Origin: a bacterium
Lineage (GTDB): Bacteria > Patescibacteriota > JABMPQ01 > JBDRIV01
Assembly: GCA_043815505.1 (NCBI GenBank)
Contig: JBDRIV010000002.1
Coordinates: 246,943-310,942 of the forward strand
Length of the DNA stretch: 64,000 nucleotides
Direction of reading: 5' to 3'
Position numbers and translations under genes: made by a program. Position 1 is the stretch's first letter. Every line of letters starts with the position of its first letter. This document shows positions 1 to 64,000 of the stretch, piece by piece. Under the pieces are notes generated by a model, which had not been told where the DNA came from, did no database searches, and was given only the letters and a program-made list of their open reading frames with translations.

Positions 1-1208
1 TTTCTATTTTAGCTGGAATAGGTCTTATTTTAATAGCTTACTTTTTAACCAAAAAAATAACTGAGAGTAGAAGAACTTCTTTAGCCGCTGCTTTTGTTTT
101 TGCAGTCAATCCTTTCATTTTGCAGTATGCTACCGAAGCCAGAATGTATACTTGGGTAGCTTTATTTGTATTAGTTGGTTTTTATTTCTTTTTGGACGCA
201 ATAAAAGTTGAAAAATTAAAACCTGACAAGAACTGGTATTTAGCAACCTTGTTTTTTAGTTTAGCTTTTTTAACACATTACATTTCTGTTTTTGTAATAT
301 TTATTTTGTGGTTGGCCAGCTTATTTATCTTAAATAAAAAAGTAAAAGTATTTTCTAACTTAGGGAAATACTTTATTTTCTATTTCAGATCATATTTGCC
401 CCTTATAATCACACTTATTCTATGGGTCAGTTATTTTCATAATCATATTAAAAAAGCCATATTTTGGATACCACCAGTTAATATTTGGTCAATTCCAGAA
501 ATGTTTTATGCTTGGTTACTCGGAACAGAAGCAAAGGTTGCTGGTGTGCCGAAAGTAAATGAATTAGCTCTTACCTTAGATATAAAAGTAATTTTTGTGA
601 TCCTCACAGTTGTAATTGTTTGGTTGTTATCAGTATTAATCTTTCGTAATCATTCTGCCAATAGAAAAGATGTTATTCTATTAGCAGTTACTTGGCTATT
701 TCCTTTGTTGTTTCTATTTTTTGGATCTTGGTTTGGTATTTTTAATATGTTTGTGAGTAGATACTTTTTGCCAGTAGCATCGTTTTTCCTAATTAGTTTT
801 ATTATTTTACTGGCCAGATATTATAAAAAAGTTTTGCTATGGGTGTTTCTTTTCTTTTATATGATTGCTATGTTTTTGGTAAATTACAAATTACCAGAAA
901 CACATTTTGCTGAGCTGGCAGCTATTATAGAAGAAAATGCACCAGCAGAAAATTTAGTTTTTGGTGATGGCTACTCACTAGTTATAACCAAATATTATTT
1001 AGGTAATGATGATGAGGACAGAATTTTACTTTATAATATAGATGATCCTTATGAAGACTTTGATTCTTGGCAAGTTATAAATAATAAAATGAGGCTTTTA
1101 GAAGTTGAGGATATTCCGGAAGGAAGTTTAATAATAGCCCAAAAAGATTTTTCAGAAGAGTATTCAAAGATAAACGAGTTTTGGAATTACGGGTTTTATA
1201 AGAAATAA
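1..1208 (+). CDS. GT-C glycosyltransferase, PMT/ArnT-like (family 39/83); 5'-truncated by the window edge
   Basis: The frame is open from nt 3 (SILAGIGLILIAYFLTKKITESRRTSLAAAFVFAVNPFILQYATEARMY...). The protein is multi-TM and the conserved N-terminal loop is typical of PMT/ArnT enzymes. The ORF-track start at 120 is TTG. Stop is TAA at 1206-1208. Confidence 0.55.
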   Translation, partial: SILAGIGLILIAYFLTKKITESRRTSLAAAFVFAVNPFILQYATEARMYTWVALFVLVGFYFFLDAIKVEKLKPDKNWYLATLFFSLAFLTHYISVFVIFILWLASLFILNKKVKVFSNLGKYFIFYFRSYLPLIITLILWVSYFHNHIKKAIFWIPPVNIWSIPEMFYAWLLGTEAKVAGVPKVNELALTLDIKVIFVILTVVIVWLLSVLIFRNHSANRKDVILLAVTWLFPLLFLFFGSWFGIFNMFVSRYFLPVASFFLISFIILLARYYKKVLLWVFLFFYMIAMFLVNYKLPETHFAELAAIIEENAPAENLVFGDGYSLVITKYYLGNDDEDRILLYNIDDPYEDFDSWQVINNKMRLLEVEDIPEGSLIIAQKDFSEEYSKINEFWNYGFYKK

Positions 1209-1235
1209 TATTATTACTACAAAAATAACAAAAAC

Positions 1236-1261
1236 AAAACCACCATATAGGTGGTTTTTTT
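1236..1261 (+). terminator. Rho-independent terminator after the GT-C gene
   Basis: Stem ccacc/ggtgg (1240-1244 / 1250-1254) followed by a T6 tract. Confidence 0.6.
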
Positions 1262-1263
1262 AT

Positions 1264-1388
1264 GGCGGGATTTTCCCCCTTCAGGGGATCACCCGCAGGG
1301 TGAAAATCCCCTTTTCAAACAATTTCATCTGGCGGGGCGGACGGGATTTTCCCCCTTCGGGGGATCACCCGTAAGGGTGAGAACCCGC
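1264..1388 (-). repeat. Two degenerate copies of the tRNA-Asp 3' half (T-arm to acceptor), each with a ~30-nt hairpin insert in the T-loop
   Basis: Minus-strand reading of 1331-1388 is GCGGGTTC-[TCACCCTTACGGGTGATCCCCCGAAGGGGG]-AAATCCCGTCCGCCCCGCC, against the intact tRNA 3' end GCGGGTTCAAATCCCGTCCGCCCCG. The copy at 1264-1311 is more diverged (GGGGATTT-[TCACCCTGCGGGTGATCCCCTGAAGGGGG]-AAAATCCCGCC). Confidence 0.5.
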
Positions 1389-1391
1389 TAT

Positions 1392-1409
1392 TATTACATT
1401 TTGTTCTTT
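1392..1409. repeat. Left arm of an 18-bp perfect inverted repeat bracketing tRNA-Asp
   Basis: tattacattttgttcttt is the exact reverse complement of 1551-1568. Confidence 0.7.
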
Positions 1410-1430
1410 TGTAGATTCTAATTAGCTATG

Positions 1431-1505
1431 CGGGGCGGACGGGATTTGAACCCGCGACCTCCTGCGTGACAGGCAGGCGCTCTAACCGAGCTGAGCTACC
1501 GCCCC
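1431..1505 (-). tRNA. tRNA-Asp (anticodon GTC)
   Basis: Minus strand reads GGGGCGGTAGCTCAGC...CCTGCCTGTCACGCAGG...GCGGGTTCAAATCCCGTCCGCCCCG. The cloverleaf fits, with T8, G73 discriminator and a GTC anticodon loop CTGTCAC. No CCA is encoded. Confidence 0.85.
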
Positions 1506-1550
1506 GCAAAGACAATTAGAATTTGTTTAAGTATATAGAGATTTTTATCT

Positions 1551-1568
1551 AAAGAACAAAATGTAATA
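1551..1568. repeat. Right arm of the 18-bp inverted repeat bracketing tRNA-Asp
   Basis: aaagaacaaaatgtaata is the reverse complement of 1392-1409. Confidence 0.7.
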
Positions 1569-1569
1569 A

Positions 1570-1628
1570 CTCCTGCGCCTGACAGGCTTGTAATCATTCG
1601 GAATCTCCGAATGGTTACAATCAGGCGC
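1570..1628. repeat. Imperfect long hairpin that also contains a fragment resembling the tRNA-Asp anticodon arm
   Basis: ctcctgcgcctgacaggc (1570-1587) shares ctcctgcg and tgacaggc with tRNA-Asp residues at 1459-1480. The segment gcgcctga...tcaggcgc folds as an imperfect stem-loop. Confidence 0.35.
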
Positions 1629-1815
1629 TCATAACCTTGAGCCTAAGCTTCGTCGGAACAACATTCCAGCTTCCGCAACCAAGTAAACTTGATTGTTGCA
1701 GCTTGCATGTGGTTCCTCCTCTCAATCAAAATATGTGCTCATCTGCCTATCGGCGGATTCCGCCTCATATTTTGATTGTATTGCTACCAAACCATTATAA
1801 ATGGGTACTTCTATA

Positions 1816-2289
1816 CTAAATATAATAAGCGAATAATACTCCGTAGGCAAGGATGAAAACAAAAAGCTGAATAGTAAGTCCTGTTATAAAACTTCCTTGC
1901 GGTAAAACATTTTGAATATTGGAATGAAAATCCCAGAACTTTTCTAAAATAGAAATCTTCCAATTTTTGGTTTTAAAAAGAAAAATTGCACCAGTAATTA
2001 GATCAGGAAAGATACTACCAATTATTCCCCAAAACATTGCATCGGAGTATTCAATAACATTGAATGTTGAAGTGAATAAAATAATGAAGATTAAAATATA
2101 AGCATCAACCAAACCTTGTAATAAAATGCTGATTAATTTATTCTTATCACTAAATTCCATTTCTTCGTTTCCGTGCGGAAGAAGGTCAAAAATAAAATGG
2201 AATATAATTCCAAATATAAATGCTAGTATTGGATTTCCGGTGGCAGCGCCGATTACAGTACCGACAGCTGCGTGTGAAGTGCTGAACAT
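1816..2289 (-). CDS. Small polytopic membrane protein, possibly a DUF457-like membrane metal-dependent hydrolase
   Basis: 157 aa with 4-5 TM segments and His-rich N-terminal motifs (SHAAVG...HFIFDLLPHG). Confidence 0.3.
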   Translation of the reverse strand: MFSTSHAAVGTVIGAATGNPILAFIFGIIFHFIFDLLPHGNEEMEFSDKNKLISILLQGLVDAYILIFIILFTSTFNVIEYSDAMFWGIIGSIFPDLITGAIFLFKTKNWKISILEKFWDFHSNIQNVLPQGSFITGLTIQLFVFILAYGVLFAYYI

Positions 2290-2310
2290 TAAAATTCTTA
2301 TTTATTTCCG

Positions 2311-2384
2311 TAGCAGGGGTGGGGATCGAACCCACGACCTCGGGCTTATGAGTCCCGCGCTCTAACCAACTGAGCTACCCTGCC
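2311..2384 (-). tRNA. tRNA-Met (CAT), elongator type; tRNA-Ile2 (lysidine) cannot be excluded
   Basis: GGCAGGGTAGCTCAGTTGGTTAGAGCG-CGGGA-CTCATAA-GCCCG-AGGTC-GTGGGTTCGATCCCCAC-CCCTGCT-A. Positions 1-72 form a G-U pair. No CCA is encoded. Confidence 0.7.
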
Positions 2385-2454
2385 GTATTGGCATGTGGCC
2401 AATAGCTTATTGATTAGGGCACTTGATTTCTAAATTGAAAATGATTATAAACCG

Positions 2455-2491
2455 TAAGCTATTAGCTATATGCCATATGCTCTTTGCCATT
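2455..2491. repeat. Tandem heptamer repeats (tattagc|tatatgc|catatgc|tctttgc|catttgg)
   Basis: Seven-nucleotide periodicity with consensus about TWATRGC. The same family occurs at 10633-10672, 36838-36890, 61649-61679, 61855-61958, 62040-62108 and 62524-62600. Confidence 0.5.
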
Positions 2492-2567
2492 TGGTTGCGG
2501 GGCCCGGACTCGAACCGGGAACCTTGAGGTTATGAGCCTCACGAGCTGCCAATTGCTCCACCCCGCG
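2492..2567 (-). tRNA. Initiator tRNA-fMet (CAT)
   Basis: CGCGGGGTGGAGCAATTGGCAGCTCG-TGAGG-CTCATAA-CCTCA-AGGTT-CCCGGTTCGAGTCCGGG-CCCCGCA-A-CCA. There is a C1xA72 mismatch, A73, and an encoded CCA. Confidence 0.8.
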
Positions 2568-2576
2568 TCGTCGTCG

Positions 2577-2674
2577 CCCCGCTCCAGTTTTATAGAACTC
2601 GGAATATCTAGACTAGATAAAGATTAAAGTATTTCTAAACTTTAAAAATTTGAGTTCTGCAAAACTGGGGCGGG
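2577..2674. mobile_element. MITE-like palindromic element, family 2 (termini CCCGCTCCAGTTTT ... AAAACTGGGGCGGG)
   Basis: About 98 bp with imperfect terminal inverted repeats of about 20 bp (ccgctccagttttatagaactc / gagttctgcaaaactggggcgg). A homologous copy lies at 56769-56867. Confidence 0.5.
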
Positions 2675-2778
2675 ACTCCTCTAAAATTAAATACGTGCTC
2701 GTTTCGCTATGCTCAACTTGCGCACCATATTTAATTTTGACTTTCGCCTATTCTTTCTCATACGAAATCCGTACTAAC

Positions 2779-2818
2779 CAGCTCCAGTTTTCAAACTGGG
2801 GCTGGGCTCCTCTAAAAT
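2779..2818. mobile_element. Internally deleted minimal copy of the family-2 MITE (hairpin gctccagtttt-caa-aactggggc) with the flanking repeat ctcctctaaaat
   Basis: cagctccagttttcaaactggggctgggctcctctaaaat. The flanking direct repeat (g)ggctcctctaaaat also follows copy A at 2675-2687. Confidence 0.45.
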
Positions 2819-2949
2819 ATTTAATAGACTTTAAATAGTATAACGATATTCTAAAAATTTATCAAGTTTTATCGTATATTAATCAAAGTTTGGGGAAATG
2901 GCTAATTTTAGCTATAATTAAAAGGAAATTAGCCAATATTCTCTAATAA

Positions 2950-4593
2950 ATGAAGATAATCCCATTAATCAAAAAGCATTGGTATTTAGTGGCCCTAATT
3001 ACTTTTTTTATTGTCATTACAAGCATAATAAACATTTTCACTCCTCCTTGGGCATTTCCAGATGAATCAGCCCATTTTTCTTATACTGAATTTATTATTG
3101 AACACCATACTTTACCATCATATTTAACTAGCTTAGATTTTTGGGAAGCTCATCAACCGCCGCTCTATTATTCACTGGGGGTCTTAATAAAATTACCAAT
3201 TCAAAATCTGGCAGTATCCTTGCAACTTATTGTTTTAAGATTATTTTCAACACTATTGGCAGTGGGTACAATAATGGTTTCTTATTTAATAGGAAAGAAA
3301 ATTTTCAAAAATAAATATTTAATATTATTAGTACCGACATTGGTTGCACTTTTGCCGATGCAGATTTATATTGCCAGTTCGTACAACAATGATAATTTGG
3401 CAAATTTGCTCGGAGCTCTGCTAATATATTTCTTTTTAATATTTTGGCGAGAAAAGATATCTCAAAAAAACATCATTTGGTTTTCCGTGATTGTTACAGC
3501 TTCGATTTTAACAAAAGTCGGTTTATATCCGATTGTGGCTATTGTTTTCATATTTCTAATTTATAAATTAATTAGACAGAAAAATTGGAGGTTGTTGTCA
3601 ATTATAATTATGGTCCCACTTATTTTAAGTGGCTGGTGGTTTGTTAGAAACTATTTTGTTTACGGCGATCTGTTTGGCTGGTCTCAGACTGAAAAATTGT
3701 GGGCTTTACAGAAACAAGATATTTGGCAACGAGATATTTTTATAAGATGGTGGCGAACAACTTACGAAAGCTTTTGGGGAATATTTGGTGGTTTAAATAT
3801 TGCCATGCAACCTTGGGTTTACAAAATCTTAAAAATTATTGGTGTGCTAGCATTTTTTGGCAATCTGATTTTCTTCTGGCAAAAAGAAAATTCTAAAAAT
3901 ATTAAAACCAAACTAATTTGGTTGTACGGAATATTTGGTATCACACTTCTCAGCGTTTTTGTTTACAGTATAAAATTTTATCAACCACAAGGAAGATATT
4001 TATTTATTGCTCTCATTTCAGCTGTGATATTTCTGGTTGTTGGTTTGGGAATGATTACAAAAAATAAAAATTATAGAATGTTTGTTTTAATTCTGGCAAT
4101 ATTGTTTTTTGGAAATCTCAGTTTTACCAACACAGAGTTGTTAAGAGATTATAATCAAAAGAAATATAAACCAATGACCGAATATGAAATTACCGACAAA
4201 GCTACTTTTGCAGTTGGCGAAGAAAGATTCAAAAAAGAAGGTCCGGCTACAATAACAATTAAGGATTCTGAAAATGTTTTACTGGAAACAATGTTTTCCA
4301 ACACCAGAGCTGATACTTCTAAAATTAAGCAAGTAGAACTGGAAATAGAATCTTACAGCGAAATAGAGGCAAAATTGCTATATAGAAATTTGGTTGAAAA
4401 GGAATTTATGCTGGAAAATAGTACAGATTTCACGGTAAAAGAAGGTGTAAATACTTATACACTAGCGCTACCTGACAATAGAGGTTATCCTAATATTACT
4501 AGGGAATTTGCCATATATTTAGATGGTCAAATTGGGCAATTTAATTTAAACAAATTCAAACTAGTTTTTAATGAAGAAGTAAGATCGTTATGA
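2950..4593 (+). CDS. GT-C glycosyltransferase, PMT/ArnT-like (family 39/83), with a C-terminal soluble domain
   Basis: 547 aa with about 11 TM segments. The first loop carries a DE motif (AFPDESAHFSY), and N-terminal similarity to the ORF at 1-1208 suggests a paralog. Its stop overlaps the sbcD start (ATGA). Confidence 0.55.
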   Translation: MKIIPLIKKHWYLVALITFFIVITSIINIFTPPWAFPDESAHFSYTEFIIEHHTLPSYLTSLDFWEAHQPPLYYSLGVLIKLPIQNLAVSLQLIVLRLFSTLLAVGTIMVSYLIGKKIFKNKYLILLVPTLVALLPMQIYIASSYNNDNLANLLGALLIYFFLIFWREKISQKNIIWFSVIVTASILTKVGLYPIVAIVFIFLIYKLIRQKNWRLLSIIIMVPLILSGWWFVRNYFVYGDLFGWSQTEKLWALQKQDIWQRDIFIRWWRTTYESFWGIFGGLNIAMQPWVYKILKIIGVLAFFGNLIFFWQKENSKNIKTKLIWLYGIFGITLLSVFVYSIKFYQPQGRYLFIALISAVIFLVVGLGMITKNKNYRMFVLILAILFFGNLSFTNTELLRDYNQKKYKPMTEYEITDKATFAVGEERFKKEGPATITIKDSENVLLETMFSNTRADTSKIKQVELEIESYSEIEAKLLYRNLVEKEFMLENSTDFTVKEGVNTYTLALPDNRGYPNITREFAIYLDGQIGQFNLNKFKLVFNEEVRSL

Positions 4594-5711
4594 AAATAAT
4601 TCATACAGCCGACATACATTTGGGAAGAAAATTTACCAAGCTGGGCGAAAAAGCAGGTGAGCAACGTCAACTATTACGCGACGCTTTTACAAAAGTGGTT
4701 GATTTAGCTTGCGCCGATGACGTGGACTTATTGCTGATCGCTGGCGACTTGTTTGATTCCAATAAAGTTTCGAAAGCAGAGATAGAATTTGCGCGCGAAC
4801 AATTTGAAAAATTGGCCAGCCACGAAAAATGGGTTTGTATTTCTCATGGAACTCACGATGCTAATGACGGTTTGTCGGTTTTAAATCGCGACAAGTTTTT
4901 AAATACATTTAATAATGTGATATTGTTCGACAACAAAAAACAAAGTCATAATTTCCCCCATTTAGATTTAACAGTTTATGGAATTTCTAATTCAGCTAAC
5001 AAGGGAAAAGATGACCCGCTAGCTAAAGTTCAAAAAGATGATAAAGCAAAATATCATATTGCTATGATTCACGGCTCGGTAGCAATTGAATCTAAACATG
5101 CACCCGACGATTGGCCAATTGATCCCGAGAAAATAAAAAATAGTGAATTAAATTATATTGCGCTTGGTCATTGGCATTCCACGCAAGACATGAGCCAGGG
5201 GAAAGTTCAAGCTTGGTATGCCGGGGCCCCAGAAAGTATTGATTATGATGAAAAGGGTGGTAATGCGTTAGAAGTTTCTATAACAGACAAGGAAACAAAA
5301 GTTAAGGAAATCAAAGTTGGACAAAGGAATTTTGACAAAATAGAAATTGACGTTGCAGAATTTGCTGATTACAAAGATTTGAAAAAAGCCATGATAAAAG
5401 GAGCTAACAAAAATTTAGCCAGACAAATTATTTTAAAAGGTTTGGTTGGTCCCGAAAAAATGGTTGATAAAAAAATGCTCCAAGAAGAATTAGCAGCAAA
5501 TTTCTATCAAGTAAATATTGATATCAAAAATCTTCATTTAGATATAGATAACATAAACGAAAAAGATTATCCGGAAGAATTGGTAATAGGTCAGTATGTT
5601 AGAGCTTTAAAAAAGGAATTGTCCAGCGCTAAAAATGATGAAGAAAAAGCAATTTTAGAAAAAGCTTTGCATAAAGGCGTGGCTCTGCTTTCTGGAAAGG
5701 AGATTCTGTAA
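4590..5711 (+). CDS. sbcD: DNA repair exonuclease SbcD/Mre11 (calcineurin-like phosphoesterase)
   Basis: The phosphoesterase motifs are present: MKIIHTADIHLG, LLLIAGDLFD, SHGTHD, MIHG, GHWH. Confidence 0.85.
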   Translation: MKIIHTADIHLGRKFTKLGEKAGEQRQLLRDAFTKVVDLACADDVDLLLIAGDLFDSNKVSKAEIEFAREQFEKLASHEKWVCISHGTHDANDGLSVLNRDKFLNTFNNVILFDNKKQSHNFPHLDLTVYGISNSANKGKDDPLAKVQKDDKAKYHIAMIHGSVAIESKHAPDDWPIDPEKIKNSELNYIALGHWHSTQDMSQGKVQAWYAGAPESIDYDEKGGNALEVSITDKETKVKEIKVGQRNFDKIEIDVAEFADYKDLKKAMIKGANKNLARQIILKGLVGPEKMVDKKMLQEELAANFYQVNIDIKNLHLDIDNINEKDYPEELVIGQYVRALKKELSSAKNDEEKAILEKALHKGVALLSGKEIL

Positions 5712-7757
5712 ATGTTTATAAAACTTTTACAACTTAGACGTTTTAAAAAGTTTGATGAGTTGGAACTGTTTTTTACTTCAGGAATTAACGTTATCAAAGG
5801 TCCAAATGAAGAGGGGAAGTCAACTTTGGTAGCCGCTCTATTGGCTGGACTCTTTTTAGATCCTAAATCTCGTTCGCAAAGCAAAGTTCTGCCCTTAAAA
5901 TCTTGGCATCACGAACAGCTTTTTGAAACCAATACGGTTTTTGTGACTGATGCCAACAAACAATATTTATTGCAAAAAGATTTTGAAAATAAAGAAATTT
6001 TGTTACGTGATGAAAACAAAAAAAATGAATGGAAGACTTTTGATGAAGTGAGAGAAATTATTGCCACAGAAACTGGACTTTCATCGCCAGAGTTGTTTGC
6101 AGCTACCGCCATGATTGAACAAGACAAAGTGGCAGAAATTTCATCGGGCAAAAAGGAATTGGAAAAATCTTTACAAATCTTGGTAACGGCTGGCCAAGAT
6201 AGTGCCAATGTTCAGGATATTTTAAAAAGTTTAGATAAAGAAATTAAAAATTATAATCGCGGAGTGGATAGACCAGTTTCTAATCCCGGATTAATAAGAA
6301 AAATCTCAGATGAATTAACCAGTGTAACAGCCGAAATTTCTAAAGAAGCTGGAGGAGTGCAAACAATTGATAAAGTGAGATCAGAAAACGACGAGTTGGT
6401 TAAAAGAACAGAACAGAACAAAAAAGATTTAGATCAAAAGAAGGAATTAAAAGATTTGAATTTGCAGTTTAGAGATTTAAGTGGCAAGTTGGAAAAATAC
6501 GAAAAAGATCTAACAGACGTTACAACTACAATTTCTGAACTTGAAAAAATAAATAATGAATTAAGAAATAATAAAAAATCCTTAAGTATTTTTAAAGATT
6601 GGGAAAAAAGGAATTTGGATAAAGATGAAGACAGTTTAACCAGACTCTCCGAACGGGTAGCAATGGCTAAAAGTATTGTTACCGAAGAAATAAAAGCTAA
6701 ACGACCAACTTGGCCCTGGCTGGTTGGTGGCGCGTTAATCGTTTTAGGCTTGATAGGTTTAGCCATTTATTGGTATACAAGCTTGTTAGCTCTCATCGGA
6801 ATTGCGGTTATCATATTTGGTTTTACTCAAAAATCTCAAAAACAAGTTGCCATTCATGATAAACATGAAGCTGACAAGGAAGATAAAAAGTTGGCAGAAC
6901 TTTTAAAAGACTTGGGTGTTAAAACGTTAGAAGAGTTTAAAAAGAAGAAAGAAGAAATGGTAAGTATACATAACAAAGAACAAGAATTAATGTCGGAACG
7001 TAAAGGAATTTTAAGAGATCGCAAAGAAAATGATTTGGAAAAACAAAAAACAGTCTTGGCCAGAGATATTGCTGTAACTGAAGCTAAAATTACTGATGAA
7101 ATGAAACAAGCTAAGCTTTCACCAGAAGAATGGCATAAGCTGGATAAAGATATTGAAGAATTGGACAGACAATTTAGAAATGATCGCGAACATTACGAAA
7201 AAAATCTAGGAATAATTGAACAGTATGAAAAAAGTAGTCATGATCTGGTTGCGATGGAGGAAAGGCAAGAACAACTACAAGGAAAATTAGATTTCGTGAA
7301 AGAACAAGAGCAAGTTCTAGAAACTGTAAAAAACTTTATGCTAAATTCCAGTGTTGATGTTGTGAAAACAAGTAAAACCAGATTACAAAAGAATTTAAAT
7401 GAAATATTGCCAACTATTACGAATGGAAAATACAAGAAAGTTGAAGTCGCCGATGATTTATCTTTTACTGTTTTTTCAGATGAAGCGGGGGATAAAATTG
7501 TTCCCGAGAAATCACTTTCTCGAGGAGCGATTGATCAATTTTATTTAGCAGTGCGGTTTGCTTTTATTGATTTAATATCTGAAGGAAAAAAACCACCAAT
7601 TATTTTAGATGATCCCTTTGTAACTTTTGATAAAAGTCGGCGCGCTGCCACTATGGGATTATTAAAAGATTTAGCCAAAGATTATCAAATATTTTTATTT
7701 ACTGCATCTGATGATTATGACAAATATGCCAATAAAGTAATTGCTCTCAATGGATAA
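5712..7757 (+). CDS. sbcC: SbcC/Rad50-like ATPase with a central transmembrane hairpin
   Basis: Walker A (GPNEEGKST), coiled-coil regions, signature LSRGAIDQ, and Walker B IILDDPF. The coiled-coil apex (about aa 335-375) holds two hydrophobic helices (WLVGGALIVLGLIGLAIYWY / LLALIGIAVIIFGF), and there is no CxxC zinc hook. Confidence 0.75.
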   Translation: MFIKLLQLRRFKKFDELELFFTSGINVIKGPNEEGKSTLVAALLAGLFLDPKSRSQSKVLPLKSWHHEQLFETNTVFVTDANKQYLLQKDFENKEILLRDENKKNEWKTFDEVREIIATETGLSSPELFAATAMIEQDKVAEISSGKKELEKSLQILVTAGQDSANVQDILKSLDKEIKNYNRGVDRPVSNPGLIRKISDELTSVTAEISKEAGGVQTIDKVRSENDELVKRTEQNKKDLDQKKELKDLNLQFRDLSGKLEKYEKDLTDVTTTISELEKINNELRNNKKSLSIFKDWEKRNLDKDEDSLTRLSERVAMAKSIVTEEIKAKRPTWPWLVGGALIVLGLIGLAIYWYTSLLALIGIAVIIFGFTQKSQKQVAIHDKHEADKEDKKLAELLKDLGVKTLEEFKKKKEEMVSIHNKEQELMSERKGILRDRKENDLEKQKTVLARDIAVTEAKITDEMKQAKLSPEEWHKLDKDIEELDRQFRNDREHYEKNLGIIEQYEKSSHDLVAMEERQEQLQGKLDFVKEQEQVLETVKNFMLNSSVDVVKTSKTRLQKNLNEILPTITNGKYKKVEVADDLSFTVFSDEAGDKIVPEKSLSRGAIDQFYLAVRFAFIDLISEGKKPPIILDDPFVTFDKSRRAATMGLLKDLAKDYQIFLFTASDDYDKYANKVIALNG

Positions 7758-10632
7758 TATTGCTGTCAAGAAACTGAATCGCGAGCAAAGAAGGGCCGTA
7801 ACCGCAGGAGGTGGCCCACTTTTAATCGTGGCTGGCGCTGGTACTGGTAAAACGACAGTTATTACTCAACGTTTTGCTTGGCTTTTAAAAAACAAGAAAT
7901 TAGAACCAAAAAACATTTTAGCCGTAACTTTTACCGAAAAAGCGGCGGGAGAAATGGAGGAGCGCATCGATCAGCTTTTGCCACTGGGTTATTCTGATTT
8001 ATGGATTCACACTTTCCATGGCTTTGCTGATAGAGTTTTACGTTCTCATGCCTTAGAAATTGGCCTGGATCCATTTTATAAAGTTTTAACTCAATCCGAT
8101 CAGTGGCTTTTCTTACGCAAACATATTTTTGATTTCAACATTGATTATTATCGGCCCCTGGGCAATCCTACAAAATTCTTGCAGGAAATTATAAAACACA
8201 TTAGTCGTGCCAAAGATGAAAATGTTACGCCAGCAGATTATAAAAAGTATGCCAATACCAAACACAAAGATAAAGATGGAGAAGAAATAAAAAGATTAAA
8301 AGAAATTGCTCATATTTATGCCAAATATCAGCAAAAAATGGCCAAGGCTGGATTCTTGGATTTTGGTGATCTTATTATGTACACCATGAAGCTTTTTAAG
8401 AAACGACCCAACATTTTAAAAGAATACCAGCAACAATTTAAATATATTTTGGTTGATGAATTTCAGGATACTAACTGGGCGCAATACGCCATGATGAAGA
8501 TGATGGCGCGTCCAGAAAACAATCTAACGGTTGTAGGTGATGACGACCAAGCAATTTTCAGGTTCCGAGGAGCTTCCGTTTCCAATATTCTACAATTCGA
8601 AAAAGATTTTCCCAAAGCAAAAAAAGTTGTGATGTTGCAAAACTACAGATCCACGCAAGAAATTCTGGATTTAGCATATAAATCAATCCAGTTTAATAAT
8701 CCTGATCGCTTGGAAGAAAAATATGGTATTAATAAAAAATTGCAAGCGCAAAAAAAGGATGAGAAATCTGTAAACTGGATTCATAAAAAAACTATGGAAC
8801 AAGAGGCGGTGGCTGTGGTTGAGGAAATAATTAAATTGAATAAAAAGCAAAAATCTTGGAATAAATTTTGTATTTTGGTACGCGCTAATGCCACGGCTGA
8901 TGTATTTTTAGCAGCTCTTAGCAAAAATAACATTCCCTATCAGTTTTTAGCTTCACGCGGTTTGTATCAACGCTCAGAAATAATAGATATTATGTCCTAT
9001 CTTAGAGTGTTAGCAGATTTTTATGACAACATAAATTTGCTAAGAGTTTTATCAATTGAAGTATTTGATATTCATATTTCTGATATCACAAAAATAATTC
9101 ACTATGCCAAAAAGAAAAACATTCCCCTTATTGATGTTTTGTTGAATATCGATAAATATTTGAAACTATCAAGCGAAACTAATCAAAAAGTAAATAAAGT
9201 TACCAATTTAATTGAAGAGCACAGTAATTTGGCCAAAAATCGTCCCGCTTCAGAAATCTTGGTTCACTTTTTAGAAGATTCTGGTTACATGAAAGATTTG
9301 CGCTCTCAAGACACGCCAGAAAATGACGAAATAATTTTAAATATTGGTCAGTTTTTCAAACAAGTTCAAGAATATCAGCTGACGGGTAATACTTTCTTGG
9401 TGCGAGATTTTATTGCGGAAGTGGATTTAGCAATAGAAGGGGGCGAAGATCCAGCGCCAGTTGTGCCCATGGAAGGACCAGAAGCTGTAAAAATTATGAC
9501 CATTCACGCAGCTAAGGGTTTAGAGTTTCCAGTAGTTTTTGTAGCTTCAGTTGTGGAAGAAAGATTTCCAGTGCGTCGGCGTTCCGATCTTATTCCTCTG
9601 CCCAATGATTTTGTAAAAGAAATACTACCAGAAGGAGATGAACACTTGGAAGAAGAGCGGCGTTTGTTCTACGTTGCCTGCACTCGGGCTAAAGAAAAAC
9701 TTTATTTTACAACCGCTGAAGACTACGGTGGTAAGCGCAGTAAAAAAATATCACGTTTTTTATCTGAAATTTCAAAACCTTTGACAAAATTTGTGAAAGA
9801 AGTACCACCAAAATTATCTCCGAAAGAAAAAGAAGAGGCTCTAGGGTTCATAAAACCTGAAGCAGCTGTAATAGTTAAAAGAACGGGAACTAAATTTGAA
9901 ATTCCCAAAAAGTTTTCCTATTCTCAAATTAGAGATTTTAATGATTGTCCGTTACGTTATAAATTTAAATATCTGTTAAAAATTCCTCAACGAGGTTCTC
10001 AGGTTTTTTCTTATGGTCAATCTTTACACGGCACGTTGCGAAAGTTTCATGAACAAATAAAATTGGGCAAGCAGCCAAAGGAGGAAGACTTACATAAATA
10101 TTTAAATCAAGAATGGGTGGGTGATTGGTATTCTTCTCGGGCTCATGAAAGAAAAAGAAAAAAGGAAGCCAAGGACACCTTAAAAAAATATTATCAAGAC
10201 AACAAAAGTAATTTCAAAAAGCCAGTTTATTTGGAAAAAGGTTTTAGTGTAAAAATAAACAAAACTTCATTTTCAGGATTCATTGATCGCGTAGATGATT
10301 TAGGTAAAGGGAAAGTGGAGATTATTGATTACAAAACCGGTTCTATGCCAAAAGCCAAAGCAGATATTGAACAAGCGAAAAGACAGCTTTATATTTATGG
10401 TTTAGCTATGAAAGAAGTTTTCAAATTACAGCCAGAAAAAGTAACCCTTTATTATTTAGACAAAGGAGAACAGATTTCAGATTCATTATTGCCAGAGAGA
10501 ATGAAGATAGAAATGAAGGAATTAGTGACTACAACAAAGGAAATCAAGAAAAGTAAATTTAATCCCACACCTGGTTATATGATTTGTAAATATTGTGACT
10601 TTCGTGATATTTGCGAAGCGAGACATAGATAG
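7741..10632 (+). CDS. UvrD/PcrA-family helicase fused to a C-terminal RecB/Cas4-like PD-(D/E)xK nuclease with an Fe-S cysteine cluster (AddA/AddB-like helicase-nuclease)
   Basis: The helicase motifs GAGTGKT and VDEFQDTN are present. The C-terminus carries GFIDRVDDLGKGKVEIIDYKTG plus C...CxxCxxxxxC (CPLRY...CKYCDFRDIC). The start overlaps sbcC by 17 nt. Confidence 0.8.
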   Translation: MLSMDNIAVKKLNREQRRAVTAGGGPLLIVAGAGTGKTTVITQRFAWLLKNKKLEPKNILAVTFTEKAAGEMEERIDQLLPLGYSDLWIHTFHGFADRVLRSHALEIGLDPFYKVLTQSDQWLFLRKHIFDFNIDYYRPLGNPTKFLQEIIKHISRAKDENVTPADYKKYANTKHKDKDGEEIKRLKEIAHIYAKYQQKMAKAGFLDFGDLIMYTMKLFKKRPNILKEYQQQFKYILVDEFQDTNWAQYAMMKMMARPENNLTVVGDDDQAIFRFRGASVSNILQFEKDFPKAKKVVMLQNYRSTQEILDLAYKSIQFNNPDRLEEKYGINKKLQAQKKDEKSVNWIHKKTMEQEAVAVVEEIIKLNKKQKSWNKFCILVRANATADVFLAALSKNNIPYQFLASRGLYQRSEIIDIMSYLRVLADFYDNINLLRVLSIEVFDIHISDITKIIHYAKKKNIPLIDVLLNIDKYLKLSSETNQKVNKVTNLIEEHSNLAKNRPASEILVHFLEDSGYMKDLRSQDTPENDEIILNIGQFFKQVQEYQLTGNTFLVRDFIAEVDLAIEGGEDPAPVVPMEGPEAVKIMTIHAAKGLEFPVVFVASVVEERFPVRRRSDLIPLPNDFVKEILPEGDEHLEEERRLFYVACTRAKEKLYFTTAEDYGGKRSKKISRFLSEISKPLTKFVKEVPPKLSPKEKEEALGFIKPEAAVIVKRTGTKFEIPKKFSYSQIRDFNDCPLRYKFKYLLKIPQRGSQVFSYGQSLHGTLRKFHEQIKLGKQPKEEDLHKYLNQEWVGDWYSSRAHERKRKKEAKDTLKKYYQDNKSNFKKPVYLEKGFSVKINKTSFSGFIDRVDDLGKGKVEIIDYKTGSMPKAKADIEQAKRQLYIYGLAMKEVFKLQPEKVTLYYLDKGEQISDSLLPERMKIEMKELVTTTKEIKKSKFNPTPGYMICKYCDFRDICEARHR

Positions 10633-10672
10633 CATATGGCTTATGGCTTGTAGCGAATGGCTAATGGCACGG
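10633..10672. repeat. Tandem heptamer repeats (atatggc|ttatggc|ttgtagc|gaatggc|taatggc)
   Basis: Clear 7-nt periodicity. It contains ggcttgtagc, identical to the first 10 nt of the downstream tRNA-Ala. Confidence 0.5.
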
Positions 10673-10689
10673 ATTTGAGATGAAAATAA

Positions 10690-10897
10690 TTGTATAATAC
10701 AAAAATTAAATATGGTGCGTAGCTAGCGAAGTGAAGCGAGCACGTGTTTCAACTAAAGAAAGTAATACAATTTGAATTTGGAGCGCATCCGCCAGCTGGC
10801 GGAGAGCACGGATTCAAATTGAGAGGACAAACAATGTGTAAGCTGAAGAGATTCAACCTGTTGAATTTCGTAAGCTGGAAAGTTGTTTGGACGAAGA
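10690..10897 (+). ncRNA. Candidate structured leader or small RNA upstream of tRNA-Ala (unclassified)
   Basis: A TGTATAAT extended -10-like element at 10691-10698 is followed by about 190 nt with several inverted repeats (caatttgaatttgg...ggattcaaattg; cgccagctggcg; gattcaacctgttgaatttc). No credible ORF is present. Confidence 0.25.
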
Positions 10898-10968
10898 GGG
10901 CTTGTAGCACAGTGGTAGTGCACCGCATTCGCATTGCGGAGACACGGGTTCGATTCCCGTCAAGTCCA
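10898..10968 (+). tRNA. tRNA-Ala (anticodon CGC)
   Basis: GGGCTTGTAGCACAGTGGTAGTGCA-CCGCA-TTCGCAT-TGCGG-AGAC-ACGGGTTCGATTCCCGT-CAAGTCC-A. The G3:U70 alanine identity pair is present. No CCA is encoded. Confidence 0.8.
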
Positions 10969-11137
10969 TTTATTATACAATAAATCTTTACTACAATAGC
11001 CTTATATAAGCCTAATAGTGGCGTAGAGCTTGACAGGAATTATATTATGGTGTAGTATTGGACATAAGTAATTTGTACCTAAATATCAAGTTTCAGGAAA
11101 ATGCTAAAGAAATCTAGCACAAACAAGGAGATCTATC

Positions 11138-11362
11138 ATGGCCAAAATGGTGCAGTGCATTGTGTGTATGGAAATGTATCGCGAAGGGAGTGGGCACATA
11201 AATCAACACAATAACATGGACATCGAGCTTGCGATCCTTCGCGAGCAAAAGACGACCGGAACTGTACTCAAAACACGGCGCCAGTTGTTCGAGGAGAACG
11301 CTTCTCAAAATGGCCGTCACGCCGGCTCGATCGGCCACACCGGCGACGACAGCGACCGTTAG
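11138..11362 (+). CDS. Small hypothetical CxxC protein encoded in a locally GC-rich island
   Basis: A strong SD (AAGGAG, 7 nt before the ATG) sits in a genome that mostly lacks SD sequences. Overlapping ORFs on both strands arise from the high local GC content, and this is the only one with a ribosome-binding site. Confidence 0.3.
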   Translation: MAKMVQCIVCMEMYREGSGHINQHNNMDIELAILREQKTTGTVLKTRRQLFEENASQNGRHAGSIGHTGDDSDR

Positions 11363-11484
11363 GTCGCAGTCCATCAAATCCAGCCGTACCTTTCGAAAGG
11401 CGAACCGAGTACATCATGTGCACGGAACGCCTTTTTTCTTTGCCAAGATTTCTAAAATTTCTCAAAATAAGTTAAAATGTATTT

Positions 11485-12039
11485 ATGACAAACGAAACTA
11501 CATTTTTAATACTGCATGGTTATCAAGGCTCAGGAACAAAGCACTGGCAAACTTGGTTAGCATCAGAATTAGAAAAAGCTGGTAAACAAGTTTTGTATCC
11601 AGCTTTACCCAGTAAAGATCAGCCCAGTAAAAATGCTTGGCTACAAAAACTGACAGAAACCATAAAAGACATTGATTCCGAATCTTTGGTTGTTTTAGCT
11701 CACAGTATAGGTTGTTCGCTGTGGCTTCATTATGCAAATAAAAATATTACCAAAGTTCCTAAAATGGTTTATCTGGTTTCTCCCACCACACCTGACGATA
11801 GAGGAATTGAAGAAATAAGTTCTTTTTTCCCTTTACCAAAAATTAATCTGTTTCCCCAAAGAGAACATTATTTAATGGTTGCTTCGGACAATGATCCTTA
11901 TATGGATATAAAAGAATTTAAAAATTTGGAATTAAGTTTATCTATTCCATTTTTATTTATACCAGACGCTGGTCATATAAACGTGGATGCTGGATATGGT
12001 GAGTGGCCTTGGATTTTAGAAGAGTGTTTAAAACATTAA
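11485..12039 (+). CDS. Alpha/beta-fold serine hydrolase, RBBP9/YdeN family
   Basis: N-terminal FLILHGYQGSG, a GxSxG nucleophile elbow (AHSIGC) and a C-terminal GHINVDAGYG match the PF06821-like fold. Confidence 0.6.
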   Translation: MTNETTFLILHGYQGSGTKHWQTWLASELEKAGKQVLYPALPSKDQPSKNAWLQKLTETIKDIDSESLVVLAHSIGCSLWLHYANKNITKVPKMVYLVSPTTPDDRGIEEISSFFPLPKINLFPQREHYLMVASDNDPYMDIKEFKNLELSLSIPFLFIPDAGHINVDAGYGEWPWILEECLKH

Positions 12040-12048
12040 AGCAAAAGA

Positions 12049-12090
12049 AAACTCCGCCACAAATCATTTTTGTAGGAACGGAGTTTTTTA
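12049..12090 (+). terminator. Rho-independent terminator
   Basis: Stem aactccg...cggagtt followed by TTTTT. Confidence 0.55.
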
Positions 12091-12454
12091 TTGGGCACAG
12101 ATATTTATTTGGTAAAAATGGAAAGAAGTAAGATTCCAGTGATGAAAATCACAACGGTACAGTCAGCACAAAAATCGAGGAGAGTGTATTTCATAAATAT
12201 TCTACCTCCGAAGATTTAGAAGACATGCACAGCAAAAATCCCAAAAACTTCATTTAACAGAATAAGTACAATAAAAATTAATAAACAAACACAACCAATT
12301 GCGTCACCAACATTTCTTTTCGATTTTTCTTTTTGCTCACTCACCACACTTACCTTAAATAAGCCAAAATGTGTACCTATGTTTAAATCTAAAGAGCATT
12401 TTTCAATATTTGAATTTTACCTTAAACTAGCTAAAAAAGTCAATTTATATCAAC

Positions 12455-12483
12455 TTGCCACGCTCCAAAAAACTTGGTAAAAT
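12455..12483 (+). promoter_or_regulatory. Sigma70-like promoter (TTGCCA-17-TAAAAT)
   Basis: Near-consensus -35 and -10 with a 17-bp spacer, about 30 nt upstream of the 12516 ORF. Confidence 0.4.
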
Positions 12484-12515
12484 ACTCTTACAGTAAACTA
12501 AAATAAACATAAAAT

Positions 12516-12902
12516 ATGAGACTGAGAAGTTATTTAATAGGCATGGCGCTCGCAACTGCATTTTGTTCGTTTTCTTTTGGATTAATTCTATTCTATGTAG
12601 ATCCGAATGAATCGGGAATTGTGGGAGTCATTTCGTTTTATGCCAGCTTACTATTTGCCAGCATTGGAACATTTACCATTTTAGGTTTCTATTTACGCTT
12701 GTTTTTTTCCAAAAACGAAATAGTATTTGCCCATGTTGCACCAGCCTTCAGGCAAGCTGTACTACTCGCCTTAGCCTTAATCGGCTCGCTGTTACTGCAA
12801 GCGTTTCGTTTGTTAACTTGGTGGGATGCGGCCCTTCTCGTTTTAACTCTGGCGTTATTTGAATTTTATTTTTTATCAAGAAAAATAGGTGTTAAGAACT
12901 AG
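12516..12902 (+). CDS. Hypothetical small membrane protein (4 TM)
   Basis: 128 aa and hydrophobic. No recognisable motif. Confidence 0.4.
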   Translation: MRLRSYLIGMALATAFCSFSFGLILFYVDPNESGIVGVISFYASLLFASIGTFTILGFYLRLFFSKNEIVFAHVAPAFRQAVLLALALIGSLLLQAFRLLTWWDAALLVLTLALFEFYFLSRKIGVKN

Positions 12903-13260
12903 ATTAAAAAGAACTGTCATTGCCAGTTGTGTGAAAGTTCAAGAGCTTATTGGATCTGCTCAAAGAGAACAGATGTACAAAAAAGCTCTCACCTTTGATT
13001 TACGCAAAAATGGTTTTAAAGTAGATACCAACAAAAGATTTTCAGTTGGTATTAATGACGAAAATTTGTTTTATTACAATTTGGATTTGATTGTAAATGA
13101 AGAAATGATTATTAAAATTGCCGCCCATCCTGGTGAATTACCAAAAGAAATTGTGACAGAAGTTTTAAAGCAACAACAAATTTCCGATCTGCCTGTAGCT
13201 GTGGTGGTGAATTTTGCCAATACAGAATTAGATATTAGAATTTTTGAGAATGAAAAATGA
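12889..13260 (+). CDS. GxxExxY-family protein (PD-(D/E)xK-like)
   Basis: LIGSAQREQMYKKALTFDLRKNGFKV ... DLIVNEEMIIKIAAH ... VVVNF matches my memory of the GxxExxY family pattern. It overlaps both neighbouring genes. Confidence 0.45.
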   Translation: MLRTRLKRTVIASCVKVQELIGSAQREQMYKKALTFDLRKNGFKVDTNKRFSVGINDENLFYYNLDLIVNEEMIIKIAAHPGELPKEIVTEVLKQQQISDLPVAVVVNFANTELDIRIFENEK

Positions 13261-14296
13261 ACTAAATAAAATTCGTAAAGAAGCTAAAGAAAAAATATTT
13301 CAAGCTAAAAACGAAAAAGAATTGAATTCTTTGCGTGTTTTGTATTTGGGACGCAAAGGAGAAGTTAGCAAGTTGCTAAAATCCATTAGTCAATTGAATA
13401 AAACCGAGCGACCAAAAATGGGAGCAGCTATAAATGAATTAAAAACATTCATCCAAGAAACTTTAGCAGAAGCAGTAAGAGATTTGGAAATGGCTAAGTT
13501 TTCCCATTTGGCAAAAAGCGAAAGATTAGATGTTACAAAACCGGTAGGAAAAATAACTGGTGAAAATCATTTGGTTACAGACATGACTCATAAAATCTGG
13601 CAAACATTTCAATTGCTTGGTTTTAAAGTCGTGTTGGGGCCAGAGATAGAAACGGACGAAATGAATTTTAAAGCTTTAAATGTTCCGGACGATCATCCTG
13701 CTCGTGATATGCAAGACACTTTTTATTTATCAAATAATTTATTACTCAGAACTCACACTTCTTCTGTGCAAGGAAGAATTATGCAGAAAGAAGATCCACC
13801 ATTACGTGTAATTTCTACCGGCAAATGTTTTCGCCGTGATGATGACATGACGCACACGCCAATGTTCCACCAGTTTGAAGGTTTTGTGATTGATAAAAAT
13901 ATAACCATGGCCGATTTAAAAGGAACGCTCACGCAAGCCATGCGCCTTTTGTTAAACGACGACAAGTTGAAAGGTCGGTTCAGAATTTCTTATTTTCCTT
14001 TTGTAGAACCGGGAGCAGAATTTGATGTCACTTGCACAATTTGTGGAGGTAAGGGCCTACCCGCGGGCGCGGGGCGCGACCAGGGTTGTCGCACCTGCAA
14101 AGGAACTGGTTGGATTGAAATGGGCGGTTGCGGTATGGTGCATCCTAATGTATTGGAATATGTTGGTTATGAAAAAGGCAAATGGCAAGGTTTTGCGTTC
14201 GGATTTGGCATCGAAAGACCACTTATGATAAAACACAGAATTCCAGATTTGAGAATGTTTTACGAAAACGATATCAGATTTTTATCTCAATTTTAA
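13244..14296 (+). CDS. pheS: Phenylalanine--tRNA ligase alpha subunit
   Basis: N-terminal helical arm, class II motifs (FRRDDD, GCGMVHPNVL, GFAFGFGIERPLM), and an extra CxxC...CxxC insertion. Confidence 0.9.
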   Translation: MRMKNELNKIRKEAKEKIFQAKNEKELNSLRVLYLGRKGEVSKLLKSISQLNKTERPKMGAAINELKTFIQETLAEAVRDLEMAKFSHLAKSERLDVTKPVGKITGENHLVTDMTHKIWQTFQLLGFKVVLGPEIETDEMNFKALNVPDDHPARDMQDTFYLSNNLLLRTHTSSVQGRIMQKEDPPLRVISTGKCFRRDDDMTHTPMFHQFEGFVIDKNITMADLKGTLTQAMRLLLNDDKLKGRFRISYFPFVEPGAEFDVTCTICGGKGLPAGAGRDQGCRTCKGTGWIEMGGCGMVHPNVLEYVGYEKGKWQGFAFGFGIERPLMIKHRIPDLRMFYENDIRFLSQF

Positions 14297-14298
14297 AG

Positions 14299-14402
14299 CC
14301 CGGTAGTACAATCCGGGTCAGAAAATAGAATAAGTCTTTCTATAAGTAATTAATTTATAAGATAGTCAAACATAATAATAATCATTAAATTGTACTACCG
14401 GG
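14299..14402. mobile_element. Inverted-repeat MITE-like element, family 1, copy 1 (cccggtagtacaa ... ttgtactaccggg); the right arm abuts the pheT ATG
   Basis: 13-bp perfect terminal inverted repeats at 14299-14311 and 14390-14402 around an AT-rich core. It lies 2 nt after the pheS stop and immediately before the pheT start. Confidence 0.6.
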
Positions 14403-16826
14403 ATGATTGTTTCTCTTAACTGGTTAAAAGAATATACGGATTCAAAACTTCCAATTAACAAATTGGTAGAAGAATTAACTATGCGTTCAATTGAAGTTAA
14501 TAGTGTAACTAAATTGGGCAAATATTTGGATAAAATAATAATTGGTCAAGTTAAAGAAATGAAAAAACATCCTAACGCTGATCTACTTAATCTGGCTAAA
14601 GTTGATATTGGCAACAAAACTTTGGAAATTGTTTGTGGCGGCAAGAATTTAAAACCAGGACAAAAAGTAGCCGTAGCACAAGTTGGAGCTAAAGTAAATT
14701 TTGATGGCGAGGAATGTAAAATTTCCCCAACCAAAATTAGAGGAGTAGAGAGCATTGGTATGATTTGTTCGGCAAAAGAAATTGGTTTGAGTGATGAATC
14801 TGAAAATCCTAATAACGAACCGCGTATAATGGTGCTTAATGATGACGCACCGGTTGGAACTGAACTAAAAAAATATGGTAGCTTCAACGATAAAATTTTA
14901 GATTTAGATATTCAAGCCAATCGTTCTGATTTAATGGGGCACATTGGCATAGCTAGAGAAATTGCTGTTTTAAATAAACAGAAACTTTCTGTTCATGAAT
15001 ATAAATTGCCATCAACTGTCAATTCCAAGTTGCCTTTAAATATCTCTGTAACTGCCAAGGAATATGTACCACGTTATTCAGCGCTGATAATTTCTGGTTT
15101 AAAAAATATTGCTACTCCTAAATGGATGAAGGACAGACTGGAAGCAATCGGGCAGCGTAGTATTAATTATGTTGTCGATCTGACCAATTATTTGATGCAT
15201 GATACCGGCCAACCACTTCACGCCTTTGATTATGATAGAATTGCTGGTCACCAAATGACAGTTAGAGAAGCTGAGGAAGGAGAAGTAGTACAAACTTTGG
15301 ACGGTGAAAAAAGAAAATTGCAAAAAGGAATGCTCGTTATTACTGACGGCAAGGGTCTAATTGATCTAGCAGGAATTATGGGTGGTAAGAATAGCGAGGT
15401 TGATATCAATACTAAAACAATTGTTTTGCAAGCAGCAATTTTTGATCCTATTAGAATTAGAAAAACTTCTAGGTTGCTTGGACACAGAACTGACGCTGTT
15501 GCTCGTTATGAAAAATCAGTTGATGTTACCGGCACTTTAAATGTTTTAGCTAAAGCTTTAAATATAATTAAAAAAGATCAACCCGGAGCTAAGTTAGAAA
15601 AAATTATTGACCATGACCTTTCGACTTACCAAGAAAATGTAATAAAATTTGACTCAGCTATGGTGAAAAAATTAGGCGGAGTGGATGTTTCTAACAATGA
15701 AAGTAAAACAATTCTTACACAACTGGGAATGAAAGTGGCAGCCAAACAAAATTTATTGCACGTTACTGTTCCATCATTCAGATCAGACATTACTAAACAA
15801 GAAGATTTAGTTGAAGAAATATTAAGAATTTACGGTTATGATAAAATTCCTGAAACCAATTTGGTTCATGATACATCAGCTTCGCATTTAGACAAAGATT
15901 TAGAAGTAAAAAAAGCTATTCATTCATTTTTGTCTGCTCGAGGAGCATACGAAGTTATAAATTATTCTTTCGTTGGTAATAAAGAAGTTATAGATCTAGG
16001 ACTTGATCCCAATAAACATATTCGTATAACTAATCCAATTGATGAGCGCCAGAGCATAATGCGCTCGGAATTAATTTCGGGATTACTTAAAAACACTAAA
16101 GATAATTTACGCTTCCAAGAAAAGTTTTTTATTTATGAACTTGGTAATACTTTTATTCCGCAAACAGACGACGATGTCAGAGAAATTGAAATGTTAGCTG
16201 GAGTTTGTGCGATCGCAAACAGCGAAAAGAAAAAAGGAGAAGTATTTTATAAAGCCAAAGAGACAATTGAAGAATTACTTAATCATTTGAATTTTGAAGA
16301 TATAAGATTTGTTCCGAAAAACTTTTCTAAAGATGAAAAATCAGAAGATTATATTTATCATCCTGGACGCACAGCAGAAATTTGGGCAGGCAACAAATAT
16401 TTAGGTCTAATAGCTGAAGCTCATACCATTGCTTTGAAGAATTTTGGTATAAAAAGCCGAGTTGCAATTTTTGAATTAGAGCTGGAAAAACTAGTACCTT
16501 TAGCCATGAATTACAAAGTATATAAAGAAATCTCAAAATACCCTCCAATTTCCCTTGATTTAGCCTTTTTATTACCGCAAAAAACCTTGATTTCTGATGT
16601 AAAAAGTGCTATGCTTAAAGCAGGTAAACCTCTGCTTGTACAAGCAGATTTATTTGACGAATATTTTGGTCAGAGTGTTCCCCGAAGTGCAAAAAGCTTA
16701 GCTTTCCACTTGTATTTTCAAGACATGAAAAAAACTTTAAATGAAAATGATGTGGCCGGGGTTAAGAAAAATATTATAAGTGAATTAAAGAAATTATTTG
16801 GTGCAACCTTGCGCCAAAAAAAGTAA
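14403..16826 (+). CDS. pheT: Phenylalanine--tRNA ligase beta subunit
   Basis: MIVSLNWLKEYTD N-terminus, B3/4 and B5 domains, 807 aa. Confidence 0.9.
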   Translation: MIVSLNWLKEYTDSKLPINKLVEELTMRSIEVNSVTKLGKYLDKIIIGQVKEMKKHPNADLLNLAKVDIGNKTLEIVCGGKNLKPGQKVAVAQVGAKVNFDGEECKISPTKIRGVESIGMICSAKEIGLSDESENPNNEPRIMVLNDDAPVGTELKKYGSFNDKILDLDIQANRSDLMGHIGIAREIAVLNKQKLSVHEYKLPSTVNSKLPLNISVTAKEYVPRYSALIISGLKNIATPKWMKDRLEAIGQRSINYVVDLTNYLMHDTGQPLHAFDYDRIAGHQMTVREAEEGEVVQTLDGEKRKLQKGMLVITDGKGLIDLAGIMGGKNSEVDINTKTIVLQAAIFDPIRIRKTSRLLGHRTDAVARYEKSVDVTGTLNVLAKALNIIKKDQPGAKLEKIIDHDLSTYQENVIKFDSAMVKKLGGVDVSNNESKTILTQLGMKVAAKQNLLHVTVPSFRSDITKQEDLVEEILRIYGYDKIPETNLVHDTSASHLDKDLEVKKAIHSFLSARGAYEVINYSFVGNKEVIDLGLDPNKHIRITNPIDERQSIMRSELISGLLKNTKDNLRFQEKFFIYELGNTFIPQTDDDVREIEMLAGVCAIANSEKKKGEVFYKAKETIEELLNHLNFEDIRFVPKNFSKDEKSEDYIYHPGRTAEIWAGNKYLGLIAEAHTIALKNFGIKSRVAIFELELEKLVPLAMNYKVYKEISKYPPISLDLAFLLPQKTLISDVKSAMLKAGKPLLVQADLFDEYFGQSVPRSAKSLAFHLYFQDMKKTLNENDVAGVKKNIISELKKLFGATLRQKK

Positions 16827-16860
16827 GGGGTCAATCTTTTGCTTTTTAAATTGAATTATG

Positions 16861-16963
16861 CCCGGTAGTACAAACCGGGTAAAAGAAAGAAATAATTCAT
16901 TTTGCAGAGAATCATAATAAAATAAGTATTAATTTATAAAAATCAGTAAGTTGTACTACCGGG
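16861..16963. mobile_element. Family-1 inverted-repeat element, copy 2; flanked by direct ATG repeats and abutting the gyrB start
   Basis: ATG-cccggtagtacaa...ttaagttgtactaccggg-ATG(gyrB). Its internal core shares aagtattaatttataa with copy 1. Confidence 0.6.
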
Positions 16964-19087
16964 ATGCCCAAGAAAAAAACTACAAAGAAAAAACCGGCAA
17001 AGCGTAAACCGGCTAAGAAGAAAGTTTCTCGAACTAAAAAACCAAAAAAAGCTACTATTAAAAAAGTAAGTAGTAAATCTTCGTATTCTGCTAAAGACAT
17101 CACAGTTTTAAAAGGTTTAGAACCTGTGCGTAAAAGACCAGGAATGTATATTGGTGGAACTGGGGTTGAAGGTTTGCATCATTTGATTTGGGAAGTGGTA
17201 GATAACTCCATTGATGAAGCGATGGCCGGATATTGTACCGAAATTGAAGTAGTGATGGAAAAAAACAATCGTGTGAAAATTTCTGATAATGGTCGTGGTA
17301 TTCCAGTGGAAAAACATAAAGCTACCAGAAAAAGTGCTCTCGAAACGGTTTTAACAACTTTACATGCTGGTGGAAAATTTGGTGGCAGTGGTTATAAAGT
17401 TTCTGGTGGTTTGCATGGCGTTGGTGTTTCGGTTGTTAATGCCCTATCTGTTTGGCTCAAGGCCGAAGTTAGAAGAGACAACAAAGTTTATGTACAAGAA
17501 TATAAAAGAGGCAAAGCTCAAGGAAAATTAAAAACTGATGGTAAATCGGATCATACTGGAACCATAATTTCTTTTGAACCTGACCCAGAAATATTTGATA
17601 CCATTGAATTTTCTTGGAAATCAATTCTTACTCATTTACGTCAACAATCTTATTTAACTAAAGGCGTAAAAATTACTATCATTGATGAACGCGGAGAAGA
17701 ACCTAATTCCTATAGTTTTTATTTTGAAGGAGGAATTAAATCTTATGTGAATCATTTGAATCGCAAAGCCAAAGTGGTTCACCAAACTCCTTTTTATGTT
17801 GAAAAAGAGCAAGATAAAATTATGGTGGAGACAGCTTTGCAATATCGGGAAGATGTAAAAAGTAACGAAGTAAGTTTTGCTAATAACATTCATACGGTTG
17901 ATGGCGGGATGCATTTGGTGGGATTTAGAACTGCTCTTACTCGCGTGCTAAATGACTATGCGCGTAAAAATGGCTTAATTAAGGACAAAGACGAGAATCT
18001 TACCGGAGAAGATATGCGCGAAGGACTAACAGCGGTAGTTTCTGTAAAATTGCAAAATCCTCAATTTGAAGGTCAAACTAAAGCCAAGCTTGGGAACCCA
18101 GAAGCTAGAACTGCTGTTAACGGAATTATTGGCGAAGAGTTTGCTAACTTTTTAGAAGAACATCCAGCTGAAGCTAGAGCTATGATCGGCAAAGTTTTAA
18201 TTGCTGCAAAGGCGCGCATGGCTGCCAAGGCTGCTAAAGATGTTGTGTTAAGAAAAGGTGCTTTAGACGGATTTGCTCTTCCTGGAAAACTGGCGGACTG
18301 TTCCACCAAAGATAGTTCTCGGGCAGAATTGTTTATCGTTGAGGGAGACTCGGCTGGCGGTTCTGCCAAGCAAGGCCGCGACAGAATGTTTCAAGCAATT
18401 TTGCCGTTACGCGGAAAAATTTTGAATGTAGAACGTGCTCGTATTGATCGTATGCTTTCGAATAAAGAAATTAAATCAATTATAATTGCTCTAGGCACTG
18501 GAGTAGGTGAAGAAGTTGATTTAAATAAACTGCGTTATAACCGAATTGTAATTATGACAGATGCTGATGTTGATGGTGCTCACATTAGAACTTTGTTGTT
18601 AACGCTTTTCTATCGTTATTTCCCAGAACTAATTGAGGCTGGCCATTTGTATATTGCTCAACCACCATTATTTAGAATTCAAAAGGGGGCCAAATTTGAA
18701 TATGTATATTCTGAGAATCAAAAAGATGATGTGGTAGCTAAGTTTGAAAAGGATGCTTCGACAAGCTTAGCACAAGATGCTAAAAAAACTATAGAAGAAG
18801 AACAAACAGAAGAAAATGAAGAAGGTGAAAAAACAGAAGAGGGAGAAGAAGAGATAAAGAAAAAATCTGGAGTTTCTATTCAACGCTACAAAGGTTTAGG
18901 TGAAATGAATCCAACCCAATTATGGGATACTACCATGGATCCAGAAACACGTTCTATGTTGCAAGTAAAAGTAGATGACGCGGAAGCAGCTACAGAAAAT
19001 TTTGAAATTCTTATGGGTGATGAAGTTGAGCCACGCAAACGTTTCATTCAAACTCACGCTAAAAAAGTAAAAAATCTGGACGTCTAA
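16964..19087 (+). CDS. gyrB: DNA gyrase subunit B with an N-terminal lysine-rich tail of about 45 aa and a C-terminal acidic insertion
   Basis: GHKL ATPase, Toprim and GyrB C-terminal motifs (EGDSAGGSAKQGRDR, PLRGKILNVE, QRYKGLGEMN), with a PKKKTTKKKPAKRKPAKKK N-terminus. Confidence 0.9.
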   Translation: MPKKKTTKKKPAKRKPAKKKVSRTKKPKKATIKKVSSKSSYSAKDITVLKGLEPVRKRPGMYIGGTGVEGLHHLIWEVVDNSIDEAMAGYCTEIEVVMEKNNRVKISDNGRGIPVEKHKATRKSALETVLTTLHAGGKFGGSGYKVSGGLHGVGVSVVNALSVWLKAEVRRDNKVYVQEYKRGKAQGKLKTDGKSDHTGTIISFEPDPEIFDTIEFSWKSILTHLRQQSYLTKGVKITIIDERGEEPNSYSFYFEGGIKSYVNHLNRKAKVVHQTPFYVEKEQDKIMVETALQYREDVKSNEVSFANNIHTVDGGMHLVGFRTALTRVLNDYARKNGLIKDKDENLTGEDMREGLTAVVSVKLQNPQFEGQTKAKLGNPEARTAVNGIIGEEFANFLEEHPAEARAMIGKVLIAAKARMAAKAAKDVVLRKGALDGFALPGKLADCSTKDSSRAELFIVEGDSAGGSAKQGRDRMFQAILPLRGKILNVERARIDRMLSNKEIKSIIIALGTGVGEEVDLNKLRYNRIVIMTDADVDGAHIRTLLLTLFYRYFPELIEAGHLYIAQPPLFRIQKGAKFEYVYSENQKDDVVAKFEKDASTSLAQDAKKTIEEEQTEENEEGEKTEEGEEEIKKKSGVSIQRYKGLGEMNPTQLWDTTMDPETRSMLQVKVDDAEAATENFEILMGDEVEPRKRFIQTHAKKVKNLDV

Positions 19088-19110
19088 TTTGATCGTGGGC
19101 AAATTCTTGA

Positions 19111-19207
19111 CCCAGCAGTACAACGCTTTATATTTTCAAAGTCTCGGACAATTGATATTTATTTCTATGTTATAAGTTGATTATGCAGTAAAAGTTGTAC
19201 TACTGGG
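19111..19207. mobile_element. Family-1 inverted-repeat element, copy 3 (cccagcagtacaa ... ttgtactactggg), flanked by a TTGA direct repeat
   Basis: One mismatch between the arms. The right flank TTGACA doubles as the -35 of the downstream promoter. Confidence 0.5.
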
Positions 19208-19235
19208 TTGACAAAAAAAACTTATCTTGTAGAAT
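19208..19235 (+). promoter_or_regulatory. Consensus sigma70 promoter (TTGACA-16-TAGAAT) upstream of secE-nusG
   Basis: Near-consensus hexamers. It is followed by the hairpin aagcccgcggccaaagggctt at 19248-19268. Confidence 0.45.
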
Positions 19236-19247
19236 AAAGATAAATAA

Positions 19248-19274
19248 AGCCCGCGGCCAAAGGGCTTTTAAAAA
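19248..19274 (+). promoter_or_regulatory. GC-rich hairpin in the secE leader (terminator- or attenuator-like)
   Basis: Stem agccc/gggct with loop gcggccaaa, followed by tttta. Confidence 0.3.
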
Positions 19275-19286
19275 TCAAAAATTATG

Positions 19287-19353
19287 CCCGGTAGTACAAC
19301 AATTGTTGCTCTACTAAGGTATAATCCAAAAAAAATTAAGTTGTACTATCGGG
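19287..19353. mobile_element. Family-1 inverted-repeat element, copy 4 (short, 67 bp); flanked by ATG repeats and abutting the secE start
   Basis: ATG-cccggtagtacaa...ttaagttgtactatcggg-ATG(secE). Confidence 0.55.
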
Positions 19354-19545
19354 ATGAGTATTTTCAATAAAATTACAGATTTCTTTAAGGAATCTTACAT
19401 CGAACTTAAAAAAGTAGTCTGGCCATCGCGCTCAGAAGTTATTCGCCATACTTTAATAGTAATTGGCGTTAGTCTGGTTGTGGCTATAATTCTAGGAGTT
19501 TTTGACTACGTTTTCACTTATTTAGCAGAAATTACCCTAATTTAA
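19354..19545 (+). CDS. secE: Preprotein translocase subunit SecE
   Basis: 63 aa with a single C-terminal TM. The secE-nusG-rplK-rplA gene context matches. Confidence 0.8.
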   Translation: MSIFNKITDFFKESYIELKKVVWPSRSEVIRHTLIVIGVSLVVAIILGVFDYVFTYLAEITLI

Positions 19546-19549
19546 ATTT

Positions 19550-20095
19550 ATGCCAAAACAAATTGGGAAAAAGGAAAAAAATTGGTACGTTTTACATACC
19601 TATTCAGGTTATGAAGAAAATGTGGCGCAAAATTTGCGTCAACGTATCGATTCTATGGATATGGAAGATAAAATCTTCCAAGTTTTAGTACCTAAAGAAA
19701 AGAAAATTAAGATTAAAAATGGTAAACGTTCAGTTGTTGAAGAAAAGATTTTCCCCGGATATGTTTTAGTAGAAATGATTGTAACAGATGATTCTTGGTA
19801 TGTGGTTAGAAATACTCCTAACGTTACAGGTTTTGTCGGGTCAGGAACTACGCCAACTCCAATTTCCAATGATGAGGTTTCAACCTTGCAGAAAAGAATG
19901 GGTGTTAAAGAACCTAAATATAAAGTTGATGTGGTGGTTGGTGAAGCTGTAAAAATTACTGATGGTCCCTTTAAAGATTTTGATGGCAAAGTTAACGCGG
20001 TTGATAATGAAAAAGGTAAAATTAAAGTTTTAGTTTCAATATTTGGTCGCGAAACACCTGTCGAACTAGATTTTTTACAAGTAAAAAAGATTTAA
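19550..20095 (+). CDS. nusG: Transcription termination/antitermination factor NusG
   Basis: NGN domain (NWYVLHTYSGYEENV) and KOW motif (GEAVKITDGPFKDFDGKV). Confidence 0.9.
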   Translation: MPKQIGKKEKNWYVLHTYSGYEENVAQNLRQRIDSMDMEDKIFQVLVPKEKKIKIKNGKRSVVEEKIFPGYVLVEMIVTDDSWYVVRNTPNVTGFVGSGTTPTPISNDEVSTLQKRMGVKEPKYKVDVVVGEAVKITDGPFKDFDGKVNAVDNEKGKIKVLVSIFGRETPVELDFLQVKKI

Positions 20096-20099
20096 ACAA

Positions 20100-20645
20100 G
20101 TGTGGTTATTTTTTCTCCAATGCTTTTATCTGATTCTACCTGGAGGATTTGCCAATGCTGTACCACCGGTCGGGAAAGATATTTTAAAACCTCTAGCGCA
20201 ACCAATTGATAGAGGTAAAACCTGGCGTGGTCAACCATTGTTGGGTAAAAACAAGACTTGGCGTGGCGTGTTGCTAGCAATAATTACCTCAGTATTATTT
20301 GTTTATCTGCAAGCGTATCTTTACAAGTTTGAAGTGTTTCAAAAAATCTCATTTATAAATTATAACGAAGTAAATTTATTGTTATTAGGTATCTTGATTG
20401 GTTTGGGCGTGATGCTCGGCGATGCGGTTGAAAGTTTAATAAAGCGACAAATGAAGATTGCTCCGGGCACAAAATTCTTTCCTTGGGATCAAATTGACTC
20501 TTTGATTGGTGGCCTGGCATTAATGGCTTTCGTGTATGTTCCTCCTTGGGAAGCAATACTATTTCTAGTGTTCTTTGCTCCTGCTCTGCATGTAGCCGTA
20601 AAACATTTTGGATATTTAATTGGTGTGAATAAAGCGCCTTGGTAG
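20100..20645 (+). CDS. Polytopic membrane protein, possibly DUF46/CDP-archaeol-synthase (CarS)-like
   Basis: 181 aa with about 5 TM segments and a duplicated GKTWRG motif. It is inserted between nusG and rplK. Confidence 0.35.
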   Translation: MWLFFLQCFYLILPGGFANAVPPVGKDILKPLAQPIDRGKTWRGQPLLGKNKTWRGVLLAIITSVLFVYLQAYLYKFEVFQKISFINYNEVNLLLLGILIGLGVMLGDAVESLIKRQMKIAPGTKFFPWDQIDSLIGGLALMAFVYVPPWEAILFLVFFAPALHVAVKHFGYLIGVNKAPW

Positions 20646-20704
20646 TTCTTCGACAAGTTCAGGATAAACACAATAAAGAACAAAGCTTATAATTTAACAA
20701 ATAT

Positions 20705-21130
20705 ATGGTAAAAGAAATTAAAACAATTGTAAAATTACAAATTCCTGCTGGTAAAGCAAATCCAGCTCCTCCTGTTGGTCCAGCTCTTGGTCAGCATGGT
20801 CTTAACATCCAAGAATTTTGTACTGCTTTTAATAATCAAACACAAGATAAGGGTGGCGACGTTATTCCGGTTGAAATTACCATTTATGAAGACCGATCCT
20901 TTGATTTTATTTGTAAAACTCCACCAGCAGCAGAATTAATTAAAAAAGCGCTGAAATTGAAAAAAGGTTCTGGTGTTCCTCAAAAAGATAAAGTAGGAAA
21001 ACTCACTAAAGCTCAAGTTAAAGAAATCGCCGAAATTAAAATGGTAGATTTAAACGCTCGTGATATAGAAGAAGCTATGAAAGTTATTGCTGGCACAGCT
21101 CGTAGTATGGGTGTTGAAGTTGAAGAATAA
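20705..21130 (+). CDS. rplK: 50S ribosomal protein L11
   Basis: [39 protein letters not shown]. Confidence 0.95.
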
Positions 21131-21235
21131 ATATTATTAATCTGTGGGACCCCACCCCAGTTTTGATTTCACAAATCAAAACTATATAAATGATTTTTGA
21201 AAACTGGAGAGGGGGTTCGCACCACGGAGAAAACA
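21131..21235 (+). promoter_or_regulatory. rplK-rplA intercistronic leader with a stable hairpin (candidate L1 autoregulatory site)
   Basis: cagttttgatttcacaaatcaaaactg forms a perfect 10-bp stem, followed by GGAG and the rplA ATG. Confidence 0.3.
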
Positions 21236-21916
21236 ATGAACAAAAGCAAACGCTTAAAAGATTTAGTGAGTAAGATTGAAAAAAAACCTTACTCGGTAGA
21301 CGAAGCAACAAAACTTGTTATTGAATCAGCTTTGGAAAAGTTTGATGCTTCAATAGAACTTCATATTCGTTTAGGAATTGACCCCAAACAATCAGATCAA
21401 AATGTCCGCGGCACCGTTTCCTTGCCTCATGGTACAGGTAAAGAAAAACGGGTGGCGGTTTTTGTTGCCGATGAAAAAAAGAAAAAAGAAGCCAAAGATG
21501 CTGGCGCTGATGTAATTGGTGGCGAAGAACTAGTGGAAAAAATAAAAGAAACTGAAAAATGCGATTTCGAAGTTGCCATTGCTGAACCAGCTATGATGAA
21601 ACATGTTGGAAAAATCGGCAAGGTTCTTGGTGTTAAAGGTTTAATGCCAAATCCTAAAACTGAAACTGTAACCGATGATATTGCTAAAGCTGTTAAGGAA
21701 CAAAAATCTGGCAAGACTGCTTTCAAAATGGATGCTTCAGGAAATGTTCATCAGGTGATTGGTAAAAAATCTTTTAAGCCCGAACAAATAAAAGAAAATT
21801 TAGAAATCTTTGTAGAAGCGGTAAAAAAAGTTCGTCCCGACGGAGTAAAAGGAGAATATATTAAAAAAGTTTCTCTGTCATCAACTATGGGACCAGGAAT
21901 CGTGGTAAATATTTAA
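21236..21916 (+). CDS. rplA: 50S ribosomal protein L1
   Basis: Starts at MNKSKRLKDL, with ggag 7 nt upstream. The ORF-track start at 21197 is a TTG inside the leader. Confidence 0.9.
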   Translation: MNKSKRLKDLVSKIEKKPYSVDEATKLVIESALEKFDASIELHIRLGIDPKQSDQNVRGTVSLPHGTGKEKRVAVFVADEKKKKEAKDAGADVIGGEELVEKIKETEKCDFEVAIAEPAMMKHVGKIGKVLGVKGLMPNPKTETVTDDIAKAVKEQKSGKTAFKMDASGNVHQVIGKKSFKPEQIKENLEIFVEAVKKVRPDGVKGEYIKKVSLSSTMGPGIVVNI

Positions 21917-21925
21917 TACAAAAAC

Positions 21926-22357
21926 ATGACCAAGGCAAAACTTAAATTCAAGAAGTTAAAAGACGATGTTAAACTTCCAAGTTATGCCAATCCAGGTGAT
22001 GCCGGAATGGATATCTATTCTCTTGAAGACAAAGTTTTAAAACCAGGGGAGCGTTATGCTTTTCAGGTTGGTTTCACAACAGAATTTTCAGACGACTTTG
22101 TGGTTTTAATTAAAGATAAAAGTGGTTTAGCAGCTAAATCAGGAATAACAATTCTGGCTGGAGTAATTGACTCTGGTTATAGGGGAGAATATGGAATTGT
22201 AATGTTAAATACAGGTGATCAACCACACGAAGTTAGACAAGGAGACAAAATTGCCCAAATGCTAATTATGCCACTTGTAACAGCTGAAATTGAAGAAGAT
22301 TTAAATTTAGGAGATAGCGAACGCGGAAAAGGTGGTTTTGGTAGTACGGGAAAATAA
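21926..22357 (+). CDS. dut: dUTP diphosphatase
   Basis: Dut motifs AGMDIYS, GVIDSGYRGE, RGKGGFGSTG. Confidence 0.9.
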   Translation: MTKAKLKFKKLKDDVKLPSYANPGDAGMDIYSLEDKVLKPGERYAFQVGFTTEFSDDFVVLIKDKSGLAAKSGITILAGVIDSGYRGEYGIVMLNTGDQPHEVRQGDKIAQMLIMPLVTAEIEEDLNLGDSERGKGGFGSTGK

Positions 22358-22372
22358 ATTAAACAAAATATT

Positions 22373-23029
22373 GTGGCGAAACCAAAAGGAAAACTTATCG
22401 TCATTGAAGGTTCTGACGGGGCTGGTAAAAGTACTCAAATAGAACTGCTTATTTCCAGACTTAAAAAATCTGGAAGAAAAGTTTACAAAATTCATTTTCC
22501 TAATTACAAATCCTACTACGGACAACAAATTAAAAAGTTAGCTCATAAAAGCACAGGGTACTTTCGGAAATTAGATCCGCATTATACCGCTGTGCTTTAT
22601 GCTTTGGATAGATACAAACTTTCTGATAAAATAAGAAGTGAGATTAAAAAAGGCAATATTGTAGTTTGTGATAGATATGCATCAGCTGGTTTTGCCTATC
22701 AAGCCGCGCAAAACAAAGTTGGTAAAGCTAGAAATGATTTTCGGAAATGGCATATCGATTTTGAATATAATCATTTACAAATCCCCAAACCTAACATGGT
22801 CTTTTATCTGTATGTTCCCCTAATAAAATCAGCAGCTTTAATAAAGAAATATAGAAAACAAGACGGAGTGGAAAGTGATAAGAAGTATCTGAAAGAAGTT
22901 GAAAAAGAAATGCTGAACTTAACTAAAATGCAGAAGTGGCAAAAAGTTAATTGCTTAAAGAAAAATGAACTAATGCCAATTTCAGAAATTCACGAATTAA
23001 TTTGGCAGAAAGTAAAAAGGTATATCTAA
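22373..23029 (+). CDS. tmk: Thymidylate kinase
   Basis: P-loop IEGSDGAGKSTQ. GTG start. The stop overlaps the gatB ATG (TAATG). Confidence 0.8.
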   Translation: MAKPKGKLIVIEGSDGAGKSTQIELLISRLKKSGRKVYKIHFPNYKSYYGQQIKKLAHKSTGYFRKLDPHYTAVLYALDRYKLSDKIRSEIKKGNIVVCDRYASAGFAYQAAQNKVGKARNDFRKWHIDFEYNHLQIPKPNMVFYLYVPLIKSAALIKKYRKQDGVESDKKYLKEVEKEMLNLTKMQKWQKVNCLKKNELMPISEIHELIWQKVKRYI

Positions 23030-24498
23030 TGCAACCAGTAATTGGTCTGGAGATTCACGTCCAGCTAAAAACTAAATCAAAAATGTTTTGTTCTTGTTCC
23101 AATAATGCAGAAGGAGCTGAGCCAAATACTTTGGTTTGCCCAGTTTGTATGGGTCATCCGGGAACTTTACCTGTTTTAAATAAGCAGGCTTTTGAATATG
23201 GTTTAATGATGGCGCTAGCACTAGAATGTGAAATTCCTACAGAAACAAAATTTGATCGCAAGAATTACTTTTATCCCGACCTTCCTAAGGGATATCAAAT
23301 TTCACAACATAAAAGTCCAATTGGAAATAAAGGAAAATTAGAGTTTGCTTTTAACGGCGGTCACGAAACGGTTAATTTTGATCACATCCATTTAGAAGAA
23401 GATGCTGGAAAATTAATTCATGAGGGAGGAGATAGTTTGGTAGATTACAATCGTTCTAGTACACCACTTTTAGAAATGGTTACCAAGCCTGTTATTCAAT
23501 CACCAGAAGTGGCTAAAGCCTTTTTACAATCTCTAAAAACTCTGGTTAAAACTTTGGGAATTTCTGATGCTGATATGGAAAAAGGTCATTTGCGTTGTGA
23601 TGCTAATGTTTCTTTGCAGGAAGATGTTAAAGTATTAAAGAATCCAAAAGCAGAAATCAAAAATTTAAATTCATTTAAAGCCATTGAAAAAGCTCTCAGA
23701 TATGAAATAAAAAGGCAGAAGGAGATATATAGGCTTGCAAAAATACCTAATACTTCAACAATGGAATGGGATACAAAACTAGATATAACAAAGGAAATGC
23801 GTAGTAAAGAAGATTCACCAGATTATAGATATTTCCCTGAACCAGATTTACCGCCAATTGTAATTGCTCAAGGTGAAGACACGAAAGAAAAAGTTTTTAT
23901 AAATTTAGAAGTAATAAAAACTCATATGCCAGAATTACCTCAAGATAAAATCAAAAGAATGAAGGATGAATATGGTTTGAAAGAACAAGATATTGTAACA
24001 ATAACCTCAGATCCAAAATTAGCAGAATTCTTTGAGCAGGCATTAAGTGAAGCATATGAGTGGGGAGACAAAGATGACAAGGAAATTCCTAAGTTAGTAA
24101 GTAACTGGTTGTTGTCAGAAATGCTTGGAGTTTTGAAAGATAAAAAAATGTCATTAACAGATTTGCCAATGACACCGGAAAACTTTGCAGAGTTGGTAAT
24201 TATGGTTAAAAATGGAGACGTGAACAGCTCAGCTGGTCAAAGTATACTTCTGGAAATGATTGAAAACGGTGGTGACCCATCGCAAATTGTGGAAGAAAAA
24301 GGTTTGAAACAAGTGAGTGATGAGGGTGAATTAGAAACAATAATTTCTAAAGTGATTAAAGCTAATGGTGGGCCAGTTGAAGATTACAAAAACGGCAAAG
24401 AAGCTGCTCTTCAATTTTTAGTAGGGAAAGTAATGAAAGAGAGTAAAGGTTCTGCCAATCCACAGAAAGTGATGGAAATGCTGAAAATGAAGCTCTAA
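23029..24498 (+). CDS. gatB: Asp/Glu-tRNA amidotransferase subunit B
   Basis: MQPVIGLEIHVQL N-terminus and a C-terminal YqeY-like domain. Confidence 0.9.
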   Translation: MQPVIGLEIHVQLKTKSKMFCSCSNNAEGAEPNTLVCPVCMGHPGTLPVLNKQAFEYGLMMALALECEIPTETKFDRKNYFYPDLPKGYQISQHKSPIGNKGKLEFAFNGGHETVNFDHIHLEEDAGKLIHEGGDSLVDYNRSSTPLLEMVTKPVIQSPEVAKAFLQSLKTLVKTLGISDADMEKGHLRCDANVSLQEDVKVLKNPKAEIKNLNSFKAIEKALRYEIKRQKEIYRLAKIPNTSTMEWDTKLDITKEMRSKEDSPDYRYFPEPDLPPIVIAQGEDTKEKVFINLEVIKTHMPELPQDKIKRMKDEYGLKEQDIVTITSDPKLAEFFEQALSEAYEWGDKDDKEIPKLVSNWLLSEMLGVLKDKKMSLTDLPMTPENFAELVIMVKNGDVNSSAGQSILLEMIENGGDPSQIVEEKGLKQVSDEGELETIISKVIKANGGPVEDYKNGKEAALQFLVGKVMKESKGSANPQKVMEMLKMKL

Positions 24499-24511
24499 TA
24501 TATTTAAGAGT

Positions 24512-24541
24512 CAGGGATGGCTTTCATCCCTGGTTTTTTTA
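24512..24541 (+). terminator. Rho-independent terminator after gatB
   Basis: cagggatg-gctttc-catccctg followed by T8. Confidence 0.65.
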
Positions 24542-24557
24542 TCTCAAAAATTGGAGA

Positions 24558-25487
24558 CTAATTAGCTAAGAACTTTTCTACAAGATTATCAGCCTCGGAC
24601 AAATCACCAACCCAATGAATGTTTTTATTTCGTTTAAACCAAGTCATTTGGCGTTTGGCATATTGTTTGGTGCGAGTGGACATTCTTATTTTTGCTTCAT
24701 CTAAATCAATAGCACCCTGTAAATATTCAGCTATTTCTTTATAACCAATACCAGACATTGATGGAAGCATTAGTGAATAATTTTCATCTAACAGCTGCTT
24801 CGTTTCCATAATTAAATCAGTATTAGTTTTATTATTCTCATTAACATTTCCGACTTCTATCATCTCATCAATCCTTTTGTCAATCCTGTTATAAAGTTCT
24901 TCTTTAGAAATATCAAGCCCTATTTCCAACAAATCATATTTTGGTTTCCCTTGTTTTCTTTGTTCAGAATAGGGACGACCAGATTCAAGACAAATTTCAA
25001 GAGCGCGAATAAGGCGACGCTTATTTTTTAAATCAATCGTTTTAATAATCTCTGGATCAAGAGTTTCCAGTTGTTTATGCAACTCTTCAAATGATTTATT
25101 TTCCAATTCAGAACGAAGTTCATTATTTGGTTTAATTTTAGGAATAGTTAAGTTTTTGCAAACCGCATCAATATAAAGACCTGTGCCACCAACCAAAAAG
25201 GGGAGCCTTTTTTTTGAAGAAATAATCTTTTCAGCTTCTTTTTTAAATTGACCAACAGTAAATTCTTCATCCGGTTTTACAAAATCTAACATAAAATGGC
25301 GAACATTATCAATTTCTTCTTTAGTGATTTTTCCAGTGCCCACATCCATGCCTTTGTAGATTTGCCGAGAATCAGCTGAAATCACATAACCATCGTACTT
25401 TTTGGCTAACTTAACGCCTAAAAAAGACTTCCCAGAAGCGGTGGGACCGGTAATAATTACTAGTTTTTGTTTATTTGTTGGGGTCAT
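24558..25487 (-). CDS. miaA: tRNA dimethylallyltransferase
   Basis: P-loop ITGPTASGKS followed by ADSRQIYKGMDVGTGK. Confidence 0.9.
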   Translation of the reverse strand: MTPTNKQKLVIITGPTASGKSFLGVKLAKKYDGYVISADSRQIYKGMDVGTGKITKEEIDNVRHFMLDFVKPDEEFTVGQFKKEAEKIISSKKRLPFLVGGTGLYIDAVCKNLTIPKIKPNNELRSELENKSFEELHKQLETLDPEIIKTIDLKNKRRLIRALEICLESGRPYSEQRKQGKPKYDLLEIGLDISKEELYNRIDKRIDEMIEVGNVNENNKTNTDLIMETKQLLDENYSLMLPSMSGIGYKEIAEYLQGAIDLDEAKIRMSTRTKQYAKRQMTWFKRNKNIHWVGDLSEADNLVEKFLAN

Positions 25488-25593
25488 AGCCTTGACAAAA
25501 TTATAGTTTTATTATAGTATATTTGCACCCAGATTTCCATTTCAAGTTGTACGTTAATTCAAGTTGGCCGCAAAAAAGAAGGGGAGGTATAGT

Positions 25594-25971
25594 ATGAGAA
25601 TTTTGTTAGTTGATGATGAAGATTGTGTGCGTGGATTTGTCAAAGACATGTTGACTGAAAATGCGCACGAAGTAGTTGATGTCAATAATGCTTCTAAGGC
25701 ACTGGATGTAATTAAAGGAGGAGAGAAATTTGATGCGGTTGTGACAGACCTAATAATGCCAGGAATGGATGGGGTGGAATTAACAAAGGAGCTTCTGCAA
25801 TACGGAATTGATAATTCCTCGGTCATTATGATCTCTGGCGGTGCACCCGATGGCAAGGAAGAACTTTTTAAAATTGCTAAGGGATTCTTTGGCAAAAGAT
25901 TTCTTAAAAAGCCATTCGAAATTGATGATCTTTTTATACTTCTCGATGAAATCGGGGAGAATATCGGCTAA
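25594..25971 (+). CDS. Single-domain response regulator (CheY-like receiver)
   Basis: MRILLVDDE...D (phospho-acceptor in VVTDLIMPGMDG)...KP. GGGGAGG sits 8 nt before the ATG. Confidence 0.7.
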   Translation: MRILLVDDEDCVRGFVKDMLTENAHEVVDVNNASKALDVIKGGEKFDAVVTDLIMPGMDGVELTKELLQYGIDNSSVIMISGGAPDGKEELFKIAKGFFGKRFLKKPFEIDDLFILLDEIGENIG

Positions 25972-26097
25972 ACCTTGGTCGCGGCGCGTTTTGGAATATA
26001 TACCTGTAATAACCCCCACAGGCAAAAATCCATTACGTCGTCGCGACCTTCTAATTTCCGAGCGATGCAGGCGACAAAGAGTAGTCGAAAGATTAAG

Positions 26098-27420
26098 TTA
26101 AGATTCAATACCCTTTATTTTGCCAAATAACGAAAGGGGCAAAGCTTTTGTAACTAGGATGTTTTGCCAACTACCAACTAATTTTGGGAAGCCTTCAAAT
26201 TGAATTGATTTAAAATTCTGAGTCTTTCCTTGTAATAAAACTTGACCATTTTTATGTTTAGCCATTTCTACCAGAACTTTGAATTCTTTTCCCACATAGC
26301 TTTTATTAATTTCGAAGGCATGTTTTTTTAAAACTTTGGTTAACTCCAATTCTCTTCTCTTTTTCTCTTCTTTAGAAACATCATCGGGAAATACTTTAGC
26401 TGAAGCCGTTCCGGGGCGAGGGGAATACATGGCTGTATAAGCCATATCAAATTTAACATTATTAAAAAGCTTTAAGGAATCCTCGAATTCCTTTTTAGTT
26501 TCCCCAGAAAAGCCAACAATTAAATCGGTAGAGAGATTGAGATTGGGAATTTGTTTTTTAAGTATTTTCACAATTTCTAAATAGTGTTCTATAGTATATC
26601 GTCTGTTCATTCTATGAAGTACGTTGTTGTTTCCAGCTTGAACTGGAAGATGAACAAAATTACCAATTTTAGGTTCAGTTGCAATAATATCAATGAGTTC
26701 ATCGGAGAAATAATTGGGATGAGAGGTGAAAAAGCGAATCCAATAGTCACCAGAAAATTTTGTACAAGCTTTAAACAAATCGGCTAGGTTTTCAAGGGAG
26801 CTATTTTTATCAGGATTCTCATATTTATCTATTGTTTGCCCCAGCAGTGTAATCTCCTTATAACCTTTTTTCACTAAATCTTCAAATTCAGCAAGAATTT
26901 CAGATGCGGGACGAGAAACCTCGCGACCACGAGTAAAAGGAACGGCACAATATGTACAAAACTGATCACAACCGGTCATGATGGGCAAATAGGCTTGAAA
27001 AGAAGATTTATATTTAGGAAATATTTTAAAATAATCAGAATCGGGATTTATATCATCAAATGTATCAGTTAGCTTGGAGAGAGAGGTGGGAAGAGAGGGT
27101 ATGTCTTTAATGTCCAAAATAATATCAAAATTGCTTTTCATTTTTACTTTGTCAGTTGGTAGAACACAACCAGAAAGAATTGTTATGAGTTCACGGCGAC
27201 GTCGACGCTTCTGCCAATTTCTAGATTTGCCAACAATTCTATCAACTGCTTTCTGACGGACTGAGCAGGCGATAACCACAATAATACCAGCCTCTTTTTC
27301 TGAGGTGGTTTTAGAATAACCTATTTGTTCAAGCAAAGAGGAAATTCGTTCGGCATCAGACTCATTCATTTGACATCCTAGCGTAAATAGGTAATATTGC
27401 TTAGATAATTGCTTTTGCAT
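26098..27420 (-). CDS. miaB: Radical-SAM methylthiotransferase, MiaB family (tRNA-i6A37 methylthiotransferase)
   Basis: UPF0004 N-terminal domain (LGCQMNESD), radical SAM CDQFCTYC, C-terminal TRAM domain. Confidence 0.85.
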   Translation of the reverse strand: MQKQLSKQYYLFTLGCQMNESDAERISSLLEQIGYSKTTSEKEAGIIVVIACSVRQKAVDRIVGKSRNWQKRRRRRELITILSGCVLPTDKVKMKSNFDIILDIKDIPSLPTSLSKLTDTFDDINPDSDYFKIFPKYKSSFQAYLPIMTGCDQFCTYCAVPFTRGREVSRPASEILAEFEDLVKKGYKEITLLGQTIDKYENPDKNSSLENLADLFKACTKFSGDYWIRFFTSHPNYFSDELIDIIATEPKIGNFVHLPVQAGNNNVLHRMNRRYTIEHYLEIVKILKKQIPNLNLSTDLIVGFSGETKKEFEDSLKLFNNVKFDMAYTAMYSPRPGTASAKVFPDDVSKEEKKRRELELTKVLKKHAFEINKSYVGKEFKVLVEMAKHKNGQVLLQGKTQNFKSIQFEGFPKLVGSWQNILVTKALPLSLFGKIKGIES

Positions 27421-27487
27421 CCCGGTAGTACAATTAATACTAAATAAATATAAAACTTTGTAATTTACCCCGGATTGTACTACCGGG
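27421..27487. mobile_element. Family-1 inverted-repeat element, copy 5 (67 bp); flanked by CAT repeats and abutting the miaB start codon
   Basis: CAT(miaB start)-cccggtagtacaa...ccccggattgtactaccggg-CAT. Confidence 0.55.
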
Positions 27488-27538
27488 CATAAGTAGAAGT
27501 AAGTTTATCACATATAAGCGAACAAGCAACGCGCACTG

Positions 27539-27567
27539 TTGACTAGGATTTGATATTATGCTATAAT
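27539..27567 (+). promoter_or_regulatory. Consensus sigma70 promoter (TTGACT-17-TATAAT)
   Basis: Perfect -10 and near-perfect -35. It is followed by a terminator-like hairpin at 27578-27606. Confidence 0.5.
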
Positions 27568-27577
27568 TAGTACAGAT

Positions 27578-27606
27578 AATCCTGCAGTGCCAGGATTCTT
27601 ATTTTT
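27578..27606 (+). promoter_or_regulatory. Terminator/attenuator-like hairpin plus T tract in the leader
   Basis: atcctg-cagtgc-caggat followed by tcttattttt. Confidence 0.35.
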
Positions 27607-27628
27607 AAGGGAATATCCCTTAAAAAAG

Positions 27629-27733
27629 CCCAGTAGTACAACAAAAAGAGATAATTATTGTTAAAATTAGAAGATTTAATTATCTTAGGTTTATAGAAAA
27701 CATTAATAAATCAATTTGGTTGTACTATCTAGG
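27629..27733. mobile_element. Family-1 inverted-repeat element, copy 6 (degenerate right arm)
   Basis: cccagtagtacaa ... ttgtactatctagg. Confidence 0.4.
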
Positions 27734-27756
27734 AAACCAATATATAACAAAATATT

Positions 27757-29268
27757 ATGCCAATAAACCCGTTTTCAGGAAATAGAGGTGGTGGAGCTAT
27801 TCGCCCTGGACAACCAATCCAAGGTGGTAGTTTTGGTAATTCAGATAATAAAAAGAAGGATGATATTGATAAAGAGCCAGGTTCCGTTATTGGTTCTACG
27901 CAAGTAATGCCAGGTTTGGGTAGTGCACCTCAATCACAACCTGAGAAAAAGACAGCTAGAAGTTTTAATTTTGGTCAGTTTGGTCATAAAGATAAAAAGG
28001 ATGATCAACCAAATTTCAAACCTAAAGCCGCTTTTAATTTGCCTAAAAAAGAAATTCCAACAAGTCCACCAGTGAAACCACAAGAACCTTCTTCTCCAAA
28101 GAAGTCTTCGGGGCTAGGAAAAACTCTTTTAACAATACTAATAATTGTTGCTTTACTGGCTGGCTTTGTTTATTTATGGTTTGACCTAAGCAGTTTGAAG
28201 AATAATTTGGATATAGATAGTATTAAGGAATTAAATAAGGTTACTGCCGAATTAAGAGATAATATTGAATCTCTAACAACTTCTGCTGAACTTGATAATC
28301 GAATAGATCAATTGGAAGGAGATATGGATAATGTAAAAGAAGCATTAGGTGACACTTCTGAAGATAGTTTAGCTAGCGTAATCGCTTTGCTTAAACAATA
28401 TGACACCGACGGTGATGGTTTGAATGATTATGAAGAACAAGTTACTTATAGAACTGATATAAATAATAAAGACACCGACGGTGATGGTTATGAAGACGGT
28501 GTGGAAGTTGACAATGGCTATAATCCTAATGGCGAAGGTCGTTTGGATGAAGGAACAGAAGAAAACAACACTGAGGAAAATGAAGATACCGATGCAGCCA
28601 CAGCTGCCAGAACTGCATATGAAAATTTTATGGATTACAGACGTCAGCAAAAGCAAACTGAAACAGAAAATTTAATGACAGTAGCTGCTTTAGAGGCAAT
28701 TTCCGACAATGATTCTTTATATGGTCCAGGCAACGGTGTTACCTTTGCTGAATATGAAATAACTTCGGCTGTAGGTGAAAGTAAAACAAAAGCTAAATTT
28801 ATTGCGAAAGAATATTTATCAAATGCTTCCGATGCCGAAGATTATGAGTTGCACGAAACTACTTTAGAGAAAATAAATGGTTCTTGGCTGGTTACAAATT
28901 ATAATGAAGAGGCTATAGAAAAAACAACTCAAAGTGAAAGTGCTGTTGTGCAAGAACAGACAAGTAAGTTTATGAATGCGCGTATGGTTTCCAATCGCGC
29001 TACTGCTTTAGAATTTTTGACCGATGCAGCTAAGAACAAATATCAGTTTTCTGATATTTTACTTGGTCAGTCTGATCCGCATTATGAATCATACCGAATT
29101 ATGAAAATTGAAAATTCTGGCAATAACAAATATACTATAAATATTGAAATAAGTGAGGCTTCAAATGGAACGGTAACAAGAACTTTTGAAGAAACTTTAT
29201 CTGTAGAATTAGTTTCATCTGAGTGGTTGGTCAGTGCCATAAGTGGTAATATATATGATGCCAGCTAA
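27757..29268 (+). CDS. Membrane-anchored protein with thrombospondin-type-3-like Ca-binding repeats
   Basis: A single TM helix, repeated DTDGDGLNDYEE / DTDGDGYEDGVEVDNGYNPNGEG motifs, and a C-terminal domain. Confidence 0.5.
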   Translation: MPINPFSGNRGGGAIRPGQPIQGGSFGNSDNKKKDDIDKEPGSVIGSTQVMPGLGSAPQSQPEKKTARSFNFGQFGHKDKKDDQPNFKPKAAFNLPKKEIPTSPPVKPQEPSSPKKSSGLGKTLLTILIIVALLAGFVYLWFDLSSLKNNLDIDSIKELNKVTAELRDNIESLTTSAELDNRIDQLEGDMDNVKEALGDTSEDSLASVIALLKQYDTDGDGLNDYEEQVTYRTDINNKDTDGDGYEDGVEVDNGYNPNGEGRLDEGTEENNTEENEDTDAATAARTAYENFMDYRRQQKQTETENLMTVAALEAISDNDSLYGPGNGVTFAEYEITSAVGESKTKAKFIAKEYLSNASDAEDYELHETTLEKINGSWLVTNYNEEAIEKTTQSESAVVQEQTSKFMNARMVSNRATALEFLTDAAKNKYQFSDILLGQSDPHYESYRIMKIENSGNNKYTINIEISEASNGTVTRTFEETLSVELVSSEWLVSAISGNIYDAS

Positions 29269-29276
29269 GAGCTCGT

Positions 29277-30257
29277 TTGAGAAATAGGTTTTCACGAACT
29301 CTAAATATCATGACAGACAAACCAAACAACAATCCATTAAACAATGCTGCGCCGCCGTCAAATCTACCAATTGATGAGGGGCGTAATTTGAATAAAGAAG
29401 AAAAACCTCAATCAATACCAAATAATATTCCCGAACCGAATAAAAACAATGAAAATCCTAAAGATAATTTTCGTCAGATTCCTGTTAAAGGAGAATACAA
29501 AATTCTTCGTCCTGCCAATGTTCCACAAACTCCTTTTTCTAAAGTTGTTAAAGCTGACGATAAACCTATTCAAGCTAAATTTGGTCAAGGGGAACTTAAA
29601 AAGACCCACAAAGGACTATTTCGAAATATAGCATTATTGGTGGTAGCAATTCTAATCATTTTTGGCTTAATTGCTAGTTTTAGGTCTTTCTATCCTAAAT
29701 ATATTCAACCTATGTTTTCTGATTTACCATCCATTTTTGGTGGTAATTCTGAAAATTCAACTGAAGAAACTCCAACAGAAACTGCAACTGAAGAAACACC
29801 GGTTGTTAATAATGAAGGCGATGATGATAATGATGGTTTATTAAACGAAGAAGAAACACAATATAAAACTGACCCCAATGACCCAGACTCCGATAATGAT
29901 ACTTTACTTGATGGTTGGGAAGTATTCTATGATTTAGATCCTAAATCTGCTAAAGATGCCGATTCTGATAAGGATAATGACGGATTAACTGCCATTAAAG
30001 AATCACAAAACGGAACGGATCCGACTGATTCTGACTCCGATAATGATAAACTTCCCGATGGCTATGAAGTTGAACAAGGTTTGGATCCTTTAAGTGATTC
30101 CAACACTGATGCTGATGATGACGATGATGGATTAAAAAATGCCCAAGAATATATTTTTGGCACTGATCCAACAAATCCCGATACTGATGGTGATGGTTTT
30201 GAGGATGGACAAGAAGTTTTCTATGGCTTTAATCCTAATGGGGAGGGGAATTTGTAA
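29277..30257 (+). CDS. Paralogous membrane-anchored protein with about six TSP3-like Dx[DN]xDGxxD Ca-binding repeats
   Basis: Repeats such as TDPNDPDSDNDTLLDGWE and TDPTNPDTDGDGFEDGQEVFYGFNPNGEG, the same C-terminal motif as the upstream gene. Confidence 0.5.
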   Translation: MRNRFSRTLNIMTDKPNNNPLNNAAPPSNLPIDEGRNLNKEEKPQSIPNNIPEPNKNNENPKDNFRQIPVKGEYKILRPANVPQTPFSKVVKADDKPIQAKFGQGELKKTHKGLFRNIALLVVAILIIFGLIASFRSFYPKYIQPMFSDLPSIFGGNSENSTEETPTETATEETPVVNNEGDDDNDGLLNEEETQYKTDPNDPDSDNDTLLDGWEVFYDLDPKSAKDADSDKDNDGLTAIKESQNGTDPTDSDSDNDKLPDGYEVEQGLDPLSDSNTDADDDDDGLKNAQEYIFGTDPTNPDTDGDGFEDGQEVFYGFNPNGEGNL

Positions 30258-30299
30258 GATGTAACCCAGCACTTTCTAAAATAAAACGACAATATGATA

Positions 30300-30326
30300 A
30301 AAAATGTACTAGATTAGTACATTTTT
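30300..30326. terminator. Bidirectional terminator (perfect palindrome aaaaatgtacta-gat-tagtacattttt) between convergent genes
   Basis: 12-bp stem with A/T runs on both sides. Confidence 0.6.
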
Positions 30327-30357
30327 ATTGTTTAGAATCTACAAGAAAGGCTGGGTT

Positions 30358-32127
30358 TTATTCTCTATTATCCCTTTCTTTTACAACTTCTTTCACAAAC
30401 GAGGTTGTTTTTTTAATTCCAATGTCACCATCTTGCAAATGACGAACGGCCACAGAATCAGCTTTCATTTCTTTCTCGCCAACAATCAACATATAGGGAA
30501 TTTTGGCCAGTTCCGCTTCACGAATTTTCTTGCCTAAAGATTCTGAGCGATCATCAATTTCTACTCGCAAATTTTCTTTCACAAATTTCTCTTTTACTTT
30601 CTTGGTATAATCATTAAACTTGTCTGAAATTGGAATTATTTGAATCTGAACAGGGGACAGCCACAAGGGAAAAGCTCCACCAAAGTGTTCTATCATAATA
30701 CCAATAAATCTTTCCAAGGAACCAAGAATTCCGCGATGAATCATAATCGGACGAACTTCCTTGTTTTTATCGTCGGTATATTTAAGTCTAAATCTTTCTG
30801 GCAAACTGTAATCAATTTGAATTGTTGTTAGTTGCCATTCTCGACCCAGAACATCAGTTACCAGAAAATCTATTTTTGGTCCGTAGAAGGCTGCCTCACC
30901 AAGAATTTCCTCAGATTGCAATTCGTTATTTTTCACAGCCTCACGTAAATCGTTTTCTGCTTTTTCCCAGAGCTTATCATCACCAATATAGTTCTTCTTA
31001 TTTTTAGGATCGCGCAAACTTAAAGTCACTCTGAAATTTGTGAATTGCAAAGCTTTATAAGTATCTTTCGTTATTTTTATTAGATCGTTTAATTCATTTT
31101 GCAGCTGATCAGGTGAAACAAAATGATGAGCATCATCAATAGTAATGCTGCGCACTCGAGTTAAACCGGAAAGTTCACCAGATTTTTCGTTGCGATAAAC
31201 TGTGCCAAATTCTGCCAAGCGCAAAGGAAGTTCACGGTAGGATCTTTTCTGTGACTTATAAATTTCAATATGATGAGGGCAGTTCATTGGTTTTAGCATC
31301 AGTTCTTCACCATCAACCTTAATGGGTGGAAACATGGTGTCAGAATATTTTTGGTAATGTCCGGAAGTTTTATAAAGTTCTAAATTTCCCACGTGCGGAG
31401 TGGTAACAAATTTATAATCTTGCTGCAAGAGTTGTTCTCGCATCAGTTTTTCTAACTCTTGGCGAATTATTGTTCCTTTAGGAGTTAGAAGGGGGAAGCC
31501 AGAACCGACATTTTTAGAAAGCACAAACAAATTTAATTCTTTGCCCAGTTTTCTGTGGTCTCGCTTTTTGGCTTCAGCTAGAAGTTCTAAGTGTTTTTTC
31601 AGCTCCTTATCCGTAGCAAAAGCGACGCCGTAAATTCTTTGTAACATTGGCTTATTTTCATCACCGCGCCAATAAGCACCACTAATTTTTGTGAGTTTAA
31701 AAGCCTTAATTTCGCCAGTAGAATCTAAATGTGGTCCGCGACATAGATCAACAAAATTACCAGTTTTATAAACAGAAACTTTCTTCTCACCCAACTTACT
31801 TAGTTCCTCAATTAGTTCAACTTTGTAATTTTGGGAAGCTTCAGAAAATAATTTTTTTGCTTCTGCTATAACAACTTCTTCTTTATCAAAAGGATGATTA
31901 CCGCCGATAAGTTTTTTCATTTTCTTTTCTAAAATGGGCAAGTCTTCGGGAATCAAAGTTCGGGGCAAATCAAAATCATAATAAAAACCATTGTCTATTA
32001 TTGGACCAGTGCCAATTTTAGCTTCAGGAAACATTTGCAAAACTGCAGCTGCCAAAACGTGCGCGGTTGAATGGCGCATAATTTCAATTTTATTCATCTT
32101 TTTTGGACTTGGGTCTATTTCTGACAT
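30358..32127 (-). CDS. thrS: Threonine--tRNA ligase (short form)
   Basis: ThrRS editing and second additional domain (HSTAHVLAAAV), class II core, C-terminal anticodon-binding domain. Confidence 0.9.
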   Translation of the reverse strand: MSEIDPSPKKMNKIEIMRHSTAHVLAAAVLQMFPEAKIGTGPIIDNGFYYDFDLPRTLIPEDLPILEKKMKKLIGGNHPFDKEEVVIAEAKKLFSEASQNYKVELIEELSKLGEKKVSVYKTGNFVDLCRGPHLDSTGEIKAFKLTKISGAYWRGDENKPMLQRIYGVAFATDKELKKHLELLAEAKKRDHRKLGKELNLFVLSKNVGSGFPLLTPKGTIIRQELEKLMREQLLQQDYKFVTTPHVGNLELYKTSGHYQKYSDTMFPPIKVDGEELMLKPMNCPHHIEIYKSQKRSYRELPLRLAEFGTVYRNEKSGELSGLTRVRSITIDDAHHFVSPDQLQNELNDLIKITKDTYKALQFTNFRVTLSLRDPKNKKNYIGDDKLWEKAENDLREAVKNNELQSEEILGEAAFYGPKIDFLVTDVLGREWQLTTIQIDYSLPERFRLKYTDDKNKEVRPIMIHRGILGSLERFIGIMIEHFGGAFPLWLSPVQIQIIPISDKFNDYTKKVKEKFVKENLRVEIDDRSESLGKKIREAELAKIPYMLIVGEKEMKADSVAVRHLQDGDIGIKKTTSFVKEVVKERDNRE

Positions 32128-33270
32128 TTATTTAACTTTAATATCAATATGATCTTCTAAGGTAGGAACTGTTTTTACCCAGAAAGGGGAGAAAGATACT
32201 TCAATATCTTTTATATCCTTGTACTCTTCATAATACTGTTTTATTTCCATTTCGTTAAGGCCTTTAAGCTTTTCTTTTTCAAACAACTGATTGGAAAGCT
32301 TAGCAATTACATCAGCCGTTAAGGTGGCTTCAACTTTAGCTGTTCCGGCCACTAAATCATAGTCGGTAATTTTATAGGTAAAACTATCATCTTGAATTTG
32401 GACCAATTCTTGGTCAGCAGGAATAGAGGCTTCTAAATTATTTTTGGCATATTCTTTTAGAGTTTCTTCATCGTAAGTAATAACGGTGATTTTGGCTTTA
32501 ACTGTAACATCGAAAGTATCTGCTTCAGTATCCTTAGGTACACTAAATTCCTTAGAAATAAGCTCTTTTTGCGCTTCTACTTCAAATATTGCTTCACCCG
32601 ATTTTAAGTCTTTAGAGAGTTCTTTGATGGCATCTGTAGCTGCCTGATCGAGTGCTTCTTCTTCACCACGAGCCATTTCTTTTTCCGTTACAACTTTGGC
32701 TTCGCGGTAACCGCCGGTGGTAGCAGTTTTAGTTTCTCCATAAATTTTTTTTTGCCAATCGGGGAAGAGTTTTATGATATTAAATCTTTGGGGATCCAAA
32801 TTTCCTGTTTTTCCCGGTTGATCAGCTGTGATGTCTACTGTAACTTCTTCACCGGCTTTAGCAACAATGCGCTCGTCAGTTCTAAACAAAACATTATTTT
32901 CTGACATTAATTGCGAATTAGGAAGTAGAGGTTGGTCTTTATCACGCTTATTATAAATAGTAATTGTACCGGTGGCTTTTTCATCAAGGCCAATAGTTTC
33001 TACATTATTTACTGTGTAGGTGGATTTAACTTCAGTGGTAAGAACTCGGCCGGTAATAGTAACTCCCAGTTGTTCGGAATCATTTATATTATCTGGTGCA
33101 ATCATAGCATTAAAAGAACTTGTTAAAGTATCGTCTTGAGGAACAAGATTAATAGCTGCCCTAGAAAAAGAAGCATAAATTACAAAAGCAATTAAAAGAA
33201 GACTAGCGAGCACAAAAAATACAAGCAGCTTTTTATATGATTTACCGGTTTCGATTTTTCCTATATACAT
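32128..33270 (-). CDS. Hypothetical membrane-anchored protein, in an operon between dnaE and thrS
   Basis: 380 aa with an N-terminal TM. No recognisable motif. Confidence 0.4.
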   Translation of the reverse strand: MYIGKIETGKSYKKLLVFFVLASLLLIAFVIYASFSRAAINLVPQDDTLTSSFNAMIAPDNINDSEQLGVTITGRVLTTEVKSTYTVNNVETIGLDEKATGTITIYNKRDKDQPLLPNSQLMSENNVLFRTDERIVAKAGEEVTVDITADQPGKTGNLDPQRFNIIKLFPDWQKKIYGETKTATTGGYREAKVVTEKEMARGEEEALDQAATDAIKELSKDLKSGEAIFEVEAQKELISKEFSVPKDTEADTFDVTVKAKITVITYDEETLKEYAKNNLEASIPADQELVQIQDDSFTYKITDYDLVAGTAKVEATLTADVIAKLSNQLFEKEKLKGLNEMEIKQYYEEYKDIKDIEVSFSPFWVKTVPTLEDHIDIKVK

Positions 33271-33279
33271 ATGTTTATT

Positions 33280-36200
33280 TTACGATACTGTGCCCTGCCC
33301 GACAACCACCTCAATATTTTTAATCAATTCATCGTTGCGGTTGATGGCGAGCGAAGTAGTAACTTCTTTATACTTACCATTTTTCGTAGGAATTTTCAAA
33401 ATTACAGGTTGTTCACCAGGGTAACGTTGCAGAATCTCTTTCAGTTGATAAAAAGTGTCTTTTTTAGTGTAAGGGGGGACGGTAATTTGCAGAGGGTCGC
33501 CACCAGTGGCACTAATAGGTCGGGGATTGTTATTTGCAGAGTGAGAATAGGAAGGGATATTGGAATCAAAGGAAAAACCTCTTTTTTCATCCTGGATTTC
33601 TTCCGTAGTTAAAACTTTAACTTTATTAGCTAGAATTTTAGGTATAGAATCACGAGCGGAAATTTTTCCAGAAACCATGACAAAATTATCTTCTTGCCAA
33701 ACATTAGGAGTTTCCGCATAGAGATTAGGGAAAACCACAATTTCTATGGCTGAAGTAGGATCTTCAATGGTAACAAAAATCATTGGGTCACCCTTTTTAG
33801 TTACAATTCTCTGAACAGTAGTAATTAATCCTCCCACTACCAATTCGCGCGCCCCTTTTACTTCCTGCTTAATTATATTGTTTAGCGGTGTGGTGTATTT
33901 ATCTAAAAATGGCTTAAATTCTGATGTTGGATGTTCCGTTACATATAAACCGAGCAATTCTTTTTCCCAATTTAGGCGTTGTCTTTTGGGCGCGTGGGGT
34001 GCATCAGCTAGTTGTAATTTAGGAATTTCGGATTGGCCAGTTAAAGCAAAAATAGTTTCTTGGCCTGATTCCTTATCCTTATGAATTTGTTTAGAATATT
34101 TTAAAATTCTGTCCATATTTTCCAGCATTTGATTGCGTCGACCAAAAAAATCCATGGTCCCACATTTAATTAAACTTTCCAGCGATTTTTTATTGATAGC
34201 TTCGGGTGGAATACGATGTAAAAATTCTTCTAAATTGGCAAATTGTTTTTCTTTTCTTTCATCAACAATTATATCCACCAAATTGTGACCAACATTTTTT
34301 ACAGCATCCAAACCGAAACGAATTCCTTCTTTTCCTTCCTTAGTTTCTATGACAGTAAAACCACCATAACTTTCATTAACATTTGGGGGGAGAACAGATA
34401 TTCCCATTTGTTCACATTCATTTACTTCAATAGCGACGCGGTCAATATTTTCTTGGTCAGAAGTTAAAAGTGAAGCCATAAATTCAGTAGGGAAGTTGGC
34501 TTTTAAATATGCTGTTTGGTAGGCAATCATGGCATAACAGGCAGCGTGAGCACGATTGAAGCCGTAACCAGCAAACGGTTCAATAAAAGCAAAAACTTTT
34601 TCTGCCACCGATTTATCCACACCATTATTTATACAACCGGAAATGAATTTAACTTTTTGTTCAGCTAAAAGTGAAGCAATCTTTTTACCAACCGCTTTAC
34701 GTAAAATGTCAGCTTCCCCAAGTGAGAAGCCAGCCAAGTCTCGGGCAATCTGCAAAACTTGCTCCTGATAAACAGCTACACCATATGTTGGTTCCAAAAT
34801 TGGTTTTAATTTTTCGTGTAAATATGAGGCCGAGCGCTTCCCGTGTTTACCGGAAATGTAATCGGGAATCAATTCCATTGGACCTGGCCGGTAAAGGGCT
34901 ACCATGGCAATAATATCTTCAATATCAGTTGGTTTAAGTTGTTTCAAATATCTTTTCATTCCAGCTGACTCCAATTGAAACACACCAGTAGTCAAAGCTT
35001 TTTTAAGCAGCTGATAAGTTATTTTATCATCCAGGGGAATATTATCTAAATCAATATCAACGTCTTTGTTGCGTTTAATAATTTTTAAAGTTCTATCAAC
35101 AATAGTTAAGTTTTTCAGTCCCAAGAAATCCATTTTCAAGAGTCCCATATCTTCTACCGGATGCAGAGAAAATTGAGTAACGATGGTTTTGTCGCTAGCT
35201 GAAGCATATTGGCGGGGCATGTAAGTATCAATCGGATCTTTGGTAATAACGACGCCACAAGCATGAGTTGAGGCATGACGAGCCACACCCTCAAGTTTTT
35301 TCGCCAGATCCAGTAGTCTTTTAGCTTGAGGATCAGTTTCGTACATATCTTTCAATTCGGGAACAGTTTCTAAGGCTTTAGCTAAGCTGGAAAACATTGG
35401 GATGAGTTTGGCAACTTTGTCGCAATAAGCATAAGGATAAGCCAAAACACGTCCAGTGTCGCGCACCGCAGCTCTAGCCGCCATAGTTCCAAAAGTTATA
35501 ATTTGTGCCACCTTGTCACTACCATATTTTTCGGAAACATAATCAATAACTTCGTCGCGGCGATCATCAGCAAAATCAATATCAATATCAGGCATAGAAA
35601 TTCTTTCTGGATTCAAAAAACGCTCAAAAACCAAATTGTATTTTATGGGATCGATGTTGGTAATGTTCAAAAGATAGGCGACAATACTACCAGCAGCAGA
35701 TCCTCGTCCCGGTCCCACCACAATACCATTATTTTTAGCAAAGTTAACGAAGTCAGAAACAATTAAAAAGTAGTCAGCATAACCAGTTTTGGCAATAACT
35801 CCCATTTCGTACTCAAAACGGTCCAAGATTTCTTGTTTATCCTTTTTTTGTTCTTCGGATAAATCTTTTCCTGGAAACAAATCAGGAAACCTAATTGGCA
35901 AAGCTTCTTCGCAAACTTGGCGCAAATATCCTTCATGATCATCTCCGGGAACTTCAAAATGAGGTAGTTTTATTTTTCCCAGTTCAATTTCCAAATTACA
36001 CATCTCTGTAATTTTTTGGGTATTGGCAATGGCTTCGGGCAAATCAGAAAAAAGTTCTTGCATTTCCTCCTCAGACTTTAAATCCAAATCTGATTCCATC
36101 ATTGTTAAACGATTTTGCTCATTTACTGTTCTTTGGGTTTGAATGCAAACTAAAATATCTTGTACTTCTTTGTCGGCGGGGCGCAAATAGTGAACATCGT

Positions 36201-36813
36201 TAGTGGCAACTAGGGGAATTTCTAATTCCTTAGATAGTTTTACCAATTGCTGATTAATATTTTGTGAGAGTTCATCATTAGTATGTCGCTGGATTTCAAT
36301 AAAAAAAGAATCTTTGCCAAAAATGTTTTGCAGTTCTAAAGCTTTATTTTGAGCTGCTTCCTCATCATCTTTATGAAAAGTTTGACTTAAGGGACCTTGT
36401 AAACATCCTGACAAAGCGATTAAGCCTTCACTATGTTCTTTTATTAATTCCATATCAATTCGAGGTTTGTAATAAAATCCCTCCAAATGAGCAATGGTAG
36501 TTAGTTTAACTAAATTTTTATAACCGGTTTCATTTTTACAAAGAAGAGTAAGGTGATAAGGAGAGGAGTCTAATTTGGAGGATTTTGATAAATGGCTTCC
36601 TTTAGTTAAATAAATTTCAGAGCCAATTATTGGTTTGATATTTTTTTCCTGGCAGGCTTGATAAAATTCGATGGCCGAATACATGTTGCCATGTTCTGTT
36701 AAAGCTAACGCTTTAAAACCCTGATCTTTGGCATAGGAAACTAACTCCCCAATTTTGGGGAGTCCATCTAATAAACTGTAATGACTGTGAACGTGAAGGT
36801 GGGTGAAGGGCAT
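33280..36813 (-). CDS. dnaE: DNA polymerase III alpha subunit
   Basis: PHP domain (MPFTHLHVHSHYSLLDG), polymerase core, OB fold. 1177 aa, so no intein. Confidence 0.95.
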   Translation of the reverse strand: MPFTHLHVHSHYSLLDGLPKIGELVSYAKDQGFKALALTEHGNMYSAIEFYQACQEKNIKPIIGSEIYLTKGSHLSKSSKLDSSPYHLTLLCKNETGYKNLVKLTTIAHLEGFYYKPRIDMELIKEHSEGLIALSGCLQGPLSQTFHKDDEEAAQNKALELQNIFGKDSFFIEIQRHTNDELSQNINQQLVKLSKELEIPLVATNDVHYLRPADKEVQDILVCIQTQRTVNEQNRLTMMESDLDLKSEEEMQELFSDLPEAIANTQKITEMCNLEIELGKIKLPHFEVPGDDHEGYLRQVCEEALPIRFPDLFPGKDLSEEQKKDKQEILDRFEYEMGVIAKTGYADYFLIVSDFVNFAKNNGIVVGPGRGSAAGSIVAYLLNITNIDPIKYNLVFERFLNPERISMPDIDIDFADDRRDEVIDYVSEKYGSDKVAQIITFGTMAARAAVRDTGRVLAYPYAYCDKVAKLIPMFSSLAKALETVPELKDMYETDPQAKRLLDLAKKLEGVARHASTHACGVVITKDPIDTYMPRQYASASDKTIVTQFSLHPVEDMGLLKMDFLGLKNLTIVDRTLKIIKRNKDVDIDLDNIPLDDKITYQLLKKALTTGVFQLESAGMKRYLKQLKPTDIEDIIAMVALYRPGPMELIPDYISGKHGKRSASYLHEKLKPILEPTYGVAVYQEQVLQIARDLAGFSLGEADILRKAVGKKIASLLAEQKVKFISGCINNGVDKSVAEKVFAFIEPFAGYGFNRAHAACYAMIAYQTAYLKANFPTEFMASLLTSDQENIDRVAIEVNECEQMGISVLPPNVNESYGGFTVIETKEGKEGIRFGLDAVKNVGHNLVDIIVDERKEKQFANLEEFLHRIPPEAINKKSLESLIKCGTMDFFGRRNQMLENMDRILKYSKQIHKDKESGQETIFALTGQSEIPKLQLADAPHAPKRQRLNWEKELLGLYVTEHPTSEFKPFLDKYTTPLNNIIKQEVKGARELVVGGLITTVQRIVTKKGDPMIFVTIEDPTSAIEIVVFPNLYAETPNVWQEDNFVMVSGKISARDSIPKILANKVKVLTTEEIQDEKRGFSFDSNIPSYSHSANNNPRPISATGGDPLQITVPPYTKKDTFYQLKEILQRYPGEQPVILKIPTKNGKYKEVTTSLAINRNDELIKNIEVVVGQGTVS

Positions 36814-36837
36814 AATATTGCTTAGAGCTTATAGCAG

Positions 36838-36890
36838 GGAGCAAATAGCAACGGCATAACTATTAGCCATTTGCCATATGCTAGATGCCA
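36838..36890. repeat. Tandem heptamer repeats upstream of dnaE
   Basis: ttatagc|agggagc|aaatagc|aacggca... then tagccat|ttgccat|atgctag|atgccag. Confidence 0.4.
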
Positions 36891-36891
36891 G

Positions 36892-37512
36892 TTACTCTTC
36901 TGTTCTAATTTTTGCTTTCTTTTTTCTACCTTCAAAAAAGAAAATGCTGCCAATTATAATTCCGAGGATGCTGACGATTAGTAGGGCAGTTAGTAAAAAC
37001 CAACTAAAAATGAAATTGGCGATAGCGACAACCAAATTAACTACACTTAAACCGATAGCAGTTTTATTTAGCAACCAAACAACAAAGAAAAATATTATTA
37101 GATAAACAGAAAACTTCTTCCAGTTAAAACTTTCTTGATGGAAAAGATTGTTCCAAAACAGTTTAAATTTCAAAGAAATTGTTTTTCCATGCTTCTTGTT
37201 TTTCATAATATCTCGGATGGCTTCATAATAGGCTTCCAGTAACTTATCAGCTTCTTTGGTAGTAACAGTAATATCAGTTTCTTCTTTTACTTTCTTTACC
37301 AAATCGTGGCTAATTTTTAAATCTTTATAATTTAAAATTAAAGGTTTGGCCAATTGAATATTTTCATCAACAGTTTTTCCTGGGTAACCAAGTTTAGAGA
37401 AAATTTGTGCTAATATTTTCTCTGTCTCCAGCAGAGCCATAGCCGCACTACCATTTGACTTTTCCGCTAAAAATTCTTCTACTTTTTTCCACGATAAGTT
37501 TTTTTCAGTCAT
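36892..37512 (-). CDS. Hypothetical protein with C-terminal TM helices
   Basis: 206 aa. No recognisable motif. Confidence 0.4.
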   Translation of the reverse strand: MTEKNLSWKKVEEFLAEKSNGSAAMALLETEKILAQIFSKLGYPGKTVDENIQLAKPLILNYKDLKISHDLVKKVKEETDITVTTKEADKLLEAYYEAIRDIMKNKKHGKTISLKFKLFWNNLFHQESFNWKKFSVYLIIFFFVVWLLNKTAIGLSVVNLVVAIANFIFSWFLLTALLIVSILGIIIGSIFFFEGRKKKAKIRTEE

Positions 37513-37650
37513 GTAATTGTAATAATGTATATAAATAACCTACCTTGTATAATACAACACAAAAACAGGGTTGTGAACCACCTAATAGTTTATTGTGGTC
37601 ATCCTCTGTGAGGAGGGTAAAAACCCTGTTTTTGTATTTAATACGTAATA

Positions 37651-37872
37651 TTAGCTATCGAACTTTTTCTTGATTTGCTTAACTTTTTTATTCACCTTGC
37701 CTTTGGCTGATTCTGCTTCCTCCTTTATTTCTTCCAATTTTTCAAGCAAGGCTTTTCTAGCTTCTTTACCAGTCATAGGAGCCATAAGAAGAGCTGATAG
37801 AGCTCCAACAACAGCTCCGAATATGGCGCCGGCGGCAAATCCTTTGCCATTGTGTTCACTCTTCTTGGTCAT
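37651..37872 (-). CDS. YtxH-like (DUF948) small membrane-associated protein
   Basis: GFAAGAIFGAVVGALSALLMAPMTGKEARKAL followed by a coiled coil. Start reassigned to MTKKSEH. Confidence 0.5.
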   Translation of the reverse strand: MTKKSEHNGKGFAAGAIFGAVVGALSALLMAPMTGKEARKALLEKLEEIKEEAESAKGKVNKKVKQIKKKFDS

Positions 37873-37876
37873 ATAT

Positions 37877-38071
37877 TTAGATAAAACTTTCGCCGTAGCG
37901 CATTGCGAATATGAAGGCATTGAAAGCAATACCTAAAGATCCGGCAAACGCAAACAGTGTTAAAGCTCCTATCAAAACCTGAATTTTGTCTTGCACCTTT
38001 ACAGGTGCTTCAGTTTCGTTAGCAACTTTGTTGATTTCTGGAACTGGCTGTTCCATAGTCTCATTTTGCAT
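37877..38071 (-). CDS. Hypothetical small membrane protein
   Basis: 64 aa with a single TM. Confidence 0.3.
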   Translation of the reverse strand: MQNETMEQPVPEINKVANETEAPVKVQDKIQVLIGALTLFAFAGSLGIAFNAFIFAMRYGESFI

Positions 38072-38087
38072 GGGGTTTTATTAATAA

Positions 38088-38417
38088 TTATTTGTTTTTG
38101 TTTTTACTGGACTTTATTTTTTTAGCAGTTTTTACAATATTGTTAACTCCCTTAATAACAGAGGAAACATTGGTTAGGGGACGCAAGATGTTATTATTAA
38201 TCATTTGCACAGTTTTATTAACATCAGCAATTGTGTCACCAGTTTCTTCAACGGCATCATCTAAATGACGCAATTTATTATTAACATTACGAACAGTTTT
38301 TCTGGATTCTTGAATTACCTTAGTTAGATTGAAAATAAGGTGAGTTGTATAGCCTCCTAAAGCCAAAATTACTATAGCTAGGGCAATCCACAGCAGGTCT
38401 GTGCTAGTTTCTAACAT
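38088..38417 (-). CDS. Hypothetical N-terminal-TM protein (DUF948-like)
   Basis: 109 aa. Confidence 0.35.
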   Translation of the reverse strand: MLETSTDLLWIALAIVILALGGYTTHLIFNLTKVIQESRKTVRNVNNKLRHLDDAVEETGDTIADVNKTVQMINNNILRPLTNVSSVIKGVNNIVKTAKKIKSSKNKNK

Positions 38418-38568
38418 ATAAATATATTACCAATTATACATTAATTTTAGCATATTTTGATATATTTGTCAAAGGCAATTGGCACATTTAGGCTTAAATA
38501 AAGGAATTATATTATCTATGGCTTTTTTCTTAAATATTAAGTAAAATATAAGTATATTAAACAAACAT

Positions 38569-39528
38569 ATGGTGGAAAAAAAGAAGCCAATATTACCTTC
38601 TCCCAAAGATCTGTTCAAAGCATCTACAAAAAAGAATCAGGACAAGCCAACAGAAATTTCTCCTGAAGATAAGAGAAGGGATGACATAAAAAAGAAAATA
38701 CAATCGGTTGAGGGTGAATATAAAAAAATGATTTACCGCGAAACTCACAAAGATCAAATTGTGAGAAATTGGATTGTCATTATTATTGGTGTAGGCTTAG
38801 CTTTAATGATGTTGATTGGCATTGGAATTGCCGTACGTTACATTCCTTTCATAAAAGAATTACTGGAACCACCACCTCCACCACCGCAAATTGAGCAACC
38901 ACCAGATGATTATGCTTTGGAAATTCAGGAAGTAACATTATTACCACGAACCAATCAAGAAGGTTTCTTCGATTTTGTGGCTAAAGTTTATGATAACAAC
39001 GTGGAGTGGGGAGCCAGTGAGTTTGATTATAGGATTACATTACTGGATGATAGTAAAAACGAAGTGGGGTTAGAAACGGGCAATAATTACATTTTACCAA
39101 GTCAAACAAAATACATCACGAGGTTTGGAATTAATGCTAAGGGAGCAACGAGTGCAGAAATGGAAATAGTTTCTTTAACTGCTCAGAAAATGACAGAGGA
39201 AAGAGACTTAGGTGTAGAAATTTATGGTTTAGATGTTAAAGCCTCGGCCTTAGAAACTTCAATATTTGGTTTTGTGGAGAATAAAGGAATTTATGATCTT
39301 GATGAAATAAAATTCATAATTCTTTTACTAGATACTGAAGGAAAAATTGTAGGAATAAACACAACTACTAAAAACACCTTTTTGCATGGAGAAAAGAGAG
39401 AATTCTTTCTAACTTGGCCATATCAAATCAATTCCAGTTTGGCTGTTGTAGAATCATATGTGAACGTATATAATTCAAATACTTTCGCTGATATTCTTTC
39501 AGGTAAATCAGTGGATCTTGAATACTAA
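38569..39528 (+). CDS. Hypothetical membrane-anchored protein with a polyproline linker
   Basis: 319 aa, with PPPPPPQIEQPP. Confidence 0.4.
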   Translation: MVEKKKPILPSPKDLFKASTKKNQDKPTEISPEDKRRDDIKKKIQSVEGEYKKMIYRETHKDQIVRNWIVIIIGVGLALMMLIGIGIAVRYIPFIKELLEPPPPPPQIEQPPDDYALEIQEVTLLPRTNQEGFFDFVAKVYDNNVEWGASEFDYRITLLDDSKNEVGLETGNNYILPSQTKYITRFGINAKGATSAEMEIVSLTAQKMTEERDLGVEIYGLDVKASALETSIFGFVENKGIYDLDEIKFIILLLDTEGKIVGINTTTKNTFLHGEKREFFLTWPYQINSSLAVVESYVNVYNSNTFADILSGKSVDLEY

Positions 39529-39536
39529 ATTCTAAA

Positions 39537-40640
39537 ATGGCCAGAACAACTCTATGGTTTCGACAATTTGATTTTTGGTTGTTGGGAGCAATAACTTTAT
39601 TGGTGGGACTAGGGATGTTAGTAATATTTTCTACCACCGTTAGTGATGAGGGTTACCGCTCAATTAATGTCCAAGGACTGGCTTTAGTTCTTGGTATTTT
39701 TGTTTTGTCTTTTTTAAGTGCCCTGGATTATAGGTATTTAAAAAATCTTTCTTATATTTTATACGTCCTTACAATAGTGGTTTTGGTTTTGTTATTATTT
39801 TTTGGAAAAACTGTTAAAGGAACAACAGGTTGGTTTAATTTAGGATTCATTCAAGTTCAACCATCTGAGTTTGCTAAAGTTACTATGTTGCTAGTGCTCG
39901 CGCGCTATTTTTCCTGGTGCGTAGGCCGTCCTTCTCGTCTTCAGTTTGTTATTGTTTCCGGAATTTTAGTGGGAATTCCCACTATAATTACCATGTTACA
40001 ACCAGAATTTGGGTCAGCTCTGTTACTTGTTTTTATGTGGTTGGGAATGTTGCTTTTTACGGGTATAAAAAGAAACTATGTTATTGCTTTAGTGGTGGTG
40101 TTTTTAGTAACCGCTTTACTTGGTTGGAATTTCTTTTTGCAGGATTATCAAAAAGAAAGAATTATGACTTTTATGCAACCACAAGATGATCCCTTGGGTG
40201 CGGGCTGGAACATGAATCAAGCTATTATTGCTGTGGGTTCTGGCGGTTTAATTGGGCGTGGGTTAGGGGAGGGCTCGCAAAGCCAGTTAGATTTTTTACC
40301 TGAACAACACACCGATTTTATTTTTGCTGTTATCGCTGAAGAGCTAGGTTTAGTAGGAACATTAGCTGTGATAATTTTATTTGCCTTTCTTTTATACAGG
40401 ATGTTGCGCATTGCTTATCGGGCGCGTGATGATTTTGGATTAATGTTAGCCATTGGAGCTAGTGTACTTTTAATAGCTCAGATTACTTTAAATATTGGTA
40501 TGAACTTAGGCATTTTACCGATTGCCGGTGTACCTTTGCCACTTGTAAGTTCTGGTGGTTCAGCCTTACTTGCTATGATGATGATTTTTGGCATTTTGCA
40601 AAGTGTGATAATTCGACACAAAGGAGTGGTTTTTAAATAA
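39537..40640 (+). CDS. SEDS-family peptidoglycan glycosyltransferase (FtsW/RodA)
   Basis: 367 aa, 10 TM, conserved SEDS motifs. Confidence 0.85.
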   Translation: MARTTLWFRQFDFWLLGAITLLVGLGMLVIFSTTVSDEGYRSINVQGLALVLGIFVLSFLSALDYRYLKNLSYILYVLTIVVLVLLLFFGKTVKGTTGWFNLGFIQVQPSEFAKVTMLLVLARYFSWCVGRPSRLQFVIVSGILVGIPTIITMLQPEFGSALLLVFMWLGMLLFTGIKRNYVIALVVVFLVTALLGWNFFLQDYQKERIMTFMQPQDDPLGAGWNMNQAIIAVGSGGLIGRGLGEGSQSQLDFLPEQHTDFIFAVIAEELGLVGTLAVIILFAFLLYRMLRIAYRARDDFGLMLAIGASVLLIAQITLNIGMNLGILPIAGVPLPLVSSGGSALLAMMMIFGILQSVIIRHKGVVFK

Positions 40641-40672
40641 TATAAAGAACAATTCTATTGCTCAAGGATGAT

Positions 40673-40700
40673 TGACTTGAGGGTCGCAATTTGATATAAT
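40673..40700 (+). promoter_or_regulatory. Consensus sigma70 promoter (TTGACT-16-TATAAT)
   Basis: Upstream of the 40729 ORF. Confidence 0.45.
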
Positions 40701-40728
40701 AAAGTTAGAAACAAAAATAAAAATACAT

Positions 40729-41073
40729 ATGAATAAATCAGATTTAAATAATCTATCAGAAGAGGAACGCTTTTTATCAGCGTGCCCATTGTGTAATACG
40801 CGTTATGAACCTGAAGAGGCTAAAATTGTTGAGGAAAAAGACGACGCGTATTTATTGTATACAATTTGTGAAAAATGTGGTTCCAATATTGTGGCAACTT
40901 TGACAACCAATTCTTTGGGCGTAAGTTCTATTGGGTTGGTTACAGATTTAACATATGAAGATGTGGTGTTGTTTAAAGATGGTGACGGAATATTTGCTAA
41001 CGATGTTGTAGAATTATATGAACATCTAAAAGCCAACGACGGTGATATGAAATTTTTGACCAGCGAAGCATAA
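40729..41073 (+). CDS. Hypothetical zinc-ribbon protein (CxxC...CxxC)
   Basis: 114 aa. Confidence 0.45.
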   Translation: MNKSDLNNLSEEERFLSACPLCNTRYEPEEAKIVEEKDDAYLLYTICEKCGSNIVATLTTNSLGVSSIGLVTDLTYEDVVLFKDGDGIFANDVVELYEHLKANDGDMKFLTSEA

Positions 41074-41086
41074 ATATAAATTTGCA

Positions 41087-41122
41087 AACCTCTGTAAGTC
41101 AAGTGGCCAGCAGAGGTTTTTT
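41087..41122 (+). terminator. Rho-independent terminator
   Basis: aacctctg...cagaggtt followed by TTTT. Confidence 0.6.
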
Positions 41123-41219
41123 GTTTGTAAAAATAGTAGAAAAACAGCAAAATTTAGCGTTTAGAATAACATTGACTAATATAATAAATTAGTTCCTAAT
41201 ATAATATTTAACGAAACCC

Positions 41220-41247
41220 TTGCAATTATTCAAAAAATCGCTATAAT
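41220..41247 (+). promoter_or_regulatory. Sigma70 promoter (TTGCAA-16-TATAAT) for rplY
   Basis: Near-consensus hexamers. Confidence 0.4.
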
Positions 41248-41283
41248 AAATTCTGAATTTTTAAAACAGATTGGATAAATATT

Positions 41284-42072
41284 ATGGACATAATTACCTT
41301 AAATATAAAGACACGAGAATTGTCTACAAAAGAGAAAAAAGCTCTTCGAAAAACAGGCAGAGTTCCTGCTATTGTTTATGGTAAAGAAGCCAAAAACATG
41401 CCGATTTCTGTTGATGCCAAGGAATTTAATAAGGTCTTTAAAGAAGCTGGAGAAAGTACAATTTTGGAGCTTACAACAGACGATAAAAAGAAGAAAAATG
41501 CGGTCGTAAAAGATTTTCAAAGAGATCCTGTTCGTGATGACTTTATCCACATCGATTTTTTGGAAGTAAGCATGACTGAAAAGATGACCGCTGAAGTGCC
41601 ACTAAAATTTGTTGGTATTTCAAAGGCAGTTAAAGACGATGCTGGAATTTTAGTTAAAAACGTATCTGAGGTTGAAGTAGAATGTTTACCAGCTGATTTG
41701 CCCCGAGAAATTAAAGTTAGCATTTCTTCTCTAGATACTTTTGATGATGTTATTAAAATTAAAGATATTGAGGTTCCGGAAGGCGTAGAAATTTTAGAAA
41801 AACCAACTGAAACCATTGTTGTTGTTACTCCACCTCGATCTGAAGAAGAATTGGAAAGTCTGGAAGAAGAAGTGGAAGAAAAAGTTGAAGATGTTGAAGG
41901 TGTAACTAAAGAAGAAGAGGGTGAAGAAGGAGAAGAAGGTGAAAAGAAAGAAGATGGTTCGGCAGGTTCACCACAAGATAAAGATGCTCTCAAAGAAGAT
42001 GGTTCGGCAGGCTCACCACAAGATGGTTCGACAAGCTCACCACAGGGCAAGAAGGAAGATAGTTCGAAATAA
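41284..42072 (+). CDS. rplY: 50S ribosomal protein L25 / general stress protein Ctc, with an acidic low-complexity C-terminal extension
   Basis: L25 N-terminal and Ctc domains. The tail contains tandem KEDGSAGSPQD repeats. Confidence 0.85.
   Translation: MDIITLNIKTRELSTKEKKALRKTGRVPAIVYGKEAKNMPISVDAKEFNKVFKEAGESTILELTTDDKKKKNAVVKDFQRDPVRDDFIHIDFLEVSMTEKMTAEVPLKFVGISKAVKDDAGILVKNVSEVEVECLPADLPREIKVSISSLDTFDDVIKIKDIEVPEGVEILEKPTETIVVVTPPRSEEELESLEEEVEEKVEDVEGVTKEEEGEEGEEGEKKEDGSAGSPQDKDALKEDGSAGSPQDGSTSSPQGKKEDSSK
41950..42060 (+). repeat. Tandem ~33-bp coding repeats in the rplY tail
   Basis: gaagatggttcggcaggttcaccacaagat occurs about 2.5 times. Confidence 0.6.
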
Positions 42073-42122
42073 CTCACCTCGATAAACTCGGGGCAAGCAC
42101 CACAAGTAAATAATAGAATTAC

Positions 42123-42437
42123 ATGACAGTAAAAGATACAATTCAAAAAGTTAAAGATGCCGAAATTAAGGCCCGTAAAAATATTTCTAATTCTGAAGAA
42201 GAGGCCAAGAAAATTATTCTCGAAGCTAAAGAAAAAGCAGTTAATAGACTTGAGAGTGTAAAAAAAGATGCTAATAAACAAATGGGTAGCATTGTTGATG
42301 ATGCTAAGAAAAATGCTGAATTAGAACTCAAAAAAATGAAGGAAGAAAAACAAGCTGGGATTGATAAAACAACCGCTAAAATTTCTAGTAACAAAAAAGA
42401 AGCAGTAAATTATATTTGGGAGAAACTTATAAACTAA
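42123..42437 (+). CDS. V/A-type ATPase peripheral-stalk subunit H (NtpF-like)
   Basis: 104 aa, fully helical, first gene of the H-I-K-E-C-F-A-B-D operon. Confidence 0.6.
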   Translation: MTVKDTIQKVKDAEIKARKNISNSEEEAKKIILEAKEKAVNRLESVKKDANKQMGSIVDDAKKNAELELKKMKEEKQAGIDKTTAKISSNKKEAVNYIWEKLIN

Positions 42438-44405
42438 ATGGCAGTAGCAAAACTACAAAAAATCAGGCTCATATGTCACAAGCAGAAAAAGGAAGAAGTG
42501 CTTGATTTTTTACATACGGTTGGTGTTATGCACGTTGAATTGGAGACAAAAGAAGGAGAAGTAGTTGGTGAAGCTTCAACTTTAGAATACGATTTGGCAG
42601 AAGTAAAATTTGCTATTGATTTTCTAACCCCTTTTGAAGTTATACCTAAGCAATCTTTGTCCCAAAAACTTGATGGCAAGAAAATTCGTTTAACCAAAAA
42701 AGAATTTAAGAAAGCAGTTTCCGGATTTGATTGCAAAAATCTATTAGTTGAGATTAAGAAAGTTGATGAGGATTTAAATTATGCAGAATCAGAAAGTATA
42801 AGCGAGCAAGAAAAAGTGACTACCTACAAAAAATGGATTCCTTTGCACGAAAAGCTATCTGCTATAAAAGATAATGGTTCAACAAAGTTTATACTGGCCG
42901 AAGTTCCCCAAGTGCATTACGATTTCTTTTTGGAAAAGTTTGATCAAGAGGTGAAATTGGCTGAAGTTAAAAAAGTTAATAGTCTGGATGGATTTGAACA
43001 ACTTCTAATTATTGTAAACGAGAAGTTTAGAGAACAAGCTGTTAATGTGCTTTCTGAATTTGCAGGATTGGAAGTTGATTTACCAAAAAATGGCAAAACA
43101 CCAAAGGAATTGGTCGATATTCATTCCAGAAGAGCAAAGTCTTCTAAAAAGGAAATCGAGAAATTAAATGAACATGCCATTAATTTGGCAGAAAATTTGC
43201 AGAGTTTTAGAATTTTATTTGATTATTTAACTTGGCAACAAGAAAAAGAGGAAGTGCAAAAGGGGAGCGTAATGACAGATAGTACGGTGGCCATGACCGG
43301 TTGGATTCGTGCTAAAGCTTACGGAGATATAAAAAAGGATTTAGCCAAGATTACCAAATTGCTAACATTAAAGAAGATTAAGCCTAAAAAAGACGAAGAG
43401 ACTCCAGTTTTACTTGAGAATAAATCTGTTATTAGACCCTTTGAAGCAGTTACAAATATTTATGGTGCACCAAAATCATCTGAGATTGACCCGACATTTT
43501 GGTTGGCACCATTTTTTATAGTTTTCTTTGGACTAGCTTTAACTGATGCTGGTTACGGAATTGTTTTAGCCCTATTTGCTTTTATTGGTATGAAAGTAAT
43601 GAAAGTTCCTGGAGAAAAACAGCGTTTATGGAGACTTTTAATTTATGGTGGTATTTCCACTTTTGTAATTGGAATTCTGTTTGGTGGTTGGTTCGGAATC
43701 GTGTTGGATGACTTACCAGATTCAATTGGCTTTATAAGAGATTTCCTATTATCACTCAGAATGATTGACCCAGTAGCTGATCCAATTACCTTTATGATCT
43801 TATCTTTTGCCCTAGGAATTCTGCATGTTCTAACTGGAATCGCTATTGATATTGTCTGGAAGATTAAAAACAAAGATTATGTTGATGCTATTTTGGACAG
43901 CGGATTGTGGTTCTATTTCATTGTAGTATTATTACTTTTCGCTCTAGCAGCTGTTGGTGTTTTGCCAGAGAGTTTCTCCGGACCTGCAAAAATCGCCGTC
44001 CTAATTGGCGCTGGATTACTGGTTGTAACACAAGGTAGAAAGAGTAAAAATATTGTAGCCAAAGCTGGTATTGGTGCTCTTAGTCTTTATAATATTGTTG
44101 GCTATTTTTCTGACATCCTTTCTTATTCTCGTTTGCTAGCCTTAGGATTGGCCACCGGAATAATTGCTATGGTAGTTAACCTAATTGCTGTTATGTTTAA
44201 AGAGATGATTCCAGTTGTTGGCTGGGTAGTTATGATTCTAGTTTTGGTCGGTGGACATTTGTTTAATTTAACGATTAACGCCCTCGGAGCTTTTATTCAC
44301 TCCGGTCGTTTGCAGTTTGTAGAATTCTTTCCGAAATTTATGGAAGGTGGCGGCAGTCGTTTCAAACCGTTTGTCAGAGAAGGGAAGTATGTCATTGTTA
44401 GCTAA
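42438..44405 (+). CDS. V/A-type ATPase subunit I (a subunit, membrane)
   Basis: 655 aa with an N-terminal soluble domain and a C-terminal domain of about 8 TM. Confidence 0.8.
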   Translation: MAVAKLQKIRLICHKQKKEEVLDFLHTVGVMHVELETKEGEVVGEASTLEYDLAEVKFAIDFLTPFEVIPKQSLSQKLDGKKIRLTKKEFKKAVSGFDCKNLLVEIKKVDEDLNYAESESISEQEKVTTYKKWIPLHEKLSAIKDNGSTKFILAEVPQVHYDFFLEKFDQEVKLAEVKKVNSLDGFEQLLIIVNEKFREQAVNVLSEFAGLEVDLPKNGKTPKELVDIHSRRAKSSKKEIEKLNEHAINLAENLQSFRILFDYLTWQQEKEEVQKGSVMTDSTVAMTGWIRAKAYGDIKKDLAKITKLLTLKKIKPKKDEETPVLLENKSVIRPFEAVTNIYGAPKSSEIDPTFWLAPFFIVFFGLALTDAGYGIVLALFAFIGMKVMKVPGEKQRLWRLLIYGGISTFVIGILFGGWFGIVLDDLPDSIGFIRDFLLSLRMIDPVADPITFMILSFALGILHVLTGIAIDIVWKIKNKDYVDAILDSGLWFYFIVVLLLFALAAVGVLPESFSGPAKIAVLIGAGLLVVTQGRKSKNIVAKAGIGALSLYNIVGYFSDILSYSRLLALGLATGIIAMVVNLIAVMFKEMIPVVGWVVMILVLVGGHLFNLTINALGAFIHSGRLQFVEFFPKFMEGGGSRFKPFVREGKYVIVS

Positions 44406-44429
44406 TAAACCAAATTATTTGGTAGTTAG

Positions 44430-44933
<504 letters not shown>

Positions 44934-45488
44934 ATGGCACTTAAAAACGTCATAGAAAAAATTAGTCAAGATGCTAACACTGAAGCTTCTAAAAATATAA
45001 AAGAAGCTGGTCTTCAGGCTGACAAAATTTTGCAAGTGGCTGATAAAAAATCAGAAATGATAAGAACCAAAGTTTTGGAACAGGGAAGAGTGAAAGCTGA
45101 TAAAATTCATGAGCAAGCTGTGAGCGCTGCGGTTATGTGGGAGAGAAACGAAATTCTTAAAAGCAAACAAAAAACTTTGCAGGAAGTTTATGAAGAATTA
45201 TCAGCTAAGATGCAGAATCTATCTGACGAAGAACACAAGCAGTTGCTAAGCAAACTACTAAAAGGTTTACCAACTGAAGGTGAAATTGTAGCCACAAAGA
45301 AGAGTCAAAGTTTACTGCGTGATTTAGTTTCACAAGCTGGGCTAAATTTGGCCAGTGAAACTATTGCTGGCGATGGTGGCTTCATGTATCGATCTGATGA
45401 GATTGATATTGACCAAAGATTTGAAAGTGTTCTGAAATCTTTGCGCGAAGAAACTGAAGCCGGAGCAGCTAATAAACTTTTTAACTAA
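44934..45488 (+). CDS. V/A-type ATPase subunit E
   Basis: 184 aa, coiled coil. Confidence 0.7.
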   Translation: MALKNVIEKISQDANTEASKNIKEAGLQADKILQVADKKSEMIRTKVLEQGRVKADKIHEQAVSAAVMWERNEILKSKQKTLQEVYEELSAKMQNLSDEEHKQLLSKLLKGLPTEGEIVATKKSQSLLRDLVSQAGLNLASETIAGDGGFMYRSDEIDIDQRFESVLKSLREETEAGAANKLFN

Positions 45489-45494
45489 CTTAAG

Positions 45495-45567
45495 CCCAGT
45501 AGTACAACCATAAAGTTGTTCTGCTGGCAAAACCAGTAATTATTAATCATTAAGTTGTACTACTGGA
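45495..45567. mobile_element. Family-1 inverted-repeat element, copy 7, inside the ATPase operon and abutting the subunit C ATG
   Basis: cccagtagtacaa...ttaagttgtactactgga-ATG. Confidence 0.5.
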
Positions 45568-46575
45568 ATGGGTGTAACAAACGATAAATATTTGTTTGCC
45601 ACCGGCCGGTTGAGATCACTGGAGGCAAAAGTTTTGTCGCCAACTGACATTGATCGCATGGTGGATGCTAAAGATGCAGAAGAAGCATTGAAAGTTTTTA
45701 ATGACCTTTCTTTAGCAGACGAGCGAGTGGACATGAAAGACGCCACTTCTTTTGAGGCGGCTGTTATGCACGACTTGGGTCAATTAAAAGATGAAATCGC
45801 TGGTCTGACACCTGATAATGTTTTATTGGAATGGTTGTTTTTAGCAGAAGATGCTCACAATGTGAAGTTGCTTCTAAAACTAGCCAAAGGTGAGTTAGTT
45901 GAAGAAAAATATTTAGGTTCATTTTCCAACTTAGCTTTGTTACCACTGGAAAAACTAAAAATTCTTCTAGACGGTAAAAATGAAGAAGTAAGTGAAGTTT
46001 ATAGAAATTTTATTACTGAAGTTTTGGAGAACAAAGCAAAAGCAGAAGAAGCGATTCAAATTGATATGATGGTTGATAAGGCTTACACAAAAGCGCTTGG
46101 TGCCATGTCAAAAATAATCAGAAAAGATTTTGTTAAGAAAATTACCGAGTACAGAATTAATGCTGCTAACATTAAAACTTCTATTCGTCTAAAACTTATG
46201 GACAAACCAGTTGGAGTTTTAAATGAAGCATTTAATGAAGGTGGAAACCTAAAGTTAAATGATGTAGTAGAAGTGTATGGTGGACAAACAACAGACTTGG
46301 CTAAAGTTTTGCAATCTAGTATTGATGGTTCACTGAAAGAAAGTATCAGTAAAGCTTTGGAAGAAAAACAATTGAGCGAATTGGACAAAGCTTTGGAAGA
46401 ATATGAATTGCAACTCTGTGCCGAAACTACATACATAGCTTATGGACCAGAAATTGTTGTGGCTTACACAATTCTAAAACAAGCAGCGCTAAAAAATATT
46501 CGTTTAATAATGAGTGGCAAAGTAAATGACATTCAGCCAGCTGAAATCAGACAATACTTAAGAGTCAAGCAATAA
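45568..46575 (+). CDS. V/A-type ATPase subunit C (V0 d-like)
   Basis: 335 aa, helical. Confidence 0.7.
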   Translation: MGVTNDKYLFATGRLRSLEAKVLSPTDIDRMVDAKDAEEALKVFNDLSLADERVDMKDATSFEAAVMHDLGQLKDEIAGLTPDNVLLEWLFLAEDAHNVKLLLKLAKGELVEEKYLGSFSNLALLPLEKLKILLDGKNEEVSEVYRNFITEVLENKAKAEEAIQIDMMVDKAYTKALGAMSKIIRKDFVKKITEYRINAANIKTSIRLKLMDKPVGVLNEAFNEGGNLKLNDVVEVYGGQTTDLAKVLQSSIDGSLKESISKALEEKQLSELDKALEEYELQLCAETTYIAYGPEIVVAYTILKQAALKNIRLIMSGKVNDIQPAEIRQYLRVKQ

Positions 46576-46576
46576 A

Positions 46577-46906
46577 ATGACAGATTATAAATTAGCTATA
46601 ATTGGTTCCAAAGATGCCATCGCCGGGTTCTCAGCACTGGGTGTTGAAACTTTGAATGTTTTGGATGCCGACGGTGCTAAAAAAGCTTTGCTAGAAGTAA
46701 CTGAGAAAGATATGAACTTTGCTGTCGTTTTCATCACAGAGGAATTTGCCATGCAAGTTGAAGATGAAATTGCTGAAAATTCTAGCGGACCATTGCCAGC
46801 TATAGTTCCTATTCCTTCTTATCAGGGAAGTAAGGGAGCTGGCACAGCCAAACTCCGTCGCATAGTCGAGCAGGCGGTAGGTTCAGACATACTCTTTAAA
46901 AATTAG
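46577..46906 (+). CDS. V/A-type ATPase subunit F
   Basis: 109 aa, MTDYKLAIIGSKDAIAGFSALGVE. Confidence 0.75.
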   Translation: MTDYKLAIIGSKDAIAGFSALGVETLNVLDADGAKKALLEVTEKDMNFAVVFITEEFAMQVEDEIAENSSGPLPAIVPIPSYQGSKGAGTAKLRRIVEQAVGSDILFKN

Positions 46907-47088
46907 TGTGAGGTCGGCGAATTCATTTCGCGACCGAACTCCAAGGAAGGGGAGGAGCGAACTGCGATAGCAGTGAGCGAGTCGGAAGGGGAAACCCCGA
47001 TTGGGTTTCACCTCCGAGTGGATTTAAAGAATAAAACTTGTTTCTATTTGGAGACAGATTTAATTCCTTAAATTAGTAAAATTATATT
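46907..47088 (+). other. GC-rich structured intercistronic spacer between atpF and atpA
   Basis: About 55% GC against about 35% in the flanks. Hairpins gtcggcgaa/ttcgcgac and gaaaccc-cgatt-gggtttc. No ORF. Confidence 0.3.
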
Positions 47089-48858
47089 ATGAAAGAAGGT
47101 ACCATTATAAAAGTTTCAGGCCCTTTAGTAGTTGCTGAGGGTATGACCGACGTCAATATGTATGACGTTGTTAAAGTATCAGATAAAAAACTGGTTGGTG
47201 AAATTATTGAGCTGGATGGCGACAAAGCTTCAATTCAGGTCTATGAGGATACCGCAGGCTTAGGGCCGGGTGAGCCAGTTTTTGCTACAGGCGAACAACT
47301 TTCAGTTGAGCTCGGACCGGGAATCATTGAATCAATTTACGACGGTGTGCAAAGACCATTACAGAAAATTATGGAAGAATCTGGTGCGTTTATTGCCCGC
47401 GGAATTGATGTTCCTGGACTTGATAGAAAAAAGAAATGGAAGTTCGAACCGCAAGTTGAAACTGGTGCAGATGTCGTAGCTGGTGATATTTTAGGAATTG
47501 TGGCTGAAACTTCTTTGGTAGAACATAAAATTATGGTACCAGAAAAAATGGCTGGTAAAGTTAAAAGCATTGCCAAGGGTGAATTTACAGTTACCGATAC
47601 AGTTTGTGTAATCTCTGGCAAGGATGGAAAAGATTATGAAGTGCAAATGCTACAACGTTGGCCAATTCGTCGTCCCCGTCCCATCAATAAAAAACTTCTT
47701 TCTACTAAACCTCTAATCTCTGGTCAACGTGTTATTGATACTTTATTCCCAGTTGTAAAAGGTGGTGCCGCTTGTGTTCCTGGACCTTTCGGTGCTGGAA
47801 AAACTGTGGTGCAACATCAGATGTCCAAATGGGCTGATGCTGATATTATTGTTTTCATCGGTTGTGGTGAACGCGGAAATGAAATGACAGACGTGTTAAT
47901 GGAATTCCCAGAACTAAAAGATCCTCGCAGTGGTGAACCTCTAATGAAACGCACAGTTCTTATTGCCAACACTTCTAACATGCCGGTGGCCGCTCGTGAA
48001 GCTTCTGTTTACACTGGAATTACTATTGCTGAATATTTCCGCGATATGGGTTATGATGTAGCACTTATGGCCGACTCAACTTCTCGTTGGGCTGAAGCTA
48101 TGCGTGAAATTTCTGGACGTTTGGAAGAAATGCCTGGTGAAGAAGGTTACCCAGCTTATCTTGGTTCCCGAACAGCTTCTTTCTATGAAAGAGCCGGTTC
48201 GGTTGAATGTTTGGGAGCAGACAAAAGAAAAGGATCACTAACAGTTATTGGAGCAGTTTCTCCTCCTGGTGGTGACCTCTCAGAACCTGTTACCCAAAAC
48301 ACACTTCGTGTTACCAAAGTTTTCTGGGGACTGGATGCCAACCTAGCTTATCGTCGTCATTTCCCAGCCATCAACTGGTTAACCAGTTATTCTCTATATG
48401 TAGATGAATTAGAAGATTATTACAAAAATGAAGTGGCTGAAGAATGGCCAGCTCTAAGAACTAAAACGATGACATTGTTGCAGCAAGAAGCTTCTTTGCA
48501 AGAAATCGTGCGTTTGGTTGGTGTTGATGCGTTGTCTTCTAAAGAGCAGTTAGTTTTGCAAACTTCAAAATCAATTCGTGAAGATTATTTGATTCAAAAT
48601 GCTTTTGATGATGTTGATACTTATACTTCCATGAAAAAGCAGTACTGGATGTTAAAAGCCATTTTGACTTTTCACGATAAAGCTCTGGAAATGATTCAGA
48701 ATGATGTTCCGCTAGCAAAACTTATGGAATTGCCAGTGCGACAAAAAATGGCTCGTTCTAAAATGATACCTGAAGATAAAATAAAAGAACTGGAAAACAT
48801 TATTACTGAAATACAGAAAGAATTTGAAGGAGTTGCGATTCAAAAAACTAACGCTTAA
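47089..48858 (+). CDS. V/A-type ATPase catalytic subunit A
   Basis: P-loop GPFGAGKTV. 589 aa, so no intein. Confidence 0.95.
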
Positions 48859-48876
48859 TAGAAAGGACTACATACT

Positions 48877-50256
48877 ATGTTAAAAGAATATAAAACAGTA
48901 AAAGAAATTGCCGGACCACTAATGATTGTGGAAAAGGTTAAAGACGTTAAATATGAAGAGCTGGTAGAAGTGGAACTGGCAAATGGAGATCGTCGTCGCG
49001 GAAGAGTTCTCGAAATAACTGACACTCAAGCGGTGGTGCAGATGTTTGAAGACACGCGCGGTGTGTCAGTTGCAGGAACAAAAGCAAAATTTCTTGGTAA
49101 AGGAATGGAGATTGCTGTTTCTGAAGATATGCTCGGTAGAGTTTTTAATGGTGCGGGCCGACCAAAAGATGGGGGACCAGAACTGGTTTCATCTGAAACT
49201 CGCGACATCAACGGCAGTCCAATTAATCCCTATGCTCGTGATTATCCCAACGACTTTATTCAAACCGGAGTTTCTACCATTGATGGTATGAACACTTTGG
49301 TGCGCGGACAAAAACTACCAATATTTTCTGGCGCTGGACTTCCTCATTCAGAATTGGCTGCTCAAATTGCTCGTCAAGCAAAAGTTATGAGCAAAGATGG
49401 AGAAGGGGAATTTGCTGTGGTTTTTGGAGCCATGGGAATTACCTTTGCAGAAGCAGAGTATTTTATCAATCAGTTTAAAGAAACTGGGGCTATTGAAAGA
49501 GCCGCTGTTTATATTAACTTAGCAGATGACCCTGTTGTAGAACGTATTACTCTTCCTCGCATGGCTTTAACCGCTGCTGAGTATTTGGCTTTTGAAAAAG
49601 GAAAACACGTGCTAGTAATTTTAACTGATCTTACCAACTACTGTGAGGCTTTGCGCGAAGTTTCTGCTGCCCGTAAAGAAGTTCCTGGACGTCGTGGTTA
49701 TCCCGGTTATTTGTATACCGACCTTTCAACCATCTATGAAAGAGCAGGAAGAATTAAAGGAAAGCCGGGTTCAATTACTCAGATTCCAATTCTAACCATG
49801 CCTGAAGATGATAAAACTCATCCGATTCCAGATTTAACCGGTTACATTACCGAAGGACAGATTATGCTTTCTCGCGAACTTCATAAGGGTGGAATTTTTC
49901 CTCCCGTTGATGTGTTGCCATCACTTTCTCGTTTGAAGGATAAAGGAATTGGTGAAGGAAAAACAAGAGAAGATCATTCTGGAGTTCTCAATCAGTTATT
50001 TGCAGCTTATGCCCAAGGAAAAGAAGCGAAAGAGTTAGCAATAATCTTAGGTGAAGCTGCTCTATCTGATGCTGACAAAAAATATGCTAAGTTTGCTGAT
50101 GAATTTGAAAACAGATTTGTAAGACAAGCTGAAATTGAAGATAGAACAATTGAGGAAACTCTAAATCTTGGTTGGGAATTATTGTCCATTCTACCAATGG
50201 AAGAATTGAAGCGTGTAAAACCAGAGCAAATTGAAAAATATCTACCAAAAAAGTAA
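48877..50256 (+). CDS. V/A-type ATPase subunit B
   Basis: 459 aa, noncatalytic nucleotide-binding fold. Confidence 0.95.
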
Positions 50257-50337
50257 AAGAGCAAATAGAAAAGAGTAAAACATCGGCCGGTATAATAGTT
50301 TCTTTACTCTTTAATCTTCAAATTTTAATCTTTCTAA

Positions 50338-50961
50338 ATGGCTAAACTAAACGTCAATCCAACACGAATGGAGCTACTGAAGTTACGTAAGCGCGTAACT
50401 ACTGCTAAACGTGGTCACAAACTGCTTAAAGAAAAGCGTGATGGTTTGATGAAAAAATTTATGGCCATAATCAGAGAAGCAAAAGAAGCACGCGAGCAAA
50501 TTGAAGTAGGACTGGCAGATGCCTTCAAAAAATTCTTATTTGCTTCAGCTTCCATGCGCTCAGATGTTTTAACAGAAGCTTTGGTTCTGCCATCACAAAA
50601 AATATCTCTGACAACTGATACAGAAAATGTGATGAGTGTAGAGATCCCCATATTTGATATAAAGCAAGAAGGCGATTTCTTATCATACGGATTAATAAAC
50701 ACAGCCTCAGGACTTGATAATTCTTTACAGAAGTTTTCTGATAATTTATCGCAAATGGTAAAGTTAGCACAAATTGAACACTCGGCTTTATTGCTGGCTC
50801 AAGAAATTGAGAAAACCAGGCGCAGAGTAAATGCCTTAGAATATGTTCTTATTCCCAATTTGGAAGAGACGGTTAAATATATTGAAATGAAACTAGCTGA
50901 GCAAGAAAGAGCCAATGTTGCTAACGTCATGCGCGTCAAGGAACTCATTTCCCAAGAATAA
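50338..50961 (+). CDS. V/A-type ATPase subunit D
   Basis: 207 aa, MAKLNVNPTRMELLKLRKR. Confidence 0.85.
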   Translation: MAKLNVNPTRMELLKLRKRVTTAKRGHKLLKEKRDGLMKKFMAIIREAKEAREQIEVGLADAFKKFLFASASMRSDVLTEALVLPSQKISLTTDTENVMSVEIPIFDIKQEGDFLSYGLINTASGLDNSLQKFSDNLSQMVKLAQIEHSALLLAQEIEKTRRRVNALEYVLIPNLEETVKYIEMKLAEQERANVANVMRVKELISQE

Positions 50962-51009
50962 CGACTTTTGCTATAATTTAGCTAGTTAAAATAAAATTAA
51001 ATTATTTCT

Positions 51010-52077
51010 ATGAATAAATTCTTTCAAAAAATTAAGGAGGATAAGAGATGGCAAATGGGTTTAGTTATTGCCATCGTTTTATTAATTACTATAATTGTAT
51101 TTCTCTACTTCAGGTTTAGTGATACTGATAATCCTTTTGAGCGACTCGTAAGTGGTGATACCTATCGCAAGCTTGACGGTGTTATGGTTGATAAGGAAAA
51201 AGTTAATCCGCCAATTGTAGCGGTGATGATTGAAAATTTATCTACTATCAGAGACACTCAAGCTGGACTTGATACAGCGCCGGTTGTTTATGAGGCTTTG
51301 GCTGAAGGTGGTATAACCAGGTTTTTAGTCATCTTCCCAGACTTAGATGTTGCCGATATTGCAGCGACTAGAATTGGTCCAGTACGTTCTGCTCGTCCTT
51401 ATTATTATGAATGGTCATCAGAATATGATGCTCTCTACACTCATGTTGGTGGTAGCCCAGAAGCTTTGGCGGGAATTAGTGGTCTGGGAATTCCCGACCT
51501 AAACGCTATGTATTCTGATTCAGTTTATTTCTGGCGCGATACTGCCCTGGCTGCTCCCCATAATTTGTTCATCAATGGCCAAAATTTAAGTTTTGCTCTG
51601 CGTGACAAAGATATGCTTGATTTGCAGCCTGACTATCAAGGTTGGAAATATGAAGATGAAGCAAGTTCAGATGATCGAGGAAGTGGTGAAAATGATGTCA
51701 CAATTGATTTCTCTTCTATTGGCTATGTTGTTAAATGGGATTATGATCAGAATGATAATGAATACTATCGTTTTAATGCTGGTGAAAAACATATAGATTT
51801 CAATACTGGTCAGCAAATTACTGCCGATAATGTAATTGTGCAATATGTAAACGCAACTGACACTGGAGACAATGGTCGTTTATCTATGGACGTTACTGGT
51901 AATGGCACCGCCGTGATGTTTAGAAACGGTATGACATATGAAGGAACTTGGGAAAAAGATTCACGAGAAGACAGAACTTTGTTTTACACTGAAGACGGCA
52001 AAGAATATACCTTAAACCGTGGTACTACCTGGGTGGAAATTATTCCTCCCGACCGCGATGTCGAATATAGTCTTTAA
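51010..52077 (+). CDS. Hypothetical secreted/anchored protein, DUF3048 (YerB)-like
   Basis: N-terminal TM. VAVMIENLSTIRDTQAGL...VYEALAEGGITRF...GPVRSARPYYY. Confidence 0.4.
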   Translation: MNKFFQKIKEDKRWQMGLVIAIVLLITIIVFLYFRFSDTDNPFERLVSGDTYRKLDGVMVDKEKVNPPIVAVMIENLSTIRDTQAGLDTAPVVYEALAEGGITRFLVIFPDLDVADIAATRIGPVRSARPYYYEWSSEYDALYTHVGGSPEALAGISGLGIPDLNAMYSDSVYFWRDTALAAPHNLFINGQNLSFALRDKDMLDLQPDYQGWKYEDEASSDDRGSGENDVTIDFSSIGYVVKWDYDQNDNEYYRFNAGEKHIDFNTGQQITADNVIVQYVNATDTGDNGRLSMDVTGNGTAVMFRNGMTYEGTWEKDSREDRTLFYTEDGKEYTLNRGTTWVEIIPPDRDVEYSL

Positions 52078-52091
52078 AATCTAAAACCAAA

Positions 52092-53210
52092 ATGGCAGAA
52101 GAAAAACCAAAAAAGAAATCTAAAATAAAAGAATTTTTTAAGAAACTGGGCGAGGATAGACGCTTACAAATTTATGTCAGCGTGGCAGTTTTAGTAATTG
52201 TCGTGGCTGTAACTTGGGGGATTGTGATCGCCGTGAACGACAAAGATGATGATGACGTAAAAATAAGTTCTAAAAAAGTTGTAGAAGAAGATGTTAATAT
52301 TAACGAACGTCGTTTGGATGGCATGATAGTTGCTCCCGAAGATGCCAATAAATGGCCAGTAGCTATTATGATTGAAAATCTAATTGCTGCCAGACCACAA
52401 GCTGGTTTGATTGATGCGCAACTTGTTTATGAAACATTAGCTGAATCTGGAATAACTCGTTTTATGACAATATTTTCTGGTGATATGCCAGACAAAATTG
52501 GACCAGTGCGATCATCAAGGCGATACTATTTAGAATGGGCACAACCCTTAGATCCTGTTTATGCTCATGCTGGTGGCAGTCCACAAGCCCTGGAACATAT
52601 TAGTGCTTTTGGGATTAAAAATCTAAATGCTATTGCTAGCGCCGCCGCTTATTTCTGGCGCGGTGAAGGTAGTGCTCCGCACAATCTTTATACTAGTTGG
52701 GAAAAAATGACCTTTGCAGTACGCGATAAAGAATTAACGAATGCTACACCAGAATATACCAAATGGTTATTTAAAGATGCCACAGAGGATTTACCCACAG
52801 AAGAAAAAACAATTGATATAGAATTTTCTTCAGCCACTTACAATGTGCATTATGAATACGATTCAGCCACTAACGATTATAAAAGATTTCATTCTGATAC
52901 TCCGCACACCGATAGAAATACCGGAAATCAAATAAAAGTTAAAAACGTGGTGATACAAAAAGTCCCAGCTGAAGTAGGACTTAGTGAGAAGGGAAGAATT
53001 GATTTGGATTTGCATGGTACTGGTGAAGCGATACTTTGTTCTGACGGTGTTTGTGAGCAAGGTACTTGGAGCAAACCAGATTTAGATACACGTACTGTAT
53101 TCACAGGCGCCGGTGGTGAGGAATACGAATTCACACGAGGAAATATTTGGGTGGAAGTTGTTCCAGGAGAAAGAAATGTTAACTATACCGAATTACAAGC
53201 CACTGAATAA
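52092..53210 (+). CDS. Tandem paralog of the preceding DUF3048-like protein
   Basis: Same motifs (AIMIENLIAARPQAGL...VYETLAESGITRF...GPVRSSRRYY). Confidence 0.4.
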   Translation: MAEEKPKKKSKIKEFFKKLGEDRRLQIYVSVAVLVIVVAVTWGIVIAVNDKDDDDVKISSKKVVEEDVNINERRLDGMIVAPEDANKWPVAIMIENLIAARPQAGLIDAQLVYETLAESGITRFMTIFSGDMPDKIGPVRSSRRYYLEWAQPLDPVYAHAGGSPQALEHISAFGIKNLNAIASAAAYFWRGEGSAPHNLYTSWEKMTFAVRDKELTNATPEYTKWLFKDATEDLPTEEKTIDIEFSSATYNVHYEYDSATNDYKRFHSDTPHTDRNTGNQIKVKNVVIQKVPAEVGLSEKGRIDLDLHGTGEAILCSDGVCEQGTWSKPDLDTRTVFTGAGGEEYEFTRGNIWVEVVPGERNVNYTELQATE

Positions 53211-53211
53211 A

Positions 53212-54045
53212 CTACAAATTAACAACAAAAAGTCTTGGTCGTTTGGCCAAGTCTTTTTTTACTTTAATTTTAACGTTAGGGTAAAGTATTTTGATTTTTA
53301 GAGCAAAACGATTTATGTAACTCGGATCAATTTCCATATAAATTATGCCATCACGTTTTAATTTTTTAACTGCTTGTTGTAATAAATCTAAATATAGTTC
53401 AAAACCTCTTCGTCCACCAAGTAGTGCCTTAAAACTTTCATATCTTTTAATATCAGTGGGAAGATCTCCCCAACGGCGATTAGGAAGATAGGGGAGATTG
53501 GCAACTATAATATCAAATTTGCCGTAAATTGATTTTAGCAAATTGCTTTTTTTGAATTTGATGCGAGAAGAAACTTCATGTAGTTTAGCATTTTCTTTTG
53601 CTATGCGAAGTGAAATGTCATCTATATCGGAAGCAACTATTTTACTTTTTGGCATACTTTTTGCCAAAGCAATAGCAATGCAACCAGAGCCTGTGCCCAC
53701 ATCACAAATTTTAGATTTAGGACGCGAATTTTTTATAACCTCCTCAACCAGCAGTTCCGTTTCGGGTCGAGGAACTAAAACTCCACGGCGAATTATAAAT
53801 TCTAAACCATAAAATTCTTTCTTGCCGGTAATGAAAGCAACCGGTTCTCCTTTGCGGCGTCTCTTGATTACTCGGCGAAAATTTACAATTTCTTTTTTAG
53901 TCAGCTCGTTTTCCGGATGAGCTAATAAAAATTCTTTTGGTCTTTTCGTAATATAAGCTAAAAGAATTTCCGCATCTAAATCTGCCGAATCACTAATTTT
54001 AATTATTTTCTTCTCAGCGTAAGCCAAGGCTTCTTTAATTGTCAT
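53212..54045 (-). CDS. prmC: Release factor glutamine N5-methyltransferase
   Basis: VGTGSGCIAIALA SAM motif and a NLPY variant of NPPY. Adjacent to prfA. Confidence 0.8.
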   Translation of the reverse strand: MTIKEALAYAEKKIIKISDSADLDAEILLAYITKRPKEFLLAHPENELTKKEIVNFRRVIKRRRKGEPVAFITGKKEFYGLEFIIRRGVLVPRPETELLVEEVIKNSRPKSKICDVGTGSGCIAIALAKSMPKSKIVASDIDDISLRIAKENAKLHEVSSRIKFKKSNLLKSIYGKFDIIVANLPYLPNRRWGDLPTDIKRYESFKALLGGRRGFELYLDLLQQAVKKLKRDGIIYMEIDPSYINRFALKIKILYPNVKIKVKKDLAKRPRLFVVNL

Positions 54046-54054
54046 AAATATAAA

Positions 54055-55221
54055 TTATCCTACCCAATAATTATTTAGAAACATATTGAGGAACAGAGCG
54101 TACAGTAAAACTGATGTTACTAATACCATTATATACAAATATTCACGTTTTAACACCCTTGCCAAATAAATGAAGGCAGGGAAGAGAACAATGACATATC
54201 TGGTGGTGCTAATTAGTGTTCCGGTTACAGAACTGGCTAAGAGAAATAAAACCATCATTAAACCATAAGAAACTCGAAATCTAATGGCAATAATTATAGC
54301 CAATACAAAGAATAAAACAAAAGCAATAAAATCAAAACTGTTGGCCAAGTGATAAGCCTGCCCGCCAGTTAGCATGGTTAGAAAATCATTAAAATAAGTT
54401 GTCAGTGTTGAAAAGAAACCTATAATACCTTCACCAAGCTCCCGACTCCAAACTTTCTGCGCATTTATAAAAGTTAGGGGATCACCAAATTTGTTCCACA
54501 AAAAAATCATATAGGAAATTATCCCCAGTGGTATCAACAACAAGTTTAAAATATTTACTTTTATATCTCTAAATTTGAAATTTCTATATTCCAAATATTC
54601 CACCAGCAAAACTATCAGCATTAAAATTCCCACACTGCGGGTGGCGGCAGAAAACATCGCCAAAATTGAAGCCAGTAAATATTTATTCTTGCGAGCAAAA
54701 TAAAACGAACTGGCAATTAAAAACAAAAATAAACTTTCTGTATAAACGGATAGAAAGAAAAAAGCAGTGGGGAAAAGTAGTAAGAGAAAAACTGCTCGTA
54801 AAGATTTTTTCTGGTTTAAATCTAAATTCGCTAATTTATAAAGAAAAATAATTGCTCCGAACAAGGTCAGATGAGAAATTATTAAACCGGAAATTAAAGG
54901 ATCAATTCCAGTTAAAGATACAAACTTCATTAAAAGAGGGTAGAGGGGAAAGAAGGCGGTGTTGGAGGCAGTAGCAGTATAATAATAACCATGTTCTACA
55001 ATGGATAAATACCAACCCGAATCCCAATGAATCAAATGCGTCATCCAATCGGGTAAATAAGTTGGCAACCAAGGATTATCGGGAATCCAAGGATAAGCTT
55101 TGTCCAAAGAAACAAAAAGGCGGCTACTGGCCACCAAACTAAATATGAAAATTATTAGGCGATAAAAAACAAATAGAATTGAAATCTCTAACCATTCTTT
55201 ACGGGAGAGAAATTTAGACAT
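54055..55221 (-). CDS. GT-C fold membrane glycosyltransferase, PIG-V/DUF2029-like mannosyltransferase family
   Basis: 388 aa, about 10 TM, WDSGWYLSIVEHGY motif. Confidence 0.45.
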   Translation of the reverse strand: MSKFLSRKEWLEISILFVFYRLIIFIFSLVASSRLFVSLDKAYPWIPDNPWLPTYLPDWMTHLIHWDSGWYLSIVEHGYYYTATASNTAFFPLYPLLMKFVSLTGIDPLISGLIISHLTLFGAIIFLYKLANLDLNQKKSLRAVFLLLLFPTAFFFLSVYTESLFLFLIASSFYFARKNKYLLASILAMFSAATRSVGILMLIVLLVEYLEYRNFKFRDIKVNILNLLLIPLGIISYMIFLWNKFGDPLTFINAQKVWSRELGEGIIGFFSTLTTYFNDFLTMLTGGQAYHLANSFDFIAFVLFFVLAIIIAIRFRVSYGLMMVLFLLASSVTGTLISTTRYVIVLFPAFIYLARVLKREYLYIMVLVTSVLLYALFLNMFLNNYWVG

Positions 55222-55326
55222 CCCGGTAGTACAACTTAATGATTAATTTAATTGTCAGACGTTTTGCCAAGCAATACATTTGTAAAGAAATTAACTAGTA
55301 AAATATTTTAGGGTTGTACTACCGGG
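55222..55326. mobile_element. Family-1 inverted-repeat element, copy 8; flanked by CAT repeats and abutting the start of the GT-C gene
   Basis: CAT-cccggtagtacaacttaa...ttgtactaccggg-CAT. This copy shows the full 18-bp terminal repeat CCCGGTAGTACAACTTAA. Confidence 0.6.
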
Positions 55327-55330
55327 CATA

Positions 55331-56395
55331 TTATTTATCTGTTAATCTCTGTTTTTTGAATTCTTCTTTTACAGCTTCCAGCATTTCGGAAATATCTCCA
55401 CCCAAATACTTCTCAACATCATGCATAGTTTTTTTAATACGATGATCGGTAATTCTATCTTGAGGGATGTTATAAGTACGAATTTTTTCCGAACGGTCAC
55501 CAGTACCAATTTGAGCTCTTCTTTTGCTACCTTCTTCCTCGGCGTGTTTTTCTTCTTCAGAAGCTTTTAAACGAGAGCGCAAAACTTTCATGGCTTTATC
55601 ACGATTTTTATGCTGAGATTTTTCATCCTGACAAGTTACCACAATTCCTGTTGGCACGTGAGTTAAACGGACAGCAGAATCGGTGGTGTTAACACTTTGG
55701 CCACCAGGACCTGAAGAACGAAAAACATCCAAACGAACATCTTCTAACTTTATTTCAAATTCTACATCTTCCACTTCGGGCAAAACTGCCACTGTAACAG
55801 TTGAGGTGTGAATGCGACCATTCTTTTCTGTTTCAGGAATGCGTTGCACGCGGTGGACACCAGACTCATGGCGCAAATCTTTATAAACTTTTTCACCTCG
55901 GACAGCAAAAATAATTTCTTTAAATCCACCCACACCACTTTTATGTGAATTCATAATTTCAATTTTCCAACCTTTGTCTTCGGCAAAACGTGAGTACATG
56001 CGAAAAAGATCAGTCGCAAAAAGTCCAGCTTCATCACCACCGGCGCCAGCTCTAATTTCCATAATAACGTCTTTGTTTTCATCGGGATCGGACGGTAATA
56101 ATGCTTCTTCAACGTCCTTTGCTAACAATAATTCTTTTTCTTTTAGGGTTCCCAATTCTTCTTCTGCTACCATTCTCATTTCCTCGTCAGTTTCTGAAGC
56201 TACCATTTCTTCTGCCTCACTAATTTGTTTTTTAATACTCTCAAATTCTTGCAAAGGTTTCAACTTTGCTTCTAAGTCGGAGTATTCCTGCGAAAGCTCT
56301 TTATATTTAGCGGGATTAGAAGAAGTCGCAGGATCGGCTAAATCCTTATTTATTTCTTCCAAACGCTTACTAAATAATTCTATTTTATCCTGCAT
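55331..56395 (-). CDS. prfA: Peptide chain release factor 1
   Basis: GGQ motif ([12 protein letters not shown]). RIPETE sits at the PxT position. Confidence 0.85.
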
Positions 56396-56445
56396 TAGAT
56401 AGGGGATTAAAAAATCAGCCTATTCGAGAATAAGCTGACCTTTGG

Positions 56446-56712
56446 TTATTTTTTGGCTGTAGTTTTCTTGTTCTTATTCGGTTTTGCTTTTTTTTCTGTT
56501 TTTTTTATAGCTTCTGTTTTAGCAAAACGTTCGCGGAATTTGTCCACCATTCCGGCGGTGTCTACCAATTTTTGTTTGCCAGTATAAAAAGGATGACAAG
56601 CAGAACAAATTTCTACTTGAATGTCTTTTTGAGTTGAGCCAGTCTTGAAAGTGTTACCGCAAGCACAAGTTACAGTAGCTTCAAAGTAATCTGGATGAGT
56701 TTTTTGCTTCAT
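56446..56712 (-). CDS. rpmE: 50S ribosomal protein L31 (zinc-binding type) with a lysine-rich C-terminal tail
   Basis: [22 protein letters not shown]...[12 protein letters not shown]. Confidence 0.85.
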
Positions 56713-56768
56713 AATTAAATTCTAAATATCAAGACGAATAATATCACAGTATTTTAAGTTTGGCAAGA

Positions 56769-56867
56769 CCCGCTCCAGTTTTATAAAACTAGGCATAATT
56801 TTGTATTATATTGCTAAATAGTACTATTAAACTAAAATCTTTGAGTTCAATGAAACTGGGGCTGGGC
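56769..56867. mobile_element. Family-2 MITE-like element, copy C
   Basis: cccgctccagttttataaaact...gagttcaatgaaactggggctgggc, homologous to 2577-2674. Confidence 0.5.
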
Positions 56868-56875
56868 AAGAGTCT

Positions 56876-57124
56876 TTAATTTTGTAGGTATTCTTCGGCC
56901 AATCTTTTTACAGCCTTTTTGTCAGTTTCAGAAATGGCGTTTTGTTTGCGTAAATCCATCAAAATTTCGCGCAATTCCCAGGATGAAACTCCGCCAGAAT
57001 CAAGCTGTTTTTTTAGGGCTCCCAAAACCAATTCTCTCTCGGTTTGTTTTAGGGATGGGGCAGCGGAAATTAGGCGCCTTTCCATCTGTTTTAGCTCGTC
57101 GTAATCTATTTTACCGTCTTCCAT
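56876..57124 (-). CDS. Hypothetical small helical protein
   Basis: 82 aa. Divergent from the downstream nuclease gene. Confidence 0.35.
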   Translation of the reverse strand: MEDGKIDYDELKQMERRLISAAPSLKQTERELVLGALKKQLDSGGVSSWELREILMDLRKQNAISETDKKAVKRLAEEYLQN

Positions 57125-57234
57125 AAATTTAAGTTAATTGTGGCTAAATTATAGCAGAATAAGGGAAATTTGCTAGTTTGCACAACGTATAGATTAGCGG
57201 TAGTATATAAGCAATTAGTAAACAAATATACAAA

Positions 57235-58287
57235 ATGAATAAGGTTATTAAGACAAAGAGTGTTGGTATGGGCATAACAGAGGTCACAGAGGATTTCATT
57301 CTTTCTGAGGAGCCTATGTCTCGTCTAGTGTTTCAAGCAAAAATGCATAGCAAAGGAATAAGGGGCAGAATTGTTAGACAACGAAGAGAATCCACTAATG
57401 ATGTATGGATTTCTGAAAAAGCGATGCACATACGTGATTTGGGTAAAAATGAAACAATCAATTTAGATTTATGCACAGATGCTGTAAATAAATTATACTC
57501 AGCAATAGTTAGGCTTGCTAATATTTTGAAAGAAAAAGGAATAGAATATGGGGAAAATTCTTATGCCGTTGTTGATCCTGAGTCTATAGTTATCACCGAT
57601 AAAAATAAAGTTCAGTATATTAAAAAGATTGTTGATGCTGGACACGATGAAGATGTGTGGAGACAATTAGTTGAAGCCAATCCAACACTAGTAACAAAAC
57701 TATCGTATGCCAGAATACTTGATACAAAGAATAGCACATTAAAAGAATTAAATGATCGATTAGAGAAAGGTGGCTATCTCGAAACCTCAGGTGATGATTC
57801 ATGGCAGAAATGGATATACGATAACAATTGGTTGTTTGGAGTTAATTACAGAGATCCAATACAAAAGGAAAAAATAAACATTTCAGGAATAATGCCTGAT
57901 TATTTATTTCCAACACTAGATAATTTTGTAGACATTCTAGAAATAAAGCTTCCTCATGATGAGGTTATAGTGGCTGACTCTAGTCATCCTGGTTCTTGGA
58001 AGTTCACATTGCAAACAAATTTAGCTATTGGTCAAGTTGTAAATTATTTAGGCGAGATAGATAGATTGAGAAGAGAAATAGAACCTGAAGTAAAAAAGCA
58101 ATATGGATATGAGGTTTATTTTCTGAAGCCCCGAGCATACATTTTAATTGGTGATAGTGATAAATGGGAAGATGACAAAAAAGAAGGCTTGAGGAAATTA
58201 AATCATGCTCTTCACGGAATTGAAATTCTCACATACAGAGACCTATACGATAGAGGAAAAAGATCTTTAGAAATCAAAAATGAATGA
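57235..58287 (+). CDS. Shedu-like (DUF4263) PD-(D/E)xK nuclease, candidate antiphage defence protein
   Basis: The motif block reads DNNWLFGVNY, then MPDYLF (the D motif), then VDILEIKLP (the ExK motif), then IGQVVNY (QxxxY). I recall this order for the SduA nuclease domain. Confidence 0.5.
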   Translation: MNKVIKTKSVGMGITEVTEDFILSEEPMSRLVFQAKMHSKGIRGRIVRQRRESTNDVWISEKAMHIRDLGKNETINLDLCTDAVNKLYSAIVRLANILKEKGIEYGENSYAVVDPESIVITDKNKVQYIKKIVDAGHDEDVWRQLVEANPTLVTKLSYARILDTKNSTLKELNDRLEKGGYLETSGDDSWQKWIYDNNWLFGVNYRDPIQKEKINISGIMPDYLFPTLDNFVDILEIKLPHDEVIVADSSHPGSWKFTLQTNLAIGQVVNYLGEIDRLRREIEPEVKKQYGYEVYFLKPRAYILIGDSDKWEDDKKEGLRKLNHALHGIEILTYRDLYDRGKRSLEIKNE

Positions 58288-58741
58288 CATACTCTTAAAA
58301 TGTAATACATGTGAAAAGATATTTTCTTCTGGTATAGCAATGACCGTAGGATCTTCAGCCACTTTTGAAAACAACAAATCTCAATGTGCTTTTTGTGGTT
58401 CCATGGAAAGCATTCCTGATGGGACATTTAAATCAACTGTAAAAGGTATAATTAAAATATTAAATACAAGTGAGAATCGAAAAGAGCAGGCCGAAGAATT
58501 ATATACAGAGCTAAAGAGTGCTAGAACAAAAGAAGATTTGACCACTTTAAAGGGGTCGTCAAAACTATCAAAATTTAAGAACTGGATTCCTGATTCCCCA
58601 GAAAAAATAGCTGCATATCTTATAATAATTCAAGTGTTTATACAGCTATGTTCAAAATCACCAGAAGTTAATATTGAATACAATAATTTTGTGTCTGAAT
58701 ACAATATAGTTTTAGACAATGATAAGGAGTCTAGAAAGTGA
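58280..58741 (+). CDS. Zinc-ribbon protein, operonic partner of the Shedu-like gene
   Basis: CNTC...CAFCGS, then helical. It overlaps the upstream gene by 8 nt. Confidence 0.45.
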   Translation: MNDILLKCNTCEKIFSSGIAMTVGSSATFENNKSQCAFCGSMESIPDGTFKSTVKGIIKILNTSENRKEQAEELYTELKSARTKEDLTTLKGSSKLSKFKNWIPDSPEKIAAYLIIIQVFIQLCSKSPEVNIEYNNFVSEYNIVLDNDKESRK

Positions 58742-58795
58742 GTTTAATTGCAAAACAAGCCAAAAGGAGCCGCTATTCAAAATATACTGAAAAAC

Positions 58796-58823
58796 CTTGA
58801 CTACCATAAATTAAGTGGTATAC
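58796..58823 (+). promoter_or_regulatory. Sigma70 promoter (TTGACT-16-TATACT) for rpsB-tsf-pyrH
   Basis: Followed by the hairpin agcc-aataaaac-ggct plus TTTTT at 58833-58855 (attenuator-like). Confidence 0.4.
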
Positions 58824-58977
58824 TTATTTCTAGCCAATAAAACGGCTTTTTATTAATAACACACATTTTCTGATTGGTTGGTTCCTGCCAAAACTCTTGC
58901 AAAAGAGCGTGGTCACCAAGCAAAATGACGAAAATGTTAGCTGGGTTCAGAAAAATCACCCAATAAAGGATAAACAA

Positions 58978-59697
58978 ATGAATAAAGTAGAGAAAGTAGA
59001 AATGCTCAAAGCAGGTGTTCATTTTGGCCACAGAACTTCTAAGTGGAATCCCAAAATGGAGCCTTTTATTTTTACCAATCGCCAAGGTGTTCACATCATC
59101 GATTTGGATAAAACTGAAGAGTATTTAAATCGTGCCTTAGAATTTGTGGCACAAATTGCTGCCAAAGGTGGTACTGTTTTGTTTGTTGCAAGCAAAAGAC
59201 AGGCTAAAGATTTGGTAAAGAAAGCAGCCGAAGACTGCAACATGCCTTATGTAACAGAACGTTGGTTGGGTGGAACGTTCACTAATTTTCTAACCATTTC
59301 CAAACGCACCAGAAAATTACGCGATTTGGAAGCAGCCGAGCGAACGGGAGAACTCAAAAAATATACCAAAAAAGAACAGTTGGTGAAAAAGGAAGAGATT
59401 AAAAAATTGAATCATTTTATGGGTGGAATTAAAAATATGACCAGTCTTCCCGATGCAGTTTTCTTAATTGATGTTATAAAAGAAAAAGTGGCAGTTAGCG
59501 AAATTAAAAAAGCCAAAGTGCCTTTAATTGCTCTAATTGATACTAATGCTGATCCAGCGATTGCTGAATATCCCATTCCTTCTAATGACGACGCCATTAA
59601 AGTTATTGAGTTGATGGTTAATGCCGTGCGTGATGCTGTTAAAGACAATTTCAAAACACCAATTGTAAAAAATGATAATCAACCAAACAAAAAATAA
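58978..59697 (+). CDS. rpsB: 30S ribosomal protein S2
   Basis: Starts at MNKVEKVEMLKAGVHFGHRTSKWNPKM, not at the upstream in-frame Met. Confidence 0.9.
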   Translation: MNKVEKVEMLKAGVHFGHRTSKWNPKMEPFIFTNRQGVHIIDLDKTEEYLNRALEFVAQIAAKGGTVLFVASKRQAKDLVKKAAEDCNMPYVTERWLGGTFTNFLTISKRTRKLRDLEAAERTGELKKYTKKEQLVKKEEIKKLNHFMGGIKNMTSLPDAVFLIDVIKEKVAVSEIKKAKVPLIALIDTNADPAIAEYPIPSNDDAIKVIELMVNAVRDAVKDNFKTPIVKNDNQPNKK

Positions 59698-59712
59698 TTA
59701 ATTATTAAAAAA

Positions 59713-60297
59713 ATGATCAAAGCAACTGAAGTACAAGAATTAAGAGCCAAAACCGGCGCCGGTTTAATGGATTGTAAAAAAGCCTTAACGGAAGCAAAAG
59801 GGGACATGGCCAAAGCCTTAGAAGTTTTAAAAAAGAAAGATGCTAAAATTGCTGCTAAAAAATCTGATCGCGATGCCAGCGAAGGTGTTGTTGGAACTTA
59901 TCTTCATACTAATCACAAAATTGGTGTGCTGGTTGAAGTAAATTGTGAAACAGATTTTGTAGCCAGAAATGAAGAGTTTAGAACTTTCGTTCATGATTTA
60001 GCTGTGCACATTGCAGCGGCTAATCCCCAGGTCATAAAACCTGAAGACGTAACTGCTGAAATGCTAACCGAACAAAAAAAGATTTGGGAACAGGAAATGG
60101 CAAAAGATAATAAACCCAAAGAAATTATGGAAAAAGCTATGGCTGGAAAAGAAAAGAAGTATAAAGAAGAAATTGCTCTACTTACGCAATCATTTTATAA
60201 AGACCAAGAAAAAACTGTTGGTGATGTGGTAACCGAAAAAACTGGTAAAATTGGTGAAAGAATTGAAGTTGCTCGCTTTGTTCGTTACCAAATGTAA
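59713..60297 (+). CDS. tsf: Elongation factor Ts (short form)
   Basis: UBA-like N-terminus TGAGLMDCKKAL. Confidence 0.9.
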   Translation: MIKATEVQELRAKTGAGLMDCKKALTEAKGDMAKALEVLKKKDAKIAAKKSDRDASEGVVGTYLHTNHKIGVLVEVNCETDFVARNEEFRTFVHDLAVHIAAANPQVIKPEDVTAEMLTEQKKIWEQEMAKDNKPKEIMEKAMAGKEKKYKEEIALLTQSFYKDQEKTVGDVVTEKTGKIGERIEVARFVRYQM

Positions 60298-61010
60298 TGA
60301 GTAAACTTTCGTACAAGAAAATTTTACTAAAAGCTAGTGGAACTCTTCTTGTTCGCGAAGCTGGTTTTGGTATCAGCTCGGCTGCCCTAGCCGAAATTGC
60401 GGGTGAGGTCAAAAAAGCTCAGGATCACAAGCTACAAATTGCAATTGAAATTGGTGGCGGTAATCTTTATAGATTTCGTAATGCTGATAAAGGAATAAAT
60501 CGCGTAACAGCTGACCAAGCAGGAATGATGGCTTCTATTATGAATGCTATTCATTTACGCGACGCTCTTCAATCTGAAGGATTAGAAGTTCTAATTCATT
60601 CCAGTTATTACTTACCAGAATTATTACCCCGCTACGACATGAAAGAAGTTAGAGATGCTTATGATGCTGGTAAAATTGTAATTTTTGCAGCTGGTACTGG
60701 CAAACCATATTTTACAACTGATACTGGCGCTGCTTTACATGCTGTAGCTATTGGAGCGGAAGTGATTATTAAAGCCACCGATGTTGATGGTGTTTATGAT
60801 TCAGATCCGGACGAAAACGTTGGTGCTAAACGTTATGACAAATTAACTTTTGCCGAGGCTATAGAAAAAAAATTGGCAGTGATGGATAAAACAGCTTTTG
60901 AATTGTGCCAACAAAACAATCTGCCAATAATAGTATTTAACGGAACCAAAGATAATTTTTTGGATAGTTTGATAAAAAATAAAGCGGAGGGGACATTAGT
61001 AACAAATTAA
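60297..61010 (+). CDS. pyrH: UMP kinase
   Basis: KASGTLL...GGGNLYRFR. TAATG overlap with tsf. Confidence 0.9.
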   Translation: MSKLSYKKILLKASGTLLVREAGFGISSAALAEIAGEVKKAQDHKLQIAIEIGGGNLYRFRNADKGINRVTADQAGMMASIMNAIHLRDALQSEGLEVLIHSSYYLPELLPRYDMKEVRDAYDAGKIVIFAAGTGKPYFTTDTGAALHAVAIGAEVIIKATDVDGVYDSDPDENVGAKRYDKLTFAEAIEKKLAVMDKTAFELCQQNNLPIIVFNGTKDNFLDSLIKNKAEGTLVTN

Positions 61011-61011
61011 A

Positions 61012-61644
61012 ATGACATTTTCATTTTGGCCACAAATTATACTGATTCTATCTATAGTTGTACTCTTAGTGATTATTGGGAAAAAATATTCTAATCTTCA
61101 AAAAACACCAACCATAGAGGTTATTGCTCGTAAAAAGAATAAAAAGAATAGACAGAAAAAATTTGATTGGAAATCATTTTTGATTAATATCTGGAAGAAT
61201 ATATACACTTTGATTAGGGGACTCGGACGATATGTAGTTAAACTAATGGCAACTCTAATTACTTGGCTAGGAAAAATTACCGGCCGAAAATTAGTGGTAA
61301 AATCTGAACATGAAGTTGGTGACAAGATAGTGGAAACACCGCTTGTTGACGAAGTAACAGATGATGAATCGGTACCTTTAATGCAAAGCAAAGCTCAAAA
61401 ACATTTAGAAAATAGTGAATTGGATAAAGCAGAAGAATTGTATATCAAAATTGTAGCCATTGAACCAAAAAGCACTGAAGCTTATATGGGATTAGGAAAG
61501 ATTAATGCTCTGAGAAAAAATTTAGGAGATGCAAAAGCTTCATACCGACAAGTTATGAAACTTGATCCAGAAAATAAGGATGCTCAAACAGAATTGACTC
61601 GATTAAATGAAGCTGAAGATAAAATGGAGAACGGCGAAAAGTAA
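61012..61644 (+). CDS. TPR-repeat protein with an N-terminal TM anchor
   Basis: 210 aa with C-terminal TPR motifs. Confidence 0.5.
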   Translation: MTFSFWPQIILILSIVVLLVIIGKKYSNLQKTPTIEVIARKKNKKNRQKKFDWKSFLINIWKNIYTLIRGLGRYVVKLMATLITWLGKITGRKLVVKSEHEVGDKIVETPLVDEVTDDESVPLMQSKAQKHLENSELDKAEELYIKIVAIEPKSTEAYMGLGKINALRKNLGDAKASYRQVMKLDPENKDAQTELTRLNEAEDKMENGEK

Positions 61645-61648
61645 TTTG

Positions 61649-61679
61649 CATAGAGCTAATAGCTTATGGCGAATGGCAC
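61649..61679. repeat. Tandem heptamer repeats (atagagc|taatagc|ttatggc|gaatggc)
   Basis: Same family as 10633-10672. Followed by an extended -10-like TGTTATAAT at 61693-61701. Confidence 0.5.
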
Positions 61680-61731
61680 AAGGAAATGTATTTGTTATAA
61701 TATAATTAGCTATTGGTAATAAGCCAACCTA

Positions 61732-61773
61732 CCGAAGTAGCTCAGTGGCTAGAGTCCCGCTCCAGTTCACTTT
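61732..61773 (+). repeat. Partial duplicate of the tRNA-Thr(TGT) 5' end (23 nt) fused to a family-2 MITE terminus (tcccgctccagtt)
   Basis: ccgaagtagctcagtggctagag is identical to residues 2-24 of the tRNA at 61774. Confidence 0.5.
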
Positions 61774-61846
61774 GCCGAAGTAGCTCAGTGGCTAGAGCAG
61801 CTGTTTTGTAAACAGCAGGTCGTGGGTTCGAATCCCACCTTCGGCT
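61774..61846 (+). tRNA. tRNA-Thr (anticodon TGT)
   Basis: GCCGAAGTAGCTCAGTGGCTAGAGCA-GCTGT-TTTGTAA-ACAGC-AGGTC-GTGGGTTCGAATCCCAC-CTTCGGC-T. Confidence 0.8.
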
Positions 61847-61854
61847 AAAATAGC

Positions 61855-61958
61855 TTATAGAAAATGGCTAATAGTTAATAGCGAATGGAATAATGTAAAT
61901 TAGGTGAAAGATCATTACAGATACAATATGCAATTAGTTATAGGCTATAAGCCAATTA
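61855..61958. repeat. Heptamer-repeat-rich spacer between the two tRNA-Thr genes
   Basis: aaaatagc|ttataga|aaatggc|taatagt|taatagc|gaatgga... and ggctataagccaattagc. Confidence 0.35.
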
Positions 61959-62033
61959 GCCGATGTAGCTCAGGGGTAGAGCAACTCCATGGTAAGGAGT
62001 AGGTCGGCGGTTCAATTCCGCCCATCGGCTCCA
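61959..62033 (+). tRNA. tRNA-Thr (anticodon GGT), CCA encoded
   Basis: GCCGATGTAGCTCAGGGGTAGAGCA-ACTCC-ATGGTAA-GGAGT-AGGTC-GGCGGTTCAATTCCGCC-CATCGGC-T-CCA. Confidence 0.8.
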
Positions 62034-62039
62034 GGAATT

Positions 62040-62108
62040 AGCATATTGCTTATAGCATGTAGCTAATAGCAAATACTATTCGCTATAAGCTATTGGTCAT
62101 AAGCCAAT
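62040..62108. repeat. Tandem heptamer repeats (tattgct|tatagca|tgtagct|aatagca|aatacta|ttcgcta|taagcta|ttggtca|taagcca)
   Basis: Nine consecutive 7-nt units. Confidence 0.5.
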
Positions 62109-62110
62109 GT

Positions 62111-62213
62111 GGGCAGGTGGCAGAGCGGTCAAATGTATCAGACTGTAAATCTGACGTCTTACGACTACGGGGGTTCTCACCCTGCGGGTGATCAGCCTTT
62201 GGCTGAGAATCCC
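62111..62213 (+). pseudogene. Pseudo-tRNA-Tyr: exact copy of tRNA-Tyr nt 1-66, then a 30-nt hairpin insert in the T-loop, then a degenerate 3' end
   Basis: 66 nt identical to 62268-62333, then TCACCCTGCGGGTGATCAGCCTTTGGCTGA, then GAATCCC, then divergence. The insert hairpin matches the one in the tRNA-Asp fragments at 1264-1388. Confidence 0.55.
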
Positions 62214-62267
62214 AATAGTAAAATAATACTAAGTGCTAATAATATAAATTCAAAATATATCTTATGT

Positions 62268-62350
62268 GGGCAGGTGGCAGAGCGGTCAAATGTATCAGAC
62301 TGTAAATCTGACGTCTTACGACTACGGGGGTTCGAATCCCTCCCTGCCCA
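62268..62350 (+). tRNA. tRNA-Tyr (anticodon GTA), long variable arm
   Basis: GGGCAGGTGGCAGAGCGGTCAAATGTATC-AGACTGTAAATCTGA-CGTCTTACGACTACG-GGGGGTTCGAATCCCTC-CCTGCCC-A. Confidence 0.85.
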
Positions 62351-62381
62351 TAGATAAATCAATTATTAGAAAGTAAATTAA

Positions 62382-62537
62382 ATGTCACAAGACAATCTAA
62401 TCAAATTTGAATGCATGGAATGCAAAAGAGTTAACTATCATTCTCAAAAGAATAAAAAAACTATCAAAGATCGTTTACACATGAACAAGTATTGTAAATG
62501 GTGCAAAAAACATACTGAACACAAAGAAACTAAATAG
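62382..62537 (+). CDS. rpmG: 50S ribosomal protein L33 (Zn-ribbon form); not in the supplied ORF track because it is under 60 aa
   Basis: [51 protein letters not shown]. It lies between tRNA-Tyr and tRNA-Trp, a classic neighbourhood. Confidence 0.75.
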
Positions 62538-62603
62538 CATATGGCTTAGGGCGTATGGTGTAGAGCACAATAAATCTATTTGTTCTTAGCTATATGCCAA
62601 TTA

Positions 62604-62677
62604 GGGAGCTTAGTTAAGTGGTATAATTGTGGACTCCAAATCCACAGTCGGGGGTTCGATTCCCTCAGCTCCTGCCA
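62604..62677 (+). tRNA. tRNA-Trp (anticodon CCA), CCA encoded
   Basis: GGGAGCTTAGTTAAGTGGTATAATT-GTGGA-CTCCAAA-TCCAC-AGTC-GGGGGTTCGATTCCCTC-AGCTCCT-G-CCA. Confidence 0.8.
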
Positions 62678-62847
62678 ATATAAAAAACAATGTGTACGGC
62701 ATTGTTTTTATGTTAGATTTAAATTAAATAAAAGTGTATAATAATGCTAGAAAATGTTAAATAACAAATCAATGGTTTAATCATTATAAAGAATTGGCAT
62801 TTAAAAAAGTTATCATTAACATAATAAATAATTAATAAAAAACAAAA

Positions 62848-64000
62848 ATGAACAACCTAAAAAAATATTTAGTAGGTCACTCAGTTTTTCTTGTTTTATT
62901 TTTAATTGCTGTTCTGTTAATTGCTTTTGGAATCTGGTATGTCAATATAAAACCAGACGGGAAGTCTAGTGAATATGAATCTGTAGTCCTGACCGGCGTA
63001 CTTAATCCTGATGGTCAAATTACGTTGAATGGTCAGACAAATATCACGGGACCAATTGACATTGTTGGAAAACTTCAGCCAGATGGTACATTCTTGTTGG
63101 AAAGTGCAGATAGTGATGTGACTTTTAGTGGGACGGTGAATTTGATAGGTAATACAGAATTGAAAGAATTAGGTTACATTGGCGTAACGGATGAAATCAG
63201 CTTGACTGGCCAAGTCGGGCCAGATGGTAAGATTGGCCTGACTGGCAATATTGGCATACAAGGCCCACAAGGTCTTATTGGTTTAACGGGTGAAATCGGA
63301 CCAGGGGGTGAGGTTGGTTTAGTTGGTAGTATCGGTTCACAAGGTTCACAAGGCCCAATTGGTTTAACCGGACAGATTGGACCAGGGGGTGAGGTTGGCT
63401 TGGTTGGTCCTCAGGGCATCATTGGTTTAACCGGACAGATTGGACCAGAAGGAAAAAATGGTCTAGAAGGTGCTCAGGGTAAGATTGGTTTAACCGGACA
63501 GATTGGACCAGAAGGCGAAGTTGGTCTTACAGGTGGTTTTGGACCAGAAGGTCCAATTGGCCTGACAGGAGATATTGGCTTAACTGGCCCAATTGGCCTG
63601 ACAGGAGATATTGGTATAACTGGTGATATTGGTTCTCAAGGACCCCAGGGCGAAATCGGACCCCAAGGTACAACTGGTGACATTGGTCCTCAAGGACCCC
63701 AAGGTGCAACTGGTGACATTGGTTCTCAAGGACCCCAGGGCGAAATCGGACCCCAAGGTACAACTGGTGACATTGGTCCTCAAGGACCCCAGGGCGAAAC
63801 CGGACCTCAAGGACCCTCTAGTGGATCAGTTATAGTTGTTGGAACAACAGTCACTTCTACCCCAGTTTCTCCTATTGGATATATAATGACAGCAACTGCT
63901 TCATGCGCTCCAGACAAAAATGTATTAGGAGGAGGGGCAAAGATAACCACCACAGATTCTGCGAAAGGAAAAGTTGTTTTACGATCATCATATCCAAGTT
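62848..64000 (+). CDS. Membrane-anchored collagen-like (Gly-X-Y) repeat protein, 3'-partial (runs off the window)
   Basis: The ATG at 62848 opens a frame with no stop to nt 64000. There is an N-terminal TM, then about 250 aa of G-X-Y triplets (GLTGQIGPEGEVGLTGGFGPEGPIGLTGDIG...GPQGPQGETGPQGP). It is absent from the ORF track because it has no stop. Confidence 0.6.
   Translation, partial: MNNLKKYLVGHSVFLVLFLIAVLLIAFGIWYVNIKPDGKSSEYESVVLTGVLNPDGQITLNGQTNITGPIDIVGKLQPDGTFLLESADSDVTFSGTVNLIGNTELKELGYIGVTDEISLTGQVGPDGKIGLTGNIGIQGPQGLIGLTGEIGPGGEVGLVGSIGSQGSQGPIGLTGQIGPGGEVGLVGPQGIIGLTGQIGPEGKNGLEGAQGKIGLTGQIGPEGEVGLTGGFGPEGPIGLTGDIGLTGPIGLTGDIGITGDIGSQGPQGEIGPQGTTGDIGPQGPQGATGDIGSQGPQGEIGPQGTTGDIGPQGPQGETGPQGPSSGSVIVVGTTVTSTPVSPIGYIMTATASCAPDKNVLGGGAKITTTDSAKGKVVLRSSYPS
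63631..63800 (+). repeat. About 1.9 tandem copies of a 90-bp coding repeat in the collagen-like gene
   Basis: ggttctcaaggaccccagggcgaaatcggaccccaaggtacaactggtgacattggtcctcaaggacccca recurs at 63631 and 63721. Confidence 0.6.

Follow-up and report, generated by a model that had tools for sequence, protein, structure and literature searches.

A predicted type 1A Shedu nuclease gene and an overlapping zinc-ribbon gene make up a probable two-gene insert ahead of rpsB

Introduction

Within a 64-kb stretch of bacterial DNA, referred to here as the window, a gene for a Shedu-like nuclease overlaps a small gene for a zinc-ribbon protein, here called gene X. The original prediction saw in this pair, together with a divergent 82-aa gene, a horizontally acquired defence islet and possibly a new two-component Shedu variant. 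The question raised by the locus is whether X is a dedicated partner of the nuclease. The answer that appears likely is that a canonical type 1A SduA is accompanied in a two-gene insert by X as a non-dedicated, facultative cargo gene.

Results and Discussion

Arrangement and boundaries of the insert

The features of the region are as follows.

56446-56712, minus strand: rpmE, the left neighbour, with prfA beyond it
56767-56870, no strand assigned: palindromic MITE/REP-like element of ~100 nt between the 82-aa gene and rpmE
56876-57124, minus strand: 82-aa ORF, from the open reading frame list
57125-57234, plus strand: divergent intergenic region of 110 nt, presumed to hold the sduA promoter
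57235-58287, plus strand: sduA, 350-aa ORF, Shedu nuclease, predicted to be of type 1A (B. cereus-like)
58280-58741, plus strand: gene X, 153-aa ORF, zinc-ribbon protein of an uncharacterised family
58797-58824, plus strand: promoter-like site preceding rpsB, taken as the right-hand limit of the insert
Right-hand neighbours of gene X: rpsB-tsf-pyrH

The open reading frames, the motif blocks, the CxxC...CxxC protein and the 8-nt overlap between sduA and X (ATGAATGA, 58280-58287) that had been described previously were all found in place. A simple consensus scan of 57125-57234 found no strong sigma-70 site. The site at 58797-58824 is sigma-70-like (TTGACT-16-TATACT with a TG upstream, 10 of 12 matches), and no terminator-like site was found between it and gene X.

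The 82-aa gene has only 2 homologues among 5.8 billion proteins, and no significant family match was found for it in Pfam, PADLOC, NCBIfam or PHROG. The non-identical homologue (57% identity) is encoded immediately upstream of rpmE in another organism (locus L095), with both genes on one strand. Because a relative carries its homologue adjoining rpmE, the 82-aa gene is, judging from this comparison, a native rpmE neighbour and not island cargo, contrary to its earlier assignment to the islet. The insert would therefore be 1.6 kb long and contain two genes, sduA and X alone, with the native 82-aa gene and the rpsB promoter as its flanks. The palindromic element has the termini CCCGCTCCAGTTTTATA...AAACTGGGGCTGGG, and a second ~100-nt copy with the same inverted termini is present in the window at 2576-2676, as is a mini-hairpin version at 2779-2806; the element pattern gave 6 matches against a chance expectation of 0.57. 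Its position between the 82-aa gene and rpmE means that it forms no boundary of the Shedu insert. Thus, of the two limits originally proposed for the islet, the rpsB promoter on the right is retained in the form of the promoter-like site, but the MITE-like element on the left falls outside the insert.

The sduA gene product

The Pfam and PADLOC searches that had been suggested for the 350-aa protein both returned significant matches. Pfam PF14082 (SduA_C) matches aa 188-338 over profile positions 5-159 of 159 (E 1.4e-17, 64.8 bits versus a cutoff of 27), and the PADLOC SduA model PDLC00390 matches aa 1-346 over positions 1-335 of 339 (E 4.3e-88); 12 further PADLOC SduA models also match, and NCBI names the identical protein Shedu. 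A family profile searched against the PDB aligns aa 17-346 with the B. cereus SduA structure 8ti8 (E 3.8e-15). Together with the Foldseek matches given below, these results bear out the proposed SduA/DUF4263 PD-(D/E)xK identity, and the product of ORF 57235-58287 is, by sequence, a canonical, catalogued SduA, probably of the B. cereus-like type 1A. This type was defined by Gu et al. (bioRxiv 10.1101/2023.08.10.552793) and has a PC4/Whirly-like N-terminal sensor domain.

The motif blocks occur in the order NNWLFGVNY (aa 197-205), MPDYLF (aa 220-225), VDILEIKLP (aa 232-240) and IGQVVNY (aa 265-271), and D222, D233, E236, K238, Q267 and Y271 are invariant across 25 homologues. D222, E236-x-K238 and Q267 align with the LVDFLY, IEIK and TQV segments of 8ti8, which can be read as motif II D249, motif III E264/K266 and motif IV Q295. 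The invariant E183 is a candidate for the motif I glutamate.

The N-terminal 190 aa had been considered unrelated to anything known. However, PDLC00390 and the 8ti8 alignment extend through most or all of this region, where Pfam SduA_N gives a match below its cutoff of 27 (15.4 bits, E 0.022). An AF2 model built from 25 close homologues is poor (pLDDT 57.8) and serves as weak support only; it places four beta-strands in aa 21-64, followed by a helix at aa 81-100. In a Foldseek search of the PDB with this model B. cereus Shedu accounts for each of the top 7 matches, and weak matches to PC4 homologues come next (E 0.09-0.9). A PC4-like fold for the N-terminal domain is suggested mainly by the homology to 8ti8. 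The predicted domains are listed below.

aa ~18-106: N-terminal beta-sheet sensor domain
aa ~107-187: helical linker
aa 188-338 (nt 57796-58248): DUF4263 PD-(D/E)xK nuclease domain

More than 500 SduA homologues were found, and the closest are 62-73% identical and come from Bacteroidota, Planctomycetota and Moraniibacteriota. These relationships, and a G+C content of sduA slightly lower than that of its flanks, support the earlier suggestion that sduA was horizontally acquired, which is probably correct.

Assuming that this protein behaves as its B. cereus counterpart does, it would be expected to form a homotetramer in which the PC4/Whirly-like domain and the linker hold the PD-(D/E)xK nuclease inactive. 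An infection-associated nucleic-acid signal would then release the nuclease to cut DNA, as family membership suggests. The nuclease is probably autonomous.

Gene X and its family

The predicted product of gene X has an N-terminal four-cysteine zinc ribbon (C8xxC11 and C36xxC39) and a helical region, together with a hydrophobic helix that is conserved, at ~aa 107-126. There are 13 close homologues, 12 of them non-identical with 40-58% identity; C36 and C39 are invariant in the 13, and every homologue that includes the N-terminus also has C8 and C11. A profile search extends the family to 641 cluster representatives at E<=1e-3, and in a sample of 59 relatives 29 end in a SEC-C motif. X itself has no PF02810 (SEC-C) match, and its closest relatives likewise have no SEC-C tail.

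No match to X was found in Pfam, PADLOC, NCBIfam or PHROG, and its predicted fold (AF2, pLDDT 79.5) has no structural match in the PDB or BFVD. Sequence-profile searches of the PDB gave only generic C2H2-spacing and SecA-tail matches, and those to the SecA C-terminus and YchJ cover only the SEC-C tail of the wider family. X was not found in a scan of viral contigs or by tblastn against phages; tblastn returned only a borderline match (27% identity), to a sequence annotated as hypothetical in an Acinetobacter plasmid of 2.7 kb. Rugutis, a lactococcal SEC-C defence protein, was considered as a relative of X and rejected, as its size is different and its SEC-C motif is N-terminal.

Genetic contexts of gene X

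In the close clade, X separates R from M-S in a type I-like restriction system (loci L001 and L004), follows a DUF4145 gene, lies beside a pair of NACHT/TIR genes or stands alone (L003 and L005), and SduA is present in 1 of the ~8 independent contexts that are available. Plasmid homologues of R (~50% identity) directly adjoin MS with X absent. Because its contexts are so varied and the plasmid R-MS relatives do without it, X appears to be carried by defence operons as facultative cargo and not to be a dedicated Shedu partner.

It is possible, though on balance doubtful, that X works by itself, perhaps as a regulator or as a small abortive-infection effector anchored in the membrane, and hitch-hikes in defence operons as a one-gene module with no functional link to its neighbours. 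This would account for the two stand-alone close homologues and for the wider family, which consists mostly of stand-alone genes (150-215 aa) in variable regions, such as beside integrases and RnlAB (L092) or in a region rich in toxin-antitoxin-like (PIN, DUF433) and TIR genes (L094), with non-defence surroundings in L093 and L097. It would also fit the hydrophobic helix at a conserved position, for which the relatives have a median Kyte-Doolittle 19-residue score of 1.96, with values of at least 1.6 in 41 of 59. However, the helix of X in the window has a borderline score of 1.46 and is packed by AF2 into a helical bundle, and a SEC-C zinc motif beyond a single membrane span would be unusual. 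X also lies within 2-33 nt of, or overlaps, a same-strand neighbour in 5 of only ~8 close contexts. Furthermore, between L001 and L004 X is better conserved (66% identity) than the flanking R (54%) and MS (44%), suggesting co-function.

A different role, which is unlikely, is that the X family is a new group of portable accessory proteins, with a zinc ribbon, a conserved hydrophobic helix and often a SEC-C tail. Such proteins would join DNA-targeting defence systems that are otherwise unrelated (type I-like R-M, Shedu, DUF4145) and alter their activity, possibly by sensing for several systems, by tethering them to the membrane or by acting as a brake on autoimmunity. The window would then contain two cargo genes of R-M operons, sduA and X, joined as a free-standing mini-operon.

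Genetic contexts of sduA

On the side of the nuclease, 82 other SduA loci were compared, 70 with at least 1 kb of flanking sequence and 12 with less than 1 kb on both sides. HsdS, HsdM and HsdR are the recurrent neighbours, and among the 70 loci with the longer flanks 42 contain hsd genes; ~40% of the related loci are solo. In the R-M operons the order is hsdM-hsdS-sduA-hsdR or hsdM-sduA-hsdS-hsdR, and the sduA stop codon overlaps the hsdR start as ATGA in the R-M-embedded loci. The genes downstream of sduA are heterogeneous across the 82 loci and, apart from type I R-M genes, none is conserved beside it. A scan of genome contigs with a single SduA protein gave only 2 distant loci. The copy in the window is solo, with no hsd genes within the 64 kb.

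It is improbable that this SduA depends on X as a sensor or regulatory subunit, the part that KELA would play in KELShedu, the bicistronic KELA + KELB system of E. coli in which a small DNA-binding partner (KELA, ~110 aa) is encoded upstream of a DUF4263 nuclease (PMC12577705). The zinc-ribbon gene X is genuine and conserved, its 8-nt overlap implies translational coupling, and KELShedu provides a precedent. However, neither X nor a distant X-like gene was detected with the X profile in any of the 82 other SduA loci, an absence that is firm only where downstream sequence exists, as many of these loci are short. No CxxC pairs were found in the small genes downstream of SduA in these loci. The co-occurrence of the zinc-ribbon gene with DUF4263 genes, which the original prediction had put forward as a check, was thus seen in none of the other loci examined, and close X homologues accompany unrelated partners; the idea of a new two-component variant is not upheld. 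The SduA in the window is a full-length protein, probably of type 1A, with a predicted sensor domain of its own, and its closest relatives are copies without X. Overlap with the next gene is the norm for the SduA cassette whichever gene follows, and coupling alone is therefore no sign of a two-component system. The 8-nt overlap does indicate that X is co-expressed with SduA here, and a functional interaction in this organism is possible.

That SduA is a decaying, non-functional remnant of a type I R-M system and X a chance ORF is very improbable, for although most relatives are R-M-embedded and the window has no hsd genes, the SduA ORF is complete and retains all residues that are invariant in the family, related loci are frequently solo too, the 12 non-identical X homologues retain the cysteines, and tblastn with HsdR, HsdM, HsdS and RhuM from related loci found no match, and hence no MTase or REase remnants, in the 64-kb window.

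The reading preferred here thus remains a canonical SduA with X as facultative cargo. The SduA subfamily would normally be carried as cargo within type I R-M operons, and in the window it would act as a solo copy; X would be co-transcribed with and translationally coupled to sduA, yet be no dedicated Shedu component, its family being facultative cargo of defence loci, as is clearest from the R-X-MS arrangement. With low confidence, X may be a non-enzymatic accessory that modulates or tethers DNA-targeting defence enzymes via its zinc ribbon or possibly the membrane.

Implications

For Shedu itself little is added: the gene is a further copy of a single-gene nuclease that is already catalogued, and the presence of its subfamily inside R-M operons has been published before. 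The locus provides a useful negative, namely that translational coupling is by itself insufficient for a two-component claim. Gene X is a side lead: it is rare and well conserved, combines a zinc ribbon with a hydrophobic helix, and recurs tightly packed in varied defence operons. If it is a modular co-factor, it would join the small set of accessory genes common to several defence systems and would be a candidate for the model sets of defence finders.

Comparison with known systems

The SduA of B. cereus B4264 (8ti8/8ti9) resembles the protein from the window in overall architecture, for which an N-terminal beta-sheet sensor, a helical linker and a C-terminal DUF4263 nuclease are predicted, and gives the best structural matches. 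The D of motif II, the ExK of motif III and the Q of motif IV are common to both. However, identity in the structural alignments is only ~16-18%, and the protein from the window is ~30 residues shorter and belongs to the separate, highly conserved PDLC00390 subfamily, which is found mostly within type I R-M operons.

SEC-C proteins (PF02810), with the metal-binding tails of the YecA/YchJ type, resemble the wider X family in that about half of it ends in a SEC-C zinc motif. X in the window differs in having no such tail, and its ribbon and helical core match neither a Pfam family nor any solved or viral structure.

KELShedu likewise combines a DUF4263 nuclease with a small non-enzymatic protein in a two-gene operon. 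However, KELA is encoded upstream of the nuclease and X downstream, and X is a 153-aa zinc-ribbon protein that is not known to bind DNA; X also differs in that it does not co-occur with DUF4263 in the other loci examined.

A further parallel is with the Shedu genes located inside R-M systems, which account for 602 of 5,499 in the survey of Gu et al. (bioRxiv 10.1101/2023.08.10.552793). The closest relatives of the SduA described here are in such operons, with overlapping stop and start codons. In contrast, the copy in the window is free of R-M genes over 64 kb, and X fills the downstream slot that is usually taken by hsdR.

Structure and extent of the insert

The three open reading frames originally described were all found as stated, at 57235-58287 (sduA), 58280-58741 (the downstream zinc-ribbon gene, here X) and 56876-57124, and sduA and X form an operon in which they overlap by 8 nt (ATGAATGA).

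Left of the locus, − strand: rpmE and prfA, neighbouring genes
56767-56870: palindromic element of about 100 nt (second copy at 2576-2676, mini version at 2779-2806)
56876-57124, − strand: gene for an 82 aa protein
57235-58287, + strand: sduA, 350 aa
58280-58741, + strand: X, 153 aa
58797-58824: sigma-70-like promoter site, a good match, ahead of rpsB
Right of the locus: rpsB-tsf-pyrH, neighbouring genes

The proposed islet had included the 82 aa gene and been bounded on the left by the palindromic element, considered MITE-like. In another organism (locus L095), the sole non-identical homologue of the 82 aa protein (57% identity) is encoded immediately 5′ of rpmE and in the same orientation, so that the 82 aa gene belongs natively beside rpmE and is no cargo. 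The palindromic element sits between these two genes and falls outside the insert, which therefore covers approximately 57125-58790 and consists of sduA and X. Its G+C content is 0.31-0.34, compared with 0.35-0.41 in the flanks.

The rpsB frame as called mechanically begins at a TTG at 58897 (58897-59697). The true start is likely the ATG at 58978 (MNKVEKVEMLKAGVHFGH), which leaves a gap of ∼235 nt after X that contains the promoter-like site. In L095, a 60 aa 'gene' called at 332-514, between the 82 aa homologue and rpmE, is G+C-rich with palindromes (ccctgcggcaagccgcaggg) and is probably a repeat element rather than a gene; the intergenic spot near rpmE seems to attract repeat-type elements in both organisms. 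Two tRNA clusters are present in the window, at 1431-2567 (3 genes), directly abutting the palindromic-element copies at 2576-2676 and 2779-2806, and at 61774-62674 (4 genes). The end of the window cuts off an ORF (62848-64000, + strand; 384 aa or more) that encodes an N-terminal hydrophobic segment and, after it, long runs of collagen-like G-x-y repeats (GPQGPQG, GLTGxIGPxG), which account for a jump in G+C to 45-51%.

SduA

Judged by its sequence, the 350 aa protein is a canonical Shedu nuclease. Assignment to Shedu/DUF4263 was confirmed by Pfam SduA_C (PF14082; 64.8 bits, E 1.4e-17, aa 188-338) and by PADLOC PDLC00390 (SduA), which aligns aa 1-346 with profile positions 1-335 of 339 (E 4.3e-88); twelve further PADLOC SduA models also match. 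These matches establish membership of the SduA family. The four motif blocks originally quoted are present in the order claimed, and the catalytic motifs are intact, with D222, D233, E236, K238, Q267 and Y271 invariant among 25 homologues. The call is correct but ordinary, and the protein is already annotated: NCBI lists an identical sequence, encoded on a MAG contig of 567 kb, under the name 'Shedu anti-phage system protein SduA domain-containing protein'. More than 500 homologues were found, and the best (∼349 aa, 62-73% identity) are from MAGs of Bacteroidota, Planctomycetota and Moraniibacteriota, a scatter over phyla that fits a horizontally mobile cassette.

The N-terminal 190 aa had wrongly been taken to resemble nothing known: a family profile aligns aa 17-346 with Bacillus cereus SduA [PDB 8ti8] (E 3.8e-15). 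A structure search of the PDB with a low-confidence AF2 model (pLDDT 57.8) gave seven significant matches, all B. cereus Shedu chains, followed by weak matches to PC4 homologues. Together, the profile alignment and the B. cereus matches place SduA probably in type 1A, a class with an sPC4/Whirly-like sensor domain (Gu et al., bioRxiv 10.1101/2023.08.10.552793). Because Pfam SduA_N falls below threshold (E 0.022), this fold is regarded as probable, not proven, for the N-terminal domain. By analogy with the Shedu family (Gu et al.; bioRxiv 10.1101/2023.08.10.552762), SduA would form a homotetramer with an auto-inhibited nuclease, which infection-associated nucleic-acid cues would release and which would then cleave DNA.

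Genomic context of SduA

SduA was compared at 82 other loci, 80 metagenomic (obtained with a family-alignment query) and 2 from genomes, and their six-frame ORFs were searched with a 13-sequence profile of close X homologues and a broader 59-sequence X profile. SduA has no conserved partner in this set. With both profiles X was absent from all 82 loci, matches being confined to the window and to loci fetched via X itself, and the genes downstream of SduA are heterogeneous, none with paired CxxC motifs. The proposal of a new two-component Shedu variant, for which absence of co-occurrence had been named among the refuting findings, is thus not supported.

The recurrent neighbours are instead HsdS (40 loci), HsdM (30), HsdR (24) and RhuM (7, inserted 3′ of sduA). 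Among the 70 loci that have a flank of 1 kb or more to one side, SduA sits within a type I R-M operon in 42. R-M-embedded Shedu has been published (602/5,499 genes; Gu et al.). The gene order is hsdM-hsdS-sduA-hsdR in the close clade (60-73% identity) and hsdM-sduA-hsdS-hsdR in the clade with 44-50% identity, the two orders tracking sequence clades. In these operons the SduA stop overlaps the hsdR start as ATGA, indicating that translational coupling to the next gene comes with the cassette itself and is no sign of a specific partnership with X. No hsd genes are present in the 64-kb window, where SduA is a solo copy, as in ∼40% of related loci.

Properties and distribution of X

X is, as described, a CxxC...CxxC zinc-ribbon protein, with cysteine pairs C8xxC11 and C36xxC39 conserved among homologues. 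None of Pfam, PADLOC, NCBIfam and PHROG assigns it to a family. There are 12 non-identical close homologues (40-58% identity), and with E≤1e-3 as the cutoff an exhaustive profile search returned 641 cluster representatives, most of them 150-215 aa long. About half of the sampled relatives end in a SEC-C zinc motif, which is missing from X of the window. The AF2 model (pLDDT 79.5, pTM 0.63) comprises a beta-strand zinc ribbon (aa 2-44) and six helices, with no significant structural match in PDB or BFVD; PDB sequence profiles gave no matches beyond zinc-finger spacing of a generic kind and the SEC-C tail of SecA/YchJ. The helix at ∼aa 105-130, whose position is conserved, is strongly hydrophobic across the wider family (median 19-residue Kyte-Doolittle score 1.96; ≥1.6 in 41 of 59 relatives) and borderline in the window (1.46), and is possibly a membrane anchor. 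At 253-696 of the tiny, non-mobilizable A. baumannii plasmid pNY5301-4 (2762 bp), a borderline X match (27% identity, E 9e-4) overlaps the lone annotated gene.

Settings of the close X clade
L001 (identical to L002) and L004: between R and MS, intergenic gaps of 2-23 nt
L006: 33 nt 3′ of a DUF4145 gene
L007: 4 nt 3′ of a 115 aa gene of unknown kind
L005: on its own, in convergent orientation to a NACHT-TIR gene pair
L003: on its own, close to priA
L008, L009: SEC-C variant adjoining a GST gene

In L001 and L004, R is a type I REase-like helicase-nuclease of about 850 aa and MS a type I MTase-specificity fusion of about 800-850 aa. Both modules lie in defence islands, adjoined by PDC-S18 (L001) and an Old/GajA-like protein (L004). 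Between them, X shares 66% identity, R 54% and MS 44%, indicating that constraint on X is no weaker than on the enzymes. This two-gene type I-like system, with R separate and M and S fused, is seen in two metagenomic lineages that carry X, L001 (3434-8858) and L004 (1286-6869), and in L098 and L099. In plasmid homologues with ∼50% identity to R (Paracoccus pPZ02, E. coli IncF plasmids) R directly adjoins the methylase without X; the E. coli copy has a TrlF-family AAA-like ATPase 3′ of the methylase. X is therefore a facultative insert in the R-MS system, as SduA is in classical type I operons. Distant relatives stand alone, one amid integrases and RnlAB, another in a region rich in toxin-antitoxin-like (PIN, DUF433) and TIR genes, and the remainder in neutral surroundings. 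A less likely reading is that X is an independent one-gene module hitch-hiking with its neighbours.

The residual interest of the locus is X, an uncharacterised and portable gene that accompanies defence operons. A low-confidence guess is that X, co-expressed with defence enzymes that target DNA, serves as a non-catalytic accessory or tether. An obligatory Shedu subunit, for which KELShedu [PMC12577705] is a precedent, is improbable, since X does not co-occur with SduA at the 82 other loci, and the KELShedu partner gene lies upstream of the nuclease gene whereas X lies downstream of sduA.
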